A stretch of 64,000 nucleotides of DNA, from the NCBI GenBank assembly GCA_963804165.1, contig CAWDPO010000041.1, forward strand, positions 1 to 64,000, in the 5' to 3' direction. Numbering within the stretch: the first letter of the stretch is position 1; each line of letters opens with the position of its first letter. Below are positions 1 through 64,000 of the stretch, one piece after another. The notes below the pieces were generated by a model, which had not been told where the DNA came from, did no database searches, and was given only the letters and a program-made list of their open reading frames with translations. A program made the position numbers and the translations under genes. Source of the DNA: an uncultured delta proteobacterium. Its GTDB lineage: Bacteria; Desulfobacterota; Binatia; UBA9968.

Positions 1-761
1 CTCCGCCCTGGCCGATGAGACTGGTTCGTCTCAAGGTCGATCTTATCATCGCGGGTGGTCCAAACGATGGCCTGACCGCCAAGAAGGCTACCAAAGCGAT
101 TCCCATCATTTTTACGGATTCCAACACCGATCCGGTTGCGCGCGGCATGGTTGACAGCTTGGCGCGGCCCGGAGCGGGCAACATCACGAGATTTTACTCC
201 ATGGCCGATGTTTTAGCTGGCAAAAGACTGCAGGTACTTAAGGAGGCCATACCAAAACTCACCCGCGTCGCCGTGTTGTGGTACCCAAAGTTTGAGGGGC
301 AGTGAGCCACAGTGGACAGAAAGCCAACTTGTGGCACGGCAACTTGGGCTGCAACTCCACTCCATGGAGATCAACACGAAGACAACTTTGAGAGCGCTTT
401 CAAAGAGGCCGCCAAGAAGGGCAACATTGGTCTCACCGTAACACGGCATCGTCGATCCCAGAGGACCCGAGAATCAAGAACGGATCATCGCGCTAGCGGC
501 TAAGTACCAACTACCCACGATTCACTATCGCGAAGACTTTGTTCAGAACGGCGGCTTGATGTCCTACGGTGCGGACGAGGTTGAGCCCTTCAAGCGCGTG
601 GCGGTGATGGTCGACAAGATTCTCAAAGGCGCCAAACCCGCGGACATTCCGGTCGAGCAATCGAGCAAGTTTGAGTTCGTGATCAATTTGAAGACTCAAA
701 GCGGATTGGGCTAACGATTCCACCGAATGTGCTCGCGAGAGCGGATAAGGTGATTAAGTAA
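1..761 (+). CDS. ABC transporter substrate-binding protein (ABC_sub_bind type), 5'-partial, frameshifted
   Basis: Motifs LVRLKVDLII, DPVARGMVDSLARPG and GGLMSYG..DKILKGAKPADIPVEQ are spread over several frames; ends ADKVIK-TAA at 759-761. Confidence 0.8.
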
Positions 762-778
762 CCACGCAGCGATGCCAG

Positions 779-848
779 GATTGAACTGAATTCTCCATCA
801 ACTCAATCTTCTCAGCAACCAAACTGAAGCGTCGTTCAGTTCAATCTC
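779..848. repeat. ~70 bp palindromic intergenic repeat, copy 1
   Basis: GATTGAACTGAA...TTCAGTTCAATC arms; a similar sequence lies at 5018-5087. Confidence 0.7.
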
Positions 849-1234
849 AAGAAACACATTTCCAAAAAACGATGAAACCAAGTGGCGCCACCGGCAAGCG
901 TGAAAAACCCTCGTTAGCGCTAGCACGTATATTGGTAATACACTGACCAGTGTATTGTGGTTCTGTGAGAGGTGTCGTAATTGACAACTGATTGAAAGAA
1001 CGAGTAAATTCCTTTGGCCGGGATTTTAAATTATCCTATACACTGGTCAGTATACTCGGTAGTTGAACTTAAACCGCTGCGCGGTGGCGGATGCCGTAAG
1101 GCGGTTGTCTTTCTGGTTTCCCCTCCAGGTTCCCTCTTCATTTCGAACCTAGTTTTCATAGCTCGAACTCAGCGTCCATTTTTTATCTCGCGTGATAGCG
1201 TCGCTCCCAAATTTAAATCCAAGGAGGATTTGTT

Positions 1235-2079
1235 ATGGGAGCGTTACGCACAAGGATGATCGAGGAGATGAGGTTGAGAAACTTCTCGCCCCGCACCCAG
1301 CAGTCCTATCTGGCGGCCGTTGATCGGACTGGTCAAGCATTATCGACGCTCGCCGGACCAACTGACACAAGAGGAGATTCGCGCTTATCTTTTGCATCTG
1401 GAAAAGCGCGGTTTGTCGCCCAGTTCGCGCAACGTGGCGATCTCGGGGATGAAGTTCTTTTACCACCAGATGTTGAGCTGGAACGACAAGCAGTTGTTTA
1501 TTCCCGCCGAGAAGGCGCAGTTGGCAACTGCCCGAAGTGTTAGGCCAGAAGAAGGAAGTCGAGCGTTTGCTGTTGGCCTGGGAAAAACAGCGCGACCGTT
1601 GTCTGTTGACGACCGGCTTGAACTACGGGGGGGCCGGGTCAGTGAATTGGTTCGGCTCAAAGTCAGCGCCATCGACAGTGAACGGATGATGGTGCGGGTG
1701 GGAGCAGGGCAAGGGTAGAAAAGACCGCTACACGATCTTATCTGCCCGTTTGCTCACCGAGCTGCGCTCTTATTGGAAAGAGCATCGTTCGCCGATTTAC
1801 CTGTTCCCCAACCGAAAGGGTGGTCCGATATCAATCGACTACGCCCAGCGAATCTACAATCTTGCCAAGTTGAAGGCTGGTATCCAAAAAGGCCACGGTA
1901 TCCATACGCTCAGACACTGTTTTGCCACCCATCTATTGGAAGCCGGGGTGGATCTGAGGACCATTCAGACGCTATTGGGTCATAACTCGATGGCCAGCAC
2001 CGAGCGCTACTTGCAGATTCGCCAGCACAAGATCACTACCACGGCCAATCCTTTGGATCTGCTGAGACTGCCGAACTAA
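1235..2079 (+). CDS. Tyrosine recombinase (N-terminal SAM-like domain + catalytic domain), frameshifted
   Basis: [25 protein letters not shown] start; [19 protein letters not shown] and TERY motifs; colinear with the intact paralogue at 60005-60853. Confidence 0.9.
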
Positions 2080-2094
2080 GAAGGCGGTCTCACG

Positions 2095-3285
2095 GTGCTG
2101 TCTCGCGCTGATGGGCGGGCGGCAGGAGAAAAAAAGGCAAGCCCCGAACTGGCCGATGTCTTTCGTCAGTACGGGGAGCGATATCAACGAACGCATCGAT
2201 TATCGGCTTCCCAGCAGAAAGTGATGCGGGCCGTTTCGGTGTGCCGGACTCCAGAATTGGGCGGGCATCTGGATCGATGCGAGTCTTGCGGTTTTGAGCG
2301 CCCGGCTTATAACTCCTGTCGTAACCGCCACTGTCCCAAGTGCCAAGCCTTGGCTAAGGCTCGGTGGTTGGAGAAGCAAACCTCGGAGCTTTTGCCGGTG
2401 GGGTACTTTCATCTGGTCTTCACCTTACCGCATGAGCTTAACGGTCTGATTCTGACCCATAAAAAGTCTGGTGTTGGCTTTGCTGTTTAAAGCTGTCAGT
2501 AAAACTTTATTGGAGTTTGGCCAGACACGTCTTAAGGGTTCCATCGGTATCACTGCTGTGCTGCACACCTGGGATCAAACCCTTAAAGATCATTTTCATC
2601 TGCACTGTCTGGTACCCGCAGGCGCTCTGTCTTTCGATCACAGCCGCTGGATACCGGCGCGCGAAAACTTTCTGTTTCCGGTTAAGGCCTTAAGCCGGGT
2701 GTTTCGTGGAAAGTTTTTGACTCTGTTCTTGCAGCAGGCCGGTGAGAGAGGAAAACTCCCTGCGGCCGAAAAGGGGGAAACCAAAGCATTGCGCCAAAAC
2801 GAGCTGGATCGTCTACGCGAAAAAGCCTTTCGGCTCGCCACAAAACTGTCCTCGATTACCTCGGCCGCTACACTCATCGTGTGGCTCTGTCCAATGACCG
2901 CATCCTCAGAAGTCGAAAACGCAGAGGTCACCTTGAGCTACCAAAAGATCCAAAAGATGGGAATCAAAAAAAGACCCTCCCTCCTTGATGCCCAGGAATT
3001 TATCCGTCGCTTCCTGCTTCATGTCCTGCCCGAGGGCTTCATGCGCATCCGCCACTTCGGCTTCTTGGCCAACCGATCCAAGAAACAAGCCCTCGCTCAA
3101 TGCCGCAAACTCTTGAAACTTGCTCCCGCTGTGCCTCAAAGCCCCATTCTCTCAGCTAAAAAACTTGCTGCTAAAAATCACCGGCATCGATCTTTCTCGC
3201 TGCCCGTCTTGTCTTGAGGGAACGATGATTGCCGTCGGCGACCTGCCGGCTTCGTTGAGTTTAGCTCGTTGGGGATTCTTCATGA
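2095..3285 (+). CDS. IS91-family (Y2/HUH) transposase, frameshifted
   Basis: Zn-binding CESCG..NSCRNRHCPKCQ, HUH motif DHFHLHC, EFIRRFLLHVLPEGFMRIRHFG. Confidence 0.9.
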
Positions 3286-3533
3286 AAAAGATTCCTTTGT
3301 ATCTCAGCTCGTGTGAATTCCCATCCACCGCCATCGCGCGGGTGTGTCTGGCAGTAGCCAAAACTAACTTTGAAGTCGCATGGCAGTGTCGCAATCGGCG
3401 CAACGCCACCGGCGCCGATCTCAATCCCGCAGTCCTCGGGCCTTTCTTTCGTTAACAGTGCGTCAAGCCCCGCGGCACTGCATCCTGGTTACAATCCCCA
3501 TAGCCGAAGTCTCCACGGCTGCTCCGCGGTTTA

Positions 3534-3628
3534 GTCCAACCTCGTTTTATCCCTTTGGCGTTACTCCGCGCTCTCCACCGAAACTTGACTGCCTCTAACC
3601 TCCAGGGATAAAACGCTATACGTTAGCT
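3534..3628 (+). other. attC-like terminal site of element copy 1
   Basis: GTCCAAC-ct-CGTTTTATCCCT...AGGGATAAAACG-ctatac-GTTAGCT. Confidence 0.65.
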
Positions 3629-3678
3629 GAACAAGGGGGACGAAGCAACCATCCTTATTGCTCTGAAAGGAGAAGCCA

Positions 3679-4848
3679 ATGGCCAATGGCAGAGCATCGA
3701 CCATGATATTGGAAGCCGCTCGCGCGCTCCGGCCGCGGATCCAGGCGGAGCGCGAGCACCTTGAGGCTGGCCGGAGGTTGCCCGAGGAACTCACCCAGGA
3801 ACTGGCCCGTGCGGGGTTCTTCCGCATCTTCTTACCTGCGGCCTATGGCGGCCTCGATCTCACTCCTATGGAGGCGATGGAGGTGTATGAAGAGCTAGCG
3901 CGAGCGGACGCCTCTGTGGCCTGGTGCGTGTGGAACGGGAACGTCCACTGGACCACTGCTCGGCTGTCGAAAGAGGTTGCACAAGAGATCTTTGCGGACC
4001 CGAACATGATCCTCGCCAACAGCACCCGCCCGACGGGACGGGCCACGGTCGTCGATGGTGGCTACCGGGTGAACGGGCGCTGGTCGCTGGTGAGCGGCTG
4101 CCAGATCAGCGCTTGGTTCATCCTCATGTGCATCATTCACGAGGACGGTAAGCCGCGACTTACGCCGTCGGGGGCGCAGGAATTGCGGTTTATGCTCTGC
4201 CCGGCCGCCGATTGCACCATCATCGATACGTGGACGGTCAGCGGACTGCGCGGCACTGGGAGTCACGATGTCGTGGTGGAGGATCGCTTCGTACCGGCCC
4301 GCTATGCGTCGTTCCACACCGACCCAATCGTGTTGACCGAGCCGCGGTACCAGATCCCTCCTCATTCGCGCGCCGGCCCCGGCCTCGGTGTGATCGCGCT
4401 CGGCATTGCGCGGAGTGCGATCGAAACACTACTCGACCTGGCGGCCGAAAAGCGTCATGAACGGACTCGCCAGTCTCTGGGGGAAGATCGGGGCGCGCAA
4501 ACTCGGCTGTCGCAGGCGGAGGCTCTGGTGCGTTCGGCACGGCTCTTTCTCTTCGACGCGGCCAATCGACTGTGGGATGACGTGCTCTCGGGACGAGAAG
4601 CGATAGTCCAGAGTCGGGCACAATTGCGGTTGGCGAGCTGGCATGCGGTAACGAGCGCCGTCCAGGCAGTCGACCTCATTTATCTCACAGGTGGTGCGAC
4701 CTCGCTCTACGCAACCTGCTCGATTGAGCGCGCTTTTCGGGACGTGCATGCCGTCACCCAGCATATAGGCGTCCAGCCCCGCGTCCTGGAGACCGTCGGC
4801 CGGGTGTTGTTCGGACTGGAGCCGGACATCCCGACATTTATGCTGTAA
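3679..4848 (+). CDS. Acyl-CoA dehydrogenase-fold flavin-dependent hydroxylase (cassette gene)
   Basis: RRLPEEL..LARAGFFR, GGYRVNGRWSLVSG, DTWTVSGLRGTGSHD, IERAFRDVHA. Confidence 0.85.
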   Translation: MANGRASTMILEAARALRPRIQAEREHLEAGRRLPEELTQELARAGFFRIFLPAAYGGLDLTPMEAMEVYEELARADASVAWCVWNGNVHWTTARLSKEVAQEIFADPNMILANSTRPTGRATVVDGGYRVNGRWSLVSGCQISAWFILMCIIHEDGKPRLTPSGAQELRFMLCPAADCTIIDTWTVSGLRGTGSHDVVVEDRFVPARYASFHTDPIVLTEPRYQIPPHSRAGPGLGVIALGIARSAIETLLDLAAEKRHERTRQSLGEDRGAQTRLSQAEALVRSARLFLFDAANRLWDDVLSGREAIVQSRAQLRLASWHAVTSAVQAVDLIYLTGGATSLYATCSIERAFRDVHAVTQHIGVQPRVLETVGRVLFGLEPDIPTFML

Positions 4849-4913
4849 TGTCCGGCATGCGCTGTCGCACGATTTGGTTATGCTCCTCTTTGCTCCGCAC
4901 GGACGAGAAGACC

Positions 4914-5013
4914 AGCTAACCAACGCCGTGCACGAGCCCGGCGCCCGCTGGCGGTTCCCGCTGAACGTGAAGGTTACGGTTTGGGTGGCGGCCCGTGACG
5001 GCGAACGTTAGCG
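4914..5013 (+). other. Integron attC site
   Basis: AGCTAAC caa CGCCGT[G]CACG...CGTGACGGCG aac GTTAGCG, with an extrahelical base; CAGCTAAC complements GTTAGCTG at 3622. Confidence 0.8.
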
Positions 5014-5017
5014 CTGT

Positions 5018-5087
5018 GATTGAACTGAATTCTCCATCTAATCAATCTCGCGCTAGATCAAACTGAAGCATCGTTCAGCTCAATCTC
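5018..5087. repeat. ~70 bp palindromic intergenic repeat, copy 2
   Basis: GATTGAACTGAATTCTCCATC...AAACTGAAGC.TCGTTCAG.TCAATCTC, as at 779-848. Confidence 0.7.
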
Positions 5088-5194
5088 AGGGCTAAACTTG
5101 GTCTCCCACTCGATGAACGTCTGTTCGTCATAAATCTCACTTTTCTCTACTACCGCTCATGCCGCCGTGATACATACCGAATGGTGTGTGTGCA

Positions 5195-5831
5195 ATGAAG
5201 AAAGCTCGTGTCTTATCAATCCTGCTATGCGCCATGCTCTTTGCGCTTTGCGGTTCAGTCGAAGCGCAGCAGGCAGGAAAAATCTTTCGCATAGGTTACC
5301 TGGAGAGTGGCACCGCTTCCGGTAGCGCGGTCCTCTTGGAGGCGTTCCGCCACGAGCTGAGTAAGCTCGGCTGGATCGAGGAAAAAAATATAGCTTTCGA
5401 GTACCGGTTTGCGGAGCAAAAGTCTGAGCGCCTACCTGAGCTTGCGGCGGACTTGGTTCGTCTTAAGGTTGATCTGATCGTGGTATCAGGGACGCCATCT
5501 TCGTTAGCGGCGAAGAAAGCGACTACTACCATTCCCATCGTGATGGCGAGTGGCGGAGACCCCGTAGGAGCAGGTCTGGTTGCTAGTCTGGCGCGGCCGG
5601 GAGGCAATGTCACGGGTTTGTCAAGTTTAGGTGAGCTAAATACCAAAAGGCTAGAAATACTGAAGGACGCAGTTCCCAAGCTCGGCCGAGTTGGACTTCT
5701 GCGGCTGTCGGGAGGGGGTATAGCAGACGAGCTCCAATTGAAAGATCTGAGGCCTGCGACTCTGGCACTGAAGCTAAAATTGGAAGAGATCGAAACTCAA
5801 CCCGACGCCAAAGGTTTAGAGAGCGCCTTTC
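5195..5831 (+). pseudogene. ABC substrate-binding protein, 3'-truncated
   Basis: Signal peptide, AQQAGKIFRIGYL and LAADLVRLKVDLIV; homology stops after GLESAF, where it meets the antisense integrase fragment. Confidence 0.8.
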
Positions 5832-6035
5832 ACGTTTTTCGCGAGCCGCTTTTAAGCTCACGTCAGGATAGACACCAAACGAAAGACGGTTTTCCTTGCC
5901 GCCAAAACGATATTTCCAACGCCACCACTTCCCACCGGCAGGATTAACTTCCAGATAAAGTCCTCCGCCGTCGAACAACTTGAAGGGTTTAGTGCGGGGC
6001 TTCGCAGAGCGAATAGCGGTATCTGTTAGCGGCAT
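5832..6035 (-). pseudogene. P4-type integrase, arm-binding N-terminus only
   Basis: MPLTDTAIRSAKPRTKPFKLFDGGGLYLEVNPAGGKWWRWKYRFGGKENRLSFGVYPDVSLKAAREKR; catalytic domain absent; lies just downstream of tRNA-Glu. Confidence 0.85.
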
Positions 6036-6201
6036 GTGGGGGGCAACTCACTTTCTACGCTCCTCTGTTGCCCCCATAGCTGCCCCGCATATTGGGCCGC
6101 TTTAGATGGACGACAGCGGAACATGCCGGACACTATATACTATAAGATTAATAACTTACAGTGGGTGAATGGACTTTATCGGATGGTTCGGGACTTCATT
6201 G

Positions 6202-6276
6202 TGGTGGTCCCAACGGGAATCGAACCCGTGTTCCCGACGTGAGAGGCCGGTGTCCTAACCGCTAGACGATGGGACC
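6202..6276 (-). tRNA. tRNA-Glu (CTC)
   Basis: GGTCCCATCGTCTAGCGGTTAGGACACCGGCCT-CTC-ACGTCGG...GGTTCGATTCCCGTTGGGACCACCA. Confidence 0.95.
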
Positions 6277-6277
6277 T

Positions 6278-6353
6278 TGGCTGAGGAGGAAGGACTCGAA
6301 CCTTCAATCGCCTGATCCAGAGTCAGGTGGCTTACCAATTAGCCGACTCCTCA
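6278..6353 (-). tRNA. tRNA-Gln (CTG)
   Basis: TGAGGAGTCGGCTAATTGGTAAGCCACCTGACT-CTG-GATCAGG...GGTTCGAGTCCTTCCTCCTCAGCCA. Confidence 0.95.
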
Positions 6354-6380
6354 AAGTCGCGAGTGATAAAATTAAAAGAA

Positions 6381-7817
6381 TTAGCTGGGCGAGTCAAGTT
6401 GCTGGATGTATTCCAATGCCTTTCTGCAGCCGGTCGAATCGTGCGCTCTTTGCCGAGTACGGCGATGACATCGTGAATTCCGGGACTCACGGTGGCGCCG
6501 GTTAAAGCGACGCGCACCGGTTGAGCGAGTTTGCCCATCTGTATGCCGTTTTCTTAGAGCGTGGCGTGAAAGCTTGTTCGATAGCCGCCTCGATGAAATC
6601 CTCGAGCGCGGCGAGTTTCTCGATCAAGCTCTCAATCGGCGCGGCGGCGTCTCTTGGTCAAAAACTTCTTCGCCGCCTTTTCGTCGAGAAGCGATTTCAT
6701 CGGACAGATAATAATGCGCCGCATCGACCAATTCGGTTAGCGTTTTTGCGCGTTCTTGCAGCGTCGCGAGCATTTTTTCCAGCCATTTCTTGTCCTGCGG
6801 CACGGGATAACCTTTGGCTTCTGAATATAGGGCACGATCTCATCGGCCAATTGGGCGAGCGGCCGGGATTTTAAATAATGAAAATTGACCCACAAGAAAC
6901 TTTTCCGGATTGAAAACTCCGGCGGATTTGCCGACGTTTTCAAGGGTAAATTTCTCGATCAATTCTTCGCGCGAGAAGATCTCCTGGTCGCCGTAGGACC
7001 AGGCTAGACGAACCAAATAGTTCACCACCGCTTCGGGAAAATATCCCATGTCGCGGTAAGCGGTGACGGAGGTCGCGCCATGGCGTTTGCTCAGCCGCGC
7101 TTTGTCGGTGCCGAGGATGAGCGGCACATGGGCAAACTGCGGCAGCTCATGCCCAAGCGCTTGGTAAAGCTGGATCTGCCGCGGCGTGTTGCTTAAATGG
7201 TCGTCGCCACGAATGATATGAGTAATCTCCATGTCGATATCGTCGACGACGACGCAAAAATTATACGTCGGCGTGCCGTCCGAGCGGGCGATGATGAGAT
7301 CGTCCAATTCGCGATTGTCGAAAACGACATCGCCCTTGATCAAGTCGCGGACTACGGTCGAGCCCTCGGCCGGTGAGCGGAACCGAACGACATAGGATTT
7401 GTCAGCCGGCAGCGACGGGATCACGCCTTCGGGCGGACGACACGTGCCGTCGTAGGCGGGTTTGCGTTTCTCTTTCTGTGCCAACTGTCGCTTGGCATCC
7501 AATTCCGCTGGTGTGCAGGTACAGGGATAGGCTTTGCCCTTTGCTAATAGCTCATGGATCTTGTCTTTATAGAGCGGATAGCGTTCGGTTTGATAGAACG
7601 GACCTTCATCATAATCGAGCTCGAGCCATTTCATGGCGTCCAAAATGGCTTGAATCGCCTCCGGCGTGGATCTCTCGCGATCCGTATCTTCGATGCGCAG
7701 TATAAGTTTGCCGCCGTAATGGCGAGCGAAGAGGTAATTAAACAGTGCCGTGCGCGCGCCGCCGATATGCAGATAGCCGGTCGGGCTTGGCGCGAAACGA
7801 GTGCGGACTTGGGCCAT
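6381..7817 (-). CDS. gltX: Glutamate--tRNA ligase, C-terminal frameshifts
   Basis: [37 protein letters not shown]; [13 protein letters not shown] in another frame. Confidence 0.95.
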
Positions 7818-7915
7818 GCCGTAAGCTAACAGGCAGGCAAAAAGGCGTCAACGGCGCGTTAAAAATCTGTTTTGATTATGGTATTATCCAGTCATTCACT
7901 GAGGAGAATGGGCCG

Positions 7916-9653
7916 TTGGAAACAAAAACAAATGAAGGGGGCAGAGGAGCGACGGCGGGTGCGGCTGATACCGCGCCGTCTCATTTTATTCGAAATATCG
8001 TTGCGGAAGATCTCAAGCACGGCAAAAATCAAGGAAGGGTACACACTCGATTTCCGCCGGAACCGAACGGCTATCTTCATATTGGCCATGCCAAATCGAT
8101 TTGTCTCAACTTTGGATTGGCCGCCGAGTTCGGCGGACTATGCAATCTTCGTTTTGACGATACCAACCCGAGCAAGGAAGACGTCGAATACGTCGATTCG
8201 ATCAAAGAAGACGTTCGCTGGCTCGGTTTTGATTGGGACGATCGGGAATTTTACGCATCAGATTACTTCGAGCAGCTCTACCAATTTGCGATTCAACTTA
8301 TAAAAGCCGGTAAAGCTTTCGTTTGCGATTTGACCGCGGATCAGATGCGCGAATATCGGGGAACGCTGACAGAACCCGGCAAGAACAGCCCCTATCGCGA
8401 TCGCTCAGTGGAAGAAAACCTCGATCTGTTTCAGCGCATGCGCGCGGGCGAATTTGCCGACGGGAGCCGGACGTTACGCGCGAAAATCGACATGGCGTCA
8501 CCGAACATCAATATGCGCGACCCGGTCATGTACCGAGTCTTGCGCGCGACGCATCATCGCACCGGCGACAAATGGTGCATTTATCCGACGTATGATTTCG
8601 CCCATGGTCAGTCGGATTCGATAGAGGGGATCACTCATTCGATCTGCACGTTGGAGTTCGAAGATCACCGTCCGCTCTACGACTGGTTTCTCGATCAGCT
8701 CGGTATTCATCACCCACAACAAATCGAGTTCGCCCGCTTGAACTTTACCCACACGGTCTTGAGCAAGCGCAAACTGCTTCAACTGGTTCAGCAGGGACAT
8801 GTCACGGGTTGGGATGATCCGCGGATGCCAACGTTGGCTGGTTTCCGTCGCCGCGGCTACACCCCGGAAGCGATTCGCAATTTCTGCGAGCGCATCGGTG
8901 TGGCGAAAAGAAATAGTGTCGTGGATATCGCCATGCTCGAGCACTCTCTGCGTGAAGATCTCAACAAGCGGGCGCCGCGAGTCATGGCGGTGCTGCGGCC
9001 GATCAAAGTCGTGCTGGAAAATTATCCCGAGGGGCAGGTTGAGGAATTAGAAGCGGTTAACAATCCCGAAGATCCGAGCAAGGGGACGCGTAAAGTTCCC
9101 TTCTCGCGCGAGCTTTACATCGAGCACGATGATTTCCGTGAAGAGCCGCCAAAAGGTTTTTTCCGCTTGTCTCCCGGCAAGGAAGTTCGCCTGCGCTACG
9201 CGTACATCATCAAATGTATGGAGGTCGTGAAGGACCCGGAAACTGGTGAGATGACAGAATTGCGCTGCACTTATGACCCAGAGACCAAAAGTGGCTCATC
9301 GCAGAGCAAACGCAAAGTTAAATCGACGATTCATTGGGTCTCTGCCGCGACACGCGGTCTACCGGCCGAAGTAAGACTCTACGATCATTTATTTAGAAGA
9401 GAGGACCCGGACGACTTCCCGAAGGAAGCGATTGGTTGGCTAATATCAATTCGAAATCATTGGAAAGTTTGACATCATGTCGGGTCGAGCCTTATCTCGC
9501 GAACGCTAAACCCGGCGAACGATTTCAGTTTGAGCGGCTCGGCTATTTTTGCGTCGATGGCAAGGATTCGTCAGGTGCGAGCCAATCTTCAACCGTTCCG
9601 TTACTTTGCGGGATACGTGGGCGAAAATGGAGAAGGAGCGGAAAAAGAGCTGA
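7916..9653 (+). CDS. glnS: Glutamine--tRNA ligase, C-terminal frameshifts
   Basis: [57 protein letters not shown]. Confidence 0.95.
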
Positions 9654-10780
9654 TATTGTAACTTGCATGCTCAGCCTTGCGCGTACTCAATAATTCTACT
9701 AAACGACTAAATTCGATTTTTGAGTTTCGCGAGCTACCTCCCAAACATTCGTTCTCAAAAAGCGGTTTTGCGTCGATGTAAGACTCGACAATTCTTAAAC
9801 GATGCATCAGCTTGATTATTTGAAAGGCAATATCGAACTGGCCGGGCAAGAAACCGTTATTGGCGGAAAATGGATACTTGTGATGATTGTCGTGCCACTC
9901 AGAAGCGATATAGCCATAAAAATGTTGATTTAACGCTCTGCTCTTGGTGTCGTGTTCCCAACGCAATTTTTTAACTTTGCGAAAATTTCCACCATGACCG
10001 CGCCAATTGAAATCGCGGATTAATGCGGTCGCAAGGAAAATCGACGAATACCATGCAAAAACGTAAGCCTCACCTGCAACCAAAACAATGATACTTGACC
10101 AAAATACTTGCGCAAAAAGCGTCTTGCCCAAGTAATAAGCGACATCTTCGACAGAGCCCGTTCTTTGGTAGCTTGCGTAACTATTGACCTTAAGACCAAT
10201 GTGGTTAACGCTTCGACATATTAATTCATACTGACGCTGGGTCATATTCGGATTCAGTTTCATTGAGGATTCGATGGCGAAGTAACTACCCAACCATCCA
10301 AGATGTGGCCCGTAAGGATCTCCTGGTTTTTCCGCGCATTGGTGATGCACACGATGGGGAATAGCGTAAGTAGATTCTCTGAAGAATAGTGGGCTCGTCC
10401 ATGATAGAATCAATGCGTATTGGCGTCGGCTGAATTTGAAAGCGGCGTGAGAGCAGTAGCGATGAAACCAAATGGTATTGTAAACTGTCCCAATAAATAC
10501 CAAAGCGGCGAGTACAAAAATCAAACTACCTGGTGATAAGTATTTGAAGACGTAATTTGCGAAGATGATCTCCAGTCCCTATGTGGAATATAAGATTTAA
10601 TGCGATAAGCCCCCGATTCATGTCTATTGTAAAATTGATTGAATCAATAAATTCACTGAAGATCTCCTTGAAGGTGGGTCGATGTGGAATTGCTCCGTCG
10701 CGACTGTAGCCAAAAACCGGTTTGGCCATCATGGAAGTGACGGGCGTATCTAACGACAGTCGTACCGTAGCAGCTACCAA
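9601..10780 (-). CDS. Membrane fatty-acid desaturase-like di-iron protein, frameshifted; ends approximate
   Basis: His boxes HRYCSH, HRVHH and WHDNHH plus hydrophobic segments. Confidence 0.8.
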
Positions 10781-10831
10781 CTGCCTATCCCTCGATTCTA
10801 AATCAGAAAGTGTATCGTGCGTGTAAACCGA

Positions 10832-12112
10832 TCAAGTTTTGAAATATCCTGAATTTGTCTTTACCCCGAACGTCTGGGAATGGCAAAGCGTTTGATTTCC
10901 ACCGGTTTCCAGAACGTTATTATTGACCCTCCGGCTTTTGTAAAACACAGCCATGTAGCCCACGTCGACCTTAATTCGGTTCCAGCTGTAGCCCAGTCCG
11001 GCGGTGAGACTGAGATAATCCGCTCCGGGGATCACCGGGCCAAGAGTGCTGGCGGGAATTGGGGTTTCCTCCAGAGCGAAGCCAGCGCGAGCTTCAAGGT
11101 TTTGAGCAAACTTATAGGAAGTCCCGAATCTCAAAGTGCTTGCATCTTTCCAGTCTTGCGGAAGGAAGAACCCTGTGATGGGAAAGCCTCCGAGAAGTCC
11201 CGGCAATGGAACGGGAAAGTTGGCTTTCAAATGTTCAAACTGGCTCCATCGCACGTAGTCGTATTGAAACTCCAGCCCCCAATCATCGTTCACCTGCCAG
11301 TGGACGCCAAAGTTGATCGTCGGTGGAAGTGGAATGTTGATCCCGTTCGCCTTCGTGCGGGTCACGACACCTCCCGCGCCGCTTGCATCCGCAAACACTA
11401 CGTCGGCGGAATCGAAGTTGAGATTGACCTTGCTCTTGTACGAAAGTCCAAAGCGAAGTTGGTCGTTGGGTTTGACCAATAGTCCAAGATTGTAGGCGTA
11501 TCCGTTCGCAGTATCGGTGATTCGAATCTTCCCGTCGCCAAACGGTCCGAAGAAGAGGGCTCTCGATAGCATCGCCGAAGAATGAACGAAGCTCACTCCG
11601 CCGCCGACGGAGAGATAAGGCAAGGGTTCCCACGATACTGATGGCGTGACAAACATCGTCCGAAGCTCGGACCTGATTGCCGCGTAACGCGTGAAGCTGT
11701 CTGGTTGATAACTCGTTGCTAATCCAAACGGCGCGTAACTGCCGATCCCGAGGGTGATCTTTGTGCCTGGGATGTGATAGTTGCCGAAGAAGTTTGGCAA
11801 AAAATCATCGTCGTGAAGATTTTTTGACGTTGCCCCGGAGTTCCTTACACTGCTAATTGTGTTTACGTACGTTAGCCCGGCCATAACTTGGTTGCCGTCG
11901 ACGAAGCTAAGAGCGGCCGGGTTGATGTAAACCGCAGAAGGATCGTCTACGCCCGCGGTGGCTGCTCCACCCATTGACTCCGCTTTCGCCGTTTGCGGAG
12001 GTATGGCGTAGCCTCCCGCGTGGCCAAGCGTTGTGAAGCTACAGATGAAGCAAAACAGGAATGAGGCAACTAAAATCCTGTTGCGCTGACGAACCATAGG
12101 GCCACCTCTCAT
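10832..12112 (-). CDS. FadL/OmpP1-family outer-membrane hydrophobic-compound channel
   Basis: Signal peptide, MGGAATAGVDDPSAVYINPAAL, APFGLATSY, QDWKD. Confidence 0.9.
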   Translation of the reverse strand: MRGGPMVRQRNRILVASFLFCFICSFTTLGHAGGYAIPPQTAKAESMGGAATAGVDDPSAVYINPAALSFVDGNQVMAGLTYVNTISSVRNSGATSKNLHDDDFLPNFFGNYHIPGTKITLGIGSYAPFGLATSYQPDSFTRYAAIRSELRTMFVTPSVSWEPLPYLSVGGGVSFVHSSAMLSRALFFGPFGDGKIRITDTANGYAYNLGLLVKPNDQLRFGLSYKSKVNLNFDSADVVFADASGAGGVVTRTKANGINIPLPPTINFGVHWQVNDDWGLEFQYDYVRWSQFEHLKANFPVPLPGLLGGFPITGFFLPQDWKDASTLRFGTSYKFAQNLEARAGFALEETPIPASTLGPVIPGADYLSLTAGLGYSWNRIKVDVGYMAVFYKSRRVNNNVLETGGNQTLCHSQTFGVKTNSGYFKT

Positions 12113-12197
12113 TTCATTTCATTATACTTGACTGGGAGATGCAAAGTTTATATACACTTGCAAGTTAACGCTAAATACTGCCATATATAGTCAAAAT

Positions 12198-12386
12198 ATG
12201 CAACAAAATTTGCTGACAACGGATCAAGTAGCCCGCTACCTAAAGGTAGATAAATTCACTGTGTATCGACTTGTTGCACAAAAAAAAATCCCGGCGTTTA
12301 AAGTCGGTAATCAGTGGCGGTTCAATAAGAAGATGATTGATGAGTGGTTGATGAAGAACTGCAATTTGCCGGCTGGGCAGACGTAG
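12198..12386 (+). CDS. Excisionase-type helix-turn-helix protein
   Basis: LLTTDQVARYLKVDKFTVYRLVAQKKIPAFKVGNQWRF. Confidence 0.85.
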   Translation: MQQNLLTTDQVARYLKVDKFTVYRLVAQKKIPAFKVGNQWRFNKKMIDEWLMKNCNLPAGQT

Positions 12387-12440
12387 CGGTTTTTGCCAAT
12401 GAAGAACATCTTACGAGAGTGAACTCAAAAATATCTGATA

Positions 12441-13928
12441 ATGAATGAGTGTAGCGAAATGGAAGCACCCGTTCTCAGCACTGAAGCGATCACCCGGATG
12501 ATTGGATGCAAGCCGACGGTGCCCCTTACTCCACAAGAGATGGCATGCTCGCTCAGAGTCGCATTTTATCCGGCTGTTAATACCAACGAAACGTTGGAAA
12601 AGTTTCTAGACACACTTAGGCTTATACTTATACGAGCCGGGGTTAACGTCATTGGCTACGATGAAGCGCTTAATGAAGGCCAAAACGGTTGTATAGGAAA
12701 GGGAATCGTTCTAATCGCTCCAGGAGAGGGCGAGCCGGGAAATCTTGCAATTGATCACGTAGCCAGCCTCACTGAGAACACTGTCGTTGGCGTTTATTGC
12801 GGTGCGATGCCTGGAATGGGACAGAATAGATTCCAAAAACGAGTCGACTCCTTAGTAAGCGCGCTAGTCTGGCACATGGTGCAAGTCATAATTTACGTGG
12901 ACGATGAATCGTGGACAATCTGTACTATGAATGGCGGAATTGATACCTATGCTCTAGAGAAACTGGAGGCCAGAGTCCTTGATTCCTTGGTTCCGAAGCT
13001 CGCGGCTCCAGTGGTACCGCCACAAGCGACTGACTTCGCCATTCGCAAAGACGCGTTCGATCCATCCATACCCGATTATCAGACAAGCGTTCGTGACTTG
13101 GTTGCCGGGTCAGTCATCTGGGGGGAGTCGGGCCTTCTGGCTTCTCAAACGAGGCTTGACGAACTTACTTATCGCAATCTTAAATATAAGCGAATCGCAG
13201 CCGCATATCTTAGCTCTCGAACGGGAATGAGTTACGGGTTTCTTTCCCGCCAGCTTCCACTGACTGTAACGCCCGCTGTCGAGCTAGATTATGCTCACCA
13301 GATGTTGCGACGAATAGACTGGGAGCAAAAAGACTTCATTGAGATTGACGATCAAATGCTCGTAGCTGCAAAATTAGGGCACAAACGATTCGTTTTGAGA
13401 ATCCCGGAAGTAACAGTTCTGTGCACCCGCTCGGGTTGTGATAAAGCGAGACTCAATCTGTCGAAAGACCTTGTGACTCTTACGCTCTCAAAAGGTCGTA
13501 TTATTTTGGGTTTGGCCAAAGGACTTCCGGACGGAAGTGACTGCCAACCATCATTTGACACGTTGATTATTCTTGCGCATGCGGTCGGCAACGCTATTCT
13601 TGCCAGTATCCTGGCTACGATCAAACCAGGTTCGAAGTTTTATTTGGCGCTAACGCACCACGGTCTTGCGATTACTCATTGGCATGGATTCGTAGAGGCT
13701 ACGACGTTGCCGGAGGGTTACTATATGCACGGTAATAGCAATCCTCCAGTATCGTGTTCTACACCCCAAGCTGCGATATTTGGATTGATGGGGAAGCTTG
13801 CGGCTTTGCAACAGAGTATTGCAGACGGAAAGGAATATATGGGCGATGCGCATATTGAGCCAAGCCATGGAACCAATATGTGCGGTGGATCGATAACGGA
13901 CCTGGTTAGATTGGCTACTGGAATATAG
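12441..13928 (+). CDS. Hypothetical protein, possible C-terminal class II aldolase-like domain
   Basis: 495 aa ORF; spacing of TRSGCDK..L..DLV, PSFDT, THWHG and PSHGT resembles class II aldolase motifs (judged by eye). Confidence 0.55.
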   Translation: MNECSEMEAPVLSTEAITRMIGCKPTVPLTPQEMACSLRVAFYPAVNTNETLEKFLDTLRLILIRAGVNVIGYDEALNEGQNGCIGKGIVLIAPGEGEPGNLAIDHVASLTENTVVGVYCGAMPGMGQNRFQKRVDSLVSALVWHMVQVIIYVDDESWTICTMNGGIDTYALEKLEARVLDSLVPKLAAPVVPPQATDFAIRKDAFDPSIPDYQTSVRDLVAGSVIWGESGLLASQTRLDELTYRNLKYKRIAAAYLSSRTGMSYGFLSRQLPLTVTPAVELDYAHQMLRRIDWEQKDFIEIDDQMLVAAKLGHKRFVLRIPEVTVLCTRSGCDKARLNLSKDLVTLTLSKGRIILGLAKGLPDGSDCQPSFDTLIILAHAVGNAILASILATIKPGSKFYLALTHHGLAITHWHGFVEATTLPEGYYMHGNSNPPVSCSTPQAAIFGLMGKLAALQQSIADGKEYMGDAHIEPSHGTNMCGGSITDLVRLATGI

Positions 13929-14095
13929 TCGAATTACGGTTCGGCTAGTTTCTTAAATCAAAGCCAATCGGTTGGGTTGAAATGCGTTGATCTACTAAGA
14001 GGCCCGACGAGCACGTGTGTAAAAGCTTGGAATAGTCAGGGCACTCCGCCGACCTGCAATTTCATCTCGGCAAGCCAACTTCGAGACTAAGTACT

Positions 14096-16264
14096 GTGTA
14101 CTGGTACACAATCAACTACGCTGCGGGCAGCCTCGTTGCATTCCTCGTCGGACTTTTTGTTCTTTGTCGTGGCGAATCGCGGCGTCTGACGAGACGGTCT
14201 TGGTTTGCCCTTTGTGTCGTCGTCAGTCTATGGCATGTCGGCAAGTTTTTAATCGTTACTGCCACGTCAGAGTCGTTTGCCTCCTGGGCGGCCTATCTCA
14301 TCTATATTGCAGCGATTCTCATTCCTCCATCCTACCTCCATTTTATCTTAGGTCTGTTGGGTGAAGAGAGGAGTCACCGAACGGTTCTAAGGGCGAGTTA
14401 TTTACTCGCGGGAGTCGAATACCTCCTTCTGTTCAATGGCGGGTTGATAGCCGGTGTAGCGCATTTAGGTCACATCGGTTTTTATGAAGTTCCCAGCCAG
14501 GCGTATTGGCTGTACGTAATCAACTATACCGTCGTCCCGAGTTTTGCGATTGTTCGACTGGCGGTTGTTTTCGTCCGATCAGAAAGTGCCGTAAAAAAGA
14601 ATCAGCTGAAATACGTCATCTATTCAAGCTTGATAGGATTTATTGCGGGTATCACGTCTTTCCTGCCTATCATTGGGAGTTCAATTCCTCCATTTGGAGC
14701 TCCCGTCGTTTACTTCTATACCGTGCCGATCACGTACGCGGTCGCGCGATACCGCTTGTTGGATATCGATGTTGTCATTAAGAAAAGCGTTATTTACGCA
14801 GTGCTTTTGTTGGGGTTGCTGTTGCCGTGCTACGGGATCGTGATCTTCGGCCAAAAACTGGCGTTTGGCGTCGTCAGCTACGAGTTTTCAATCAGCACCT
14901 TGGTTCTGTTAATTATTGTTGCCTTCTTCTTTCCGAAGTTGCGCTTTCGAACTGAGGAAGCTCTGGAGCGTGTTTTCTTCAAGAAACGCATCGATTACCG
15001 GGACACGCTCCTGCAATCGAGTCGCGACATGGTTTCTATCGTAAGTATTCGGGCGCTGGCCGATAATCTCGTGCGCACGATCGGAAAATCTCTCAGCATC
15101 GAAAAGGTTTCTCTATTACTTAACAACGATGCCAAGGCCAGCTATGGTATCGAGGCCACGGTTGGGCTCGATTTTGATCGTCCTGAAGAGGTTTTTTTAT
15201 CAAGGGGAAGCCCGCTAATTCAACTGTTGCAACGACGCAAAGAGCCAATCGTCAAAGAAGAACTTGAATGGATTCCTGTTGGTCCAGAAACGTCGCAAAC
15301 GATTGAAACAATGGCGAAGCTCGGGGCAGAAATATGTCTGCCGATCCTATCTAAAGACACTCTCATCGGCATTTTGAATCTAGGTCATAAGGAAGATAGA
15401 ACGATCTACTCCAACGAAGACCTGGAGATGCTTTCCACGTTGACAAACCAGGCCTCAATCGCAATCGAGAACGCGCGACTTTACGAGAATCTAAAACAGT
15501 CTCAAGACACACTTCGCCGAGCGGACCGGCTCTCGTCGCTAGGTTTGCTCACAGCTGGCTTGGCCCATGAAATAAGAAATCCTTTGGTCGCGATCCGGAC
15601 CTTCACCCAGCTTCTGCCGGAACGTTATGATGATGCTGAGTTCCGCGAAGGATTTCAGGGACTCGCGCTGAAGGAAGTTGATCGGATTTGTGGGCTAATA
15701 AACGACCTTTTGAGCTTCGCACGCCCATCTAAGCCCAATGTGGCCCCTGAGAGTGTCAATGACGTGGTCGACAATATCGCGCGTATTCTCGAAACGCAGG
15801 CGAAGGAGAAAAACGTGGTCATCGTGCGCGATTTCGGTGATAATCTGCCCAAGGCGTGGATTGACAGAGAGCAGATGAAGCAGGTATTTATGAACCTAAT
15901 TTTAAACGCGATCCAGGCCATGCAGGAGGGTGGATCAATAAGTATTGCGACTCGTGCCATCTCACGAAACGGGACCGAACCCGCTGGTGAGTTCGTGCAA
16001 GTCGAGGTTCGAGACACTGGCATCGGCATTCCAGAAGAAAACGTGCAGCATATTTTTGATCCCTTTTTTACCAGCAAGGATGAGGGGAGCGGACTGGGGT
16101 TGGCGGTGTCGCATCAAATCGTGCAAGAGCACGGCGGTTTCGTCATCGTCGAAAGTACGGTCGGGAAGGGAACCGCGTTCTTCGTCCACGTACCGGTCGG
16201 CAAGCCGTTGCGCCCGGCAGCCAATGGCCGCGCTCAGGTGAATGAAGCGAATCTTAGTCATTGA
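14096..16264 (+). CDS. 7TM-GAF sensor histidine kinase
   Basis: Multi-TM N-terminus, GAF (LSTLTNQASIAIENARLY), H-box LAHEIRNPL, N/G boxes. Confidence 0.92.
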   Translation: MYWYTINYAAGSLVAFLVGLFVLCRGESRRLTRRSWFALCVVVSLWHVGKFLIVTATSESFASWAAYLIYIAAILIPPSYLHFILGLLGEERSHRTVLRASYLLAGVEYLLLFNGGLIAGVAHLGHIGFYEVPSQAYWLYVINYTVVPSFAIVRLAVVFVRSESAVKKNQLKYVIYSSLIGFIAGITSFLPIIGSSIPPFGAPVVYFYTVPITYAVARYRLLDIDVVIKKSVIYAVLLLGLLLPCYGIVIFGQKLAFGVVSYEFSISTLVLLIIVAFFFPKLRFRTEEALERVFFKKRIDYRDTLLQSSRDMVSIVSIRALADNLVRTIGKSLSIEKVSLLLNNDAKASYGIEATVGLDFDRPEEVFLSRGSPLIQLLQRRKEPIVKEELEWIPVGPETSQTIETMAKLGAEICLPILSKDTLIGILNLGHKEDRTIYSNEDLEMLSTLTNQASIAIENARLYENLKQSQDTLRRADRLSSLGLLTAGLAHEIRNPLVAIRTFTQLLPERYDDAEFREGFQGLALKEVDRICGLINDLLSFARPSKPNVAPESVNDVVDNIARILETQAKEKNVVIVRDFGDNLPKAWIDREQMKQVFMNLILNAIQAMQEGGSISIATRAISRNGTEPAGEFVQVEVRDTGIGIPEENVQHIFDPFFTSKDEGSGLGLAVSHQIVQEHGGFVIVESTVGKGTAFFVHVPVGKPLRPAANGRAQVNEANLSH

Positions 16265-18108
16265 TGAATCGGAAGTCGTCCGCGAGACATTGGCTCTCAT
16301 TCTCGGGCGTGAATTTGTGGTATCGAAGCGAACGCTTGGCGGCCAAGGGCTTTCTTTCCCTGATCCGCACGACACGGTCGATTTACTCATCCTCGGTATC
16401 TCTCCGCAGTATGGACTAGAAACTGCGAGCCTGACGCGGTTTGCGGCTCAGTTGCCTTTCGCAGTTCTCTTTTTGGTCGATTCGAAGTCTACGGCGCGCA
16501 CGATTCAACCTGAATCCCAGTTTGACTGTCTAACCAAGCCTTTCAATCCATACGAGCTCCATGACAAAGTCGGACGGCTACTGGCGCGGCGGCCGGCGTT
16601 TCCAAAGGCGCGAGTTATCGCGAGTGAGACGAGGGACATATCGCGCTATTTGGAATTTCCCTATTTGAGCCGTAGCGCGGCGACGTTAGTAAAACGCTTT
16701 GCCCTAGCTCGACTGCCACTGTTGGTCACCGGAGAAATCGGCTGCGGGCAGGACCGAATCGCGTTGGCCATGCAACGACTTCAGAGAACGTCGGATTTTC
16801 TGGTGCCCATCAATGCCGCTGAAGTCAGCGTGGAATATCTGTCGCAGAAAAATTATCACCTGTCGTTCCAGGGCGCGGTGACGGCGGCGCCTACGACATT
16901 GGTCATTGAGAATCTGGACAAGAGTTCACCCTCGGCCCAAGCATTGCTCCTGAGCTTTTTGGAGCAGGCCGAGGAAAAGTCGGACCAAATCCGCTATCTG
17001 GCAACGGCTCAGAGCGATTTATTGGAGAAGGTCTACCGGGGCGAGTTTCTCGAAGCGCTTTATTATAAACTCGCGACGCTCACGTTGAAGCTGCTACCAT
17101 TGCGAGAACGGAGGGACGATATTCCGATTGTAGCCGCTTGGTTCGCCCGCAATTACGCCGAAACGATGGGGTTAAGCGAACCAACTCTTGCCTTGGAGGC
17201 GAGCAGCCGCCTGAGCAATTACCTGTGGTTTGGCAACCTTAGTGAACTAGAAACCGTGATCGCCCGCACGCTGGCATTGCACCGAAAATCGAGGATTGAA
17301 GCGGCTGATCTTGTTTTTGACTTTGGTGAGGATGCCATCCATATCCCCGAGCTCGGTGATTTTAGCGAGTTCGTGCCCGAGGAATCGCGCGCGGATGTCA
17401 AATCGGGGCAGCCGCAACTTCAGCCCTATGGCGGGCAGACGGCCGCGAACGGCGCGGCTAACGGCCAGGTCAAATCAATAGAATTGAACAGGGTCATCCA
17501 TGAGCTTGCCCACGAGCTCAAAAATCCGATGGTCACGATCAAAACCTTCGCGCAGCTGCTCGGTGACCGATATCAGGACGAGAACTTTCGTACCCGTTTC
17601 CGGGAAGTCGTCGGCGGTGACATCGAGCGGATGGACGATCTGTTAGAAGTGCTGCTTGAGTTCGCTGACTTTGCCCAGCCGCGCCGGAGCGATGTTGTCT
17701 TGAGCGAAAAGCTCCGCAGCGTATTGAGCGAAATCGATGGCCAATGCGCCAAGCGGCAGACGCGATTCGAGTGGAAGAACAACGCAGCCGCGCACAACGT
17801 GCGTGCGGATGAATCGCAACTGGTGTATATCCTGAAGCACGTGTTGCTTGCGGTTTTGTCGCAGGCGAGAATGGGCAGCGAAATCGAGATCGACGCGTCG
17901 CGCCAGGGGGCGTTGGCGATCAGCTACCTGCGCGAAGGAGCGCGAGTCACGTCGATCACCCATTATTTGGACGCAAGCTCGCAACCGAACGAAAGCATCC
18001 TTCCTCTGCGCGTCTTGCTCGCCAAGCATCTGTTGGAAAGAAACGGCGGGCAATTCGGCATGGATCAATCCGACGGGGATACCGAAATAGTGAGAATGGA
18101 GTTTCCGA

Positions 18109-18125
<17 letters not shown>
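16242..18125 (+). CDS. Hybrid REC / degenerate sigma54 AAA+ / HisKA / degenerate HATPase protein
   Basis: RILVIDE and LTKPF; GEIGCGQ Walker-A variant; no GAFTGA; LAHELKNPM. Confidence 0.75.
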
Positions 18126-19542
<1,417 letters not shown>

Positions 19543-19632
19543 ACGCACAAATTTGTTTCCACAACTCTCTTCGCTAGCCCTCATTTCGTAGAAATACCTT
19601 TCCAAATCAGCTGTTTGCCACTAATTCTGGGG

Positions 19633-19647
19633 TGGCATATTACTTGC
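19633..19647 (+). promoter_or_regulatory. sigma54 -24/-12 promoter
   Basis: TGGCATATTACTTGC = GG-N10-GC consensus, directly downstream of an NtrC-type activator gene. Confidence 0.75.
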
Positions 19648-19661
19648 TCGATATTTTAGCC

Positions 19662-20783
19662 ATGGACAGCAGCAAACCCAGTATCCTAGTAGTTGACGAC
19701 GAGATGGGTCCACGAGAATCATTGAAGATGATTCTCAACCCCTACTACAATGTACATACTGCGGACCGTGGCGCCCAGGCGGTTGAAATGCTCAAACAGG
19801 TGGCGGTTGATCTCGTTACCGTAGATCTCAAGATGCCCGGCTTCAGCGGCATCAACGTACTGGAGAAAGTCAAACAGCATGATCCCGACATCGAAGCGAT
19901 CATTATCACCGGATACGGGTCGCTGGATACCGCGATCGAAGGGCTTCGGCTCGGTGCCTTCGATTACATTTCAAAACCCTTCGACGTCAATCACATCCTC
20001 TCGCTGGTCCGGCGGGGTTTGGAGCGGCGCACCGCAAAGGCGCGGCTCCGACAAGTCAAATCGGATTTTTTGTCCAACATCTCGCACGAATTGAGAACGC
20101 CGCTTAGCGTCGTCGTCGGATTCGTTTATCTGTTGCTCAACCAGGTGATCGGCAAGCTTTCCGATGAACAGCAAAAGGTTCTCGAAACGGTGTACCGCAA
20201 CTCCGAGGAACTGCTTGAGCTGATCGACAACGTGCTATGGATGACTTCGCTCAACGCGGGAGACGCTAATGCGACCTTGGAAAAATTCGACGCCCGCGAG
20301 GTGGTCAACGAGACGCTCAAACGCCACGAGAAGATGATTCTTGCGAAAGGCCTACAGGTCAACGTTCATGGAACGGATCGTGAGCTCGCGTTAGTCAGCG
20401 ACCGTGCAAAGATCGAACGGGTTTTTCAGAATGTCTTCAACAACGCCGTCAAATTTACTTCCCAAGGCGAGATCAATGTCAAGGTGCAAGCAACGGCCGA
20501 CAAGAGCGGCGTCGAATTCGAAATCATCGACACGGGAGTCGGTATCGAAGAAAGTAAGATTGATTCGATCTTTGAGCCTTTCCACCAGGCCGATACGTCG
20601 GTGCAACGGGCTTATTCAGGCCTCGGTCTCGGTTTGACAGTCGCTCGGCGCATGGCTGAGCTCGTCGGAGGTAAATTGTCCGTGAGCAGCAAGGCCGGGT
20701 CAGGCACCCGCGTCGCGATGACCTTTCCGTCGCAAGCCAATGGCGCTGCGCCTTTGGCGCCGGATCAGCGCAAGTATGGCTGA
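19662..20783 (+). CDS. REC-HisKA-HATPase hybrid kinase
   Basis: ILVVDDE, DLKMPG, ISHELRTPL, DTGVGI, GLGLGL. Confidence 0.92.
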   Translation: MDSSKPSILVVDDEMGPRESLKMILNPYYNVHTADRGAQAVEMLKQVAVDLVTVDLKMPGFSGINVLEKVKQHDPDIEAIIITGYGSLDTAIEGLRLGAFDYISKPFDVNHILSLVRRGLERRTAKARLRQVKSDFLSNISHELRTPLSVVVGFVYLLLNQVIGKLSDEQQKVLETVYRNSEELLELIDNVLWMTSLNAGDANATLEKFDAREVVNETLKRHEKMILAKGLQVNVHGTDRELALVSDRAKIERVFQNVFNNAVKFTSQGEINVKVQATADKSGVEFEIIDTGVGIEESKIDSIFEPFHQADTSVQRAYSGLGLGLTVARRMAELVGGKLSVSSKAGSGTRVAMTFPSQANGAAPLAPDQRKYG

Positions 20784-21623
20784 CGGCCGGTACCTACGGT
20801 GCTGCAACTGCGGCGCAATTCATCACGTTCCTCCTCGTTGATCGATCTCCCATTTTCAAGTTTACAGGTGGCGAAGTAGAGGAATTCTCGCCAAATGATT
20901 GGTAAGATTTCATGTCGTGTCATGCCGGCCATAGGCTCGAACCGCTGTCGTCCACGGGAATCGACTGCTTCCCTGAAGGTTCTGCGTACGATCCGATGAG
21001 CGTCGGTTACATCGAGGTAAACCAACGGCGAGGAACCGCTGCTATTACGTCGAAGTCCAAGCGGGCATTGACCAACCGCTTAGCTACGAGATTATAGACT
21101 GGCAGATTGTTCGAAGTTGTATTGTTCTCGAAGTTCAGGATAGCGCCATCCGTAAAGAGATGAAGTTGCACTTCCCATGGGCTCCCGCCGCCCCAGTAAA
21201 TGATGATCAGATCTCGCGCTCTATTTCTTTGTTCCGCGAATCGGTGCGCGACATCGCCCCGCGCAGTTTGCGCGACCGAGGATTCCTACACGGACGACAA
21301 CGTGAGCTATTGCCCGCTCTCTTCAGATGTCGTTGATGACTTGATGGGACGATGTAGCCGCCATTTTCCTTTAACCGAATTGACCGCCCTACGTCGATTT
21401 ATCGACAGCCATCGCAAAGGTACGACGTGATGTCACTGGTAAAGCGCAACGTCGTCATCATCGCGCAACTTGCTCAGTAAAACTCTGCACGCCCAATTCT
21501 AAGGTTGCTTGTCTTATTTGACGATCTTGACGGCATCGCAGCCGCGAACGGGCCCGCAATCCTACACTAGACTAGATTGAAGCTAATCGCGCTTAGCCCA
21601 GCCCGATACTGCAAAGTCGGACA

Positions 21624-21926
21624 TCAGCGCACGTAAACCTTGCCGTTCATTAGCAAACGCGCAGTGCGCGCTAGTGCTGCTTTAGTGCGCTCCAATTGGC
21701 CGTTTTGCCCTTCGATCTCGACTTGTAGCGTGCCCAGTGGGATGTCCGATTCGAACAGTCGGCGGGTTGCCCGGTTGTGTATGGCTGTAGATTTCATGAA
21801 CGATTGTGCCTTCAGTGCCCGGAACCGTCGGCGCGTCATGGTCAGCGGATCGGCGCCACCGAGCCCATCGATCTGCCGGATATCCGGAGTGCCGAAGGCT
21901 TCGAGAACGACCGCGTCTAGGCGCAT
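21624..21926 (-). pseudogene. PrpF-family isomerase remnant with internal deletion
   Basis: N-terminal motif GTPDIRQIDGLGGADPLT joined to C-terminal motif RTARLLMNGKVYV in only 100 aa. Confidence 0.65.
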
Positions 21927-21934
21927 TTCGCCTA

Positions 21935-22483
21935 TTATTGGATTACGACTTCGTCGGTTTTGTCGATTTCTTTAAGTCTCACCTGGACGTTGCCCGAAGT
22001 GGCTAGATTGATCTTCTTGCCTACGTAGTTCGCCGCGATGGGCAATTCTCGCCCGCCGCGGTCTATCATGACCGCTAGATGGATCATGCGCGGCCGGCCG
22101 AGGTCAATCAGATGATCCACTGCCGCACGCACCGTCCGTCCGGTATTGAGCACGTCGTCAAACAGCACGACGATTTTGTTGGCAATGTCGAAGGGGATGC
22201 GCGTGTGATCGATCGTACCCCCGGGTAACAATGCGTTTAAGTCGTCTCGATAGAGAGTGATATCCATCTCGCCGACGGGAATTTCTTTGCCATGGCGCAT
22301 TTTGATGAAATCGGCGAGCCGTTTCGCGACGTAAGGTCCCCGTGTACGGATGCCGATGAAGACGAGTTGGTCGAGGTTGCCGTAGGCATTCGTCATTTCT
22401 CTGGCAAAACGCTCGAGGATGACTTTGATCTGGGCGGCGTTGAGCAGTCGTTTGCTCGCAGTTTTATAGGTTCTCATTGGCAA
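21935..22483 (-). CDS. pyrR: PyrR pyrimidine attenuation regulator / uracil phosphoribosyltransferase
   Basis: GIRTRG, DITLYRDDL, DDVLNTGRTVRAA, DRGGRELPI. Confidence 0.9.
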   Translation of the reverse strand: MPMRTYKTASKRLLNAAQIKVILERFAREMTNAYGNLDQLVFIGIRTRGPYVAKRLADFIKMRHGKEIPVGEMDITLYRDDLNALLPGGTIDHTRIPFDIANKIVVLFDDVLNTGRTVRAAVDHLIDLGRPRMIHLAVMIDRGGRELPIAANYVGKKINLATSGNVQVRLKEIDKTDEVVIQ

Positions 22484-23762
22484 CTCGTATCATGGTTTCC
22501 ATAAGTAACTGAGTGCCGAGCGCAATGTCGTCAGGATGTGTCCACTCGAGCGGATTATGGCTGATGCCGCGCTGGCTCGGTATGAAAATCATTCCCGCCG
22601 GAGTAATCTTCGCCATCTGCATGGCGTCGTGTCCCGCGCCTGACGGCATAATTTCGTAGTCGATTCTCTTGTCATCGCAGAGCGTACGAGTTACGCGCAA
22701 CAACCGCCTGTCCAGCGGCACCGGATTCTCTGCGCGGATGTTCAGAACTTCAACGACAATGTCGCGCTTGAGCGCGATCTGTTCAGCGCGCTCCTTAACC
22801 AGCTTTGCAACCTTGTCTTTCGCGTGAGCGGACGTGCTGCGGATATCGATCGAAAGCTCGGTTCTTCCCGGCACGGCATTGATCACGCCAGGTTCGATCT
22901 TCATTGCGCCGACCGTGCCAACGACTCGGCCTTTCGCCATAGAGGAAAATTTCCGGCAAACAGTTTCCACATATTCGATCAGCTGCGCCGACGCGACGAG
23001 GGCGTCTTTGCGCATGTCCATCGGCGTGGTGCCGGAGTGATCGGCGCGCCCCTTGAAGATCACTTTGAATCGGCTCGGCGCGGCAATTGAAGTCACGAGT
23101 CCAATTTTCTTCGATTTTGCCTCGAGGATCGGACCCTGCTCGATATGAAGTTCCAAGTAAGCCTTTAGGCTTTTCGGCGGGCGCCGCAGTTGATGAAGAT
23201 TTCGCGGTGAGATGCCCAAGCTGGAAAGCACGTCCGCCAGTTTTGTTCCTTGAGGGTCGACGGCATGGGTCAAATCTTTCGGATGCACTTCGCCGGCGAC
23301 GAGGCTACTACCGAGCGTTGAAAATCCAAAGCGACTCGATTCTTCGCCGACGAAGCAGACGACTTCGAGAGGTGAGCGCACGGATATTTTGTTTTCACTT
23401 ATGGTGCGCAGCGCCTCGAGCGCTCCGATCACCCCGACAGGTCCGTCGTATTTGCCGCCGTGAATCACAGTGTCGAGGTGCGAGCCTGCCAAAACTGCGG
23501 GTGCATTCCGATTACTGCCCTGCAACCGGCCAAAGATGTTGCCTATACCGTCGATATGAATGTCCAATCCGGCCTGGCGCATCAGGTGAATCAGCACCTG
23601 ACGACTTCGCAATTCTTTGATCGAGAAAACCAGGCGCGTCACCGCACCGTGGTCGCCGATGCCTATGCGTCCGATGGCGTTTAGATCGCGCATGATCCGC
23701 CGCTTATTGACGGCCGGAGCGATGGGTGGAATAACGCTCGCGGTGGCTGGAAGTGGTTTCAT
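22464..23762 (-). CDS. M20 Zn hydrolase (allantoate amidohydrolase / N-carbamoyl-amino-acid hydrolase family)
   Basis: GSHLDTV..GGKYDG, EESSRF, ELHIEQGP, SGAGHDA, GISHNP. Confidence 0.92.
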   Translation of the reverse strand: MKPLPATASVIPPIAPAVNKRRIMRDLNAIGRIGIGDHGAVTRLVFSIKELRSRQVLIHLMRQAGLDIHIDGIGNIFGRLQGSNRNAPAVLAGSHLDTVIHGGKYDGPVGVIGALEALRTISENKISVRSPLEVVCFVGEESSRFGFSTLGSSLVAGEVHPKDLTHAVDPQGTKLADVLSSLGISPRNLHQLRRPPKSLKAYLELHIEQGPILEAKSKKIGLVTSIAAPSRFKVIFKGRADHSGTTPMDMRKDALVASAQLIEYVETVCRKFSSMAKGRVVGTVGAMKIEPGVINAVPGRTELSIDIRSTSAHAKDKVAKLVKERAEQIALKRDIVVEVLNIRAENPVPLDRRLLRVTRTLCDDKRIDYEIMPSGAGHDAMQMAKITPAGMIFIPSQRGISHNPLEWTHPDDIALGTQLLMETMIRVANENL

Positions 23763-23884
23763 TTGCCGTCATATTACCAGCTTCCATCGCTACTGAGAAT
23801 CTGATTTCACCGGCGGCTTTATTGGAAACGACAGACCGCTGTGTTATGACCTGCCTATTCCGGCCATCTGAAAGGGTTTCTCCC

Positions 23885-24553
23885 ATGAGCGAAGTTTCGC
23901 AAAAAGTTGCCGAGATGCTGCTGTCGACCGAATCGATCGCCGTCTACAAAGACAAACCGTTCGTGTTCGTCTCCGGCCGGATATCGCCGGTTTATATTGA
24001 CTGTCGAAAGCTTTTGTCGTTCGCGACGGAGCGCGACTACATCGTCACTGCGTTGGCCGAAAAAGCCGAGACGGATATCGGTCTGGAAAGTATCGATGTC
24101 GTCGCCGGCGGTGAGACTGCGGGGATTCCGTACGCGTCTTTTGTGTCGCACGTGATTAAGAAACCGATGATCTATATCCGAAAGCAACCCAAAGGTTACG
24201 GCGGGACCAAGCAGATCGAAGGAATCCTGGAGCCAGGCAAGCGTGTGATGCTGGTGGAAGATCTGATCACGGACGGCTTGAGCAAGCTGCGTTTTAATAT
24301 CGGGATCCGCGGCGCGGGTGCCAAAATGACCAGCTGCCTCTGTGTCTTCGATTACGCCTCGGACCGACTGAATCAGCATGAAGGAAAAATCAATCTTGCA
24401 AAGAACGGTATCGAGCTCCACGTGCTCGCCAATTGGGACGATGTCTTGGATACGGGACTAAGCAAGAGTTATTTCAGCGAAGAGTCGAGCAACCAAATCA
24501 TCGACTTCCTCAAGGATCCCGATAACTGGGGCCGCAAAATGGGATTCGTGTAA
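23885..24553 (+). CDS. pyrE: Orotate phosphoribosyltransferase
   Basis: SGRISPVYIDCRKL, AGGETAGIP, YIRKQPKGYG, VEDLITDG. Confidence 0.85.
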   Translation: MSEVSQKVAEMLLSTESIAVYKDKPFVFVSGRISPVYIDCRKLLSFATERDYIVTALAEKAETDIGLESIDVVAGGETAGIPYASFVSHVIKKPMIYIRKQPKGYGGTKQIEGILEPGKRVMLVEDLITDGLSKLRFNIGIRGAGAKMTSCLCVFDYASDRLNQHEGKINLAKNGIELHVLANWDDVLDTGLSKSYFSEESSNQIIDFLKDPDNWGRKMGFV

Positions 24554-24633
24554 GCGGATTGCGAACGGCGTCGAGTCTTGCATTGCATCCGCAGGGTCAA
24601 ACGGTTCAAGACCTTCAAAGTAGGGGATTGGCT

Positions 24634-26033
24634 CACACTTGTCCAAGATAGTTTTCTGAAAAACCCCCGACCGGAGTAAGATAGTGGGAAGCAAATCTCA
24701 CAGGCGGCGTGTCTGCGCCGCACTTACTCACAAGTCGGAGGTAACGCTATGATAGCCGTAGCGAGTTGTTTTTCGCAATTGTTATCTTTAGTGGATCGGG
24801 GCGCGTTTGGACGAGCAGTGAGGGAACATCAAGCGGAGCGAGGAGCCAAAGGGTTTAGTTGCTGGGAGCAGTTTGTGGCGATGCTGTTTTGTCAGATGGG
24901 CGGAGCCAATTCTTTGCGGGAGATCTGTGGGGGTTTAGCGACGGCGATGGGGAAGCTTGCGCACTTGGGTTTGCGCCAAGCCCCGACTCGCTCGACTCTG
25001 GCTTACGCCAATACTCATCGACCTTGGCAGCTTTATCAGACGGTGTTCGAAGATTTGCTCAAGAGCTGCCAAGTGTTGGCCACCACTAAAAGGCGTCGTT
25101 TCCGCTTCAAACATCCCCTGCGAAGCCTGGACGCTTCGGTCATTGAACTGTGCATTGAGGTATTTGACTGGGCGCGGTTTCAACGGACCAAGGGGGCCAT
25201 CAAATTGCATTTGCAGTTAGACCATCAGGGTTGTTTACCTTGTTGGGCACTGGTCACCGACGGGGACACCAACGATGTACGGATTGCTCAGAGGCTCGAT
25301 TTTGCTCCCGGCACGATTGTGGTGGTAGACCGCGGGTATCTCGACTACGCGCTTTATGAACGCTGGACGACAGCCAAAGTGTACTTTGTGACACGCCCTA
25401 GAACCAACATGATCTACAAGGTGCTCGAGCGGCGCACGGTGCCGACGCGAGGGAATGTAAAGCGTGATGAAACGATTCAGTTGATGAGCGAGCATGCGCG
25501 AGAGCGTTGCCCGAGCCGGTTACGCCAAGTGGTGGTATGGGATAGCGAACACAAAAGGGAGTTGGTCTTTCTCACCAATATTTTTCACCTAGCGGCAAGC
25601 ACCATTGGGGCGATCTATAAAAGATCGCTGGCAGATCGAACTGTTTTTCAAGGCGCTCAAACAAAACTTAAAGATTAAGACCTTTGTGGGAACCAGTGAG
25701 AACGCCGTGAACGTGCAGATTTGGACAGCATTGATCGCCATGTTGTTGCTCAAATACTTGCTGCTCAAGTCCAGTTGGACGTGGAGTCTGTCCAATCTGG
25801 CTGCAATGCTGCGATTTAACTTGTTGAGCTACCGTGACTTATGGGCGTGGCTCGATGCACCGTTTGAAATTCCGATCGTGCTTCCCCAGGGCGAACAGTT
25901 GATGCTCTTAGGATAGAAATGTTGGACAGCAGCGCAAGGACAACCTCAATGCCGACCTAAGGTTTGACCTGTCCTAAATGTCTGATTTTACGAGATGAGG
26001 GTCGACCAACTCAGATTATTTTGGACAGCAGTG
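24634..26033 (+). mobile_element. IS4-family insertion sequence with 9-bp target duplication
   Basis: Imperfect IRs CACACTTGTCCAAGATA / TATTTTGGACAGCAGTG; GGATTGGCT at 24625-24633 and 26034-26042. Confidence 0.92.
24749..25916 (+). CDS. IS4-family DDE transposase, frameshifted
   Basis: LDASVI, VVDRGY, Y..RWQIELFFK. Confidence 0.92.
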
Positions 26034-26106
26034 GGATTGGCTACTTTTCAGTGTCTTTGAAAAGTTGCCTGTCCCGCTTCTCCACTAAATTAAATATGAG
26101 CCCGCT

Positions 26107-27580
26107 GTGAAAGTACTGATTCGGAATCCGATCATCGTCACGATGAATGAAAACGACGACGTCATCGAGAAGGGTGCCATCGCCATTGACGGGAATCGGA
26201 TCAATTACGTCGGCCCCATGGAGTGGACACCGGCGGGTCCGTTCGACCGTACGATTGAAGCCGACCGAATGATCGCCATGCCCGGCATGGTCAACGCCCA
26301 TTGCCACTCCCCTGCGAATCTCGTGCGCGGCATGATGCCGAGCAAGCCGTTGGAAATCTGGCGCGCTTATTATCGAGCGTCTTTGCGCGACATGCGAGAG
26401 GAGGATTTCTACGCCAGCGCGATCTTGGGCGGCATGGAGATGCTCAAGAACGGCGCGACTACGGTGCTTGATCATTTTGCCGGTAACCAGGGCTGCCGCT
26501 TCATGGGCGCGGGCGCGGCGATTCAAGCGATGCGCGATCTCGGGCTGCGTCATATCGCCGCTCTGACGATCACCGACAAGAACTACGAAGACACGATCCC
26601 CCTTGGCAACACCGATTCCAGCCTCAACGACGAGATCAAGCGCATGAGCGCGAACGAATCCAAATCGACCCAGGCCTGGCTCGACGAGTGCGAAGCCTTT
26701 ATCGAGACATTTCACGCGCCGGAGAAGCTGACAACGGCGTGTCCCGGCCCATCGGCGGTGCAGCGTTGCAGTGATGAGTTATTGACGAAGTCCGGCGAGA
26801 TCGCGCGGCGGCGGAAGTTGCCGATGCATATTCATCTCGCCGAAACCAAAGCGCAGGCGGTAATAGGGCAACAAATCTACGGGACCTCACTGCTAAAGCA
26901 CTTGGATTCGATCGGTGTATTGGACGCCAATCTTTCTTTGGCGCATTCGATTTGGATCGAAGACGAGGACGTCGAGCTGTTTGCGCGGCGCGGCGCAACG
27001 CCGGTGCATAATCCGGCGAGCAATCTGCGCATCGGCAGCGGACTCGCGCCCGTCAGAAGATTTCTTGCTGCCGGCGCGCATGTCGGGATTGGGGACCGAC
27101 GGCTCGGCGTCGAATGACGGGCAAAACATGTTCGACGCGATGCGTCTAGCGGCGTTGATCCACAATCAAGCGGGCACGGCCTTCACCGATTGGGTAACTC
27201 CGGCGCAAGCGCTCGCTATGGCCACGCGCAACGGCGCCCGCGCGTTCGGTCTCGACGTCGGCGTGCTTGCGCCCGGCAAGCTGGCCGATATTGTCCTGTT
27301 GCGAAGAGATTCGACGGCCTTCACACCACTCAATGACGTGATCGCTCAATTAGTCTTTTGCGAGAACGGCAGCGATGTCGATCGCGTGATCGTCAACGGC
27401 GAGACCGTTGTCGAAGACGGTCGCTTGACGAAGATCGATGAGAAGGAAGTTTTGAAACTTGCAGAGCAGGCGCGACGCCGGCTCGATCCGTCGATACAGC
27501 GCGAACTAGTGGCGGCGAAGACCATGGAGCCGAGTTTGACCGAGATGTATTTTAGAGTGTTCGAGAAGCGGGATAACTAG
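26107..27580 (+). CDS. Amidohydrolase (MTA/SAH deaminase / AtzA-like family), frameshifted
   Basis: PGMVNAHCH, HIHLAET, AHSIW, HNPASNL, LGTDG. Confidence 0.88.
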
Positions 27581-27622
27581 TCTCCTAGATGTCCCGGTTG
27601 CGGCGAACTTCAGTCGAACTTA

Positions 27623-27892
27623 TTAGAAGCGATCCTCGTCCGGCAACGCGCCGCTCCGGGCGAGCATGTCCTCTCGGCAGAGTTCCGGAGTGTCGTAGCC
27701 GCGCACAGCGAGCTCCCACCGAAGTGAGTCAGATGCGTTGGCGTTCGCGATAAGAACAGTCGCTCGGGTGTCGGGTAATTTGCGCGGCTTGCGCGACTTT
27801 CTGATGGCGTTTCGAAGGACTAGCGCGATCAGTACGAAACCGAAGGACAAAGCCACGATCGTTCCGGCCAGTAAAACCAATTCAAGCATCAA
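27623..27892 (-). CDS. Small membrane-anchored hypothetical protein
   Basis: N-terminal hydrophobic helix followed by a basic stretch. Confidence 0.5.
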   Translation of the reverse strand: MMLELVLLAGTIVALSFGFVLIALVLRNAIRKSRKPRKLPDTRATVLIANANASDSLRWELAVRGYDTPELCREDMLARSGALPDEDRF

Positions 27893-28018
27893 AAACTTCC
27901 TGGGTCGCTTACGGAAGTCTATATCGCGGCGATCGAGCGACAGTCAAGTGCGGGTGGAGATTTTCGCGAGTCGACGTTAGATTGCGACCGCTTGCCTCAG
28001 ATGGCATGCGTGGCGTTT

Positions 28019-29424
28019 TCACTCCAGCACGGGTCTTTGTTCATGCCAGTTAGTCGCCTGCTCGTACGAGTATGCGACGCGCATCACCGTGGACTCTTCG
28101 AACGGCTCAGCGACGATTTGCAATCCTACCGGTAGATTTCCCGGAAGAAAGCCGCAAGGAACGGAAATGGCAGGTAAGCCCGTAAGATTAAACGGGTTGG
28201 TGAAACTCGGACGGAGATTTTGCTCGTTGGGATCCATGGTCGCGAATGCTTCGGGCGGGCGCGGCGCGCTGGGCACCGCGAAAACATCGACGTGGGAAAA
28301 GTTGGCGCGGATTTGTTCGTTCAAGACGGCGCGGGCGCGTTGCGCGCCGATATAGTCCGCCGCGCTCAAGAAAGCGCCTTCGAGCATGCGTCTGCGGACC
28401 GAAGTGCCGAACTTCGTCGGCGTCTCCTGGTACGTTTTCTCGTGATAGGCGTAAGCCTCGCAAACAAGAATGGTTTGGTTGGCTTTCCGTGCGAGAGAAA
28501 AAGGCTTGCCGTCGATGTCGCTGACGATGGCGCCGAGGCTTGTCAGCACGTCAAGAGCTTGGTTGAAGACCGCTTCAGTTTTCGTATCGACTCCGAGGTT
28601 TTCGTCAAACCAGCCGGAACGCGGCACCCCGACGCGTAGCCCTTTGATTCCGTCTCTAAGGCCCGATTGAAAATTGGGCACTGCCACATCGGCCGAGGCC
28701 GGATCTTTCGTGTCATATCCTGCGATCGCCTGGAGCAAGATTGCGCAGTCCGCGACGCTGCGCGCCATCGGGCCGGCGTGATCGAGCGACCAACTCAGCG
28801 GCACAACCCCGTAGCGGCTGACCCGGCCGTAGGTCGGTTTGATGCCGACGATGCCGCAATGAGACGAGGGCGTGCGAATCGATCCTCCCGTATCCGAACC
28901 GAGCGCGCCATAGCATAGCCCCGCGGCGAGCGCGGCGCCCGAGCCGCTGCTCGAGCCTCCCGGAATGTGATCGGTATTCCACGGATTTCTGACAGCGGGA
29001 AACGGCGCGTCAATCGACGGTCCGCCGAAGGCGAACTCGTGCATGCCGAGCTTGCCCGAGCAGGATTGCACCGGCTTCCCGCAGTTTCGTGAACGTTGTG
29101 GCGTCGACGTCAGGGACCCAATTCTCCAAGCACAGCCGAGTGGCAAGTCGTGCGGATGCCTCGAGTCATGTAGAGATCTTTGAGCGCGATGGGAATGCCA
29201 TGGAGCGGCCCGCGATCGGTCCCTGACCGCAACTCTTGCTCGGCTTGGTGTGCTTGTTGGCGGGCGAGATCGGCCGTCAATGTGATGAAGCTATGTAGTT
29301 TGCCGTCGATGACTTTGATACGGTTGAGCAAAGCATCGGTGATCTCAATGGGTGAAATTTCTTTGCGGCGCAGCGCTGCCGCGGTTTCCGCGATCGTCAA
29401 ATAGCAAATTTCGTTCGGTTCCAT
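28019..29424 (-). CDS. Amidase-signature (GatA-like) enzyme, frameshifted
   Basis: GPLHGIPIALKD, PGGSSSGSGAA, GSDTGGSIRTP. Confidence 0.92.
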
Positions 29425-29432
29425 GAGCTGCT

Positions 29433-29630
29433 CTATTTTCGCGTCGAGCTTGCCAGGTCAAACGTCGAAGCGGGTTCATTGCCGGCTGCAACCAGCGCGC
29501 GCAGTTCCGCGGCCTGCTTCTTTGACCGATTGACGCCAGGAAGCAGCCTCTGCAACTCGTCTTCGCTCAGTTTCAAGCCGGCGCGCTCGGCCATCTTACG
29601 CAAGGTGTCGAGGGTTATTTCTTGATCCAT
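29433..29630 (-). CDS. Small GatC/AtzG-like amidase partner
   Basis: 65 aa immediately upstream of the amidase; MAERAGLKLSEDEL..EPASTF. Confidence 0.6.
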   Translation of the reverse strand: MDQEITLDTLRKMAERAGLKLSEDELQRLLPGVNRSKKQAAELRALVAAGNEPASTFDLASSTRK

Positions 29631-29647
29631 AGTTTATCCCGCCAACA

Positions 29648-30682
29648 TTAGTTCTTCGGCACCAAGACATCGCGGATCTTGGCGACGTTCTTGGCATCCA
29701 TCTGAAACAATTTTTTGACGAAGCCGTCGACTTCGGCGCCGTTGAGCGCGTTGATCTCGAGTTTTGATTTTTTCATCTCAGCGAGAAATTCCGCATCTTT
29801 CATCGTGGCGTTAAAAGCGTTGCGGAGCAGATCGACGCGGCCTTTCGGCGTGCCCGGAGGCAGAGCATAGGCGCGCAGAATCGCCGAGGGAGCATGGATG
29901 CCGGACTCGATCAGCAAGCGTGCGTCCGGGGTTTTAGCGAAGTCAATGGCGTTGGGCACTTGGGGAATGTCCTCGGCTTTTTTCTGATTCACCTGGACGA
30001 TGGCCTTGACCATTCCCGACTCAAGCCCGCTTGCCCATGTTGTGCGGATCGACGCCCAGGTCCAGCAGCCGCCGTCGACTTCGCCGCCTTCGGCGGCGAC
30101 GCGAATATTCGATGTCCCTTTGAAACCTTCGATCAATTGAATCGGTAAGTTTAGTGCCGCTTTCAACACCCGCGGGATATCGGAATCGTTGGCGCCGGGC
30201 GCCTCGCCTCCGAGTTTGACCGGTTTCTTGGCAGCGAACCAGTCGTCTAGAGAGTTGATCCCGCTGGCTTTGGTCAGCGCGCAAACGCTCTCGTCCTGGA
30301 CCGGCGCGCCGAGCCATTCAAAGCGGCGCCCGTCGAATTCAATGCCTTTGTCGCCCATGATTTGCTGGAGTATGAGCGAGCCGATGAAATTACCGACAAC
30401 TAATCCATCCGGCTGGGCTTTGAACAGGAAATTCGCGGCGACCCGGCTACCGGCACCGGTCATGTTTTCGACGATGATGGACGGGTTGCCCGAGATGTGT
30501 CGGCTCATGTGCCGGGCGATGACGCGCGCGTAGGCGTCAAAGCCGCCGCCAGCCGCGAAGCCGACGACGAAGCGAATCGTCTTGCCCCGATAAAAATCCT
30601 GGTCAGCCGCCGCAGCATGGACGGTATGAGGTGCGGCCACCAGAAACAATGAAATCAATAGGCCCATCATCTTTGTAATCAT
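29648..30682 (-). CDS. Tripartite tricarboxylate transporter (Bug/TctC) substrate-binding protein
   Basis: FYRGKTIRFVVGFAAGGGFDAYAR, VENMTGAG, PDG. Confidence 0.9.
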   Translation of the reverse strand: MITKMMGLLISLFLVAAPHTVHAAAADQDFYRGKTIRFVVGFAAGGGFDAYARVIARHMSRHISGNPSIIVENMTGAGSRVAANFLFKAQPDGLVVGNFIGSLILQQIMGDKGIEFDGRRFEWLGAPVQDESVCALTKASGINSLDDWFAAKKPVKLGGEAPGANDSDIPRVLKAALNLPIQLIEGFKGTSNIRVAAEGGEVDGGCWTWASIRTTWASGLESGMVKAIVQVNQKKAEDIPQVPNAIDFAKTPDARLLIESGIHAPSAILRAYALPPGTPKGRVDLLRNAFNATMKDAEFLAEMKKSKLEINALNGAEVDGFVKKLFQMDAKNVAKIRDVLVPKN

Positions 30683-30899
30683 GCAGACCTTCTTACTGGA
30701 TTTTCCCTGGTGAAGGCAAGTTATATTGCTCGGTGACGATGACTAGTCACGTCAACTGGACTGGCAAGAAAATCGGCGAAAGTTTCGCAACGCTATTCGG
30801 GTTCAAAACCGCGTGGAAGCTTGAGGCCACCGTGCATACATTCACTGACGCGCAAGCCGTTGCGAATTTGTACCGCTATGCGGAGCGGTGGTTCGTGGG

Positions 30900-31110
30900 G
30901 TCTTACGTGCCCAGCGCAAATTTTCGGTGTGGCCGATCGAGATCGGCGGTTATGGTGATGAAGGCACGCTGGTTGCCATCGATGGCTTGGATGCGGCTTA
31001 GGGCGGCTTCGGTGACTTCGACCGGTGAAAATTCTTTACGACGGAAGCGCGCGGCCACTTCACCCAGCAGTCAAATAAGAAAGTTCGGGCCGATTCCAAG
31101 ACTCAGTACC
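30900..31110 (-). pseudogene. Amidase N-terminal remnant
   Basis: Minus strand gives ELSYLT..EVAARFRRKEFSPVEVTEAALSRIQAID..AFITITADL, resembling the start of the 29424 gene. Confidence 0.6.
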
Positions 31111-31361
31111 TCGAATTTCGGCACGACATGGTGAACATTCCGGCTGGCTCGCGTCACCTAGTTTTAGACCTGTGCCCTCAGACGCGGTACGTATGTTCTC
31201 TGAAGTAAATTTATCTGCCATTAGTTCCCTGCAGAGGTGCATAAAGATGGGCACGCATTGATTTTCCATTCGGTTACGGGCGGCGCGGCTAATCAATGGT
31301 CAATCCGCTGAAGTTAATCGTTGTAACTGTTCGCCTCAGATCCCAAAGTCTTTATGATCAT

Positions 31362-31376
31362 TGGCATAGTTCTCGC
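31362..31376 (+). promoter_or_regulatory. Candidate sigma54 promoter
   Basis: TGGCATAGTTCTCGC (GG-N10-GC), ~65 bp upstream of the next CDS. Confidence 0.5.
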
Positions 31377-31440
31377 TAGCGTCACAGTAGCCTGAATTTC
31401 GTCGATTAATTGGCATTCTAATTACCGATCGGATCAGAGC

Positions 31441-33657
31441 TTGCTAATCGTCTATTCGATAACCTTGTTCATCAACGCCGCCCTTCTGTTCACTATTGAA
31501 CCGATGGTGGCCAAGATGATTCTGCCATTCCTTGGTGGCAGCCCGGCTGTGTGGAACACGAGCTTGGTATTTTATCAGGCCTGTCTCCTGGCAGGATATG
31601 CTTACGCGCACTTCGGGAGTTCTTGGCTCGGTATCCGCCGTCACGCGCTGCTGCATCTCAGTTTGGTAATGGCTGCGTTGCTCCTTTTGCCCATCGTCCT
31701 GCCCGTCGATTGGTTTATGTCACCGTCCAATAATCCGATCAGTCTCGTGCTGGCCGCACTCTCGGTGTCTATTGGGTTTCCATTTTTAGTTCTATCCTCT
31801 GGGGCACCGCTGTTACAACGGTGGTTTGCGCAAAGCGATCACGCCGCCGGCCGCGACCCCTATTTTCTCTACGCGGCGAGTAATGCGGGAAGCATCGCGG
31901 GTCTCCTTGTCTATCCGTTGATCATGGAGCCGAGACTCACGTTAAGACAACAAAACGATCTTTGGTTTTATGGTTATTTGATACTTCTCTTTCTCGTCGC
32001 ATTTTGCGTGCTGTACTTTGTCCGTCCATTTGCAAGATCGAATACCGCGGCAATCGCCGAATCCGTCGATGAACGCCACGCAACGTTGGACTGCGCGGCC
32101 GAAATCTCATTCGGCCGACGTGTGCGCTGGATCTGGTTGTCCTTTGTTCCATCAAGCCTCCTGCTTGGGGTTACGTCTTACATCACGACGGACATTATTT
32201 CAGCGCCGCTCCTTTGGGTCGTGCCTCTCGTGGCATACCTGTTATCGTTCATTATCGCCTTTGGTCGCCCCGCGTGGACGGCAAATTCATTTCTGATTCG
32301 CGGCCAGGCATTTGTGCTGCTCGGCGCAGCGATCACGATCTGGCTATACGCGACAAAACCTGAAGGAGTTATCCTACCTCTTCACCTGATCGCGTTTTTT
32401 ACAACTTCGCTAGTCTGTCACGGTCAACTCGCCAACGACCGACCGAATGCCACACGTTTGACGGATTATTACTTTTGGGTCGCGCTCGGCGGCGCGCTCG
32501 GCGGTGGGTTCAACGCACTCGTCGCGCCGTTTCTATTCAAAGGCGTGATTGAATATCCGCTTGTCATTGTTGCCGCGGCGTTCGCCCGCCCTTACATCGC
32601 CGGAGAACCAGGATCGCAACTGAGCCGCCACTTGGATTGGTTACTTCCTGTGGTCATGGTTTCTCTGGTCTTATTGATCACGCGCGCGTTGAAACATACG
32701 CAGATTTTACCGCCGGGCAACGATCGACTACTGATTGCTGGAGTAGCCGCAACGATCTGTTTTATTTTCGCTTACCGGCCCGTGCGATTTGGTTTGGGTA
32801 TGTCGGCGATCATGCTTGCAATGCTTTGGTATCCGAGTCCATTGGGTCAGAGCTTGTATGTCGACCGGAGTTTTTTCGGTTCTTATCGAGCAACGTTGGA
32901 TACTCCCGGCAAGAAACATCTCCTATTTCACGGAACGACCATTCACGGAGCGCAAAGCGTGAATCCACAAATGCGACTTCAGCCGCTTACGTATTATTAT
33001 CGTACAGGGCCGGCGGGACAAATCCTCGACTACCTTTCCAGGGCCCGAGTCGATGGCAACGTCGCGGTCGTCGGTCTAGGAACCGGCGCGCTTGCTTGTC
33101 ACGGGACTTCAAGTCAGAAGTTTACTTTTCTTGAGATCGATCCCGTCGTCGAAAAAATTGCACGTAATGCAAGACTTTTTACCTATCTTCGTGATTGCCC
33201 GCCGAAGATCGAAGTCGTGATCGGCGATGCGAGAATTTCCTTGTCTAGGTTGCCGAACCATGAGTTCGACCTTTTCGTTCTCGACGCATTTAGTTCCGAT
33301 GTGATTCCGGTCCACTTGTTGACGCGAGAAGCGCTTGAACTCTATCTCTCGAAAACCGCCTATGACGGCATCTTGTTGTTTCATATTTCAAATCGTTACT
33401 TGGACCTGGCGCCGGTGCTCGACAGGCTTGCCAATAGCCTGCGAACGGTCGGTTTGATTCAGAACGATTTCGACATTACTCGCGAGGAAAGTAGTGAAGG
33501 CAAGTCCGCTTCGCGTTGGGTGATGATGGCACGTAGCGAGAGAGTTTTAGGACAATTCCTCCCCGATAAGCGCTGGCGCCGTCTGGAGGGACGACTAGGC
33601 GGAGAATTGTGGACGGACGAATTCTCGGATGTTCTGAGAGTCATTAGCTGGAAGTAG
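31441..33657 (+). CDS. Membrane-fused spermidine-synthase-like SAM-fold protein
   Basis: Many TM helices; HGTTIHGAQ, VVGLGTG, EIDP, GDAR, LDAFSSD. Confidence 0.88.
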   Translation: MLIVYSITLFINAALLFTIEPMVAKMILPFLGGSPAVWNTSLVFYQACLLAGYAYAHFGSSWLGIRRHALLHLSLVMAALLLLPIVLPVDWFMSPSNNPISLVLAALSVSIGFPFLVLSSGAPLLQRWFAQSDHAAGRDPYFLYAASNAGSIAGLLVYPLIMEPRLTLRQQNDLWFYGYLILLFLVAFCVLYFVRPFARSNTAAIAESVDERHATLDCAAEISFGRRVRWIWLSFVPSSLLLGVTSYITTDIISAPLLWVVPLVAYLLSFIIAFGRPAWTANSFLIRGQAFVLLGAAITIWLYATKPEGVILPLHLIAFFTTSLVCHGQLANDRPNATRLTDYYFWVALGGALGGGFNALVAPFLFKGVIEYPLVIVAAAFARPYIAGEPGSQLSRHLDWLLPVVMVSLVLLITRALKHTQILPPGNDRLLIAGVAATICFIFAYRPVRFGLGMSAIMLAMLWYPSPLGQSLYVDRSFFGSYRATLDTPGKKHLLFHGTTIHGAQSVNPQMRLQPLTYYYRTGPAGQILDYLSRARVDGNVAVVGLGTGALACHGTSSQKFTFLEIDPVVEKIARNARLFTYLRDCPPKIEVVIGDARISLSRLPNHEFDLFVLDAFSSDVIPVHLLTREALELYLSKTAYDGILLFHISNRYLDLAPVLDRLANSLRTVGLIQNDFDITREESSEGKSASRWVMMARSERVLGQFLPDKRWRRLEGRLGGELWTDEFSDVLRVISWK

Positions 33658-34053
33658 CCTTCCTAAAAGCGTTTCCGATAGGTGCACGAAAGGCCGTTGG
33701 CGTCGGCGTTGCGATGCTTCAATAAGATCCGCGCGTCGCCCGGAGAGTAGACGCCGATTAAATCAGATCGAGAAACTGCCGTACCGATAATCTGTGCGAT
33801 CCTGTAATCGGTGGGCAGTCGGCGTAACTCAGCCCCGACCACGTCTCGCAACGAGCAATCTTAGACTCCGCCTGACTGATTTCACTGGCCCTCGGACGCC
33901 AAAGCGATGGCGGATTGGTGCTGTGATGGCACTCTTGGCCGTACCCGTACCGAGTTTCCCGTGGCGGGCATGGATAAGTTTCGTTGAAGCTCACCGGCCG
34001 TCTCTTTAGAGAAGCCGGAATACGACAAGTGAGTTCGGATAGCCAAAGGAGAT

Positions 34054-35231
34054 TCAGCGCAAATTTCCTGTGTGGCCCAATGAGTATCTTCCCGGCTGCG
34101 GCCAGACGGTGAGGCCGTGCGGTTCGCTTTTCACTGGAATTTTCTTGACGCTGCCGGAAGTCGTGTCAAAAACGTAAACCTCGTTGTCGTATCGCCCGGA
34201 TAGCCAGAGTTGTTTGCCGTCAATGGTGACATTGCCCATGTCCGGGCTACCGCCGCCAGGTATGGGCCAAGTCGCGGTTACTTTCCGCGTGGCGAAATCA
34301 ATGATGGAAACACTGCCCTTTCCTTTTGGGGGGCCGTAGACGCGGGCGACGCCGCGATTGGCGACATAGAACTTCGTCCCATCGCGGCTAGGGTAAAGAC
34401 CGTGGGTGCCGAGGCCGGTTTTGATATGGCCGATCTCGACGAATTTGTCGCCGTCAATGACAAACACGCCTTCGGCCTTCATATCGGCGACGTAAAATAC
34501 TTTGCCGTCGGGCGAGACGCGCACGTCCTGGGGCATGCCGCCTTTGGAAAGCTTCAAATAGCCAAGCACTTTCTTGGTCGACGAGATCGACTTTGGCGAG
34601 CTGCGCCGCCGTATTCACAGGTAAAAATAGCGTAACGCCCGTCGATGGAAAAATCGGCGTGATTGATGCCCGGGCAGCTTGGCGTGTCGATCGAATATTT
34701 CATCGCCATGGTCTGCGGATCACGAAAATCGAGCCGCTTGCGCGCTTCGGCGACAATGATCGCCGCGCTGCCGTCGGGGGTGAAATACATATTGTAGGGA
34801 TCGTCGACCGGAATATTTTTTCCGGGCTTGCCGGTCAGCGGATCGATCGGCGTGACGCTGCCGTCATGACGACCTTCGGCGTTGTTGTTGACCCAGAGAG
34901 TTTTCAAATCCCACGACGGCACGACGTGCTGCGGATGGATGCCGACTTTGAATTTATCGATGACTTTGAGCGTTACGGGATCGATGACCCAAACATCGTT
35001 GGAGCTGCGATTCGGAACATAAACGCGCGACAGATGGTTGGCGACGACCGGGCTGAGTTTGTCGGAGCGTGTTTCGCTATAGAGATTATTCGGGTCGATC
35101 ACCGGCGGCATGCCGGGGACGGTTTGTATGGCGCGCGCTGCAGGCTCGGCAGCGATTGCGGGCGATGAGGAGACTAAAAACGATATGATAAGGGTTAGGA
35201 GCGCTAAGGCAGAAATTCGACAATCCCGCAT
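34054..35231 (-). CDS. Secreted YncE/YVTN beta-propeller protein, frameshifted
   Basis: Signal peptide; repeats VYVPNR, FTPDG, VSPDGKVFYVAD. Confidence 0.8.
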
Positions 35232-35335
35232 TACTTCGACCTCCAACGAACAAACACCAACCAGCCAAGCTTGTGTTTTGCTCGGCGAGTTGGTGCATGT
35301 TAGACGAAAAATTACGGGAATTCGAGATAATTGAA

Positions 35336-37651
35336 CTAGGCGGCGCTCTTTTTCTTGCTCTTTTGCAGCGCCCAAAAAACGTTTTCGGGCTTGAGCGGCA
35401 GGTCGTAAACGCGCACTCCAATGGCATCGGCGACCGCATTGCCGATGGCAGCGGGTGTCGGCGCGAGTCCGGGTTCGCCGAGACCTTTGGCCCCGTACGG
35501 TCCTTCGGGCTCGGCGCACTCGACGATGATCGGGATCATCTTCGGCACGTCCAATGATGTAACCAGGTGATAATCGAGGAACGAGGGGTTGCGCACCTTG
35601 CCGGTGTTGTCGATGATCATTTCCTCGTGCAGCGCGGAACCGATGCCCATGGCGACGCCACCTTCGATCTGCGCGACGCAATTGAGCGGGTTGATCGCCT
35701 TGCCGACATCATGGGCCGCGGACATGCGTAGCAAGCGTACCCGGCCGCTTTCTTCATCGACCATCACTTCGGCGGCCTGCGTGGCGTACATATAAAACGC
35801 CGAGGCGTGATCGCTGTGGCCGGTCTCCAGATCCAAGTCCTTGCCGATCTCATAGGTGTAGGATGCGTCGCCGCGCACGATGCCATTGATGCCGAGTTTT
35901 CGCTTTACAACTTCGCCGATGGGCAGCGCCTGCTGCGGCTGGTCTTTGAGAAATACTTTACCTTCGGCGTAATCGAGGTCTTGCGCCTTGGCTTCGAGCA
36001 TCGGGCTTGCCGCTTCCATGATCTGCTCGCGCGCATGAATCGCCGCGCGGCGCACGGCGTTGCCCATATGATAGGTGCTGCGGCTCGAGGTGGTGGAAGC
36101 GTCGTAGGGTATGACATCGGTGTCGAGCTGGTGCATGTGGACCTTGTCCATCGGCACCTTGAGCTCTTCTGCAGCGACTTGGGAGAGAATGGTGTTGCAA
36201 CCCTGGCCGATCTCCACGGTTCCGGCGAGCACGGTCACTTCTCCTTGCGCGTTGACGGTGACGCCGGCGTTGGAAGTGGTCGGTGAGCGGGTCGGCTTCT
36301 GGATGCAGGCGAAGCCTTTGCCGATTTTCACTCCCGGCTTGGTTGGCTGCGCCGGCTTGCCCCAGTCGATCGCTTCCGTCGCCTTGACGAGCGTTTCTTT
36401 GAGCCCCACGGCGTGAAGCTGCTCGCCCCAGTAAGAGATATCGCCCTCGACGAAGATATTCTTCATGCGAATGTCGAGCGCATCCATGCCGAGCTTTTTG
36501 GCGATCTCGTCCAACTGCTGTTCGCCGGCCCATGCGCCCTGCGGAATACCGTAGCCGCGATAGGAACCGGCGACGGGTTTGTTGGTGTAAACGGCATAGC
36601 CATCGACTTTGACATGTGGAATGCGATACGGCCCCGGCGCCGGCAGGCTGCCGCGGATGCAAACCGTCGGGCTTTTTTCGGCGTAGGCGCCGGCGCCCCA
36701 GTAAATCGTCATCTCGCGCGCTACCAAGGTGCCGTCTTTTTTCACGCCGGTTTTTGAGTAGACCACCGCCTCGTGGCGGGTCAAGGTTGAGATGAAAGTT
36801 TCCTCGCGGTTGAACTTTACGCGCACGGGCCGGCCGTTGGTATGGAAAGCCAGCGCGACCGCGATCGGTTCGACTTTCAAGCCGCCTTTGGAGCCGAAGC
36901 CGCCGCCCTGCGCCGGATTGATGAAGCGAATCTTATCCTTGGTCATGTTCAAGGCTTCGGTGATCTCATGCAGCGCGCGAAACGGCGCGTCGTTGGCGAC
37001 CCAAAGCGTCAAGCGGCCGCTCTCCTTGTCCCATTGAGCATGGGCCGAGTGCGGTTCCATGGCGGCGTGCTGAATCATCGGCACGAAATATTTTTCTTCG
37101 AGAACGAGGTCGGATTCTTTGAAGCCTTTCGAGACATCGCCGGTACGTAGCTTGAAATGCTCGGCGATGTTGGCGTGCGGTCCCGGCACGATGAAATCGA
37201 CTTTGCGATATTTGGGAAAATCCTCGTGAATCGCGATCGCCCCCGGTTTAGCGGCTTCCTCCGGGTCGGTGTAGACTGGCAGATCTTCGTACTCGACTTC
37301 GATGAGCTTCACCGCTGCTTGCGCGATATCTTCATCTTCCGCCGCTACCGCCGCTACGGGTTCTCCGATATAGCGCACTTTGCCTTGAGCGAGAAAAGGT
37401 TTGTCTTTAATCGATTCGCCGTGCGTCCAAGGCGCGTCTTCGCCGGTCACCACAGCGACGACGCCGGGCAACTGCTTGGCTTTCTCCGTGTTGATTTTTT
37501 TGATCTTGGCATGGGCCTTGGTGCTAAATAGCGTCTTGCCATAGAGCATATTGGGCAACACGAGGTCATAGCCATAGACAATTTGCCCGGTAACTTTCTC
37601 GTTGGCATCGACCCGGGTGACTGGTTTTCCGACGACTGTGAGTTCGGACAT
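35336..37651 (-). CDS. Xanthine dehydrogenase-family molybdopterin-binding subunit
   Basis: GGGFGSKG, SYRGYG, EIGQG, QIEGG, GAKGLGEP. Confidence 0.93.
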   Translation of the reverse strand: MSELTVVGKPVTRVDANEKVTGQIVYGYDLVLPNMLYGKTLFSTKAHAKIKKINTEKAKQLPGVVAVVTGEDAPWTHGESIKDKPFLAQGKVRYIGEPVAAVAAEDEDIAQAAVKLIEVEYEDLPVYTDPEEAAKPGAIAIHEDFPKYRKVDFIVPGPHANIAEHFKLRTGDVSKGFKESDLVLEEKYFVPMIQHAAMEPHSAHAQWDKESGRLTLWVANDAPFRALHEITEALNMTKDKIRFINPAQGGGFGSKGGLKVEPIAVALAFHTNGRPVRVKFNREETFISTLTRHEAVVYSKTGVKKDGTLVAREMTIYWGAGAYAEKSPTVCIRGSLPAPGPYRIPHVKVDGYAVYTNKPVAGSYRGYGIPQGAWAGEQQLDEIAKKLGMDALDIRMKNIFVEGDISYWGEQLHAVGLKETLVKATEAIDWGKPAQPTKPGVKIGKGFACIQKPTRSPTTSNAGVTVNAQGEVTVLAGTVEIGQGCNTILSQVAAEELKVPMDKVHMHQLDTDVIPYDASTTSSRSTYHMGNAVRRAAIHAREQIMEAASPMLEAKAQDLDYAEGKVFLKDQPQQALPIGEVVKRKLGINGIVRGDASYTYEIGKDLDLETGHSDHASAFYMYATQAAEVMVDEESGRVRLLRMSAAHDVGKAINPLNCVAQIEGGVAMGIGSALHEEMIIDNTGKVRNPSFLDYHLVTSLDVPKMIPIIVECAEPEGPYGAKGLGEPGLAPTPAAIGNAVADAIGVRVYDLPLKPENVFWALQKSKKKSAA

Positions 37652-37672
37652 GGTTTTCCTCCTGAGGTAGAT

Positions 37673-37754
37673 CGTTCAAGGTTCAAACGTTCACGTTCAA
37701 ACCGGTAGGAGAAATCGTCGATGAAGCGATTGAACGATTTGAACGCTCTTGAAC
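37673..37754. repeat. Hairpin repeat built from tandem GTTCAA-type units
   Basis: CGTTCAAGGTTCAAACGTTCACGTTCAA...TTGAACGATTTGAACGCTCTTGAAC. Confidence 0.7.
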
Positions 37755-38227
37755 ACGCTCATGTTCAACATCGCCGCCGCATCCTGAACCGCCTGGATGA
37801 TCTTCGCGTAGCCGGTGCAGCGGCAAAGGTTGCCGGATAGGGCGTAGCGAATCTCGTCTTCGCTGGGATTTTGATTTTCATCGAGAAGCGCCTTCGACAT
37901 CATCAACATGCCTGGCGTGCAGTAGCCGCACTGAGCGCCGCCGTCTTGGATGAAAGCTTTTTGAATCGGGTGAAGCTCCGGGCCGATCTTGAGTCCTTCG
38001 ATGGTGACGATATCAGCGCCTTCGAGCTCGCCGGAGAGAACCAAACAGGAATTGACCGGCTTGCCGTTCAGGAAAACCGTGCAAGCGCCGCAATCGCCGG
38101 TGCCGCAGCCTTCCTTCGTCCCGGTGGCACCGATTTCGTCGCGCAACAGATCGAGCAGAAGGCGATGGTTAGGAACTTCACGGCTCACGCGAGTGCCGTT
38201 TAGGGTAAATTGAATCTGCTTCTTCAT
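37697..38227 (-). CDS. XDH-family [2Fe-2S] subunit
   Basis: GCGTGDCGAC, QCGYCTPG, GNLCRCTGY. Confidence 0.95.
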   Translation of the reverse strand: MKKQIQFTLNGTRVSREVPNHRLLLDLLRDEIGATGTKEGCGTGDCGACTVFLNGKPVNSCLVLSGELEGADIVTIEGLKIGPELHPIQKAFIQDGGAQCGYCTPGMLMMSKALLDENQNPSEDEIRYALSGNLCRCTGYAKIIQAVQDAAAMLNMSVFKSVQIVQSLHRRFLLPV

Positions 38228-38244
38228 GGCAACCTCAAATCAAA

Positions 38245-38333
38245 TTGGAGTACTGGAGTGCTGGAGTAATGGAGTGTTGGGTCTGATTCCGGAAACCCAT
38301 TATTCCAATACTCCAATACTCCATCACTCCATT
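38245..38333. repeat. Hairpin repeat built from tandem octamers (TGGAGTRY)
   Basis: TGGAGTAC TGGAGTGC TGGAGTAA TGGAGTGT...ATTCCA ATACTCCA ATACTCCA TCACTCCA. Confidence 0.8.
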
Positions 38334-38335
38334 CT

Positions 38336-39245
38336 TCAATATCTTCGATCGCGCCGGTCGACCCAGGACTTCGCCGGCCCCACGGCGGCGTTGAGAATCG
38401 CGCGCTTGGTCATGACGCCGACCATGGCGCGGCGATAATCCGCCGATGAGCGCACGTCGCTGATCGGTTTACTTTCTCTTGCCGCTTCATCGCCGACCTT
38501 TGCGGCAAGCTCTTCGGTCAAGACTCTGCCTTCGAGCAGCGCCTCGGAGTTTTTCGCTCGGATCGGCGTCGGCGCCACCGCGCCGAGGACAATCCTGACT
38601 CCCTGACATTTCTTGTCGCTCCCGAGGTTGTAAGCGACTGCGACGCCGATGTAGGCGAGGTCCATCATATCGCGCGGCGAGAACTTGATGTATTCGCCAA
38701 CCAATTGCGAGCCGGTCTTGGGAATGATGATTTCAGTCAGGATCTCATCGGCGTTCATGACGTTTTGCCCAGGTCCGCGAAAAAATTCTTCCAGGGCCAC
38801 GGTTCGCTCAGCATCCGCGCTGGCAATCTTTGCCGTCGCGTTCAGCGCGATCAGGCTTGGCGCCGACGTCGGCGGACGGCGTCGCATTGGCCATATTGCC
38901 GCCGATCGTTGCGCGGTTGCGGATCTGAATCGACCCGACTTCGGCGGCGCTTTGAGCGAGAAATGGGTATTTCTTCGTGATCACAGCCGACGTCTCGATT
39001 GCGTACATCGTAGTAAGCGCGCCGATGGTGATTGTGCCGTCGTTGTTCTCGCGGATGCTGTTGAGACCGGGCACACGTTTGAGATCGACGATATATTTCG
39101 GCAGCAGTCCCTTTTCCTTCATGGCGATGACTAGGTCGGTGCCGCCGGCGAGAAATCGGCCGCCGGGGCCGTTCTCTTTGAGTAGCCGGCTCGCTTCCGC
39201 GAGGGTCGCCGGCTGATAAAAATCGAATGGTTCTGTGCGTTTCAT
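38336..39245 (-). CDS. XDH-family FAD-binding subunit, frameshifted
   Basis: LAGGTDL, QIRNRATIGGN, PISDVRSSADYR. Confidence 0.92.
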
Positions 39246-39324
39246 GAAAACACTGCTTCGGAAAGAGAGCGCGGAGGGCTGAGTTTTTCTCAGCCCTCCG
39301 CATTCGTTAACGGTTAGTCTAACG

Positions 39325-40695
39325 TCAGATTAGAGGTTTGAGCGCCTTGCCGATCGCCTTGCCGCAAGGCTCGCCGTCTCTCATCTGCACGTGGCCGCGC
39401 ACCACGGTCAATATTGGCATGCCTTTGACTTTCCAGCCATGCCACGGCGAAGGTTTGTTCTTGCTGTGCAGCTTGTTGACGTCGATGGTGCTTTCCTTGT
39501 CCATGTCGACGACCGTGATGTCGCCGTCGGAGCCCAAACGGATGGCGCCTTTCTTCGGATAGACCTGCCAAACTTTGGCCGGATTCTCGGACGCGACTTT
39601 CACATATTGATTGAGCGTCAATCTGCCTTTGTTCACTTCGGTCAAGATCAGCGGCACGCCAGTCTCGACGCCGCAGAAGCCGGAGATACAATCCCAGATT
39701 GCCGGCTTGGTGAGCTTGCCGTAGAGATCCGAGCCTTTCTCGTCCAAGGTGTGCGGCGAGTGGTCGGTCGCCAGCGTGTCGACGAATCCTTCGCGCAGAC
39801 CTTGCCAGAGCACTTCCGCATGATCTTTGGTGCGCACCGGCGGGTTCATCTTCAAGAGCGAGCCGACGTTGTCCATGTCATTGGGTTCGCGCAGCAAATA
39901 GTGCGGCCCGGTTTCGGCCGTGACTCTCAGACCGCGCGCTTTGGCGTCGCGCACCATATAAGCAGCCTGCTTCGAGCTCATGTGGAAAACATGTAGCTTC
40001 GTGCCAAAAGTCTCGGCAAAGAAGAGCGCGTGGTGCACGGACTCGGCTTCGCAGATATCCGGGCGGGAAGCTTCCCAGTAGCGCGCATCGTTTTTATTTT
40101 CTTGTTTAAGCTTGTTGGTGCAATACGCCATGATCTGGCGATTTTCGGCATGGATCCCCAACGGCAGTTTCGATTGCGCGATGTAATCGAAGGCTTCCAC
40201 GCACATGCCGTCGTCGGGGAAGGGGAGGTTGCCGATGGTTTCTCCGAAGAAAATTTTGTAGCCGATGGCGCCCGCGGCGGCCATAGGAAGAATATCCTTG
40301 GTATTGGTTTGCACGACGACGCCGGTGATGCCGAAGTCGACCAGCGACTTGGCTTCGCCGAGGCCCTTCTTGACCTTTACCTGTTCGGCGTCGGCGGTTG
40401 GCGGCACCGTGTTCGGCATGTCGACGACAGTGGTGATGCCGCCGCAAACCGCCGCCGTTGAGCCGGTAGTGAAATCTTCCTTATGGGTCATGCCCGGCTC
40501 TCTAAAATGGACGTGGCCGTCGAAAAGACCCGGCAAAATATGTTTACCTTTGACGTCGATCTCCTCTTTGCCTTGGGGAAGCGAGTCATCGGCGCCGATG
40601 GCGACGATGACTTCGTTGCTGATCGCCACGCCACCCTTATAAGTTGCATCGGGTGTGACGACCCAGCCGTTCTTGATAACTAAATCTGCTGCCAT
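39325..40695 (-). CDS. Cyclic amidohydrolase (allantoinase / dihydroorotase-like)
   Basis: DGHVHFREPG, GGITTVVDMPN, KMNPPVR, ATDHSPH. Confidence 0.9.
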   Translation of the reverse strand: MAADLVIKNGWVVTPDATYKGGVAISNEVIVAIGADDSLPQGKEEIDVKGKHILPGLFDGHVHFREPGMTHKEDFTTGSTAAVCGGITTVVDMPNTVPPTADAEQVKVKKGLGEAKSLVDFGITGVVVQTNTKDILPMAAAGAIGYKIFFGETIGNLPFPDDGMCVEAFDYIAQSKLPLGIHAENRQIMAYCTNKLKQENKNDARYWEASRPDICEAESVHHALFFAETFGTKLHVFHMSSKQAAYMVRDAKARGLRVTAETGPHYLLREPNDMDNVGSLLKMNPPVRTKDHAEVLWQGLREGFVDTLATDHSPHTLDEKGSDLYGKLTKPAIWDCISGFCGVETGVPLILTEVNKGRLTLNQYVKVASENPAKVWQVYPKKGAIRLGSDGDITVVDMDKESTIDVNKLHSKNKPSPWHGWKVKGMPILTVVRGHVQMRDGEPCGKAIGKALKPLI

Positions 40696-40723
40696 GTTTT
40701 TTGTCCTTTCTCTGTATGATTTT

Positions 40724-41449
40724 TCAATGAGCTTTTGGCATCGTTCTCAGTCCGCGAATCTCTTGGCGTTGTTTGAGATCGGCCATGACGTTTTTCTTGC
40801 CGGCTTGAATGTGGTTGCGAAGGATGGCGACCGCTTCTGCCGGATCGCGCCGTTCCATCGCCTCCAAAAGCAACAAATGCTCCTGATGCGCTGCGGTCCC
40901 GCGGGCGGGATCGTACAATCCGTCGGTTCTGCGCTTCAGCACGATGCGCTCGAACACATGGCTCAATGTGTTTTTCAGAGTTTCATTGCCGGCCAGCTCG
41001 GCGATGGTCAGATGGACGTCCTGATCGTACACCAAGCGCTCGCGGGTAAACCTATTTTGCACGTCGCGGCCGTAGGAATTTATCTTCGCGCGCAAGGCGC
41101 GCGAGAGCGCCGAGTCGGTGAGATTCGCGATGGCTTTCTCCACGGTGAAAGCTTCCAGTGCTTCGCGCAGCTCATAGAGCTCCTCCGCCTCTTGCATTCT
41201 AATTTCTTTGCAGGTAAAACCGCGATTTGGCAGAAAGGAGACGTATCCTTCCTGAACAAGTCTAGTTAAGGCTTCGCGTACCGGAGTCCGGCTTACGCCG
41301 AGACGCTCGCTCAGCTGTTGGTGATGCAGCTTTTGTCCCGGCATGATCTCGTTACATAGAATCAAATTTTTAATTTCGTCGTAAACGCGAGTTGAAAGAT
41401 TTTCAACCACGCGTGGTTTGGTTTTGGATCGTTTGAGCGGATAGGCCAT
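40724..41449 (-). CDS. GntR (FCD) transcriptional regulator
   Basis: LSERLGVSRTPVREAL, LYELREALE, EH. Confidence 0.92.
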   Translation of the reverse strand: MAYPLKRSKTKPRVVENLSTRVYDEIKNLILCNEIMPGQKLHHQQLSERLGVSRTPVREALTRLVQEGYVSFLPNRGFTCKEIRMQEAEELYELREALEAFTVEKAIANLTDSALSRALRAKINSYGRDVQNRFTRERLVYDQDVHLTIAELAGNETLKNTLSHVFERIVLKRRTDGLYDPARGTAAHQEHLLLLEAMERRDPAEAVAILRNHIQAGKKNVMADLKQRQEIRGLRTMPKAH

Positions 41450-41666
41450 GGATGATTTTTTGTATGCAAAAGTTTATGCAACGTTGCGAAACCTATCCGA
41501 TCCAATTGTTGTTGTCAACGAACGTCCAGGTACGCTTGCAAAATCAAATGGAAATGATAAGGAGTCATGCGATTTGAAGGTCGCGCGACGTTGACGCGGT
41601 TGATGCAGAAAAGAATTTTCGCAGAGTAACACCGAAAACCAATTTTACTTTTTCTAAGGAGGCTAT

Positions 41667-42482
41667 GTGGCACAGACCAAGTTACAGGCGGTCGGATTAC
41701 GGCACGAATATTATCAGCCGAGAACGGGCGGCAGGCTGTTGGCTCTGGATAACATCAATTTGCAGGTCGATGACGGCGAGTTCGTTACCATCGTCGGCCC
41801 CAGCGGTTGCGGCAAAACCACCTTCATCAATCTCTGCGACGGCTTGCTCAAGCCGACGGCGGGACACATCGCCATTGACGGTGTGCCCGTGACCGGCCCG
41901 GGCAGCGACCGCGGCATGGTGTTTCAGGATTCCTGCTTGATGCCCTGGCGCACGGTTGCCAAAAACGTAATTTTTGGCCTCGAATGCCAAGGCCGGGATA
42001 ACTCGGACGGCCAGGCGCGCGCTGCAGAATTTATCAAATTGGTCGGTTTGCAGGGGTTTGAAGATCATTACCCGCACGAACTCTCCGGCGGTATGCAACA
42101 GCGGTGCAATCTCGCTCGCGCTCTCACCGTGGATCCCAAGATCTTGATTATGGACGAGCCGTTCGCGGCTCTTGACGCCCAGACACGCGAAATCATGCAG
42201 TCTGAGTTGCTGCGTATTTGGAACCAGGCAAGGAAAACGATACTTTTCATCACTCACCAGATCAATGAAGCGATTTACCTCGCCGATCGGGTGATCGTTT
42301 TCGGCGCGCGTCCCGGCAAAGTAAAAGAGATGATCAAAATCGATCTGCCGCGGCCGCGCGCCCTTTCGATCAAGCGCGATCCGCGATTCTTGCAATACGA
42401 AGACAGACTTTGGAATTTGATCGAAGAAGAAGTCAAAAAGACCATGATCCAAGATCAGGTCGTGCACAACATCAACAACTAA
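41667..42482 (+). CDS. ABC ATPase (nitrate/sulfonate type)
   Basis: GPSGCGKT, LSGGMQQR, DEPFAALDAQTR. Confidence 0.93.
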   Translation: MAQTKLQAVGLRHEYYQPRTGGRLLALDNINLQVDDGEFVTIVGPSGCGKTTFINLCDGLLKPTAGHIAIDGVPVTGPGSDRGMVFQDSCLMPWRTVAKNVIFGLECQGRDNSDGQARAAEFIKLVGLQGFEDHYPHELSGGMQQRCNLARALTVDPKILIMDEPFAALDAQTREIMQSELLRIWNQARKTILFITHQINEAIYLADRVIVFGARPGKVKEMIKIDLPRPRALSIKRDPRFLQYEDRLWNLIEEEVKKTMIQDQVVHNINN

Positions 42483-42505
42483 AGAGTCGCGGACAGGGAT
42501 TGAAT

Positions 42506-44200
42506 ATGGGGAGCCGCTTTAATTCCCAGTCCCTGATTCTTGTAGGTTGCACCCTTTTTGTTCTTTACCTCGCCGGGGTTCCGCTTGTGATGCTGCTCTA
42601 TGGCAGCATCAGGAGCGCTCCCATCGGGGAGCCGGGCGCGACCTACACGATTCAGAACTACGTCAAAGCCTACTTTGATAAAGAATTTTATTTGCTTCTG
42701 CTCAACTCGGTCTATTACGCGCTCGGCACTTGCACGTCTCACCTTTCTGATCGGAACGTTTCTCGCGTGGGTGAGTGAACGGACGAATACCCCGTTCAAG
42801 AAACTGTTCGTCGTCATGTCGTTGATCCCGTTTATTATACCCGGGATCCTGAGCACGATTTCGTGGATACTTCTGCTGAGCCCGAAGATCGGCCTGATCA
42901 ACATCGTTGTCAAAGAAGCCCTGGGTCTGGAGTCGGCGCCGTTCAACGTCTATTCCATGTGGGGCATGATCTGGGCGGAATCGATTCATCTTTATCCCCT
43001 GGTTTTTCTCTTGATGTCCGCGTCGTTTCGCAACATGGATACGTCGCTGGAAGAGGCGGCGCTCACCGCCGGATCGAGCACTGGGCAAACTTTTTGGCGG
43101 GTGACGTTGCCGCTGATGCGCCCGGCCATGTTCAGCGTGCTGTTGATCAATTTCATCCGTGGCATCGAAGCATTCGAGGTGCCGGCGCTGATCGGCGTGC
43201 CGGCTAAAATCTCGGTGTTCACGACCAAAATTTTTCTCGCGATTCATCAGTTTCCTTCAGATTTTGGGCTCGCCGGCGCTTATGCAGTCACGCTGTTGGC
43301 AATCAGTACCACAGGGGTGATCATTTACGGCAAGATCACGCGTCGCGAAGAGCGCTTCGCGACCGTAACCGGCAAAGGTTATCGGCCACGGGTCATCGAT
43401 CTGGGGCCGTGGAGATGGGTCACCTTCGGGATCGCCTCTCTAATATTTTTCTTGGCGGTCATTCTGCCGGTTTTTGTTCTCCTGTGGTCCTCGTTCATAC
43501 CTTATTATGGCGTGCCGTCGTGGGAGCTTGCGGCGAAAATGACGCTGGCGAATTACCAATACATCATTAACTATCCCTTGGCGTTGACTGCATTCAAAAA
43601 TAGCTTCTATCTATCGGTGGGTTCAGCGACGCTGGTGATGCTGCTCACATCGGTCATCGCCTGGATCACTGTAAAGACCAAGCTGCCCGGGCGCGGGTTG
43701 CTCGACACCGTCACTTTTATTCCGATCGCCATGCCGGGAATCGTTCTGGGCGTGAGTTTGATCTGGGTCTACCTTACTTTGCCGATACCCATTTACGGAA
43801 CGATCTGGGTCTTGCTGCTCGCGTACATCACCAAGTTCATGCCGTACGGCATCCGCGCCGCATCGGCGTCAATGATTCAAATCAACAAAGAGTTGGAGGA
43901 GGCGTCATTTACGGCCGGGGGTACTTGGTTCCAGACTTTCAGAAAAGTCGTCTTGCCATTGTTGATGCCCGGCTTCACGGCAGGATGGATTTACATCAGT
44001 ATTATCGCCCTGAGAGAACTGTCGACCTCCATCTTGCTCTATTCTTACAACAGCACGGTTCTCTCAATCATGGCGTTTGACCTCTGGGAAGGCGGCCAGT
44101 ACACCTACGTGTGCGCTCTTGGTGTATGATGGTGCTTTTGCTGGTCACCATGGCGTTTACCGCGCGAAAACTCGGCGCCAAAATCGGTATCGCGGAATAA
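42506..44200 (+). CDS. ABC permease (Fe3+/FbpB type, two repeats), frameshifted
   Basis: Two EAA loops (SLEEAALTAG, ELEEASFTAG) and TM helices. Confidence 0.88.
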
Positions 44201-44267
44201 TCGTTCGACTTGAACCTGGTCCGGTTGTCGGCGCGCGCTCTGCGGCAGCGGGCCATTGGGAGGAGAC

Positions 44268-45416
44268 ATGGCAGAAAAAAGAGACATGGTGCAGATCGAA
44301 TCGCTGGAGAAATACTTTGGCGAGGACAAAGAGCGGGTGCATGTTCTCAAGGGCGTAACGCTGAATATTCCCGAGGGGTCGCTCTACACCTTTCTCGGCC
44401 CCAGCGGATGCGGCAAAACCACGACACTTCGCTGCGTGGCCGGGTTGGAGCGGCCGGATGGAGGCAAAATCAGCATTGCCAGCCAGACGGTGTTCGCTTC
44501 GGGCGAGCGGGTCTACGTGCCGACCAACAAGCGGCCGATCGGCATGGTGTTCCAGTCCTACGCGATCTGGCCGCATATGTCGGTGGCGGAAAACGTCGCC
44601 TATCCGTTGACCATCCAGCGCCGTCCTAAGGATGAGATCAAGCGTCGAGTCAGTGATGTCTTGAAAATCGTCGGGCTCGACGGCTTGGAAGATCGCCCGG
44701 CGCCGAAACTTTCCGGCGGCCAGCAGCAGCGGGTCGCCTTCGCGCGGGCGCTCATCAACGAGCCCAAAGTGATGTTGCTGGATGAGCCGTTAAGCAATCT
44801 TGACGCGAAGTTGCGCGTGCAGATGCGCTCCGAGATCAAAGCGCTGCAGCGCCGAACCAACATCACGACGATTTTCGTCACGCATGATCAGGCCGAAGCC
44901 TTGGCCATCTCCGACCAGATCGCCGTAATGCACGGCGGTGTGCTGCTCGAGGTCGGCGCGCCGCATCAGCTATATTCCCGTCCGACCCGCCGCTTCACCG
45001 CGACATTTTTGGGTCTCACCAATTTGATCGACGGCAAGATCGTCGAGCTCAGCGGCGATCGCCAGCCGGGAAAAATCCAAACCAAAAAAGGTATTCTCTC
45101 TTTCATCCCGGCGCCAGGATTGAAGAAGGACCAAGCGGCGGTGCTATCGATCCGGCCGGAAAACATTCCGCTTTTCAAGGATCGGCCGCAAGGGCTGGAA
45201 AATGTGTTGGAAGGAAAAGTGACCGAAGCGGTATTCATGGGCGACGCTTATCAGTGCAAAGTCGCCGTCGGCGACGATATACTGGCAGTGCACACTCATC
45301 CATTCAACGCCGTGAGTCCCGGCGATAAAGTTTATCTGCAGCTCGATCCGGCAAGCTGTAACGGTCTTCCCGCGGATGATAAGGAAGGTGTTGATGAATC
45401 GATATTAGGGGACTAG
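44268..45416 (+). CDS. ABC ATPase (PotA/FbpC type, TOBE domain)
   Basis: GPSGCGKTT, MVFQSYAIWPHM, LSGGQQQR, DEPLSNLDAKLR. Confidence 0.93.
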   Translation: MAEKRDMVQIESLEKYFGEDKERVHVLKGVTLNIPEGSLYTFLGPSGCGKTTTLRCVAGLERPDGGKISIASQTVFASGERVYVPTNKRPIGMVFQSYAIWPHMSVAENVAYPLTIQRRPKDEIKRRVSDVLKIVGLDGLEDRPAPKLSGGQQQRVAFARALINEPKVMLLDEPLSNLDAKLRVQMRSEIKALQRRTNITTIFVTHDQAEALAISDQIAVMHGGVLLEVGAPHQLYSRPTRRFTATFLGLTNLIDGKIVELSGDRQPGKIQTKKGILSFIPAPGLKKDQAAVLSIRPENIPLFKDRPQGLENVLEGKVTEAVFMGDAYQCKVAVGDDILAVHTHPFNAVSPGDKVYLQLDPASCNGLPADDKEGVDESILGD

Positions 45417-45454
45417 AATCCGCCTAAACCGAGTTTGAAAGGAGACTTATTGAA

Positions 45455-46945
45455 ATGACCGCACTAGAGGCTAGGAAACTAGCCGAAGACGAAATGAGAG
45501 CCGGGAAAACCCCGAAGTACACCGACCTGCGTGACTGGTTGGAGATTGTCGACAGCGTCGGCGAACTGAAAAAGATCGATGGCGCCGATTGGAACCTCGA
45601 AATGGGTACCCTGGCCGAGCTATTATCCCGCGAGACCAAAAGCGGCTCCGTGCCGGCGGTTCTATTCGACAACGTGCCCGGTTATCCAAAGGGTTTCCGC
45701 ACTCTGTTCGCCCAGAACGCTTCGTTCAAACGCATGGCTTTAAATTTGGGCCTGGACATGAACCTTTCCAGTCTCGATCTGGTTCGTGCCTTCCGCCAGA
45801 AGCTCGTCACGCACGAGCCGATTAAGCATAAGGTCGTCACCAAAGGCCCGATTCTTGAGAACGTCGATTCCGGCGACAAGGTCGACCTGCTTAAGTTCCC
45901 AGTTCCTTTCATGCATGAATTGGACGGCGGGCGTTTCATCGGCACGGCTTGCTTGGTGACCACTCGCGACCCGGATGAAGGCTGGGTAAATTTCGGTGCT
46001 TACCGCGGCATGGTCCATGACAAAAATAGCATGGGTCTTTACATCTCGCCCGGAAAGCACGGCAGCATTCAGCGCAACAAATACTTTGAACGCGGGAAGC
46101 CGTGCCCGGTCGTCGTTTCAGTCGGCCAAGACCCGGTGCTGTTCATGGTCTCCGGTAACGAGATCGACTACGGCGTGTCCGAGTTCGATTATGCCGGCGG
46201 TCTCAAGGGCGCGCCCATCGAAGTCATTGAAGGCAAATCCACGGGCCTACCGTTCGCGGCCCAGGCGGAAATCGTTATCGAAGGTTGGATGGACCCGACC
46301 GACAGGAAGACCGAAGGCCCATTCGGCGAGTGGACCGGCTACTATGCCAGCTCCAGCCGCCCGGAACCCGTGATCCGCGTCGAAAACGTTTACTACAGAA
46401 ACGATCCAATTCTTTGCTGCGCTCGTCCGGGCCGTCCGCCGTCGGATTATTCCATCGCCAAATGTATGGTGAAGGCGGCGTTGATTTGGGAGCAGGTTGA
46501 AAAAGCCGGTGTTCCCGATGTGAGAGGTGTGTGGTGTCACGAGGCCGGCGGCGGCCGCCTTTTCAATATTATCTCAATCAAACAGCGCTATCCGGGTCAT
46601 GCACGCCAAGCCATGTTGGTTGCTTCCCAAGTCCATGCTGGCGCGTACCTCGGGCGCTACGTGATCGTCGTCGACGAGGACATCGATCCGACCAACACTT
46701 TCGACGTGATCTGGGCTTTGGCCAGCCGTTCCGATCCGGTCGAGTCCATCGAAATTCTCCGCCGCTGCTGGAGCGGCCCCCTCGATCCGCGCATCCAACC
46801 GGGCAAGAAGGGCTTCAACTCCCGCGCGGTGATCGACGCCTGCCGTCCGTTCGAGTGGATGAAAGACTTCCCGCCCGTGGCCGAGTCTTCGCCTGAGCTG
46901 AAGGAGAAGATTTACAACAAGTGGAAGAAGGTTATCGAAGGATAA
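45455..46945 (+). CDS. UbiD-family prFMN-dependent decarboxylase
   Basis: DLRDWL, DGGRFI, AEIVIEG, EGPFGEWTGYY, IVVDEDID. Confidence 0.93.
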   Translation: MTALEARKLAEDEMRAGKTPKYTDLRDWLEIVDSVGELKKIDGADWNLEMGTLAELLSRETKSGSVPAVLFDNVPGYPKGFRTLFAQNASFKRMALNLGLDMNLSSLDLVRAFRQKLVTHEPIKHKVVTKGPILENVDSGDKVDLLKFPVPFMHELDGGRFIGTACLVTTRDPDEGWVNFGAYRGMVHDKNSMGLYISPGKHGSIQRNKYFERGKPCPVVVSVGQDPVLFMVSGNEIDYGVSEFDYAGGLKGAPIEVIEGKSTGLPFAAQAEIVIEGWMDPTDRKTEGPFGEWTGYYASSSRPEPVIRVENVYYRNDPILCCARPGRPPSDYSIAKCMVKAALIWEQVEKAGVPDVRGVWCHEAGGGRLFNIISIKQRYPGHARQAMLVASQVHAGAYLGRYVIVVDEDIDPTNTFDVIWALASRSDPVESIEILRRCWSGPLDPRIQPGKKGFNSRAVIDACRPFEWMKDFPPVAESSPELKEKIYNKWKKVIEG

Positions 46946-46971
46946 TCAACACTTCGACTGGGATTTTCAAT

Positions 46972-47003
46972 GGGGCGATCGTGATAAACGGTCGCCCCTT
47001 TTT
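46972..47003 (+). terminator. Rho-independent terminator
   Basis: GGGGCGATCG-tgataaa-CGGTCGCCCC-TTTTT after the UbiD-family stop. Confidence 0.8.
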
Positions 47004-47089
47004 CGTGACCCCGATTACTTCGAACCCAATTCATTGACAGCCCTCTCAGCGCGGGACTATAACAAGTTAAGATCCGCGGAGGTGAAGCC

Positions 47090-47856
47090 ATGGGAAAATT
47101 AAGACATATCGCGTTTATTTCGCAGGAGCCAAAAAAGCTCAGCGATTTTTACCAGAAATATTTCGGCTTCGAAGAATGCAAAATTTTTCCCAGCGGCTCA
47201 CGTATGGTGATCGATCCGCTGTTCAATTTGGCTTTCCTGCAACGGGCAGCGGTCGAAGTGGCGACGGCGGGAACGCACCGAGCGGATGGCAGTGAAAATG
47301 AATTGACGATCGGCATCCATCACTATGGTTTTATGGTGGATGATCTCGACCAAGCGGTAGCAAAACTGCCGGCGAATTTAACCCGTGGGACGACACCGCA
47401 GGTTTCCGCCGGTGTCGGCGGTCCCGAAGGTGCACGGCCTGCCGAAGTCCGATTCCTCGATCCTTGGGGAAACAACGTCGATCTTTCGTCTCGCGGATTT
47501 CTCGGCAGAGAAGAAAAGAAACTTCCCGGCGTGCGGATGCTCGCCGTGCAAGTACCCGACTTGGCCGCGGCCTGTGAGTTTTACCAACAGCAGTTCGATT
47601 TACAGATCGTCGGTTGGAGTGATGATGGGACGATTCGTCTTAGCGATGGAACAGTGACACTACTGCTGACCAAGTCACAAGTGCGGCCGAAAGGCGGCGT
47701 CCAGTATTTTGGCATTCAAGTGAGCGATCTACCGGCGTTAAAAGACGCCTGCAGGAAGACGGGGTGGCGGTTTCGGAAGGGCCGAGCGATCAAATTCAAC
47801 TTATTGACCCGGAAGGAAATCGAGTAGTGATTTCCCAGTCCGGCTGGACCAACTAA
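47090..47856 (+). CDS. Two-domain VOC/glyoxalase-family protein, 3' frameshift
   Basis: KLRHIAF, GIHHYGFMVDD, DPWGNNVD, DPEGNRV. Confidence 0.8.
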
Positions 47857-47922
47857 AGTGTTAATGCCGTGAGAACGTCCCGCTTCTCACGCTTGATTCC
47901 TTAAGCGATTATCCGTCGCGAA

Positions 47923-48888
47923 CTAGGGCAGTCGTAGTTCCTTCTGAACTTCCCGGAGAATACTGAAATCGGCGATCTCGCTTAGTGGAATCTCTCGGGT
48001 AATCTTCACATCTTTTTTCGCCTGGTCGATTAGCAAATTCAGGCCGTCGGCGGGAATTCCGCCGTCGTGGCTGATCACTTTCACGGTCGCGTCGTAAGAT
48101 GCGTAAGCGTGTTCCGGTTTGGCTTTTGCCCATGCCATCAAGATTTTCACCGATTCTTCTCTATTTTCACGGATGAAACGGCTCGCCTTGATAAGGGCTC
48201 TGATCATTCTTTTTACTTGATCGCGGTTTTGTTCGATGGACTTGATATTCACACCGACACCCGATAGCGGGTAGTTCACATACTCGTAGGCGCGGGCGAG
48301 GATGTTGTACCCTAATTTTTTACCCTCAAAGTCCAACGGCGGAGAGGTTACTACTGCGTCGGCGAGTTTTTGTTGAAGGGCAGCGAAGCGGGCCGAGTCG
48401 GTTCCCAAAGGTACGAATTGGATTTCCTTTTCTGGATCGATGCCGTTGCGCGCAAGAATTAATCTCGCCAGCACATGGGTCGCATCGCCGAAGCCGGCGA
48501 GACCGACTTTTTTTCCGCTTAGATCCTTGATTGTTTTGATTTCGGGTCGGGCCAGCAACACGTGAGGCGAGCTCGTCATCAGGCCGGCAACCAGCCGTAC
48601 CGGCAGGCCGCGGATGGCGGCTCTAATGACCGTGCCTGTGAGCAGGGTGCCGTCGATATCACCGTTCGACAAGGCGGCGATCGAAGGGGCCGCGCCCATG
48701 ACGACAATTTCCGCGTCGAGTCCTTCGTCTCTAAAAAAGCCTTTGTGCAGCGCGACTCCTGAGGAAAGAAAGATCATGTTGTAGCCGCCGGACACCGAGA
48801 TGCGGATTTTTTCCGCCGCGTGACCAGCGGATGGGATTGCCAGAAAACATATCAGAAGGGCCGTGAGGTACGTCGAATAATTCAGCAT
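47923..48888 (-). CDS. ABC substrate-binding protein (NMT1/THI5 type)
   Basis: Signal peptide, KGFFRDEGLDAEIV, DLSGKKVG. Confidence 0.85.
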   Translation of the reverse strand: MLNYSTYLTALLICFLAIPSAGHAAEKIRISVSGGYNMIFLSSGVALHKGFFRDEGLDAEIVVMGAAPSIAALSNGDIDGTLLTGTVIRAAIRGLPVRLVAGLMTSSPHVLLARPEIKTIKDLSGKKVGLAGFGDATHVLARLILARNGIDPEKEIQFVPLGTDSARFAALQQKLADAVVTSPPLDFEGKKLGYNILARAYEYVNYPLSGVGVNIKSIEQNRDQVKRMIRALIKASRFIRENREESVKILMAWAKAKPEHAYASYDATVKVISHDGGIPADGLNLLIDQAKKDVKITREIPLSEIADFSILREVQKELRLP

Positions 48889-49114
48889 CGGGAATTTCCT
48901 ATTAGCCGTCTCGATGTCCAAGTGTCAATAGCCGCGAGCGAGTCTCTAACGATCACGTACACGAAACACGATCAGGTTTATCGGACTTGACCCATTCCGT
49001 GCGACCGGTGTAGTTGTGGCGAAACAAAGACGGGCGTACGTGATACGCCCCTACGGAAATCCGTGTTTGCCGAATTGTTGGCTGGTAACATTTTGTTTTT
49101 TGAAGGAGGAATGT

Positions 49115-49489
49115 ATGCGCGTGCTCAAAATTAACGAATTAGCGGAAAAGCCGATGGACACCGCCACGCCGATCGCGGGATGGACCGGCGGAGAGGTGAG
49201 CCGGACCCGGCAAGCGATTATCGGCGACGGGCAGTCGGAAAATTTTCGCTGCAACGTGGTGAATTTTCGCGTTGGCGCGACGACGGGCTGGCATGTGCAC
49301 GACTGCGATCAGATTCTCGTCGTTACGGCGGGCAAAGGTTTTGCCGCAACGGAATCCGAGCAGCGGGAGATTACGGTCGGAGATGTCGTGCATATCAAAG
49401 CTGGTGAGCGCCACTGGCATGGCGCATCGGCAGAATCGCCATTGTCACATATCACGGTGACGACGGTCGGAAGCACTTCGAAGCATTAG
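49115..49489 (+). CDS. Cupin-domain protein
   Basis: GWHVHDCDQIL, GDVVHIKAGERHWHG; GGAGG RBS. Confidence 0.88.
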   Translation: MRVLKINELAEKPMDTATPIAGWTGGEVSRTRQAIIGDGQSENFRCNVVNFRVGATTGWHVHDCDQILVVTAGKGFAATESEQREITVGDVVHIKAGERHWHGASAESPLSHITVTTVGSTSKH

Positions 49490-49602
49490 CGCTTGTGTTG
49501 CGATAATCCCCCGGATGGGCTTAGTGTCAGGCCGGTGAAAACCGCCATCCAGAAAAGGCGCATACCATGCGCCCCTACGAAAATGCCCGGACTTTGGGAT
49601 CT

Positions 49603-50346
49603 TTAACGGCCCCCACGTTTCGTCTTGATCTCGTAACCGAACAGATCGCTGCGATAGAAACCGGCCGTGCGCAGAACAAGTTTCTTCTTGTGTAAATAAT
49701 TTCGCTCGACGAACAACACAGGGGAGCCGGTGGGGATTTCCAAGTGGGCCGAAACCTGGTGGTCCGCGAGCTTGGCGCTGACAACCAGCTTGAGGCCAGC
49801 AATCTTGATCCCCAGCCGGTCTTCAATGATGTTCGTGAGCGGCTGTTTCAGCAGCCGGTCTCGCGGGACCTTATCAAGCATGCGGGCGGGGACGTAGGAA
49901 TTCACGAACGCGAGGGGGCGACCGTATGCCATCCTCACCCGCGTGATCTTCGTGATTTTTTCATCCGCATCCAAGTTAAAATCTCGGCGCAGCTCTGGCG
50001 CGGCCGTTTTTGTGTCGATCCGCAGCACTTTGAAGCTCGTACCTTCCGGATTGATGCTCACAAGATTTGCCGCATCGATTTCGAGATTAATCGGCTGCTT
50101 GACCGGTCCGCTCCAGGTGACGAAAGTTCCCTTGGCGCGCTCGCGGCGCACCAAGCCTTCGCGGGTCAAGTCTGCGAGGGCTTGGCGAACCGTGATGACG
50201 CTAACGTCGAGGCGTCGCGCCAGATCCAATTCGCCGGGGAGCTGGAATCCCGTGCGCCATTCGCCCGATAAAATATTGTCGCGGAAAGCGGTCATGACTT
50301 TAAAGTAGAGCGGCACTGGAGAGGGAGAACTGCTAGCGAGGCGCAT
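49603..50346 (-). CDS. GntR/HutC (UTRA) transcriptional regulator
   Basis: PLYFKV, LPGELDLARRLDVSVITVRQAL, KGTFV, UTRA-like C-terminus. Confidence 0.9.
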   Translation of the reverse strand: MRLASSSPSPVPLYFKVMTAFRDNILSGEWRTGFQLPGELDLARRLDVSVITVRQALADLTREGLVRRERAKGTFVTWSGPVKQPINLEIDAANLVSINPEGTSFKVLRIDTKTAAPELRRDFNLDADEKITKITRVRMAYGRPLAFVNSYVPARMLDKVPRDRLLKQPLTNIIEDRLGIKIAGLKLVVSAKLADHQVSAHLEIPTGSPVLFVERNYLHKKKLVLRTAGFYRSDLFGYEIKTKRGGR

Positions 50347-50391
50347 GTCGATTACCTATATGTTTGCAACAGGAGGTCAATTTGCCGGATA

Positions 50392-51069
50392 TTATGGCGA
50401 GTTTTCCTTGGATCGTGCCGCGGCAGGAATTGTTCGTAGCGCTTCCAAGATCTGCTCGTTGGTGGGTCTCTTCTTATAGTCTGTTTCAATAAAGCGCCAA
50501 CGCACGACACCCTGTTTGTCGATGACATAAGTCGCCGGGTGCGGCCAGCCCTTGTTGTTCGGATTTAAGATTCCATACCGGTTGATGACCTTGTGATCTT
50601 TGTCTTCGAGTAGCGGAAAATCGAGATCGCCGGTAAATCTCTCTTTGAGTTTTTGCACGAATTTTTTCGAATCATCGTGACTGTCGACGCTGACCGCGAG
50701 GATTTGAACCTGATTTTTTTCCTCTTTGGTTAGGAGGCCTTTCAGCTCACCGAGCTGTTGTGTGCAGTAGGGTCACCATTGGCCACGATAAAACACCAAT
50801 ACAACATTCATTTTGCGATAGACTTCTGAAAGAGTAATTCTCCGTCCATCCAAGTTTTCAAGCGTAAAGTCCGGCGCGGTATCCCCGACTTTGACTCTCT
50901 CCAGGTCGGTCGGCGGCAGATCCGCGACGTCTTTAGGGCCTAATTGTGCATTAGCCACGGCAACGGCTAGGTAAAGGAAACTGAATGCAATCGTTATTGC
51001 TAAGCGGTTTCGGAAAGTAGAGCTTTCTCTTGGACGCTCGATACGCCAAATGTGTTTTCCCCACGTCAT
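50392..51069 (-). CDS. Predicted selenoprotein: exported peroxiredoxin-like (AhpC/TSA) protein, UxxC, Sec at TGA 50773-50775
   Basis: Two in-frame ORFs join as FYRGQW-U-PYCTQQL; hairpin CAGCUC-GGU-GAGCUG with loop at +22. Confidence 0.88.
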
Positions 51070-51214
51070 GGCAATTGTCTCCTTTCGTCACAAAGTAAAT
51101 CCAGATCATTTACACCGCTCGTTATCCAGCGTTACGTCACGGTCTATGAACGATATTCCGCGACAATAGGTTTCCGGATCGAGCAAATCGTCAAATGAGC
51201 ATCACAGCGCCCGC

Positions 51215-51706
51215 CTATTGTTGTTGCGCCTTTCTCTTTTTGAAGAACTGGATATGACTCAACGCGTCGGCGGCAACGATACGTCCGATGGGGCCGATAC
51301 TGTACGAGGCATCACACACCTTTTTGTCCGAATCCAGGATGAAATTCGTGGCGTGGATGATCTTTCTACGCTCTTCCCAGAAAGCGCCGACCTTGTCGGC
51401 GTCTCTCGGCACTTCAAGTCCATAGGCCACGGGAAAGGTGAGTTGCAACTTGTCGACGGTCTCTTTCGCTTTGTCCAAGGGGTCGACCGAGAGAGCCACC
51501 ACGTCGACATTTTCCTTTTTGAATTCTTCGATGTGGGATTGGTAGTCGGCCAACTGCCGCATGCAGTACGGTCACCAACTGCCGCGATAGAAAATCAGCG
51601 CGGCGTACTCGCCCGTGAGGTCCTGGGGCAGACGAAGTGTTTGACCGGCGGTCGTTTGCACCTGGTACTCCGGGAACGAATAGCCAAAGTTGAGCTGTCG
51701 TGCCAT
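51215..51706 (-). CDS. Predicted selenoprotein: peroxiredoxin-like (AhpC/TSA) protein, UxxC, Sec45 at TGA 51572-51574
   Basis: GGGGAG RBS, ATG at 51706, MARQLNFG..IFYRGSW-U-PYCMRQL in frame; weaker hairpin GG(C)AGUU-GGCC-GACU(A)CC. Confidence 0.85.
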
Positions 51707-51929
51707 ATATTCTCCCCTCAGAATTTAATCATCGAACTTCGAACCCCTGCGCAGTTGCGACGCTACCCACCGAACTTCGCGTTGCTCCAGGCGGTCATCG
51801 ACTTGGGATTTCGCGACGCGCATGTTGACTGCTTATATGATTAATAGTAGGAGGTCAATTGATTTGTGTCGCTGGCGTGCTGTGTAAATTCGCCGCGGCG
51901 CGACAATTTTTATGGGGGAGGTTCTCATT

Positions 51930-52439
51930 ATGGCGGAGCATTCAGCAGGGAAGAGCGGCCAGCCGGGAGGAATGCCCGGCCGTCCGATCGGCACGGTGCG
52001 CGTCGATATCGCGCGCCAGGAGCACAAAACGTTCGAGGCGGTTTTCAAGACCGAGGACAAGTCATTTCAGCTCATGATCGACGAGCCGGAAATTCGCGGC
52101 GGCAAAGGCACGGGCCCGACGCCGCTGGGTTACTTCGTCACCGGCGCGGCTTCCTGCTTGATGATGCAGTACGCCAACGTTTTGAAGGAGAAGCCGATGC
52201 CGGTGGAAAGCATCAAGATGCTGGCGCGGGCGCACAACGACCGCGACGCGCGGGTCTTCACCGATATGATTTACCAGGTCGATCTCACCGGGTCGATCTC
52301 CGAGGCCGATGCGGAAACGCTGGCAAAGGCGGCCAGTGCGCGCTGCTTCGTAGAGAACACTATCGCCAAGGCGCTGCCGATCACGACAGAAGTAAGCGTC
52401 AATGGAAAAAAGGTCGTGTCGTTCACACGAAATAGTTAA
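51930..52439 (+). CDS. OsmC-like protein (Cys form)
   Basis: DEPEIRGGKGTGPTPLGYFVTGAASCL and ARCFVENT; GGAGG RBS. Confidence 0.88.
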   Translation: MAEHSAGKSGQPGGMPGRPIGTVRVDIARQEHKTFEAVFKTEDKSFQLMIDEPEIRGGKGTGPTPLGYFVTGAASCLMMQYANVLKEKPMPVESIKMLARAHNDRDARVFTDMIYQVDLTGSISEADAETLAKAASARCFVENTIAKALPITTEVSVNGKKVVSFTRNS

Positions 52440-52475
52440 ATCGCCCATCCACCGCGGGAAGATTAGGAAATCACG

Positions 52476-52637
52476 ATGATCCACCTTTACTACTGGACTA
52501 CGCCGAACGGACACAAGATCACGATCTTCCTAGAGGAAGCTGGGCTGCCGTATTCGATCAAACCGGTCAATATTTCCGTGGTCGGCATGATACCGCGGTC
52601 GGGTGGGAAACGGTTAATCGACGCCTGCAACCGGTAA
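52476..52637 (+). pseudogene. Truncated YfcG-like glutathione S-transferase N-terminus
   Basis: MIHLYYWTTPNGHKITIFLEEAGLPYSIKPVNI followed by an unrelated tail and a stop after 53 aa. Confidence 0.75.
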
Positions 52638-52651
52638 GAGGAGAGCGGGTT

Positions 52652-53323
52652 ATGCCCTGGATTAAAATAATTGCCGAGCATGAAGCCGAGGGCGAGCTTA
52701 AAGAGGTCTATAGGAAGATCCGCGAGCAGCGTCAGGGTGAGAAGATCAACCAGGATCGCGATGCGTCCGCCGGCGGGCCGCCGGTGAGCCCGCCGATGCT
52801 GCACAGTCTGAATCCCAAAGCGATGTGGCACACCGCCGAGCTGATGTGGGAGATCATGCGCGGGGAGTCGCGGCTGACCACGGCGCAGCGCGAGATGATC
52901 GCCACCGTGACATCGGCGACGCTGCACTGCCGCTTCTGAACCGTCGCCCACGCAGAGTTTCTGCGTCAGGAAGGCGGCGACGATTTATCGGTAGAGCAAG
53001 TCAAAGACGATTGGCGGCAGATGGAGCTGACCGAAGCCGAGTACACAATGTTGGAATTTGCGGAGAAACTAACGCTCACGCCGAGCAACATGCGCGAAGC
53101 GGACGTGCAGAAATTGCGCGACGTCGGCTGGACCGATCGCGACATCCTCGATATCGTCCACGTGTGCGCCTATTTTAACTTTCGTGTGCGAGTCGTCGAC
53201 GGGCTCGGACTGGAAGTTGCCGATTGGCAGATCCAGCGCGCGAGAGCCGGCGCGCAGCGCGCCGCCAAGTTGGCTGAAGAGCGCGGTGTGGCCATGCCAT
53301 CTGATCCTTGGAAGACACGTTGA
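52652..53323 (+). CDS. Predicted selenoprotein: AhpD/CMD-like peroxidase-related protein, CxxU, Sec96 at TGA 52937-52939
   Basis: REMIATVTSATLHCRF-U-TVAHAEFL continues in frame to AEKLTLTP..AYFNFRVR; hairpin ACGCAGA-GUU-UCUGCGU with lower stem CGUCGCC/GGCGACG. Confidence 0.9.
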
Positions 53324-53332
53324 GGAAAAGTA

Positions 53333-53980
53333 ATGAGCTTCATCAAAGTTATTTACGAGTCCGAAGCGACGGGCGAGCTAAAAGAAGTTTACGAGAGAAC
53401 GCTTAGTCGCTTAAGTCCATCCGTGCGCCAGCGACGCGGCGACAAGCTGCCACCGATCGTGAGAATTTTTAGCCTTTGTCCGGCGCTGCTCGAAGCGCGG
53501 GTGGGCTTCGACAAGGGCATTTACCGGCCCGGCCATTCCGGCTTGGGCCGGCGCAAGGAAGAGCTGATCGCGACTCAGGTGGCGGCGCTGAGTGGCTGCC
53601 GGTTTTGAGGCATCGGCCACGGAGAGTTTCTCCGTGTCGACGGCAAGATGGCGGTGGAGGAAGTCGCCAAGGTGATCTCCAACTGGCGTGAGGCCGATCT
53701 GGACGAGCAGGAAAAAGCCATGCTCGCGTTCACCGAAAAGTTTACACTCACGCCGAGTCAAATGACCGACGCCGATCTCGAGAAGCTGCGCCAGGCGGGC
53801 TTCAGCGACGAACAGATTCTTTCCATCGCTTTGGGCGCCGGCTATCGAAACTGGGTGGATCGCATCGCTGATCTGCTCGGCGTCGAGGAAGAAAAGTTCG
53901 ACTTCCCGGAGGAAATTTTGAAAGCCTTCGGCGTCACCCGCGAGCAGCTTGAGACCTCGCTCTACGAGGATAACCGATGA
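53333..53980 (+). CDS. Predicted selenoprotein: AhpD/CMD-like protein, CxxU, Sec92 at TGA 53606-53608
   Basis: ELIATQVAALSGCRF-U-GIGHGEFL in frame; hairpin CACGGAGA-GUU-UCUCCGUG. Confidence 0.9.
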
Positions 53981-54420
53981 GCCGCTTGCAGACCGTCATG
54001 GGAACGAGAATCGCGGATCTGCTTGGCGCGGCGCCGGGCGCGCTCGAAGCGGACAGCGCCATGCGCACTCTGCTCATCGAACATTTGACGCCGCGGCTCT
54101 TCAGTTTGATCGGTATCGTGGTAGCCGGTTGCCTCCGCTGCGAGCGTTTCGCCGACGCGCTGCGCGCCCCACTGGATCAGCCATCGGCCCAACAGGCTGC
54201 CCGTGATTGGCGGGCGCTTGAACTTTCGGCGGCGGAAAAGGCGATACTTGCCTACGCGGAAAAGGGGACTCTCGACGAGGCCTCGGTGCGCTGGCGGGAC
54301 GTAGATCAGCTACGCGCGGCGGGTCTCGACGACAGGGATATTCTCCTGATCGCAACGGCTATCGCTTATCATAATTACTCGATTCGCATGGCAGCGGCTT
54401 TTGACGTCGCGCCGTGCTGA
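53977..54420 (+). CDS. AhpD/CMD-like protein, CxxC form
   Basis: GCLRCER, LSAAEKAILAYAEK, LRAAGLDDRDIL; ATGA overlap with the previous gene. Confidence 0.8.
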   Translation: MSRLQTVMGTRIADLLGAAPGALEADSAMRTLLIEHLTPRLFSLIGIVVAGCLRCERFADALRAPLDQPSAQQAARDWRALELSAAEKAILAYAEKGTLDEASVRWRDVDQLRAAGLDDRDILLIATAIAYHNYSIRMAAAFDVAPC

Positions 54421-54456
54421 GGGTGTCGGCGTACAAAAAACCAGCGCGCGAAAAGA

Positions 54457-55395
54457 ATGTACGTTCTTGAAGTTTGGAAGGATTATGGCATGCGCGGAAT
54501 AACTCCTAGACGAGAGCAAGGGATGGCAGATCCGGTGTTGGCCGAGATGGTTCATGCAACGGGCGCTACGGAGTCCCGCCACTACGCGGCGGTGAAACCG
54601 ACCATTCAGGCCTATCGCGCCAGTTGGGTGAAATTGGCGCCCTATCGAGATGGTCCCGTGAATTCGCAGCGGGTCCAGGTCGACGACCCCGCGGGGATAA
54701 CTGCACAGGTCAAAGCGAAAGCGATGGAGTTGGGCGCGAACCTGATCGGGGTCTGCCGCTTGCAGCCGCATATGATCGATCTCGGCTCGGAGGTATCACA
54801 GGAGTTCGTGATCGCGTGCTGCGTCGCGGAGGATTACGATAAGGTCTTGCGGGGCGCAGATGCGGTGGAAGAAGAGGCGATGCGAACCTATGCGAAGTGC
54901 ACCGAGATCGCCACGGCGCTGGCCGCTTACGTGCGCGAGATGGGCTACCCGGCGATCGCCCACCACAACGGCGCCAGCGAGGTGCAAGCGATACCGATTT
55001 TCTATCAAGTCGGGTTCGGCGAGCTGGGCCGCCACGGCAGTTTGATCAACGAAAAATACGGCGCGAGTTTTCGTCCGGGTTTCGTGACGACGGACCTGCC
55101 GCTGGTGGAAGATCAGCCGCGGGAATTCGGCGTGCAGGACTTCTGCATGAACTGCAACGTCTGCCAGCGCAACTGTCCGGGCGATGCGATACCGCAGGAT
55201 CATGTGGTCACCCACGGCATCAAACGTTGGCTGATCGATCTAGAGAAATGTTATCCCTACTCGCGACTGCGCGAAGAGTACTGTCATCTCTGCGTCGACG
55301 CGTGTCCGTATATCGTGAAGTCTTATCCCGAAACCTATAGAGCGTTCATGAAGGAGCGCAAACAAGTGGGCTACAAGACGCCGAAAACATATTGA
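54457..55395 (+). CDS. Reductive dehalogenase / QueG-like double [4Fe-4S] protein (start may be downstream)
   Basis: GFGELGRHGSLINEKYG..VTTDLPL, FCMNCNVCQRNCP, C-x10-CHLCVDACP; no Tat signal. Confidence 0.8.
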   Translation: MYVLEVWKDYGMRGITPRREQGMADPVLAEMVHATGATESRHYAAVKPTIQAYRASWVKLAPYRDGPVNSQRVQVDDPAGITAQVKAKAMELGANLIGVCRLQPHMIDLGSEVSQEFVIACCVAEDYDKVLRGADAVEEEAMRTYAKCTEIATALAAYVREMGYPAIAHHNGASEVQAIPIFYQVGFGELGRHGSLINEKYGASFRPGFVTTDLPLVEDQPREFGVQDFCMNCNVCQRNCPGDAIPQDHVVTHGIKRWLIDLEKCYPYSRLREEYCHLCVDACPYIVKSYPETYRAFMKERKQVGYKTPKTY

Positions 55396-55673
55396 TGGAA
55401 ACCGACGATCAGGGAGGATTCTCCCGCCAAGGCGCAAAGGCGCCAAGTTCGGAAAGTTTCACAATGGAAAAACTCTACGTTAACGAAATCGGTCCCGATG
55501 GCGCCGTCAGCACCGTAGGCTTGTTTTACTCGCAGGCCGAGGCCGAAAAGATTGTCGGCATGCTGCGCGCCAATCCAGACCGAGCAAGCTATAGGTATGA
55601 AATCGTCGAAGCAGTCAGACATATCTTGTCTGAGAAGCAAGCGCGTCGGGCCGTGGCCGGTCAGAAGGAGTAG
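55392..55673 (+). CDS. Small hypothetical protein (start possibly at the MEKLYV ATG)
   Basis: Fills the gap in the operon and abuts the RBS of the next gene. Confidence 0.5.
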   Translation: MMETDDQGGFSRQGAKAPSSESFTMEKLYVNEIGPDGAVSTVGLFYSQAEAEKIVGMLRANPDRASYRYEIVEAVRHILSEKQARRAVAGQKE

Positions 55674-55675
55674 CC

Positions 55676-56227
55676 ATGCCCTATATTAAAACGGTGCCGC
55701 CGGCCGAGGCTACCGGCAAACTCAAAGAAGTCTATGAGTCGGGCTCCGGCCCATCGGCGGCGCGCGGCAAGGTCTCTATGATCCGCCAGGTGCAAAGCCT
55801 CAATCCCGACAACCTCGCCGCCTGGCGCGCGCTCGACGTATCGATCATGCGCGGCGAATCGCGCATCACGCGCCGCCAACGCGAGATGATCGCGACGGTG
55901 GTGTCGGCGACCAATCACTGCAGCTATTGAATGACCGCGCACGGAGAGGCTCTCCGTACCGAATCGAACGACGATCCTCTGGTCGAAGGGATTAAACAAG
56001 ATTACACACAGTTGAATTTATCCCCGGCAGAGCGGGCCATGTTGGATTACGCGGTCAAATTGACGGTCGCACCGTCGACGGCGAGTGAAACGGATATCCA
56101 TACTCTACGCACCCACGGCTTCGACGACCGCGACATTTTGGATATCGTCTACGTGATCTGCCTTTACAATTTCAACGACCGGATGGCCGATGCCGCCGGC
56201 ATTACCGGGCATGATTTTTTTAGATGA
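55676..56227 (+). CDS. Predicted selenoprotein: AhpD/CMD-like protein, CxxU, Sec85 at TGA 55928-55930
   Basis: REMIATVVSATNHCSY-U-MTAHGEAL; hairpin ACGGAGA-GGC-UCUCCGU. Confidence 0.9.
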
Positions 56228-56274
56228 GATCATTCAATCGTTCGAGTGTAACGCCCAGTTAGATAGGAGGAAGC

Positions 56275-56820
56275 ATGAGCAAACCCTTAGGCAGGATCGA
56301 TCGAGAAGCGTTTCGGCAAGTGCACAAGGAGCAACAAGAACGGGCGAAACAGGGGCCGGAAGGCTATACGACAACGACGCGGGCGGTGATCAGGCTCATA
56401 GAAAACCAATTGAAAGAGGCGCGCATCGGCGAATACACCATTCAATGCGATGAGGCGAAGTCGCGCAAGGGCGGCGGCAAGGCGCCGTCACCGCTGCAAT
56501 ACTTCGTCGCGGCGACCGGCTTTTGAATGTTCAGCCAACTGGCGCGGTACGCGTCACAACTGGACATCGAAATCGAGGACGCCGAGATGGATATCCGAAT
56601 GACCTATGACACGCGAGGGAAATTGCTGCTGGAAGACGTGTCGCCGGGGTGCAATGATCTGACCTACGTTTTCAAGATTAAGAGCCCGGCGCCGTCCGAC
56701 AAGGTGCAAGAGATGCTGCGGCTGATCGAGAAGGGCTGCCACACGATCAATTCATTGAAAAATCCCGTGCCGGTCGCCGGAAAGCTGATTCATAACGGTC
56801 AGGAGATCGCCGCGCTGTGA
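56275..56820 (+). CDS. Predicted selenoprotein: OsmC-like protein, Sec84 at TGA 56524-56526
   Basis: PSPLQYFVAATGF-U-MFSQL aligns with PTPLGYFVTGAAS-C-LMMQ of the Cys paralogue; second Cys in KGCHT; hairpin AUGUUCAG..UGGCGCG-GUA-CGCGUCA..CUGGACAU. Confidence 0.9.
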
Positions 56821-56868
56821 TTCCTACATGTTCAACTTAGCGAAGTCGACGTCAGGAGGCAGAATTTC

Positions 56869-57657
56869 ATGATCGAGCTTTATCACAACGATATGTCGGT
56901 TTGCGCGCAGAAGGTGCGATTCGCCTTGGCGGAAAAGAAGCTTTCCTGGGAGGGGCACCATCTAAATCTTCGCGCCGGCGATCAGCAGAAGCCGGAATAT
57001 TTAAAACTTAATCCCAACGCGGTGGTGCCGACTTTGGTGGACGATGGGAACGTTATTATCGAGTCTACGGTGATCTGCGAATATCTCGACGATACCTATC
57101 CTGAGCCAAAGCTTAAACCCGCCGATGCGCTGGGGCGGGCGCGCATGCGCTTATGGACCAAGCAGCTCGACGAAGGCGTGCACGCGGCAACCAGCGTCGT
57201 CAGCTCGGCCATCGCGTTTCGCTATCAGAAGCTCGCTATCGGCATGGAAGCGCTCGAAGAGTTTCACGAGAAGATGCCCGACCCGGTGAAGCGGGAAAAA
57301 AGCTGGGAGAATGTCACCAAGGGCGTCGAATCGCGTTTCTTTCCCGAGGCGATCAAGCGCTTCGACAGGCTGCTCGCGGACATGGAAGTGTCGTTGACAG
57401 ACTCGCCGTGGCTTGCCGGCCGGGAATTTTCCCTCGCGGATATTGGCTACGCTCCGTACATCACTCGGCTCGATCATCTGCAGTTGCAGTTTCTCTGGGA
57501 CAAGCGGCCCCATATCCCCGATTGGTACGACCGCTTGCGTGAACGCCGTGCTTACAACGAGGCGCTGGAAAAATGGTTCAACGCGAATTACCTGCCGCTA
57601 ATGAAAGAAAAGGGTCTCGAAGTTCGCGACAAAATCAAAGCGATTGTGGCGGGATAA
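56869..57657 (+). CDS. Glutathione S-transferase family protein
   Basis: SVCAQKVR, LNPNAVVPTL, IESTVICEYLD, FSLADI. Confidence 0.92.
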   Translation: MIELYHNDMSVCAQKVRFALAEKKLSWEGHHLNLRAGDQQKPEYLKLNPNAVVPTLVDDGNVIIESTVICEYLDDTYPEPKLKPADALGRARMRLWTKQLDEGVHAATSVVSSAIAFRYQKLAIGMEALEEFHEKMPDPVKREKSWENVTKGVESRFFPEAIKRFDRLLADMEVSLTDSPWLAGREFSLADIGYAPYITRLDHLQLQFLWDKRPHIPDWYDRLRERRAYNEALEKWFNANYLPLMKEKGLEVRDKIKAIVAG

Positions 57658-57914
57658 CTCTGTCTGATTCCCGAGAGGTGAAATACGGAAAGCGCCAATT
57701 TGGACGCTTTGGGCAGAGTTCGTGCGATGGCGCGAGCGCAGTGGATGCTCTAACTCTGTCCTCAACAAACCGCAATACTCTCCATTGCCCACCCTCAGCG
57801 TCCGTTTTGCCAGCGTCATCAACTGCAACACTCGCCACGCCGGTCAGAATCAAATATTTGCGCGGCCTGGTCAAATACGGCGGTTGGTTTCCTGGTGCGG
57901 AAAAGCGAAGCGGC

Positions 57915-57977
57915 GGCTAACGTTTCGTTAACGCGCGCGCCGTTCGCGGCGCGTCGGTGTTGAACGCTGGGTTGGGC
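57915..57977 (-). other. Integron attC site (63 bp)
   Basis: GCCCAAC ccagc GTT[C]AAC..cgcgccg cgaa cggcgcg..GTTAAC gaaac GTTAGCC; canonical box spacing and extrahelical base. Confidence 0.88.
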
Positions 57978-57986
57978 GTCATTGTG

Positions 57987-58439
57987 TCAGCGGGCTACGG
58001 CCGCCTCAGCAATACCTGCCAGCGCCTTGCGTAAGTTCCCGATGACGGCGCACTGCGTAACCCCATGGCGTTGCCCCAGGAATTCGGGATCGTTGTAGCC
58101 GAGCCAAACTTGGGACGATGCGTCCTCCCACACCAGGGCCTTGAGCGGAAGATCGATTCCCACAGTCTGCGCGCACTCCATGAAGGGCGTGCCGCCTTGC
58201 GGGTTGCCAAAGATGATGACCTCGGTTGGCCGCAGAGTCATGCCGACTTTTGCTGCACCCGCCGCGTGATCGATCCGCGCAAACACGTTCAGCCCACGTT
58301 GTTTGACCAGATCCTCGAGCCGGTTCATCGTGTCCTTAGCACTGTGGGGGCTCTTCACGACGAGCAAGCCATCTGCGGCGCTAGCAAGCGAACTGGCGGC
58401 CAAGCAGGCAACGATTGCAAGGGAGCGAAGCGCATTCAC
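57987..58439 (-). CDS. DUF302-family exported protein (cassette gene)
   Basis: AAAGGAG RBS + GTG; VFARIDHAAGA, IFGNPQGGTP, GIDLPLKALVWED. Confidence 0.88.
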   Translation of the reverse strand: MNALRSLAIVACLAASSLASAADGLLVVKSPHSAKDTMNRLEDLVKQRGLNVFARIDHAAGAAKVGMTLRPTEVIIFGNPQGGTPFMECAQTVGIDLPLKALVWEDASSQVWLGYNDPEFLGQRHGVTQCAVIGNLRKALAGIAEAAVAR

Positions 58440-58478
58440 GGGTAAACTCCTTTCGCGTGAGAAGAAGGAGATGAAGAC

Positions 58479-58572
58479 GCCCAACGTATAGCGTTTTATC
58501 CCCTAAAGGTTGGCGGCAATCAAGTTGCTTGATGGCGCTGGAGTATCGCTAAGGGGAAAAAACGTGTTGGAC
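58479..58572 (-). other. attC-like terminal site of element copy 2
   Basis: GTCCAAC-a-CGTTTTTTCCCCT...AGGGGATAAAACG-ctatac-GTTGGGC. Confidence 0.65.
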
Positions 58573-58816
58573 TAAACCGCGGAGCCGCTGAGCAGCTGCG
58601 GCTATGGGGATTGTAACCTGACGCAGTGCGGCTGAGCAGGGCACCGCGTTAGCGATAGTACGGCCAGTGGATGATGGTTGAGATCAGCGCCGGTGGTTTT
58701 TCGCCGATTGCGACACTGCCATGCAACTTCAGAGGCGGTTTTGGGCAGAGCCAAACGCACCCGCGCTAAGTCGGCAGATTGAGAGTCACACCAGCTGAGA
58801 GGCGATGGAGCCTTGC

Positions 58817-59992
58817 TCATGAAGAATCCACACGAGGCGAGATCGAGAACGCCGGTAGGTCGCCGACGACAATCATCCTTCCCTCACCGCAGCACGGGCA
58901 GCGAGAAAGATCGACGCCTGTGATTTTAAGCAGCAGGTCTTTGGCTGAGAGCAAGGGAGGTTGCGGCAAAGCGGGATCGAGATCGAGGAGTTTGCGGCAC
59001 TGAGCGAGCGCTAGTTTTTTGGCGCGGTTAGCCAACAAGCCGAAGTGACGGATGCGCATGAAGCCTTGCGGCAAGACGTGAAGCAAAAAGCGGCGGATAA
59101 ATTCCTGGGCCTCCAGCGTCATGGTCTTTTTGCGATCCCCGTCTCTTCGATCTCGATAACTCAAGGTGACTTCTCCGTCTTGGATCTGGAGAATACGATT
59201 GTTGGACAGCGCCACGCGGTGGGTGTAGCGGCCGAGGTAGTCAAGCACCGTGTGGGGCGAGCCGAAAGGCTTTTTGGTATAGACCCCCCAGTTCTTTTGG
59301 CGTAACTCGTTGATGGCTTCGCTTGGGAAATCGATTTTTCCTCGCACGATGTTGTGTTGTAACAGATCGAGAAACTTTGCTCGGAAAACCAAGCTTAAAG
59401 CTTTAACCGGAAACAGAAAGTTTTTGCGCGCCGAGATCCAGCGATTTTGATCGAAAGACAGAGCACCGGCGGGGACAAGACAGTGCAGATGAAAATGATC
59501 CTTGAGGGTTTGGTCCCAGGTGTGCAGCACGGCAATGATACCGATGGTTCCCTTAAGACGTGTCTGGCCAAACTCCAACAAGGTTTTACTGACAGCTTTA
59601 AACAGAAGACCCAGTACGATCTTCTTGTTGGCAAGGATCAGCCGGTTCAGTTCATGGGGTAAGGTAAAGACCAAATGAAAATATCCCACCGGCAAAAGCT
59701 CAGAGGTTTGCTTCTCCAACCACCGAGCCTTAGCCAAGGCTTGGCACTTGGGACAGTGGCGGTTACGGCAGGAGTTATAAGCCGGACGCTCAAAGCCGCA
59801 AGACTCGCATCGATCCAGATGCCCGCCCAACTCTTGGGTGCGGCAGGCCGAAACGGCCCGCACCACCTTTTGCTCGCAGGCCAATAAACGATGCGTTCGT
59901 TGGTAGCTCTCCCCGTACTGACGAAAAACATCGGCCAGCTCGGGACGCGCCCTTTTTTCTCCTGCCGCCAGCCCAGGGCTGGCCGGCAGCAT
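58817..59992 (-). CDS. IS91-family (Y2/HUH) transposase
   Basis: NSCRNRHCPKCQ, DHFHLHC, YLGRY, RIRHFGLL. Confidence 0.93.
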   Translation of the reverse strand: MLPASPGLAAGEKRARPELADVFRQYGESYQRTHRLLACEQKVVRAVSACRTQELGGHLDRCESCGFERPAYNSCRNRHCPKCQALAKARWLEKQTSELLPVGYFHLVFTLPHELNRLILANKKIVLGLLFKAVSKTLLEFGQTRLKGTIGIIAVLHTWDQTLKDHFHLHCLVPAGALSFDQNRWISARKNFLFPVKALSLVFRAKFLDLLQHNIVRGKIDFPSEAINELRQKNWGVYTKKPFGSPHTVLDYLGRYTHRVALSNNRILQIQDGEVTLSYRDRRDGDRKKTMTLEAQEFIRRFLLHVLPQGFMRIRHFGLLANRAKKLALAQCRKLLDLDPALPQPPLLSAKDLLLKITGVDLSRCPCCGEGRMIVVGDLPAFSISPRVDSS

Positions 59993-60004
59993 GTGGCTAC
60001 CTGG

Positions 60005-60853
60005 CTACAGCGAGTCGTTGCGCGGATCGAGCAAGTCCAACGGACTCGTGGTCGAGCCCAGCTTGGGCTGGCGGATTTGCAGATAGCGCTGGGTACTCTG
60101 AAGCGAGTTATGACCCAACAGCGTCTTAATAGTCACCAGATCCACTCCCGCTTCTAACAGGTGGGTGGCGAAACAGTGACGCAGCGTGTGAATCCCTTTG
60201 CCTTTTTCAATGCCGCTTTTGTGCTTGGCGAGATTGTAGACTTTCTGCGCGGCGGTGATGTGCAGGGGATCATTTCTGGTTTTACCAAAGAAGACCCACA
60301 GCACGGGTTGATAGGCCTGCTTATATTTTCTCAGCTCGCCAAGCAGCCGTTGGGAGAGAATCGTGTAGCGGTCTTTTTTCCCTTTGCCCTGTTCCACTCG
60401 GATCATCATACGCTCGGGATGAATGTCGCTGAGTTTGAGGTGGATTAGCTCAGTGACCCGAAGTCCCGCCGCATAAGCGGTCATCAGTAAACAGCGGTCT
60501 CTGAGCTTGACCGCGGCGCAAAGCAATCGCTCGACTTCCCTGGGGCTCAACACCTCGGGCAACCGCCACGTCCGTTTTCTCGGCGGCAAGAACAGCTGCT
60601 CTTCGTTCCAGCCCAAAACTTGCTGATAGAAAAACCGTAGCCCCGAGATCGCCACGTTCTGGGAATTGGCGGATAAGCCTCGTTTCTGGAGATGCAACAG
60701 ATAGGCGCGGATCTCGTCTTGCGTCAGTTGATCCGGGAATCGATGATAGTACCTGGCCAGCCCCACCATCGCCGCAACGTAGGACTTCTGCGTCCTCGAT
60801 GCGAAATTTCTCAGCTTCATCTCCTCGATCATCTTGTCGCGTAATACTCCCAT
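60005..60853 (-). CDS. Tyrosine recombinase
   Basis: [41 protein letters not shown]. Confidence 0.95.
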   Translation of the reverse strand: MGVLRDKMIEEMKLRNFASRTQKSYVAAMVGLARYYHRFPDQLTQDEIRAYLLHLQKRGLSANSQNVAISGLRFFYQQVLGWNEEQLFLPPRKRTWRLPEVLSPREVERLLCAAVKLRDRCLLMTAYAAGLRVTELIHLKLSDIHPERMMIRVEQGKGKKDRYTILSQRLLGELRKYKQAYQPVLWVFFGKTRNDPLHITAAQKVYNLAKHKSGIEKGKGIHTLRHCFATHLLEAGVDLVTIKTLLGHNSLQSTQRYLQIRQPKLGSTTSPLDLLDPRNDSL

Positions 60854-61323
60854 AAAAAACCCTCCTTGGATTTAAATTTGGGAGCGACGCTATCACGCGA
60901 ACTGAGAAAACCGGGAGTGGAATTGAACTGTGAAACCTAACGCAGATTTCGAAAGCAGTCTAAAGCAGAAAACTCCGCACGGCATCCCCACCCGCGCAGC
61001 GGTTTAGTTCAACTATTAAGTGAGCTGCCGTAGGCCGCGACAATTACTGGTCGGCTTATCCTCGGCGACGGCTTCGACAACAAAAGTCCAAATTGCCTAC
61101 AATATCCATCAGCTACCGAGTCATGTCAACTCAGCGTTTCCGACAAAAGCCGACCGACGCGGCGGGTTATCTCCCTCTCGATCGGCGGCTTATGCCAGCT
61201 AAAGTTCAGGTGCATCCGTCGGTCCCGCTTGCATGTGCCATTGCGCCTGGATCTCGCCTGCACGGTTTCTCTTGCTCCGCGTCCCGTTTCCGCAGTAGAG
61301 ATTAAAGGAGAAGGGGCCGGACT

Positions 61324-62493
61324 ATGAAATTCTCAATCTTCATGATGCCGCTGCATTATCCGACGGAAAATCCGTCGCTGGCGTTCGATCGTGACATCGC
61401 GCTGATCCGCTATGCAGATGAGCTCGGTTTCGATGAGTTCTTTATCGGCGAGCATCACTCCGGCGGGTGGGAAACCATGCCCGTGCCGGAAATGGCGCTA
61501 GCCAAAGCATCCGCGCACGCCCACCGCATTCGTCTCGGCACGTCGGTTATCAGCGTGCCGTTTCATCATCCCTTCCACGTCGCGGAGCGCATGGCTTTTC
61601 TCGATCACCTTACGCGCGGTCGCGCGATCCTGGGCGTGGGGCCTTGTGCGCTGGTGACCGACAAGAATTTGTTCGCTCTTGCCACTGAAAAGCTTTACCC
61701 GATGATGGCTGAGTCGGTGGAGATCATCGTGCGTTTGCTGGAATCACCCGAGCCGATCGATTACGACGGCAAGTTCTGGAAATTTAAACAAATGCGGCTG
61801 CAACTTCGCTCTTATCAGCAGCCGCGCATGCCGCTCGCGATCGCCTCGTCAGGAAATCCGATCAGTCTCGAGCTGGCCGGCAAGCACGGCATGATGTTTC
61901 TGTCGCCGGCAGGGAAAAACAAGCGCAACAATCAAACCAAGGCGGAACAGTGGAATGCCGTCGAAGCGATCGCTGCCAAGCACGGCACACAAACTTCACG
62001 CGATAACTGGCGTATCGCCACCTGCGTTTATCTCGCCGAGAGCCGGGAAGAGGCGTGGCGCGACGTCGAAGCGAGCATCGACCGCGATAAGCACTACTTC
62101 TTTTCAATCGGATTGAAAGCACCCTACGAAGCCTATCCCGGGCAACCTGCGCATGAAATCACGGCCCGCTCAGGCGCCGACCGGCGCGACTGGATCATTG
62201 GCACCCCGGACGATGCGATCGCGCAAATCGAACGCATGCAGGCCGAAACCGGCGGCTTCGGCGGACTCATGGTCACCACGCACGAGTGGGCGAGCACGGA
62301 AAAGCTGCGTCGTTCCTACGAGCTTTTCGCGCGCTACGTCATGCCGCATTTTCGCGGTCACACTCAAGGTTACAGAGACGAATGGCGGCGGATTCAGCAG
62401 GCCGCGGCCAACGGCGGATTCCAATCCGACGCCCCGGCCAACCGAGTAATCTCGTATTGCACGATGCGGCAAAGGCGGAAAGATAACGGATGA
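61324..62493 (+). CDS. Luciferase-like (LLM) flavin-dependent monooxygenase (C-terminus probably frameshifted)
   Basis: ADELGFDEFFIGEHH, RIRLGTSV, LDHLTRGR, IIGTPDD, ELFARYVMP. Confidence 0.9.
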   Translation: MKFSIFMMPLHYPTENPSLAFDRDIALIRYADELGFDEFFIGEHHSGGWETMPVPEMALAKASAHAHRIRLGTSVISVPFHHPFHVAERMAFLDHLTRGRAILGVGPCALVTDKNLFALATEKLYPMMAESVEIIVRLLESPEPIDYDGKFWKFKQMRLQLRSYQQPRMPLAIASSGNPISLELAGKHGMMFLSPAGKNKRNNQTKAEQWNAVEAIAAKHGTQTSRDNWRIATCVYLAESREEAWRDVEASIDRDKHYFFSIGLKAPYEAYPGQPAHEITARSGADRRDWIIGTPDDAIAQIERMQAETGGFGGLMVTTHEWASTEKLRRSYELFARYVMPHFRGHTQGYRDEWRRIQQAAANGGFQSDAPANRVISYCTMRQRRKDNG

Positions 62494-62570
62494 AGGATGA
62501 AGTTGCCGGAGAATACTCCTTGGCCAAGCCCCCCAATGGTTTATCCTTTATCCTTTCACCTTTATCCTTT
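62486..62570. repeat. Hairpin repeat built from tandem heptamers
   Basis: GGATGAAGGATGAAG...TTTATCCTTTATCCTTTCACCTTTATCC. Confidence 0.55.
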
Positions 62571-62576
62571 CCTCGT

Positions 62577-63777
62577 GTGCCGCTCGCAGTTCCATTCTGG
62601 ACACAGGCGACGCATCAAGAAATTTTTCGCGCCATTCGCTCAGGAAACGTCATCGACGGCGCGGCGCTCGGCAAGCTCCGGACGTTGATCGGTAAAACAC
62701 TCAAGGTTGAGAACACCCTGCTTTGTGGCTCCGGCAGCCTGGCTTTGGAACTCGCGTTGCGCGCCTGCGGCGTGCAGCACGGCGACGAAGTCGTGCATGC
62801 CGGATTTTTGTTGCAGCGCGGTTGTGCCGCCGATCCTTGCGGTAGGAGCGACTCCGGTGCTCACCGACGTTGGCGATGAACTCAATCTCACCGTCGAAAC
62901 CATCGAAACCGTGCTCACGAGTAAAACCACCGCGATCATCATGCCGCATCTATTCGGCAATCCCGCGGACATGGGAGAGATCGTCGAATTGGCACAGAGC
63001 AGGAATATTCGCGTCATCGACGACGCAGCGCAAGCGCTCGGCGCGACGATTGACGGCCGACCGGCGGGCAGCTTCGGCGATGCAGGAATTGTGAGTTTTG
63101 GTAATGAAAAGATTTGCTCCGGCATTGGCGGTGGCGCAGTTGTTTCTCGTGACAAAAGAGTTTTGGCGGGAGGGCTGCACTTAAAATTGGCGCCTCCTTC
63201 TTGTTTGCTCCCGCTTCGACGATTGTTATCGACTTTGCTCTGGCATCGCTGGCGGCGTTGGACGGCGCCGCTGCGACAAATTGGCTCGCGCTGGCGCGGC
63301 ACAGATCCCGGAACGGTGCTTGAGCCGTACCGAAGGGAGTCGATGGCGAACCTCAGCGCGGCGGTTGCCGCGACTTTGATGGAGACACTGGGTGAAAACA
63401 TCGCGGCGCGCCGCGCTCGCGTTCAGCGCCTATCAAAGACTGCTCGGCGGCGAGGAGCGGTTAGCAGTCATCGCGCACCGGACCGGCTCGGCGTGTCTGG
63501 CGCAAGTGGTTCGGGTGTCTGCGGAGAAGACGTGGTCGAGGATTTCGCTTCGAGGCGGTCAAATCGCTTGCGCTCGGCGACGCCGGATATGAAGTGCAAG
63601 GCAGCTACGTGCCGATCCATTTACTCGGCAATTTCCGCGGATGTGTCTGGGATCAACTTCCGTATTCGGAGCGAGTTTGGTCGGATTTGGTCGAGCTGCC
63701 TTGCGAGCCTGGCGTGAGTCTCGATGACGTCGAGCAGGATCGCCGCCATCGTCAAAAAGGTTGCCCGTGGATGGTAG
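62577..63777 (+). CDS. DegT/DnrJ/EryC1/StrS PLP aminotransferase, several frameshifts; ends approximate
   Basis: GSGSLALELAL, PHLFGNPAD, IDDAAQALG, SFGNEK. Confidence 0.82.
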
Positions 63778-63815
63778 AGCTATCGGCAATTTTTGAAGAA
63801 ACACGATGCTGGTCT

Positions 63816-63908
63816 AAATCTCCCCTGGCCCCTCTTTTTTCAAAGAGGGGAAATGCTCCTCGCTGGGCAGATTCCCCCTTTGACAAAAGGGGGATCAAGG
63901 GGGATTTT
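63816..63908. repeat. REP-like composite palindrome
   Basis: AAATCTCCCCT..CCCCTCTTT-TT-CAAAGAGGGG..CCCCCTTTGACAAAAGGGGG..GGGGGATTT. Confidence 0.7.
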
Positions 63909-63960
63909 CTTAGCCACACGAAAATACAACTTCACGTAGACCGCGATTGAAAAATTCCAA

Positions 63961-64000
63961 ATGAACGAAATTCATTTTATCGATACGACACTGCGCGACG
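63961..64000 (+). CDS. Start of a pyruvate-carboxyltransferase (HMGL-like) protein, partial
   Basis: MNEIHFIDTTLRD. Confidence 0.6.
   Translation, partial: MNEIHFIDTTLRD

Follow-up and report, generated by a model that had tools for sequence, protein, structure and literature searches.

A recombinase-bearing IS91-family element at attI-like sequences in an uncultured lineage of Binatia

The main family of an IS91-type element that encodes a tyrosine recombinase (YR) as well as a Y2 (HUH) transposase lies, almost certainly, between the end of an integron attI site and the GTTAGSC core of that site, in the manner of a first gene cassette. Two copies occur in the window, by which we mean the whole 64,000-nucleotide stretch of DNA from an uncultured delta proteobacterium that was analysed here, and in the genus of this organism the element is, as judged from sequence, specialised for integron recombination sites. 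The attI context is the new result; pairs of YR and Y2 genes as such were already known and are annotated in plasmids of Clostridium and of the Rhizobiales. In those parts of the literature that were available to us, no paper was found that reports such elements in attI, and the supplements of PMC13181058 (ends and targets of IS91 isoforms) and PMC9229058 (maps of integrons with ISShvi3) may bear on the matter. The element unites rolling-circle ends that are predicted to fold like attC, a recombinase from the group that is nearest to IntI outside integrons, and a repeated occupancy of the cassette insertion point of attI, and it touches on the origin of integrons and cassettes and on the role of YR in two-gene IS91 elements.

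The element and its enzymes

The intact element (copy B, GTTGAAC...CTATAC) occupies positions 58486..61013 on the minus strand, is 2528 bp long, and has ends that are common to its relatives and to four full-length copies in the genome. Both of its genes are whole (ORFs of 282 aa and 391 aa). Copy A, at 1062..3621 on the plus strand, is decayed (~75% identity by blastn), with both genes frameshifted or stopped and each of them split over several frames. When the two copies are aligned, similarity begins at (TA)GTTGAAC, at 61013 (-) and 1062 (+), and ends past CTATAC-GTT, the CTATAC ending at 58486 (-) and 3621 (+) and the GTT at 58483 (-) and 3624 (+). Sequence and alignment thus confirm the two diverged copies, and the boundaries, that had been proposed in the initial annotation of this DNA, and the four full-length copies align from end to end, so that the similarity is not a matter of chance. 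What had been read as mere flank to the left of each window copy is itself conserved and attI-like. Since the contig pairs C41a/C5, C41b/C9 and C10/C37 have common flanks, the genome holds only about three independent insertion sites, together with a solo right end on C17.

The YR gene (60005..60853, -) encodes a protein of 282 aa with domains PF13495 and PF00589 that is IntI-like without the IntI insertion. Its scores fall below every NCBIfam cut-off (XerA 178 bits against 220, XerD 159 against 330, XerC 154 against 335), and on the IntI model TIGR02249 it attains 159 bits in two stretches, short of the cut-off of 265; genuine IntI proteins of the genus score 445-471 bits on the same model. 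The ~41 aligned columns of the IntI insertion are present in two IntI sequences and absent in 8/8 element recombinases, a gap that is also seen in comparison with 2a3v, and all of these element sequences keep the catalytic R, K, HxxR, H and Y unchanged. In a phylogenetic tree the element recombinases form one clade (support 99/98) that stands beside IntI (82/91, with only three outgroup rows). The initial annotation had described the recombinase as lacking the extra insertion typical of IntI, which the alignment bears out, and the available portion of a preprint (10.1101/542381) likewise places IS91-borne recombinases beside IntI. Scored against structures, YR reaches 131.7 bits with an archaeal XerA-like one and 96.4 bits with IntI, and we count its greater closeness to the former against the explanation favoured below.

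The transposase gene (58817..59992, -) starts 12 nt past the YR stop and encodes a 391-aa Y2 enzyme of the IS91 family, with matches to PF04986 (194 bits), to PF14319, the IS91 zinc-binding domain (109 bits), and to NF033538 (445.6 bits, cut-off 125). The element is therefore almost certainly a two-gene IS91-family insertion sequence, YR then Y2. A Y2 gene lies directly behind the recombinase in 23 of the 27 loci that were retrieved by way of the recombinase, and the pair is annotated in all seven plasmid loci examined (Clostridium, Sinorhizobium, Rhizobium), relatives being present in several plasmid copies in Clostridium. The transposase is 41-48% identical to those of the YR-bearing plasmid relatives and 25-32% identical to enterobacterial IS91 members.

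Termini

By their sequence, the termini are a variant of the classical IS91 oriIS/terIS arrangement, with GTTG and a palindrome on the left and GCGGTTTAGTCCAAC-hairpin-CTATAC beside GTT on the right. The left terminal 15-mer, GTTGAACTAAACCGC (60999..61013, -; terIS side), also occurs in a Clostridium plasmid relative and is followed by a small palindrome, CCGC-TGC-GCGG. Its inverted partner, complementary at 14/15 positions, is the subterminal 15-mer GCGGTTTAGTCCAAC (58566..58580, -), which forms the first half of an oriIS motif and in copy B is separated by a single A from the stem of a conserved hairpin (58492..58564, -; arms 58564-58552 and 58504-58492, a 13-nt stem with one mismatch, a 47-nt loop). 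Next come the terminal hexamer CTATAC (58486..58491, -), with which oriIS ends and with which the oriIS of ISCR elements also closes, and a GTT (58483..58485, -), the target word, that can be assigned to either side. There are two palindromes at the right end, then, and one at the left. Within the subterminal 15-mer, GTCCAAC (58572-58566) pairs at 6/7 positions with the left-end GTTGAAC or a flanking GTTRRRY (RYYYAAC / GTTRRRY).

All of these parts (15-mers, hairpin, CTATAC and flanking GTT) are kept in relatives. Among 27 related loci the left 15-mer is found in 24, with two mismatches at most, and the right end in 18, where the word in the right flank is GTT in 16/18 and GCT in 2/18. In all of those 18 loci the parts that were found stand in a single order, left 15-mer (which L016 and L017 lack), then the genes, the right 15-mer and the hairpin, and inversion between the inverted 15-mers is thereby rejected. 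Of 24 distinct right ends, 23 have the long-range stem, and in four lineages changes in both arms have preserved it. These right-end stems comprise 10-20 pairs, never with more than one mismatch, and have an asymmetry of 1 nt versus the 6-nt CTATAC; they were counted sequence by sequence, since alignment gaps led RNAalifold, run on 22 right ends, to a mis-registered 9-pair stem. A search of Rfam with the element and its flanks gave nothing at E values up to 1.

The right end, GCGGTTTA...CTATAC, matches by eye the oriIS words GYGGTTTA...CTATAC of ISCR1 and ISCR27, as these are quoted in papers, with the difference that the hairpin here interrupts the motif. For the IS91 family the available text of PMC13181058 gives as rules the lack of a target duplication, a target word beside oriIS and T at position 2, a rule with which the GTT here agrees, and GTT is the usual target or cleavage word of IS91-type elements. 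No target-site duplication was found: in four genome copies and 18 related ones the flanks have nothing in common but GTT, which equals the first three bases of the element, a check that also compared occupied with unoccupied attI copies. The cassette-like geometry of the ends to which the initial annotation had drawn attention is thus real and conserved in relatives. The termini are of IS91 type, with ISCR words on the right and GTTG and a palindrome on the left, and the suggestion made there that the element stands apart from classical oriIS/terIS elements is not supported.

The attI context

Both window copies adjoin attI-like sequence. Copy B stands at the end of a class 1 attI-like sequence (61014..61200, -), within which a promoter-like TTGACA-N17-GATATT is directed at the element. 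To the left of copy A is an attI-like sequence of class 2 (930..1061, +), which matches the stretch that in G012 (L121) comes right after the stop codon of intI and ends in ...CAGTATACTCACAA|GTTAGCC. Sequences of this kind lie immediately downstream of canonical intI in G021, G007, G012 and G005 (an unpublished genome) and end in ...|GTTAGSC. Among 21 informative external loci, i.e., loci from other genomes whose flank extends over 100 nt or more, the class-1 attI profile stops at the first base of the element in nine, as it does in C41b and C9. The attI sites that are occupied belong to several classes (class 1, class 2 and the L031 type), and an upstream intI gene is full-length in L014 and a remnant in L018, L020, L021 and L031 (five loci), with the remnants in L020 and L021 truncated at different points. 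An attI-like flank is absent in 5/21 external loci (L019, L027, L035, L036, L039), and this too we count against the favoured explanation.

There are 28 attI-like copies free of the element, some of them directly behind whole intI genes, and 21/28 read ...|GTT at the junction position; solo copies read ...TTAATA|GTTAGGC. The left neighbourhood of copy B, an oxidoreductase gene with its attI-like repeat, is present without the element in G018, and element-free orthologues of the left side are found in G018 and G021. Because the gene in the right flank has no close orthologue among the 31 genus genomes, the unoccupied state is deduced from other attI-like copies. Canonical IntI is encoded in 9/31 of these genomes; none was found in the genome of the window, in an assembly that is 81% complete, and this counts against the favoured explanation as well. 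As for the initial reading of the element as a cassette, its position at the GTT of attI, the insertion point of cassettes, goes beyond what could have been known at that stage and supports it in part, but not as an alternative to IS91 termini. The element separates the cassette array from the attI promoter, often with a decayed intI at its side, and may therefore silence or reshape environmental integrons.

A sister family of the element is inserted, elsewhere in the genome, inside a palindromic attC-like repeat of the kind found in the window at 762..850 (+) and again at ~4998-5090. The insertion point is at GTTC, a typical IS91 target word, and lies 5 nt inward of the outer GTT of the repeat, an offset that weighs against the favoured explanation. 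This ~85-nt repeat is called attC-like only on the grounds of its palindrome, same-strand arrays and fold; as the attC of the integrons of the genus it was not confirmed, its profile being without matches in 3 x 20 kb beside the intI genes of G015, G014 and G018.

Possible modes of movement and comparison with known systems

Our best explanation, held tentatively and with slightly less than even confidence, is a division of labour in which Y2 copies out a circle and a tyrosine recombinase, most simply the YR of the element itself, integrates it at the GTT of attI. In the life cycle that we infer, Y2 would nick CTATAC|GTT and copy the element out, in rolling-circle fashion, to its left end; in the resulting circle the left 15-mer would pair with its subterminal partner, at the base of the conserved hairpin, to yield an attC-like fold; and the recombinase would exchange strands with attI at GTT. 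In assembled DNA, a left end follows the right-end motif in 0/59 motif matches. Public runs that matched numbered 24, all of them Logan contigs from metagenomes, of soil or otherwise, in which the word share did not exceed 0.40, and among the contigs of the four that were examined, all soil runs, neither a back-joint nor a precise-excision joint is listed, although contigs can hardly show either and are uninformative both ways. The failure to find a circle or tandem junction counts against the explanation, as do the near-perfect stem, which seems to lack the bulged bases described for attC, and the right ends of the Clostridium and Rhizobiales relatives, which are not beside GTT. The system, two enzymes with two catalytic tyrosines and a single attI target, should allow the circle-making and the inserting enzyme to be told apart by experiment.

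IS91, IS801 and IS1294 transpose by the Y2 enzyme alone, according to the available text of PMC13181058, so the recombinase need not be what integrates the element, which we also count against our explanation. It is possible, if on balance doubtful, that movement is ordinary IS91-type rolling-circle transposition, in which Y2 cuts, joins and picks GTTN, attI and attC offer GTT beside hairpins or exposed single strands, and YR is an accessory that serves in end recognition or termination like Orf121, in regulation or in multimer resolution. The ends do follow IS91 oriIS/terIS logic, the GTTC target of the sister family and the five loci outside attI fit well, the relatives in Clostridium plasmids are mobile in integron-poor hosts, and the accessory Orf121 of IS91 sharpens the use of terIS (PMC13181058, available text). 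Classical members need just a tetranucleotide, however, while for this element about half of the informative loci lie at one attI base position, and a helper that did no more than bind DNA would have no need of the catalytic residues that YR has kept in full over a deep tree. We think it decidedly unlikely that the host integron does the capturing, with host IntI recognising the attC-like fold of the circle and inserting it at its own attI while the YR of the element serves another step. The occupancy of different attI classes would be easier if each IntI handled its own site, and in one class 1 integron an IS91-family gene without a recombinase forms an ordinary cassette, flanked by an attC and by the 3' conserved segment; against this, intI is absent or a remnant at most occupied attI sites, the genome of the window as assembled is without a canonical one, and the stem seems to be without the bulged bases described for strand choice by IntI.

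Highly improbable is a history without targeting, in which read-through beyond the left end (one-ended transposition) has carried pieces of attI along on that side and attI plus element are one travelling unit. Passing terIS is a known trait of the IS91 family (PMC13181058, available text) and several attI-like copies beside the element are without intI, but the 28 element-free copies, the differing truncations in L020 and L021 and the element-free left neighbourhood in G018 all argue otherwise.

Beyond the division of labour between Y2 and a tyrosine recombinase, elements of the YR+Y2 type may be autonomous integron cassettes, for which HUH would make a single-stranded circle and an IntI-like YR would paste it at the GTT of attI or attC by means of an attC-like fold built from oriIS; YR would have lost the IntI insertion or never had it, and IS91 ends and attC, like IS91-borne YR and IntI, would share an origin. 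We regard this broader proposal as unlikely, though not implausible. Were it true, YR+Y2 elements would be a living link from rolling-circle transposons to integrons.

With the IS91 family (IS91, IS801, IS1294, ISCR) the element has in common a Y2 enzyme with a zinc-binding N-terminus, the lack of a target duplication, a target word beside oriIS, a left-end word with a palindrome, and the oriIS words GYGGTTTA...CTATAC; it differs in an oriIS split by a conserved hairpin of ~75 nt, in its extra recombinase gene and in a choice of sites far narrower than a tetranucleotide. The YR-bearing members of the family, which we take to include those under ISfinder names such as ISShvi3 or ISWz1, have the same gene order and spacing, with the same left 15-mer in Clostridium and the same layout of 15-mer, hairpin and hexamer in the Rhizobiales, although the plasmid relatives have other hexamers or flanks and are not seen at attI. 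In the available part of a Shewanella paper, ISShvi3 adjoins an attC. Gene cassettes, which IntI recombines as attC x attI, resemble the element in a junction core of the GTTRRRY type, the consensus core of cassettes (PMC3826837, available text), in the inverse-core-like GTCCAAC, in a hairpin with a variable loop, and in following attI as its first unit, in the orientation of the attI promoter. The element differs from them in having two genes, ends of its own and its own recombinase without the IntI insertion, and, to judge from the predicted fold, from attC in a near-perfect stem with a one-sided 6-nt bulge rather than bulged single bases. CTX phage and further elements for which Xer recombinases are the integrating enzymes are inserted as folded single strands. 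Like the element in the life cycle inferred above, they pair a rolling-circle HUH protein with integration by a tyrosine recombinase that is completed by replication, a comparison drawn in PMC9345347 (available text). They use the XerCD of their host and dif, whereas here the recombinase is borne by the element and an integron site is the target. The IS1111-attC insertion sequences and the group IIC-attC introns are likewise mobile elements that have specialised in recombination sites of integrons; these rely on a DEDD transposase and a reverse transcriptase, respectively, and their target is attC, not attI.

A recombinase-transposase element and its relatives

The intact element (window 58486-61013, minus strand, 2528 bp) carries two genes, of which the first encodes a tyrosine recombinase (60853..60005, 282 aa, PF13495 and PF00589) and the second, starting 12 bases past the recombinase stop codon, an IS91-family Y2 transposase (59992..58817, 391 aa, PF14319 and PF04986) that scores 445.6 bits on NF033538 (cut-off 125). 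The recombinase stays under every curated NCBIfam cut-off (XerA, 178 against 220; IntI, 159 against 265, in two stretches; XerD, 159 against 330). All 10 proteins of an alignment share its catalytic R, K, HxxR, H and Y without exception, and some 41 insertion columns are confined to the two IntI among them. Of solved structures, an archaeal XerA-like protein is closest (131.7 bits), with the Vibrio IntI next at 96.4 bits over two segments. In a small tree made here, eight element recombinases form one clade (support 99/98) that adjoins six IntI from the genus (82/91); as the outgroup has no more than three rows, all long, the sister relation to IntI is tentative.

A decayed copy with both genes broken lies at 1062-3621 (plus strand, ~75% identity by blastn). 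This genome's assembly, in 46 contigs with 81% completeness and 5% contamination, contains four copies aligning end to end, two truncated ones and a solo right end of 131 bp (contig C17:199338-199469, 96% identical), in which the 15-mer, hairpin and CTATAC described below stand next to GTTAGGC with no left end nearby, as well as a diverged sister family on contigs C18, C23 (twice), C24 and C30. Flanks are common to the copy pairs C41a/C5, C41b/C9 and C10/C37 (C41a and C41b being the decayed and the intact window copy), and the copies therefore count as about three independent sites. The corresponding contig pairs are near-identical at these loci, where they also have their insertion sites in common (99% for one pair); each pair is probably one locus seen in two close strains that the assembly mixes, or a recent duplication.

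Among 8000 candidates scored, 7604 are relatives of the recombinase at E <= 0.001, many on contigs of about the length of the element. In 27 loci of other genomes, picked via a recombinase match, the left 15-mer is found in 24, the right end in 18 and a Y2 gene directly behind the recombinase in 23. The exceptions to the gene pairing are L030 and L037, where the contig is too short, L040, an unrelated recombinase (31% identity), and L035, whose left end and recombinase gene (2878-3990) have neither Y2 gene nor right end within 4.7 kb and which either arose by deletion or represents a form with the recombinase alone.

Element termini and the right-end hairpin

The element's left end is GTTGAACTAAACCGC, which begins with GTTG and is followed by CCGC-TGC-GCGG. 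The subterminal right 15-mer, GCGGTTTAGTCCAAC, is complementary to it at 14 of 15 positions and is followed by one A, outward of which come a 13-nt stem with a 47-nt loop, CTATAC and GTT, where similarity stops. The cassette-like anatomy proposed in the initial annotation is thus borne out by the sequence and alignment of both copies. The flank to the right of relatives is GTT in 16 of 18 and GCT in the other two. According to a 2026 article (PMC13181058), IS91 elements make no target duplication, have a target tetranucleotide (CTTG, GTTC, GTCC) adjoining oriIS (the right end), carry one or two subterminal palindromes in oriIS and a cleavage tetranucleotide with one palindrome in terIS (the left end), and form single- and double-stranded circles that join both ends. 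The words of the element's right end, GCGGTTTA...CTATAC, match the oriIS of ISCR1 (GTGGTTTATACTTCCTATACCC) and ISCR27 (GCGGTTGAACTTCCTATACC), as two other papers give them, but its motif is split, the hairpin sitting between the two halves. As judged from these words, the ends are IS91 ends, and the "G/TT cores" of the initial annotation are therefore IS91 target and cleavage words.

Folding with DNA parameters gives a long-range stem in 23 of the 24 distinct right ends, the remaining one having an insertion. This stem is preserved across lineages despite changes of letters, with the arms CGTTTTATCCC / GGGATAAAACG in the main family, AGTTTTATCCCCGATGCC / GGCATCAGGGATAAAACT in locus L031, CGTTTTTAGCG / CGCTAAAAACG in Rhizobiales plasmids and GGTTTTATCCTGAATGCG / CGCATTCAGGTTAAAACC in the sister family; on this comparative evidence the hairpin is real. 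The initial annotation had set its reading against classical IS91 termini without a conserved hairpin: the termini did prove classical, and the hairpin is conserved. Target duplications, which it had named as a contrary sign, are absent. At L029:2624-2669 a tandem duplication takes in the 19 terminal bases of the right end together with GTTT (...CTATAC GTTT TAGGGATAAAACGCTATAC GTTAGT), which may be the trace of an aberrant replication start or stop.

attI-like sequences, palindromic repeats and sites of insertion

The 190 bases to the left of the intact copy (window 61014-61200, minus strand) are a repeat dispersed in the genus, with ~10 copies in each genome, most of them with no intI and many lying 20-60 nt before a start codon (e.g., C15:25840-26018 and many loci of genomes G018, G015, G014, G003 and G021). 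Of 34 distinct copies whose sequence includes the repeat's end, six adjoin the element, and of the 28 without it 21 read ...CTCACTTAATA/GTT..., mostly GTTAGGC, and are unrelated beyond. The repeat holds a promoter-like TTGACA-N17-GATATT directed toward the GTT and a hairpin, GCCGCC-TAC-GGCGGC, whose two arms co-vary between copies. Canonical IntI (445-471 bits) is encoded in 9 of the 31 genus genomes, with none on the 46 contigs (81% complete) of the window's own. In G021, G007 and G005 (unpublished) the repeat is co-oriented with intI and begins ~25 nt past its stop; in G012 a second class of stretch, matching the flank of the decayed copy, follows intI and terminates in ...CAGTATACTCACAA/GTTAGCC; further variants in G015, G006 and G014 likewise terminate before GTT, and the longer repeat subfamily is nothing more than intI's 3' end. 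From the position behind intI and the end at GTT the repeats are therefore taken as attI regions, and the dispersed copies look like many orphaned integron platforms. At L130 (G018:C6) the attI-like sequence beside a canonical intI stops at profile position 134 (12361-12553), a second, full copy lies 6 kb onward (18749-18874), and there may have been an insertion into attI.

Among the 21 external loci with a flank >= 100 nt, a class-1 attI profile extends in 9 to the base immediately preceding the element, as it also does in C41b and C9. L014 has a whole intI, 210 nt of attI, the element and then GTTAGCC, and intI remnants lie 176-261 nt upstream of the element in L018, L020, L021 and L031, with different cut points in L020 and L021. 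Six more loci have only the last ~13 bases of attI types in common, and an attI-like flank is absent in five of the 21 (L019, L027, L035, L036, L039).

The sister family lies inside an ~85-nt palindromic repeat (...GAAGCGTC/element/GTTCAGTTCAATC...) with 82 profile hits in the window's own genome, in same-strand arrays spaced at 0.5-4 kb, and a number of copies fold into long hairpins; its profile has no match beside the canonical intI of three relatives. "attC-like" is here a description of the sequence, not a proof. The outer stem is GATTGAACTGAA/TTCAGTTCAATC, varied small genes lie between copies (e.g., C21:3930-11470, C5, C12, C23, C43; window ~762-850 and 4998-5090), and the arrays look like cassette arrays in an assembly without canonical intI. 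Another dispersed repeat (window 57758-57915, ~150 nt), between two convergent genes to the right of the intact copy, has copies in at least 15 genus genomes.

Proposed movement of the element and its place among known systems

The element's parts, their conservation, the lack of target duplication and the position at attI are observed directly; for its movement we propose that the Y2 enzyme would copy the element out, starting at CTATAC/GTT and running to the left end, that in the circle the two 15-mers would pair at the hairpin base, and that a tyrosine recombinase would then join the circle to attI at GTT. We hold integration by the element's own recombinase tentatively, at a little under an even chance. 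A single base position chosen across several attI classes is more in keeping with a site-specific recombinase than with a transposase guided by a tetranucleotide, and strict linkage with intact active sites argues for a recombinase that is catalytic. Transposition by Y2 only, which that narrow position suits less well, is unlikely but deserves weight: classical IS91 members work without a recombinase, the sister family uses GTTC, 5 nt inward of the outer GTT, and two further points count against integration by the recombinase, namely distant relatives that make no use of GTT and a circle junction not seen in assembled DNA, where contigs can hardly show one. Capture of the element by a host IntI seems improbable, and hitch-hiking of attI with the element very improbable indeed. 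Cleavage before GTT in IS91 style and exchange at G/TT in integron style give identical products, so the data cannot separate the two.

No earlier description of a split oriIS folding like attC, or of repeated attI occupation, was found in a search of article main texts; the closest hint there concerns a Shewanella integron in which ISShvi3 is noted as adjoining an attC. Preprint 10.1101/542381 puts recombinases carried by IS91 elements beside IntI; in the accessible text of its journal version, IS91 is no longer named. A Klebsiella pneumoniae plasmid, pTHC11-2 (L106, 1333-2796), has an IS91-family transposase gene (32% identical) without a recombinase, occupying an ordinary cassette position within a class 1 integron, with a GTTGAAC start directly past the aadA2 attC, a GTTCAAC inverse core near the end and then GTTAGAT of the 3' conserved segment.

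Plasmid matches to the transposase (tblastn) comprise 654 records, the best being 41-48% identical (Clostridium, Sinorhizobium, Rhizobium, Mesorhizobium and others) and enterobacterial IS91-type transposases only 25-32%. The Clostridium element has an identical left start, TTGAACTAAACCGC, and Rhizobiales elements keep the layout of 15-mer, A, hairpin and hexamer, with the terminus CTCTGC beside ATT or CTT. Clostridium copies have a left-flank word in common, AAATGTCGTGAAA (L126:745-771; L127:745-771); in two copies (L103, L127) the right end contains the inverted complement of this word. In Sinorhizobium and Rhizobium (L104:4079-4100, L105:4041-4062) a perfect palindrome of 20 nt (TTATG...CATAA type) opens the right flank, which suggests a hairpin or recombinase-type target in these relatives also. 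In 7 of 7 plasmid loci inspected, the transposase has directly upstream a recombinase gene whose annotation reads site-specific integrase or "integron integrase". The gene pair is old and already annotated in plasmids, and the window element is a further member of an already known two-gene IS91 subgroup.
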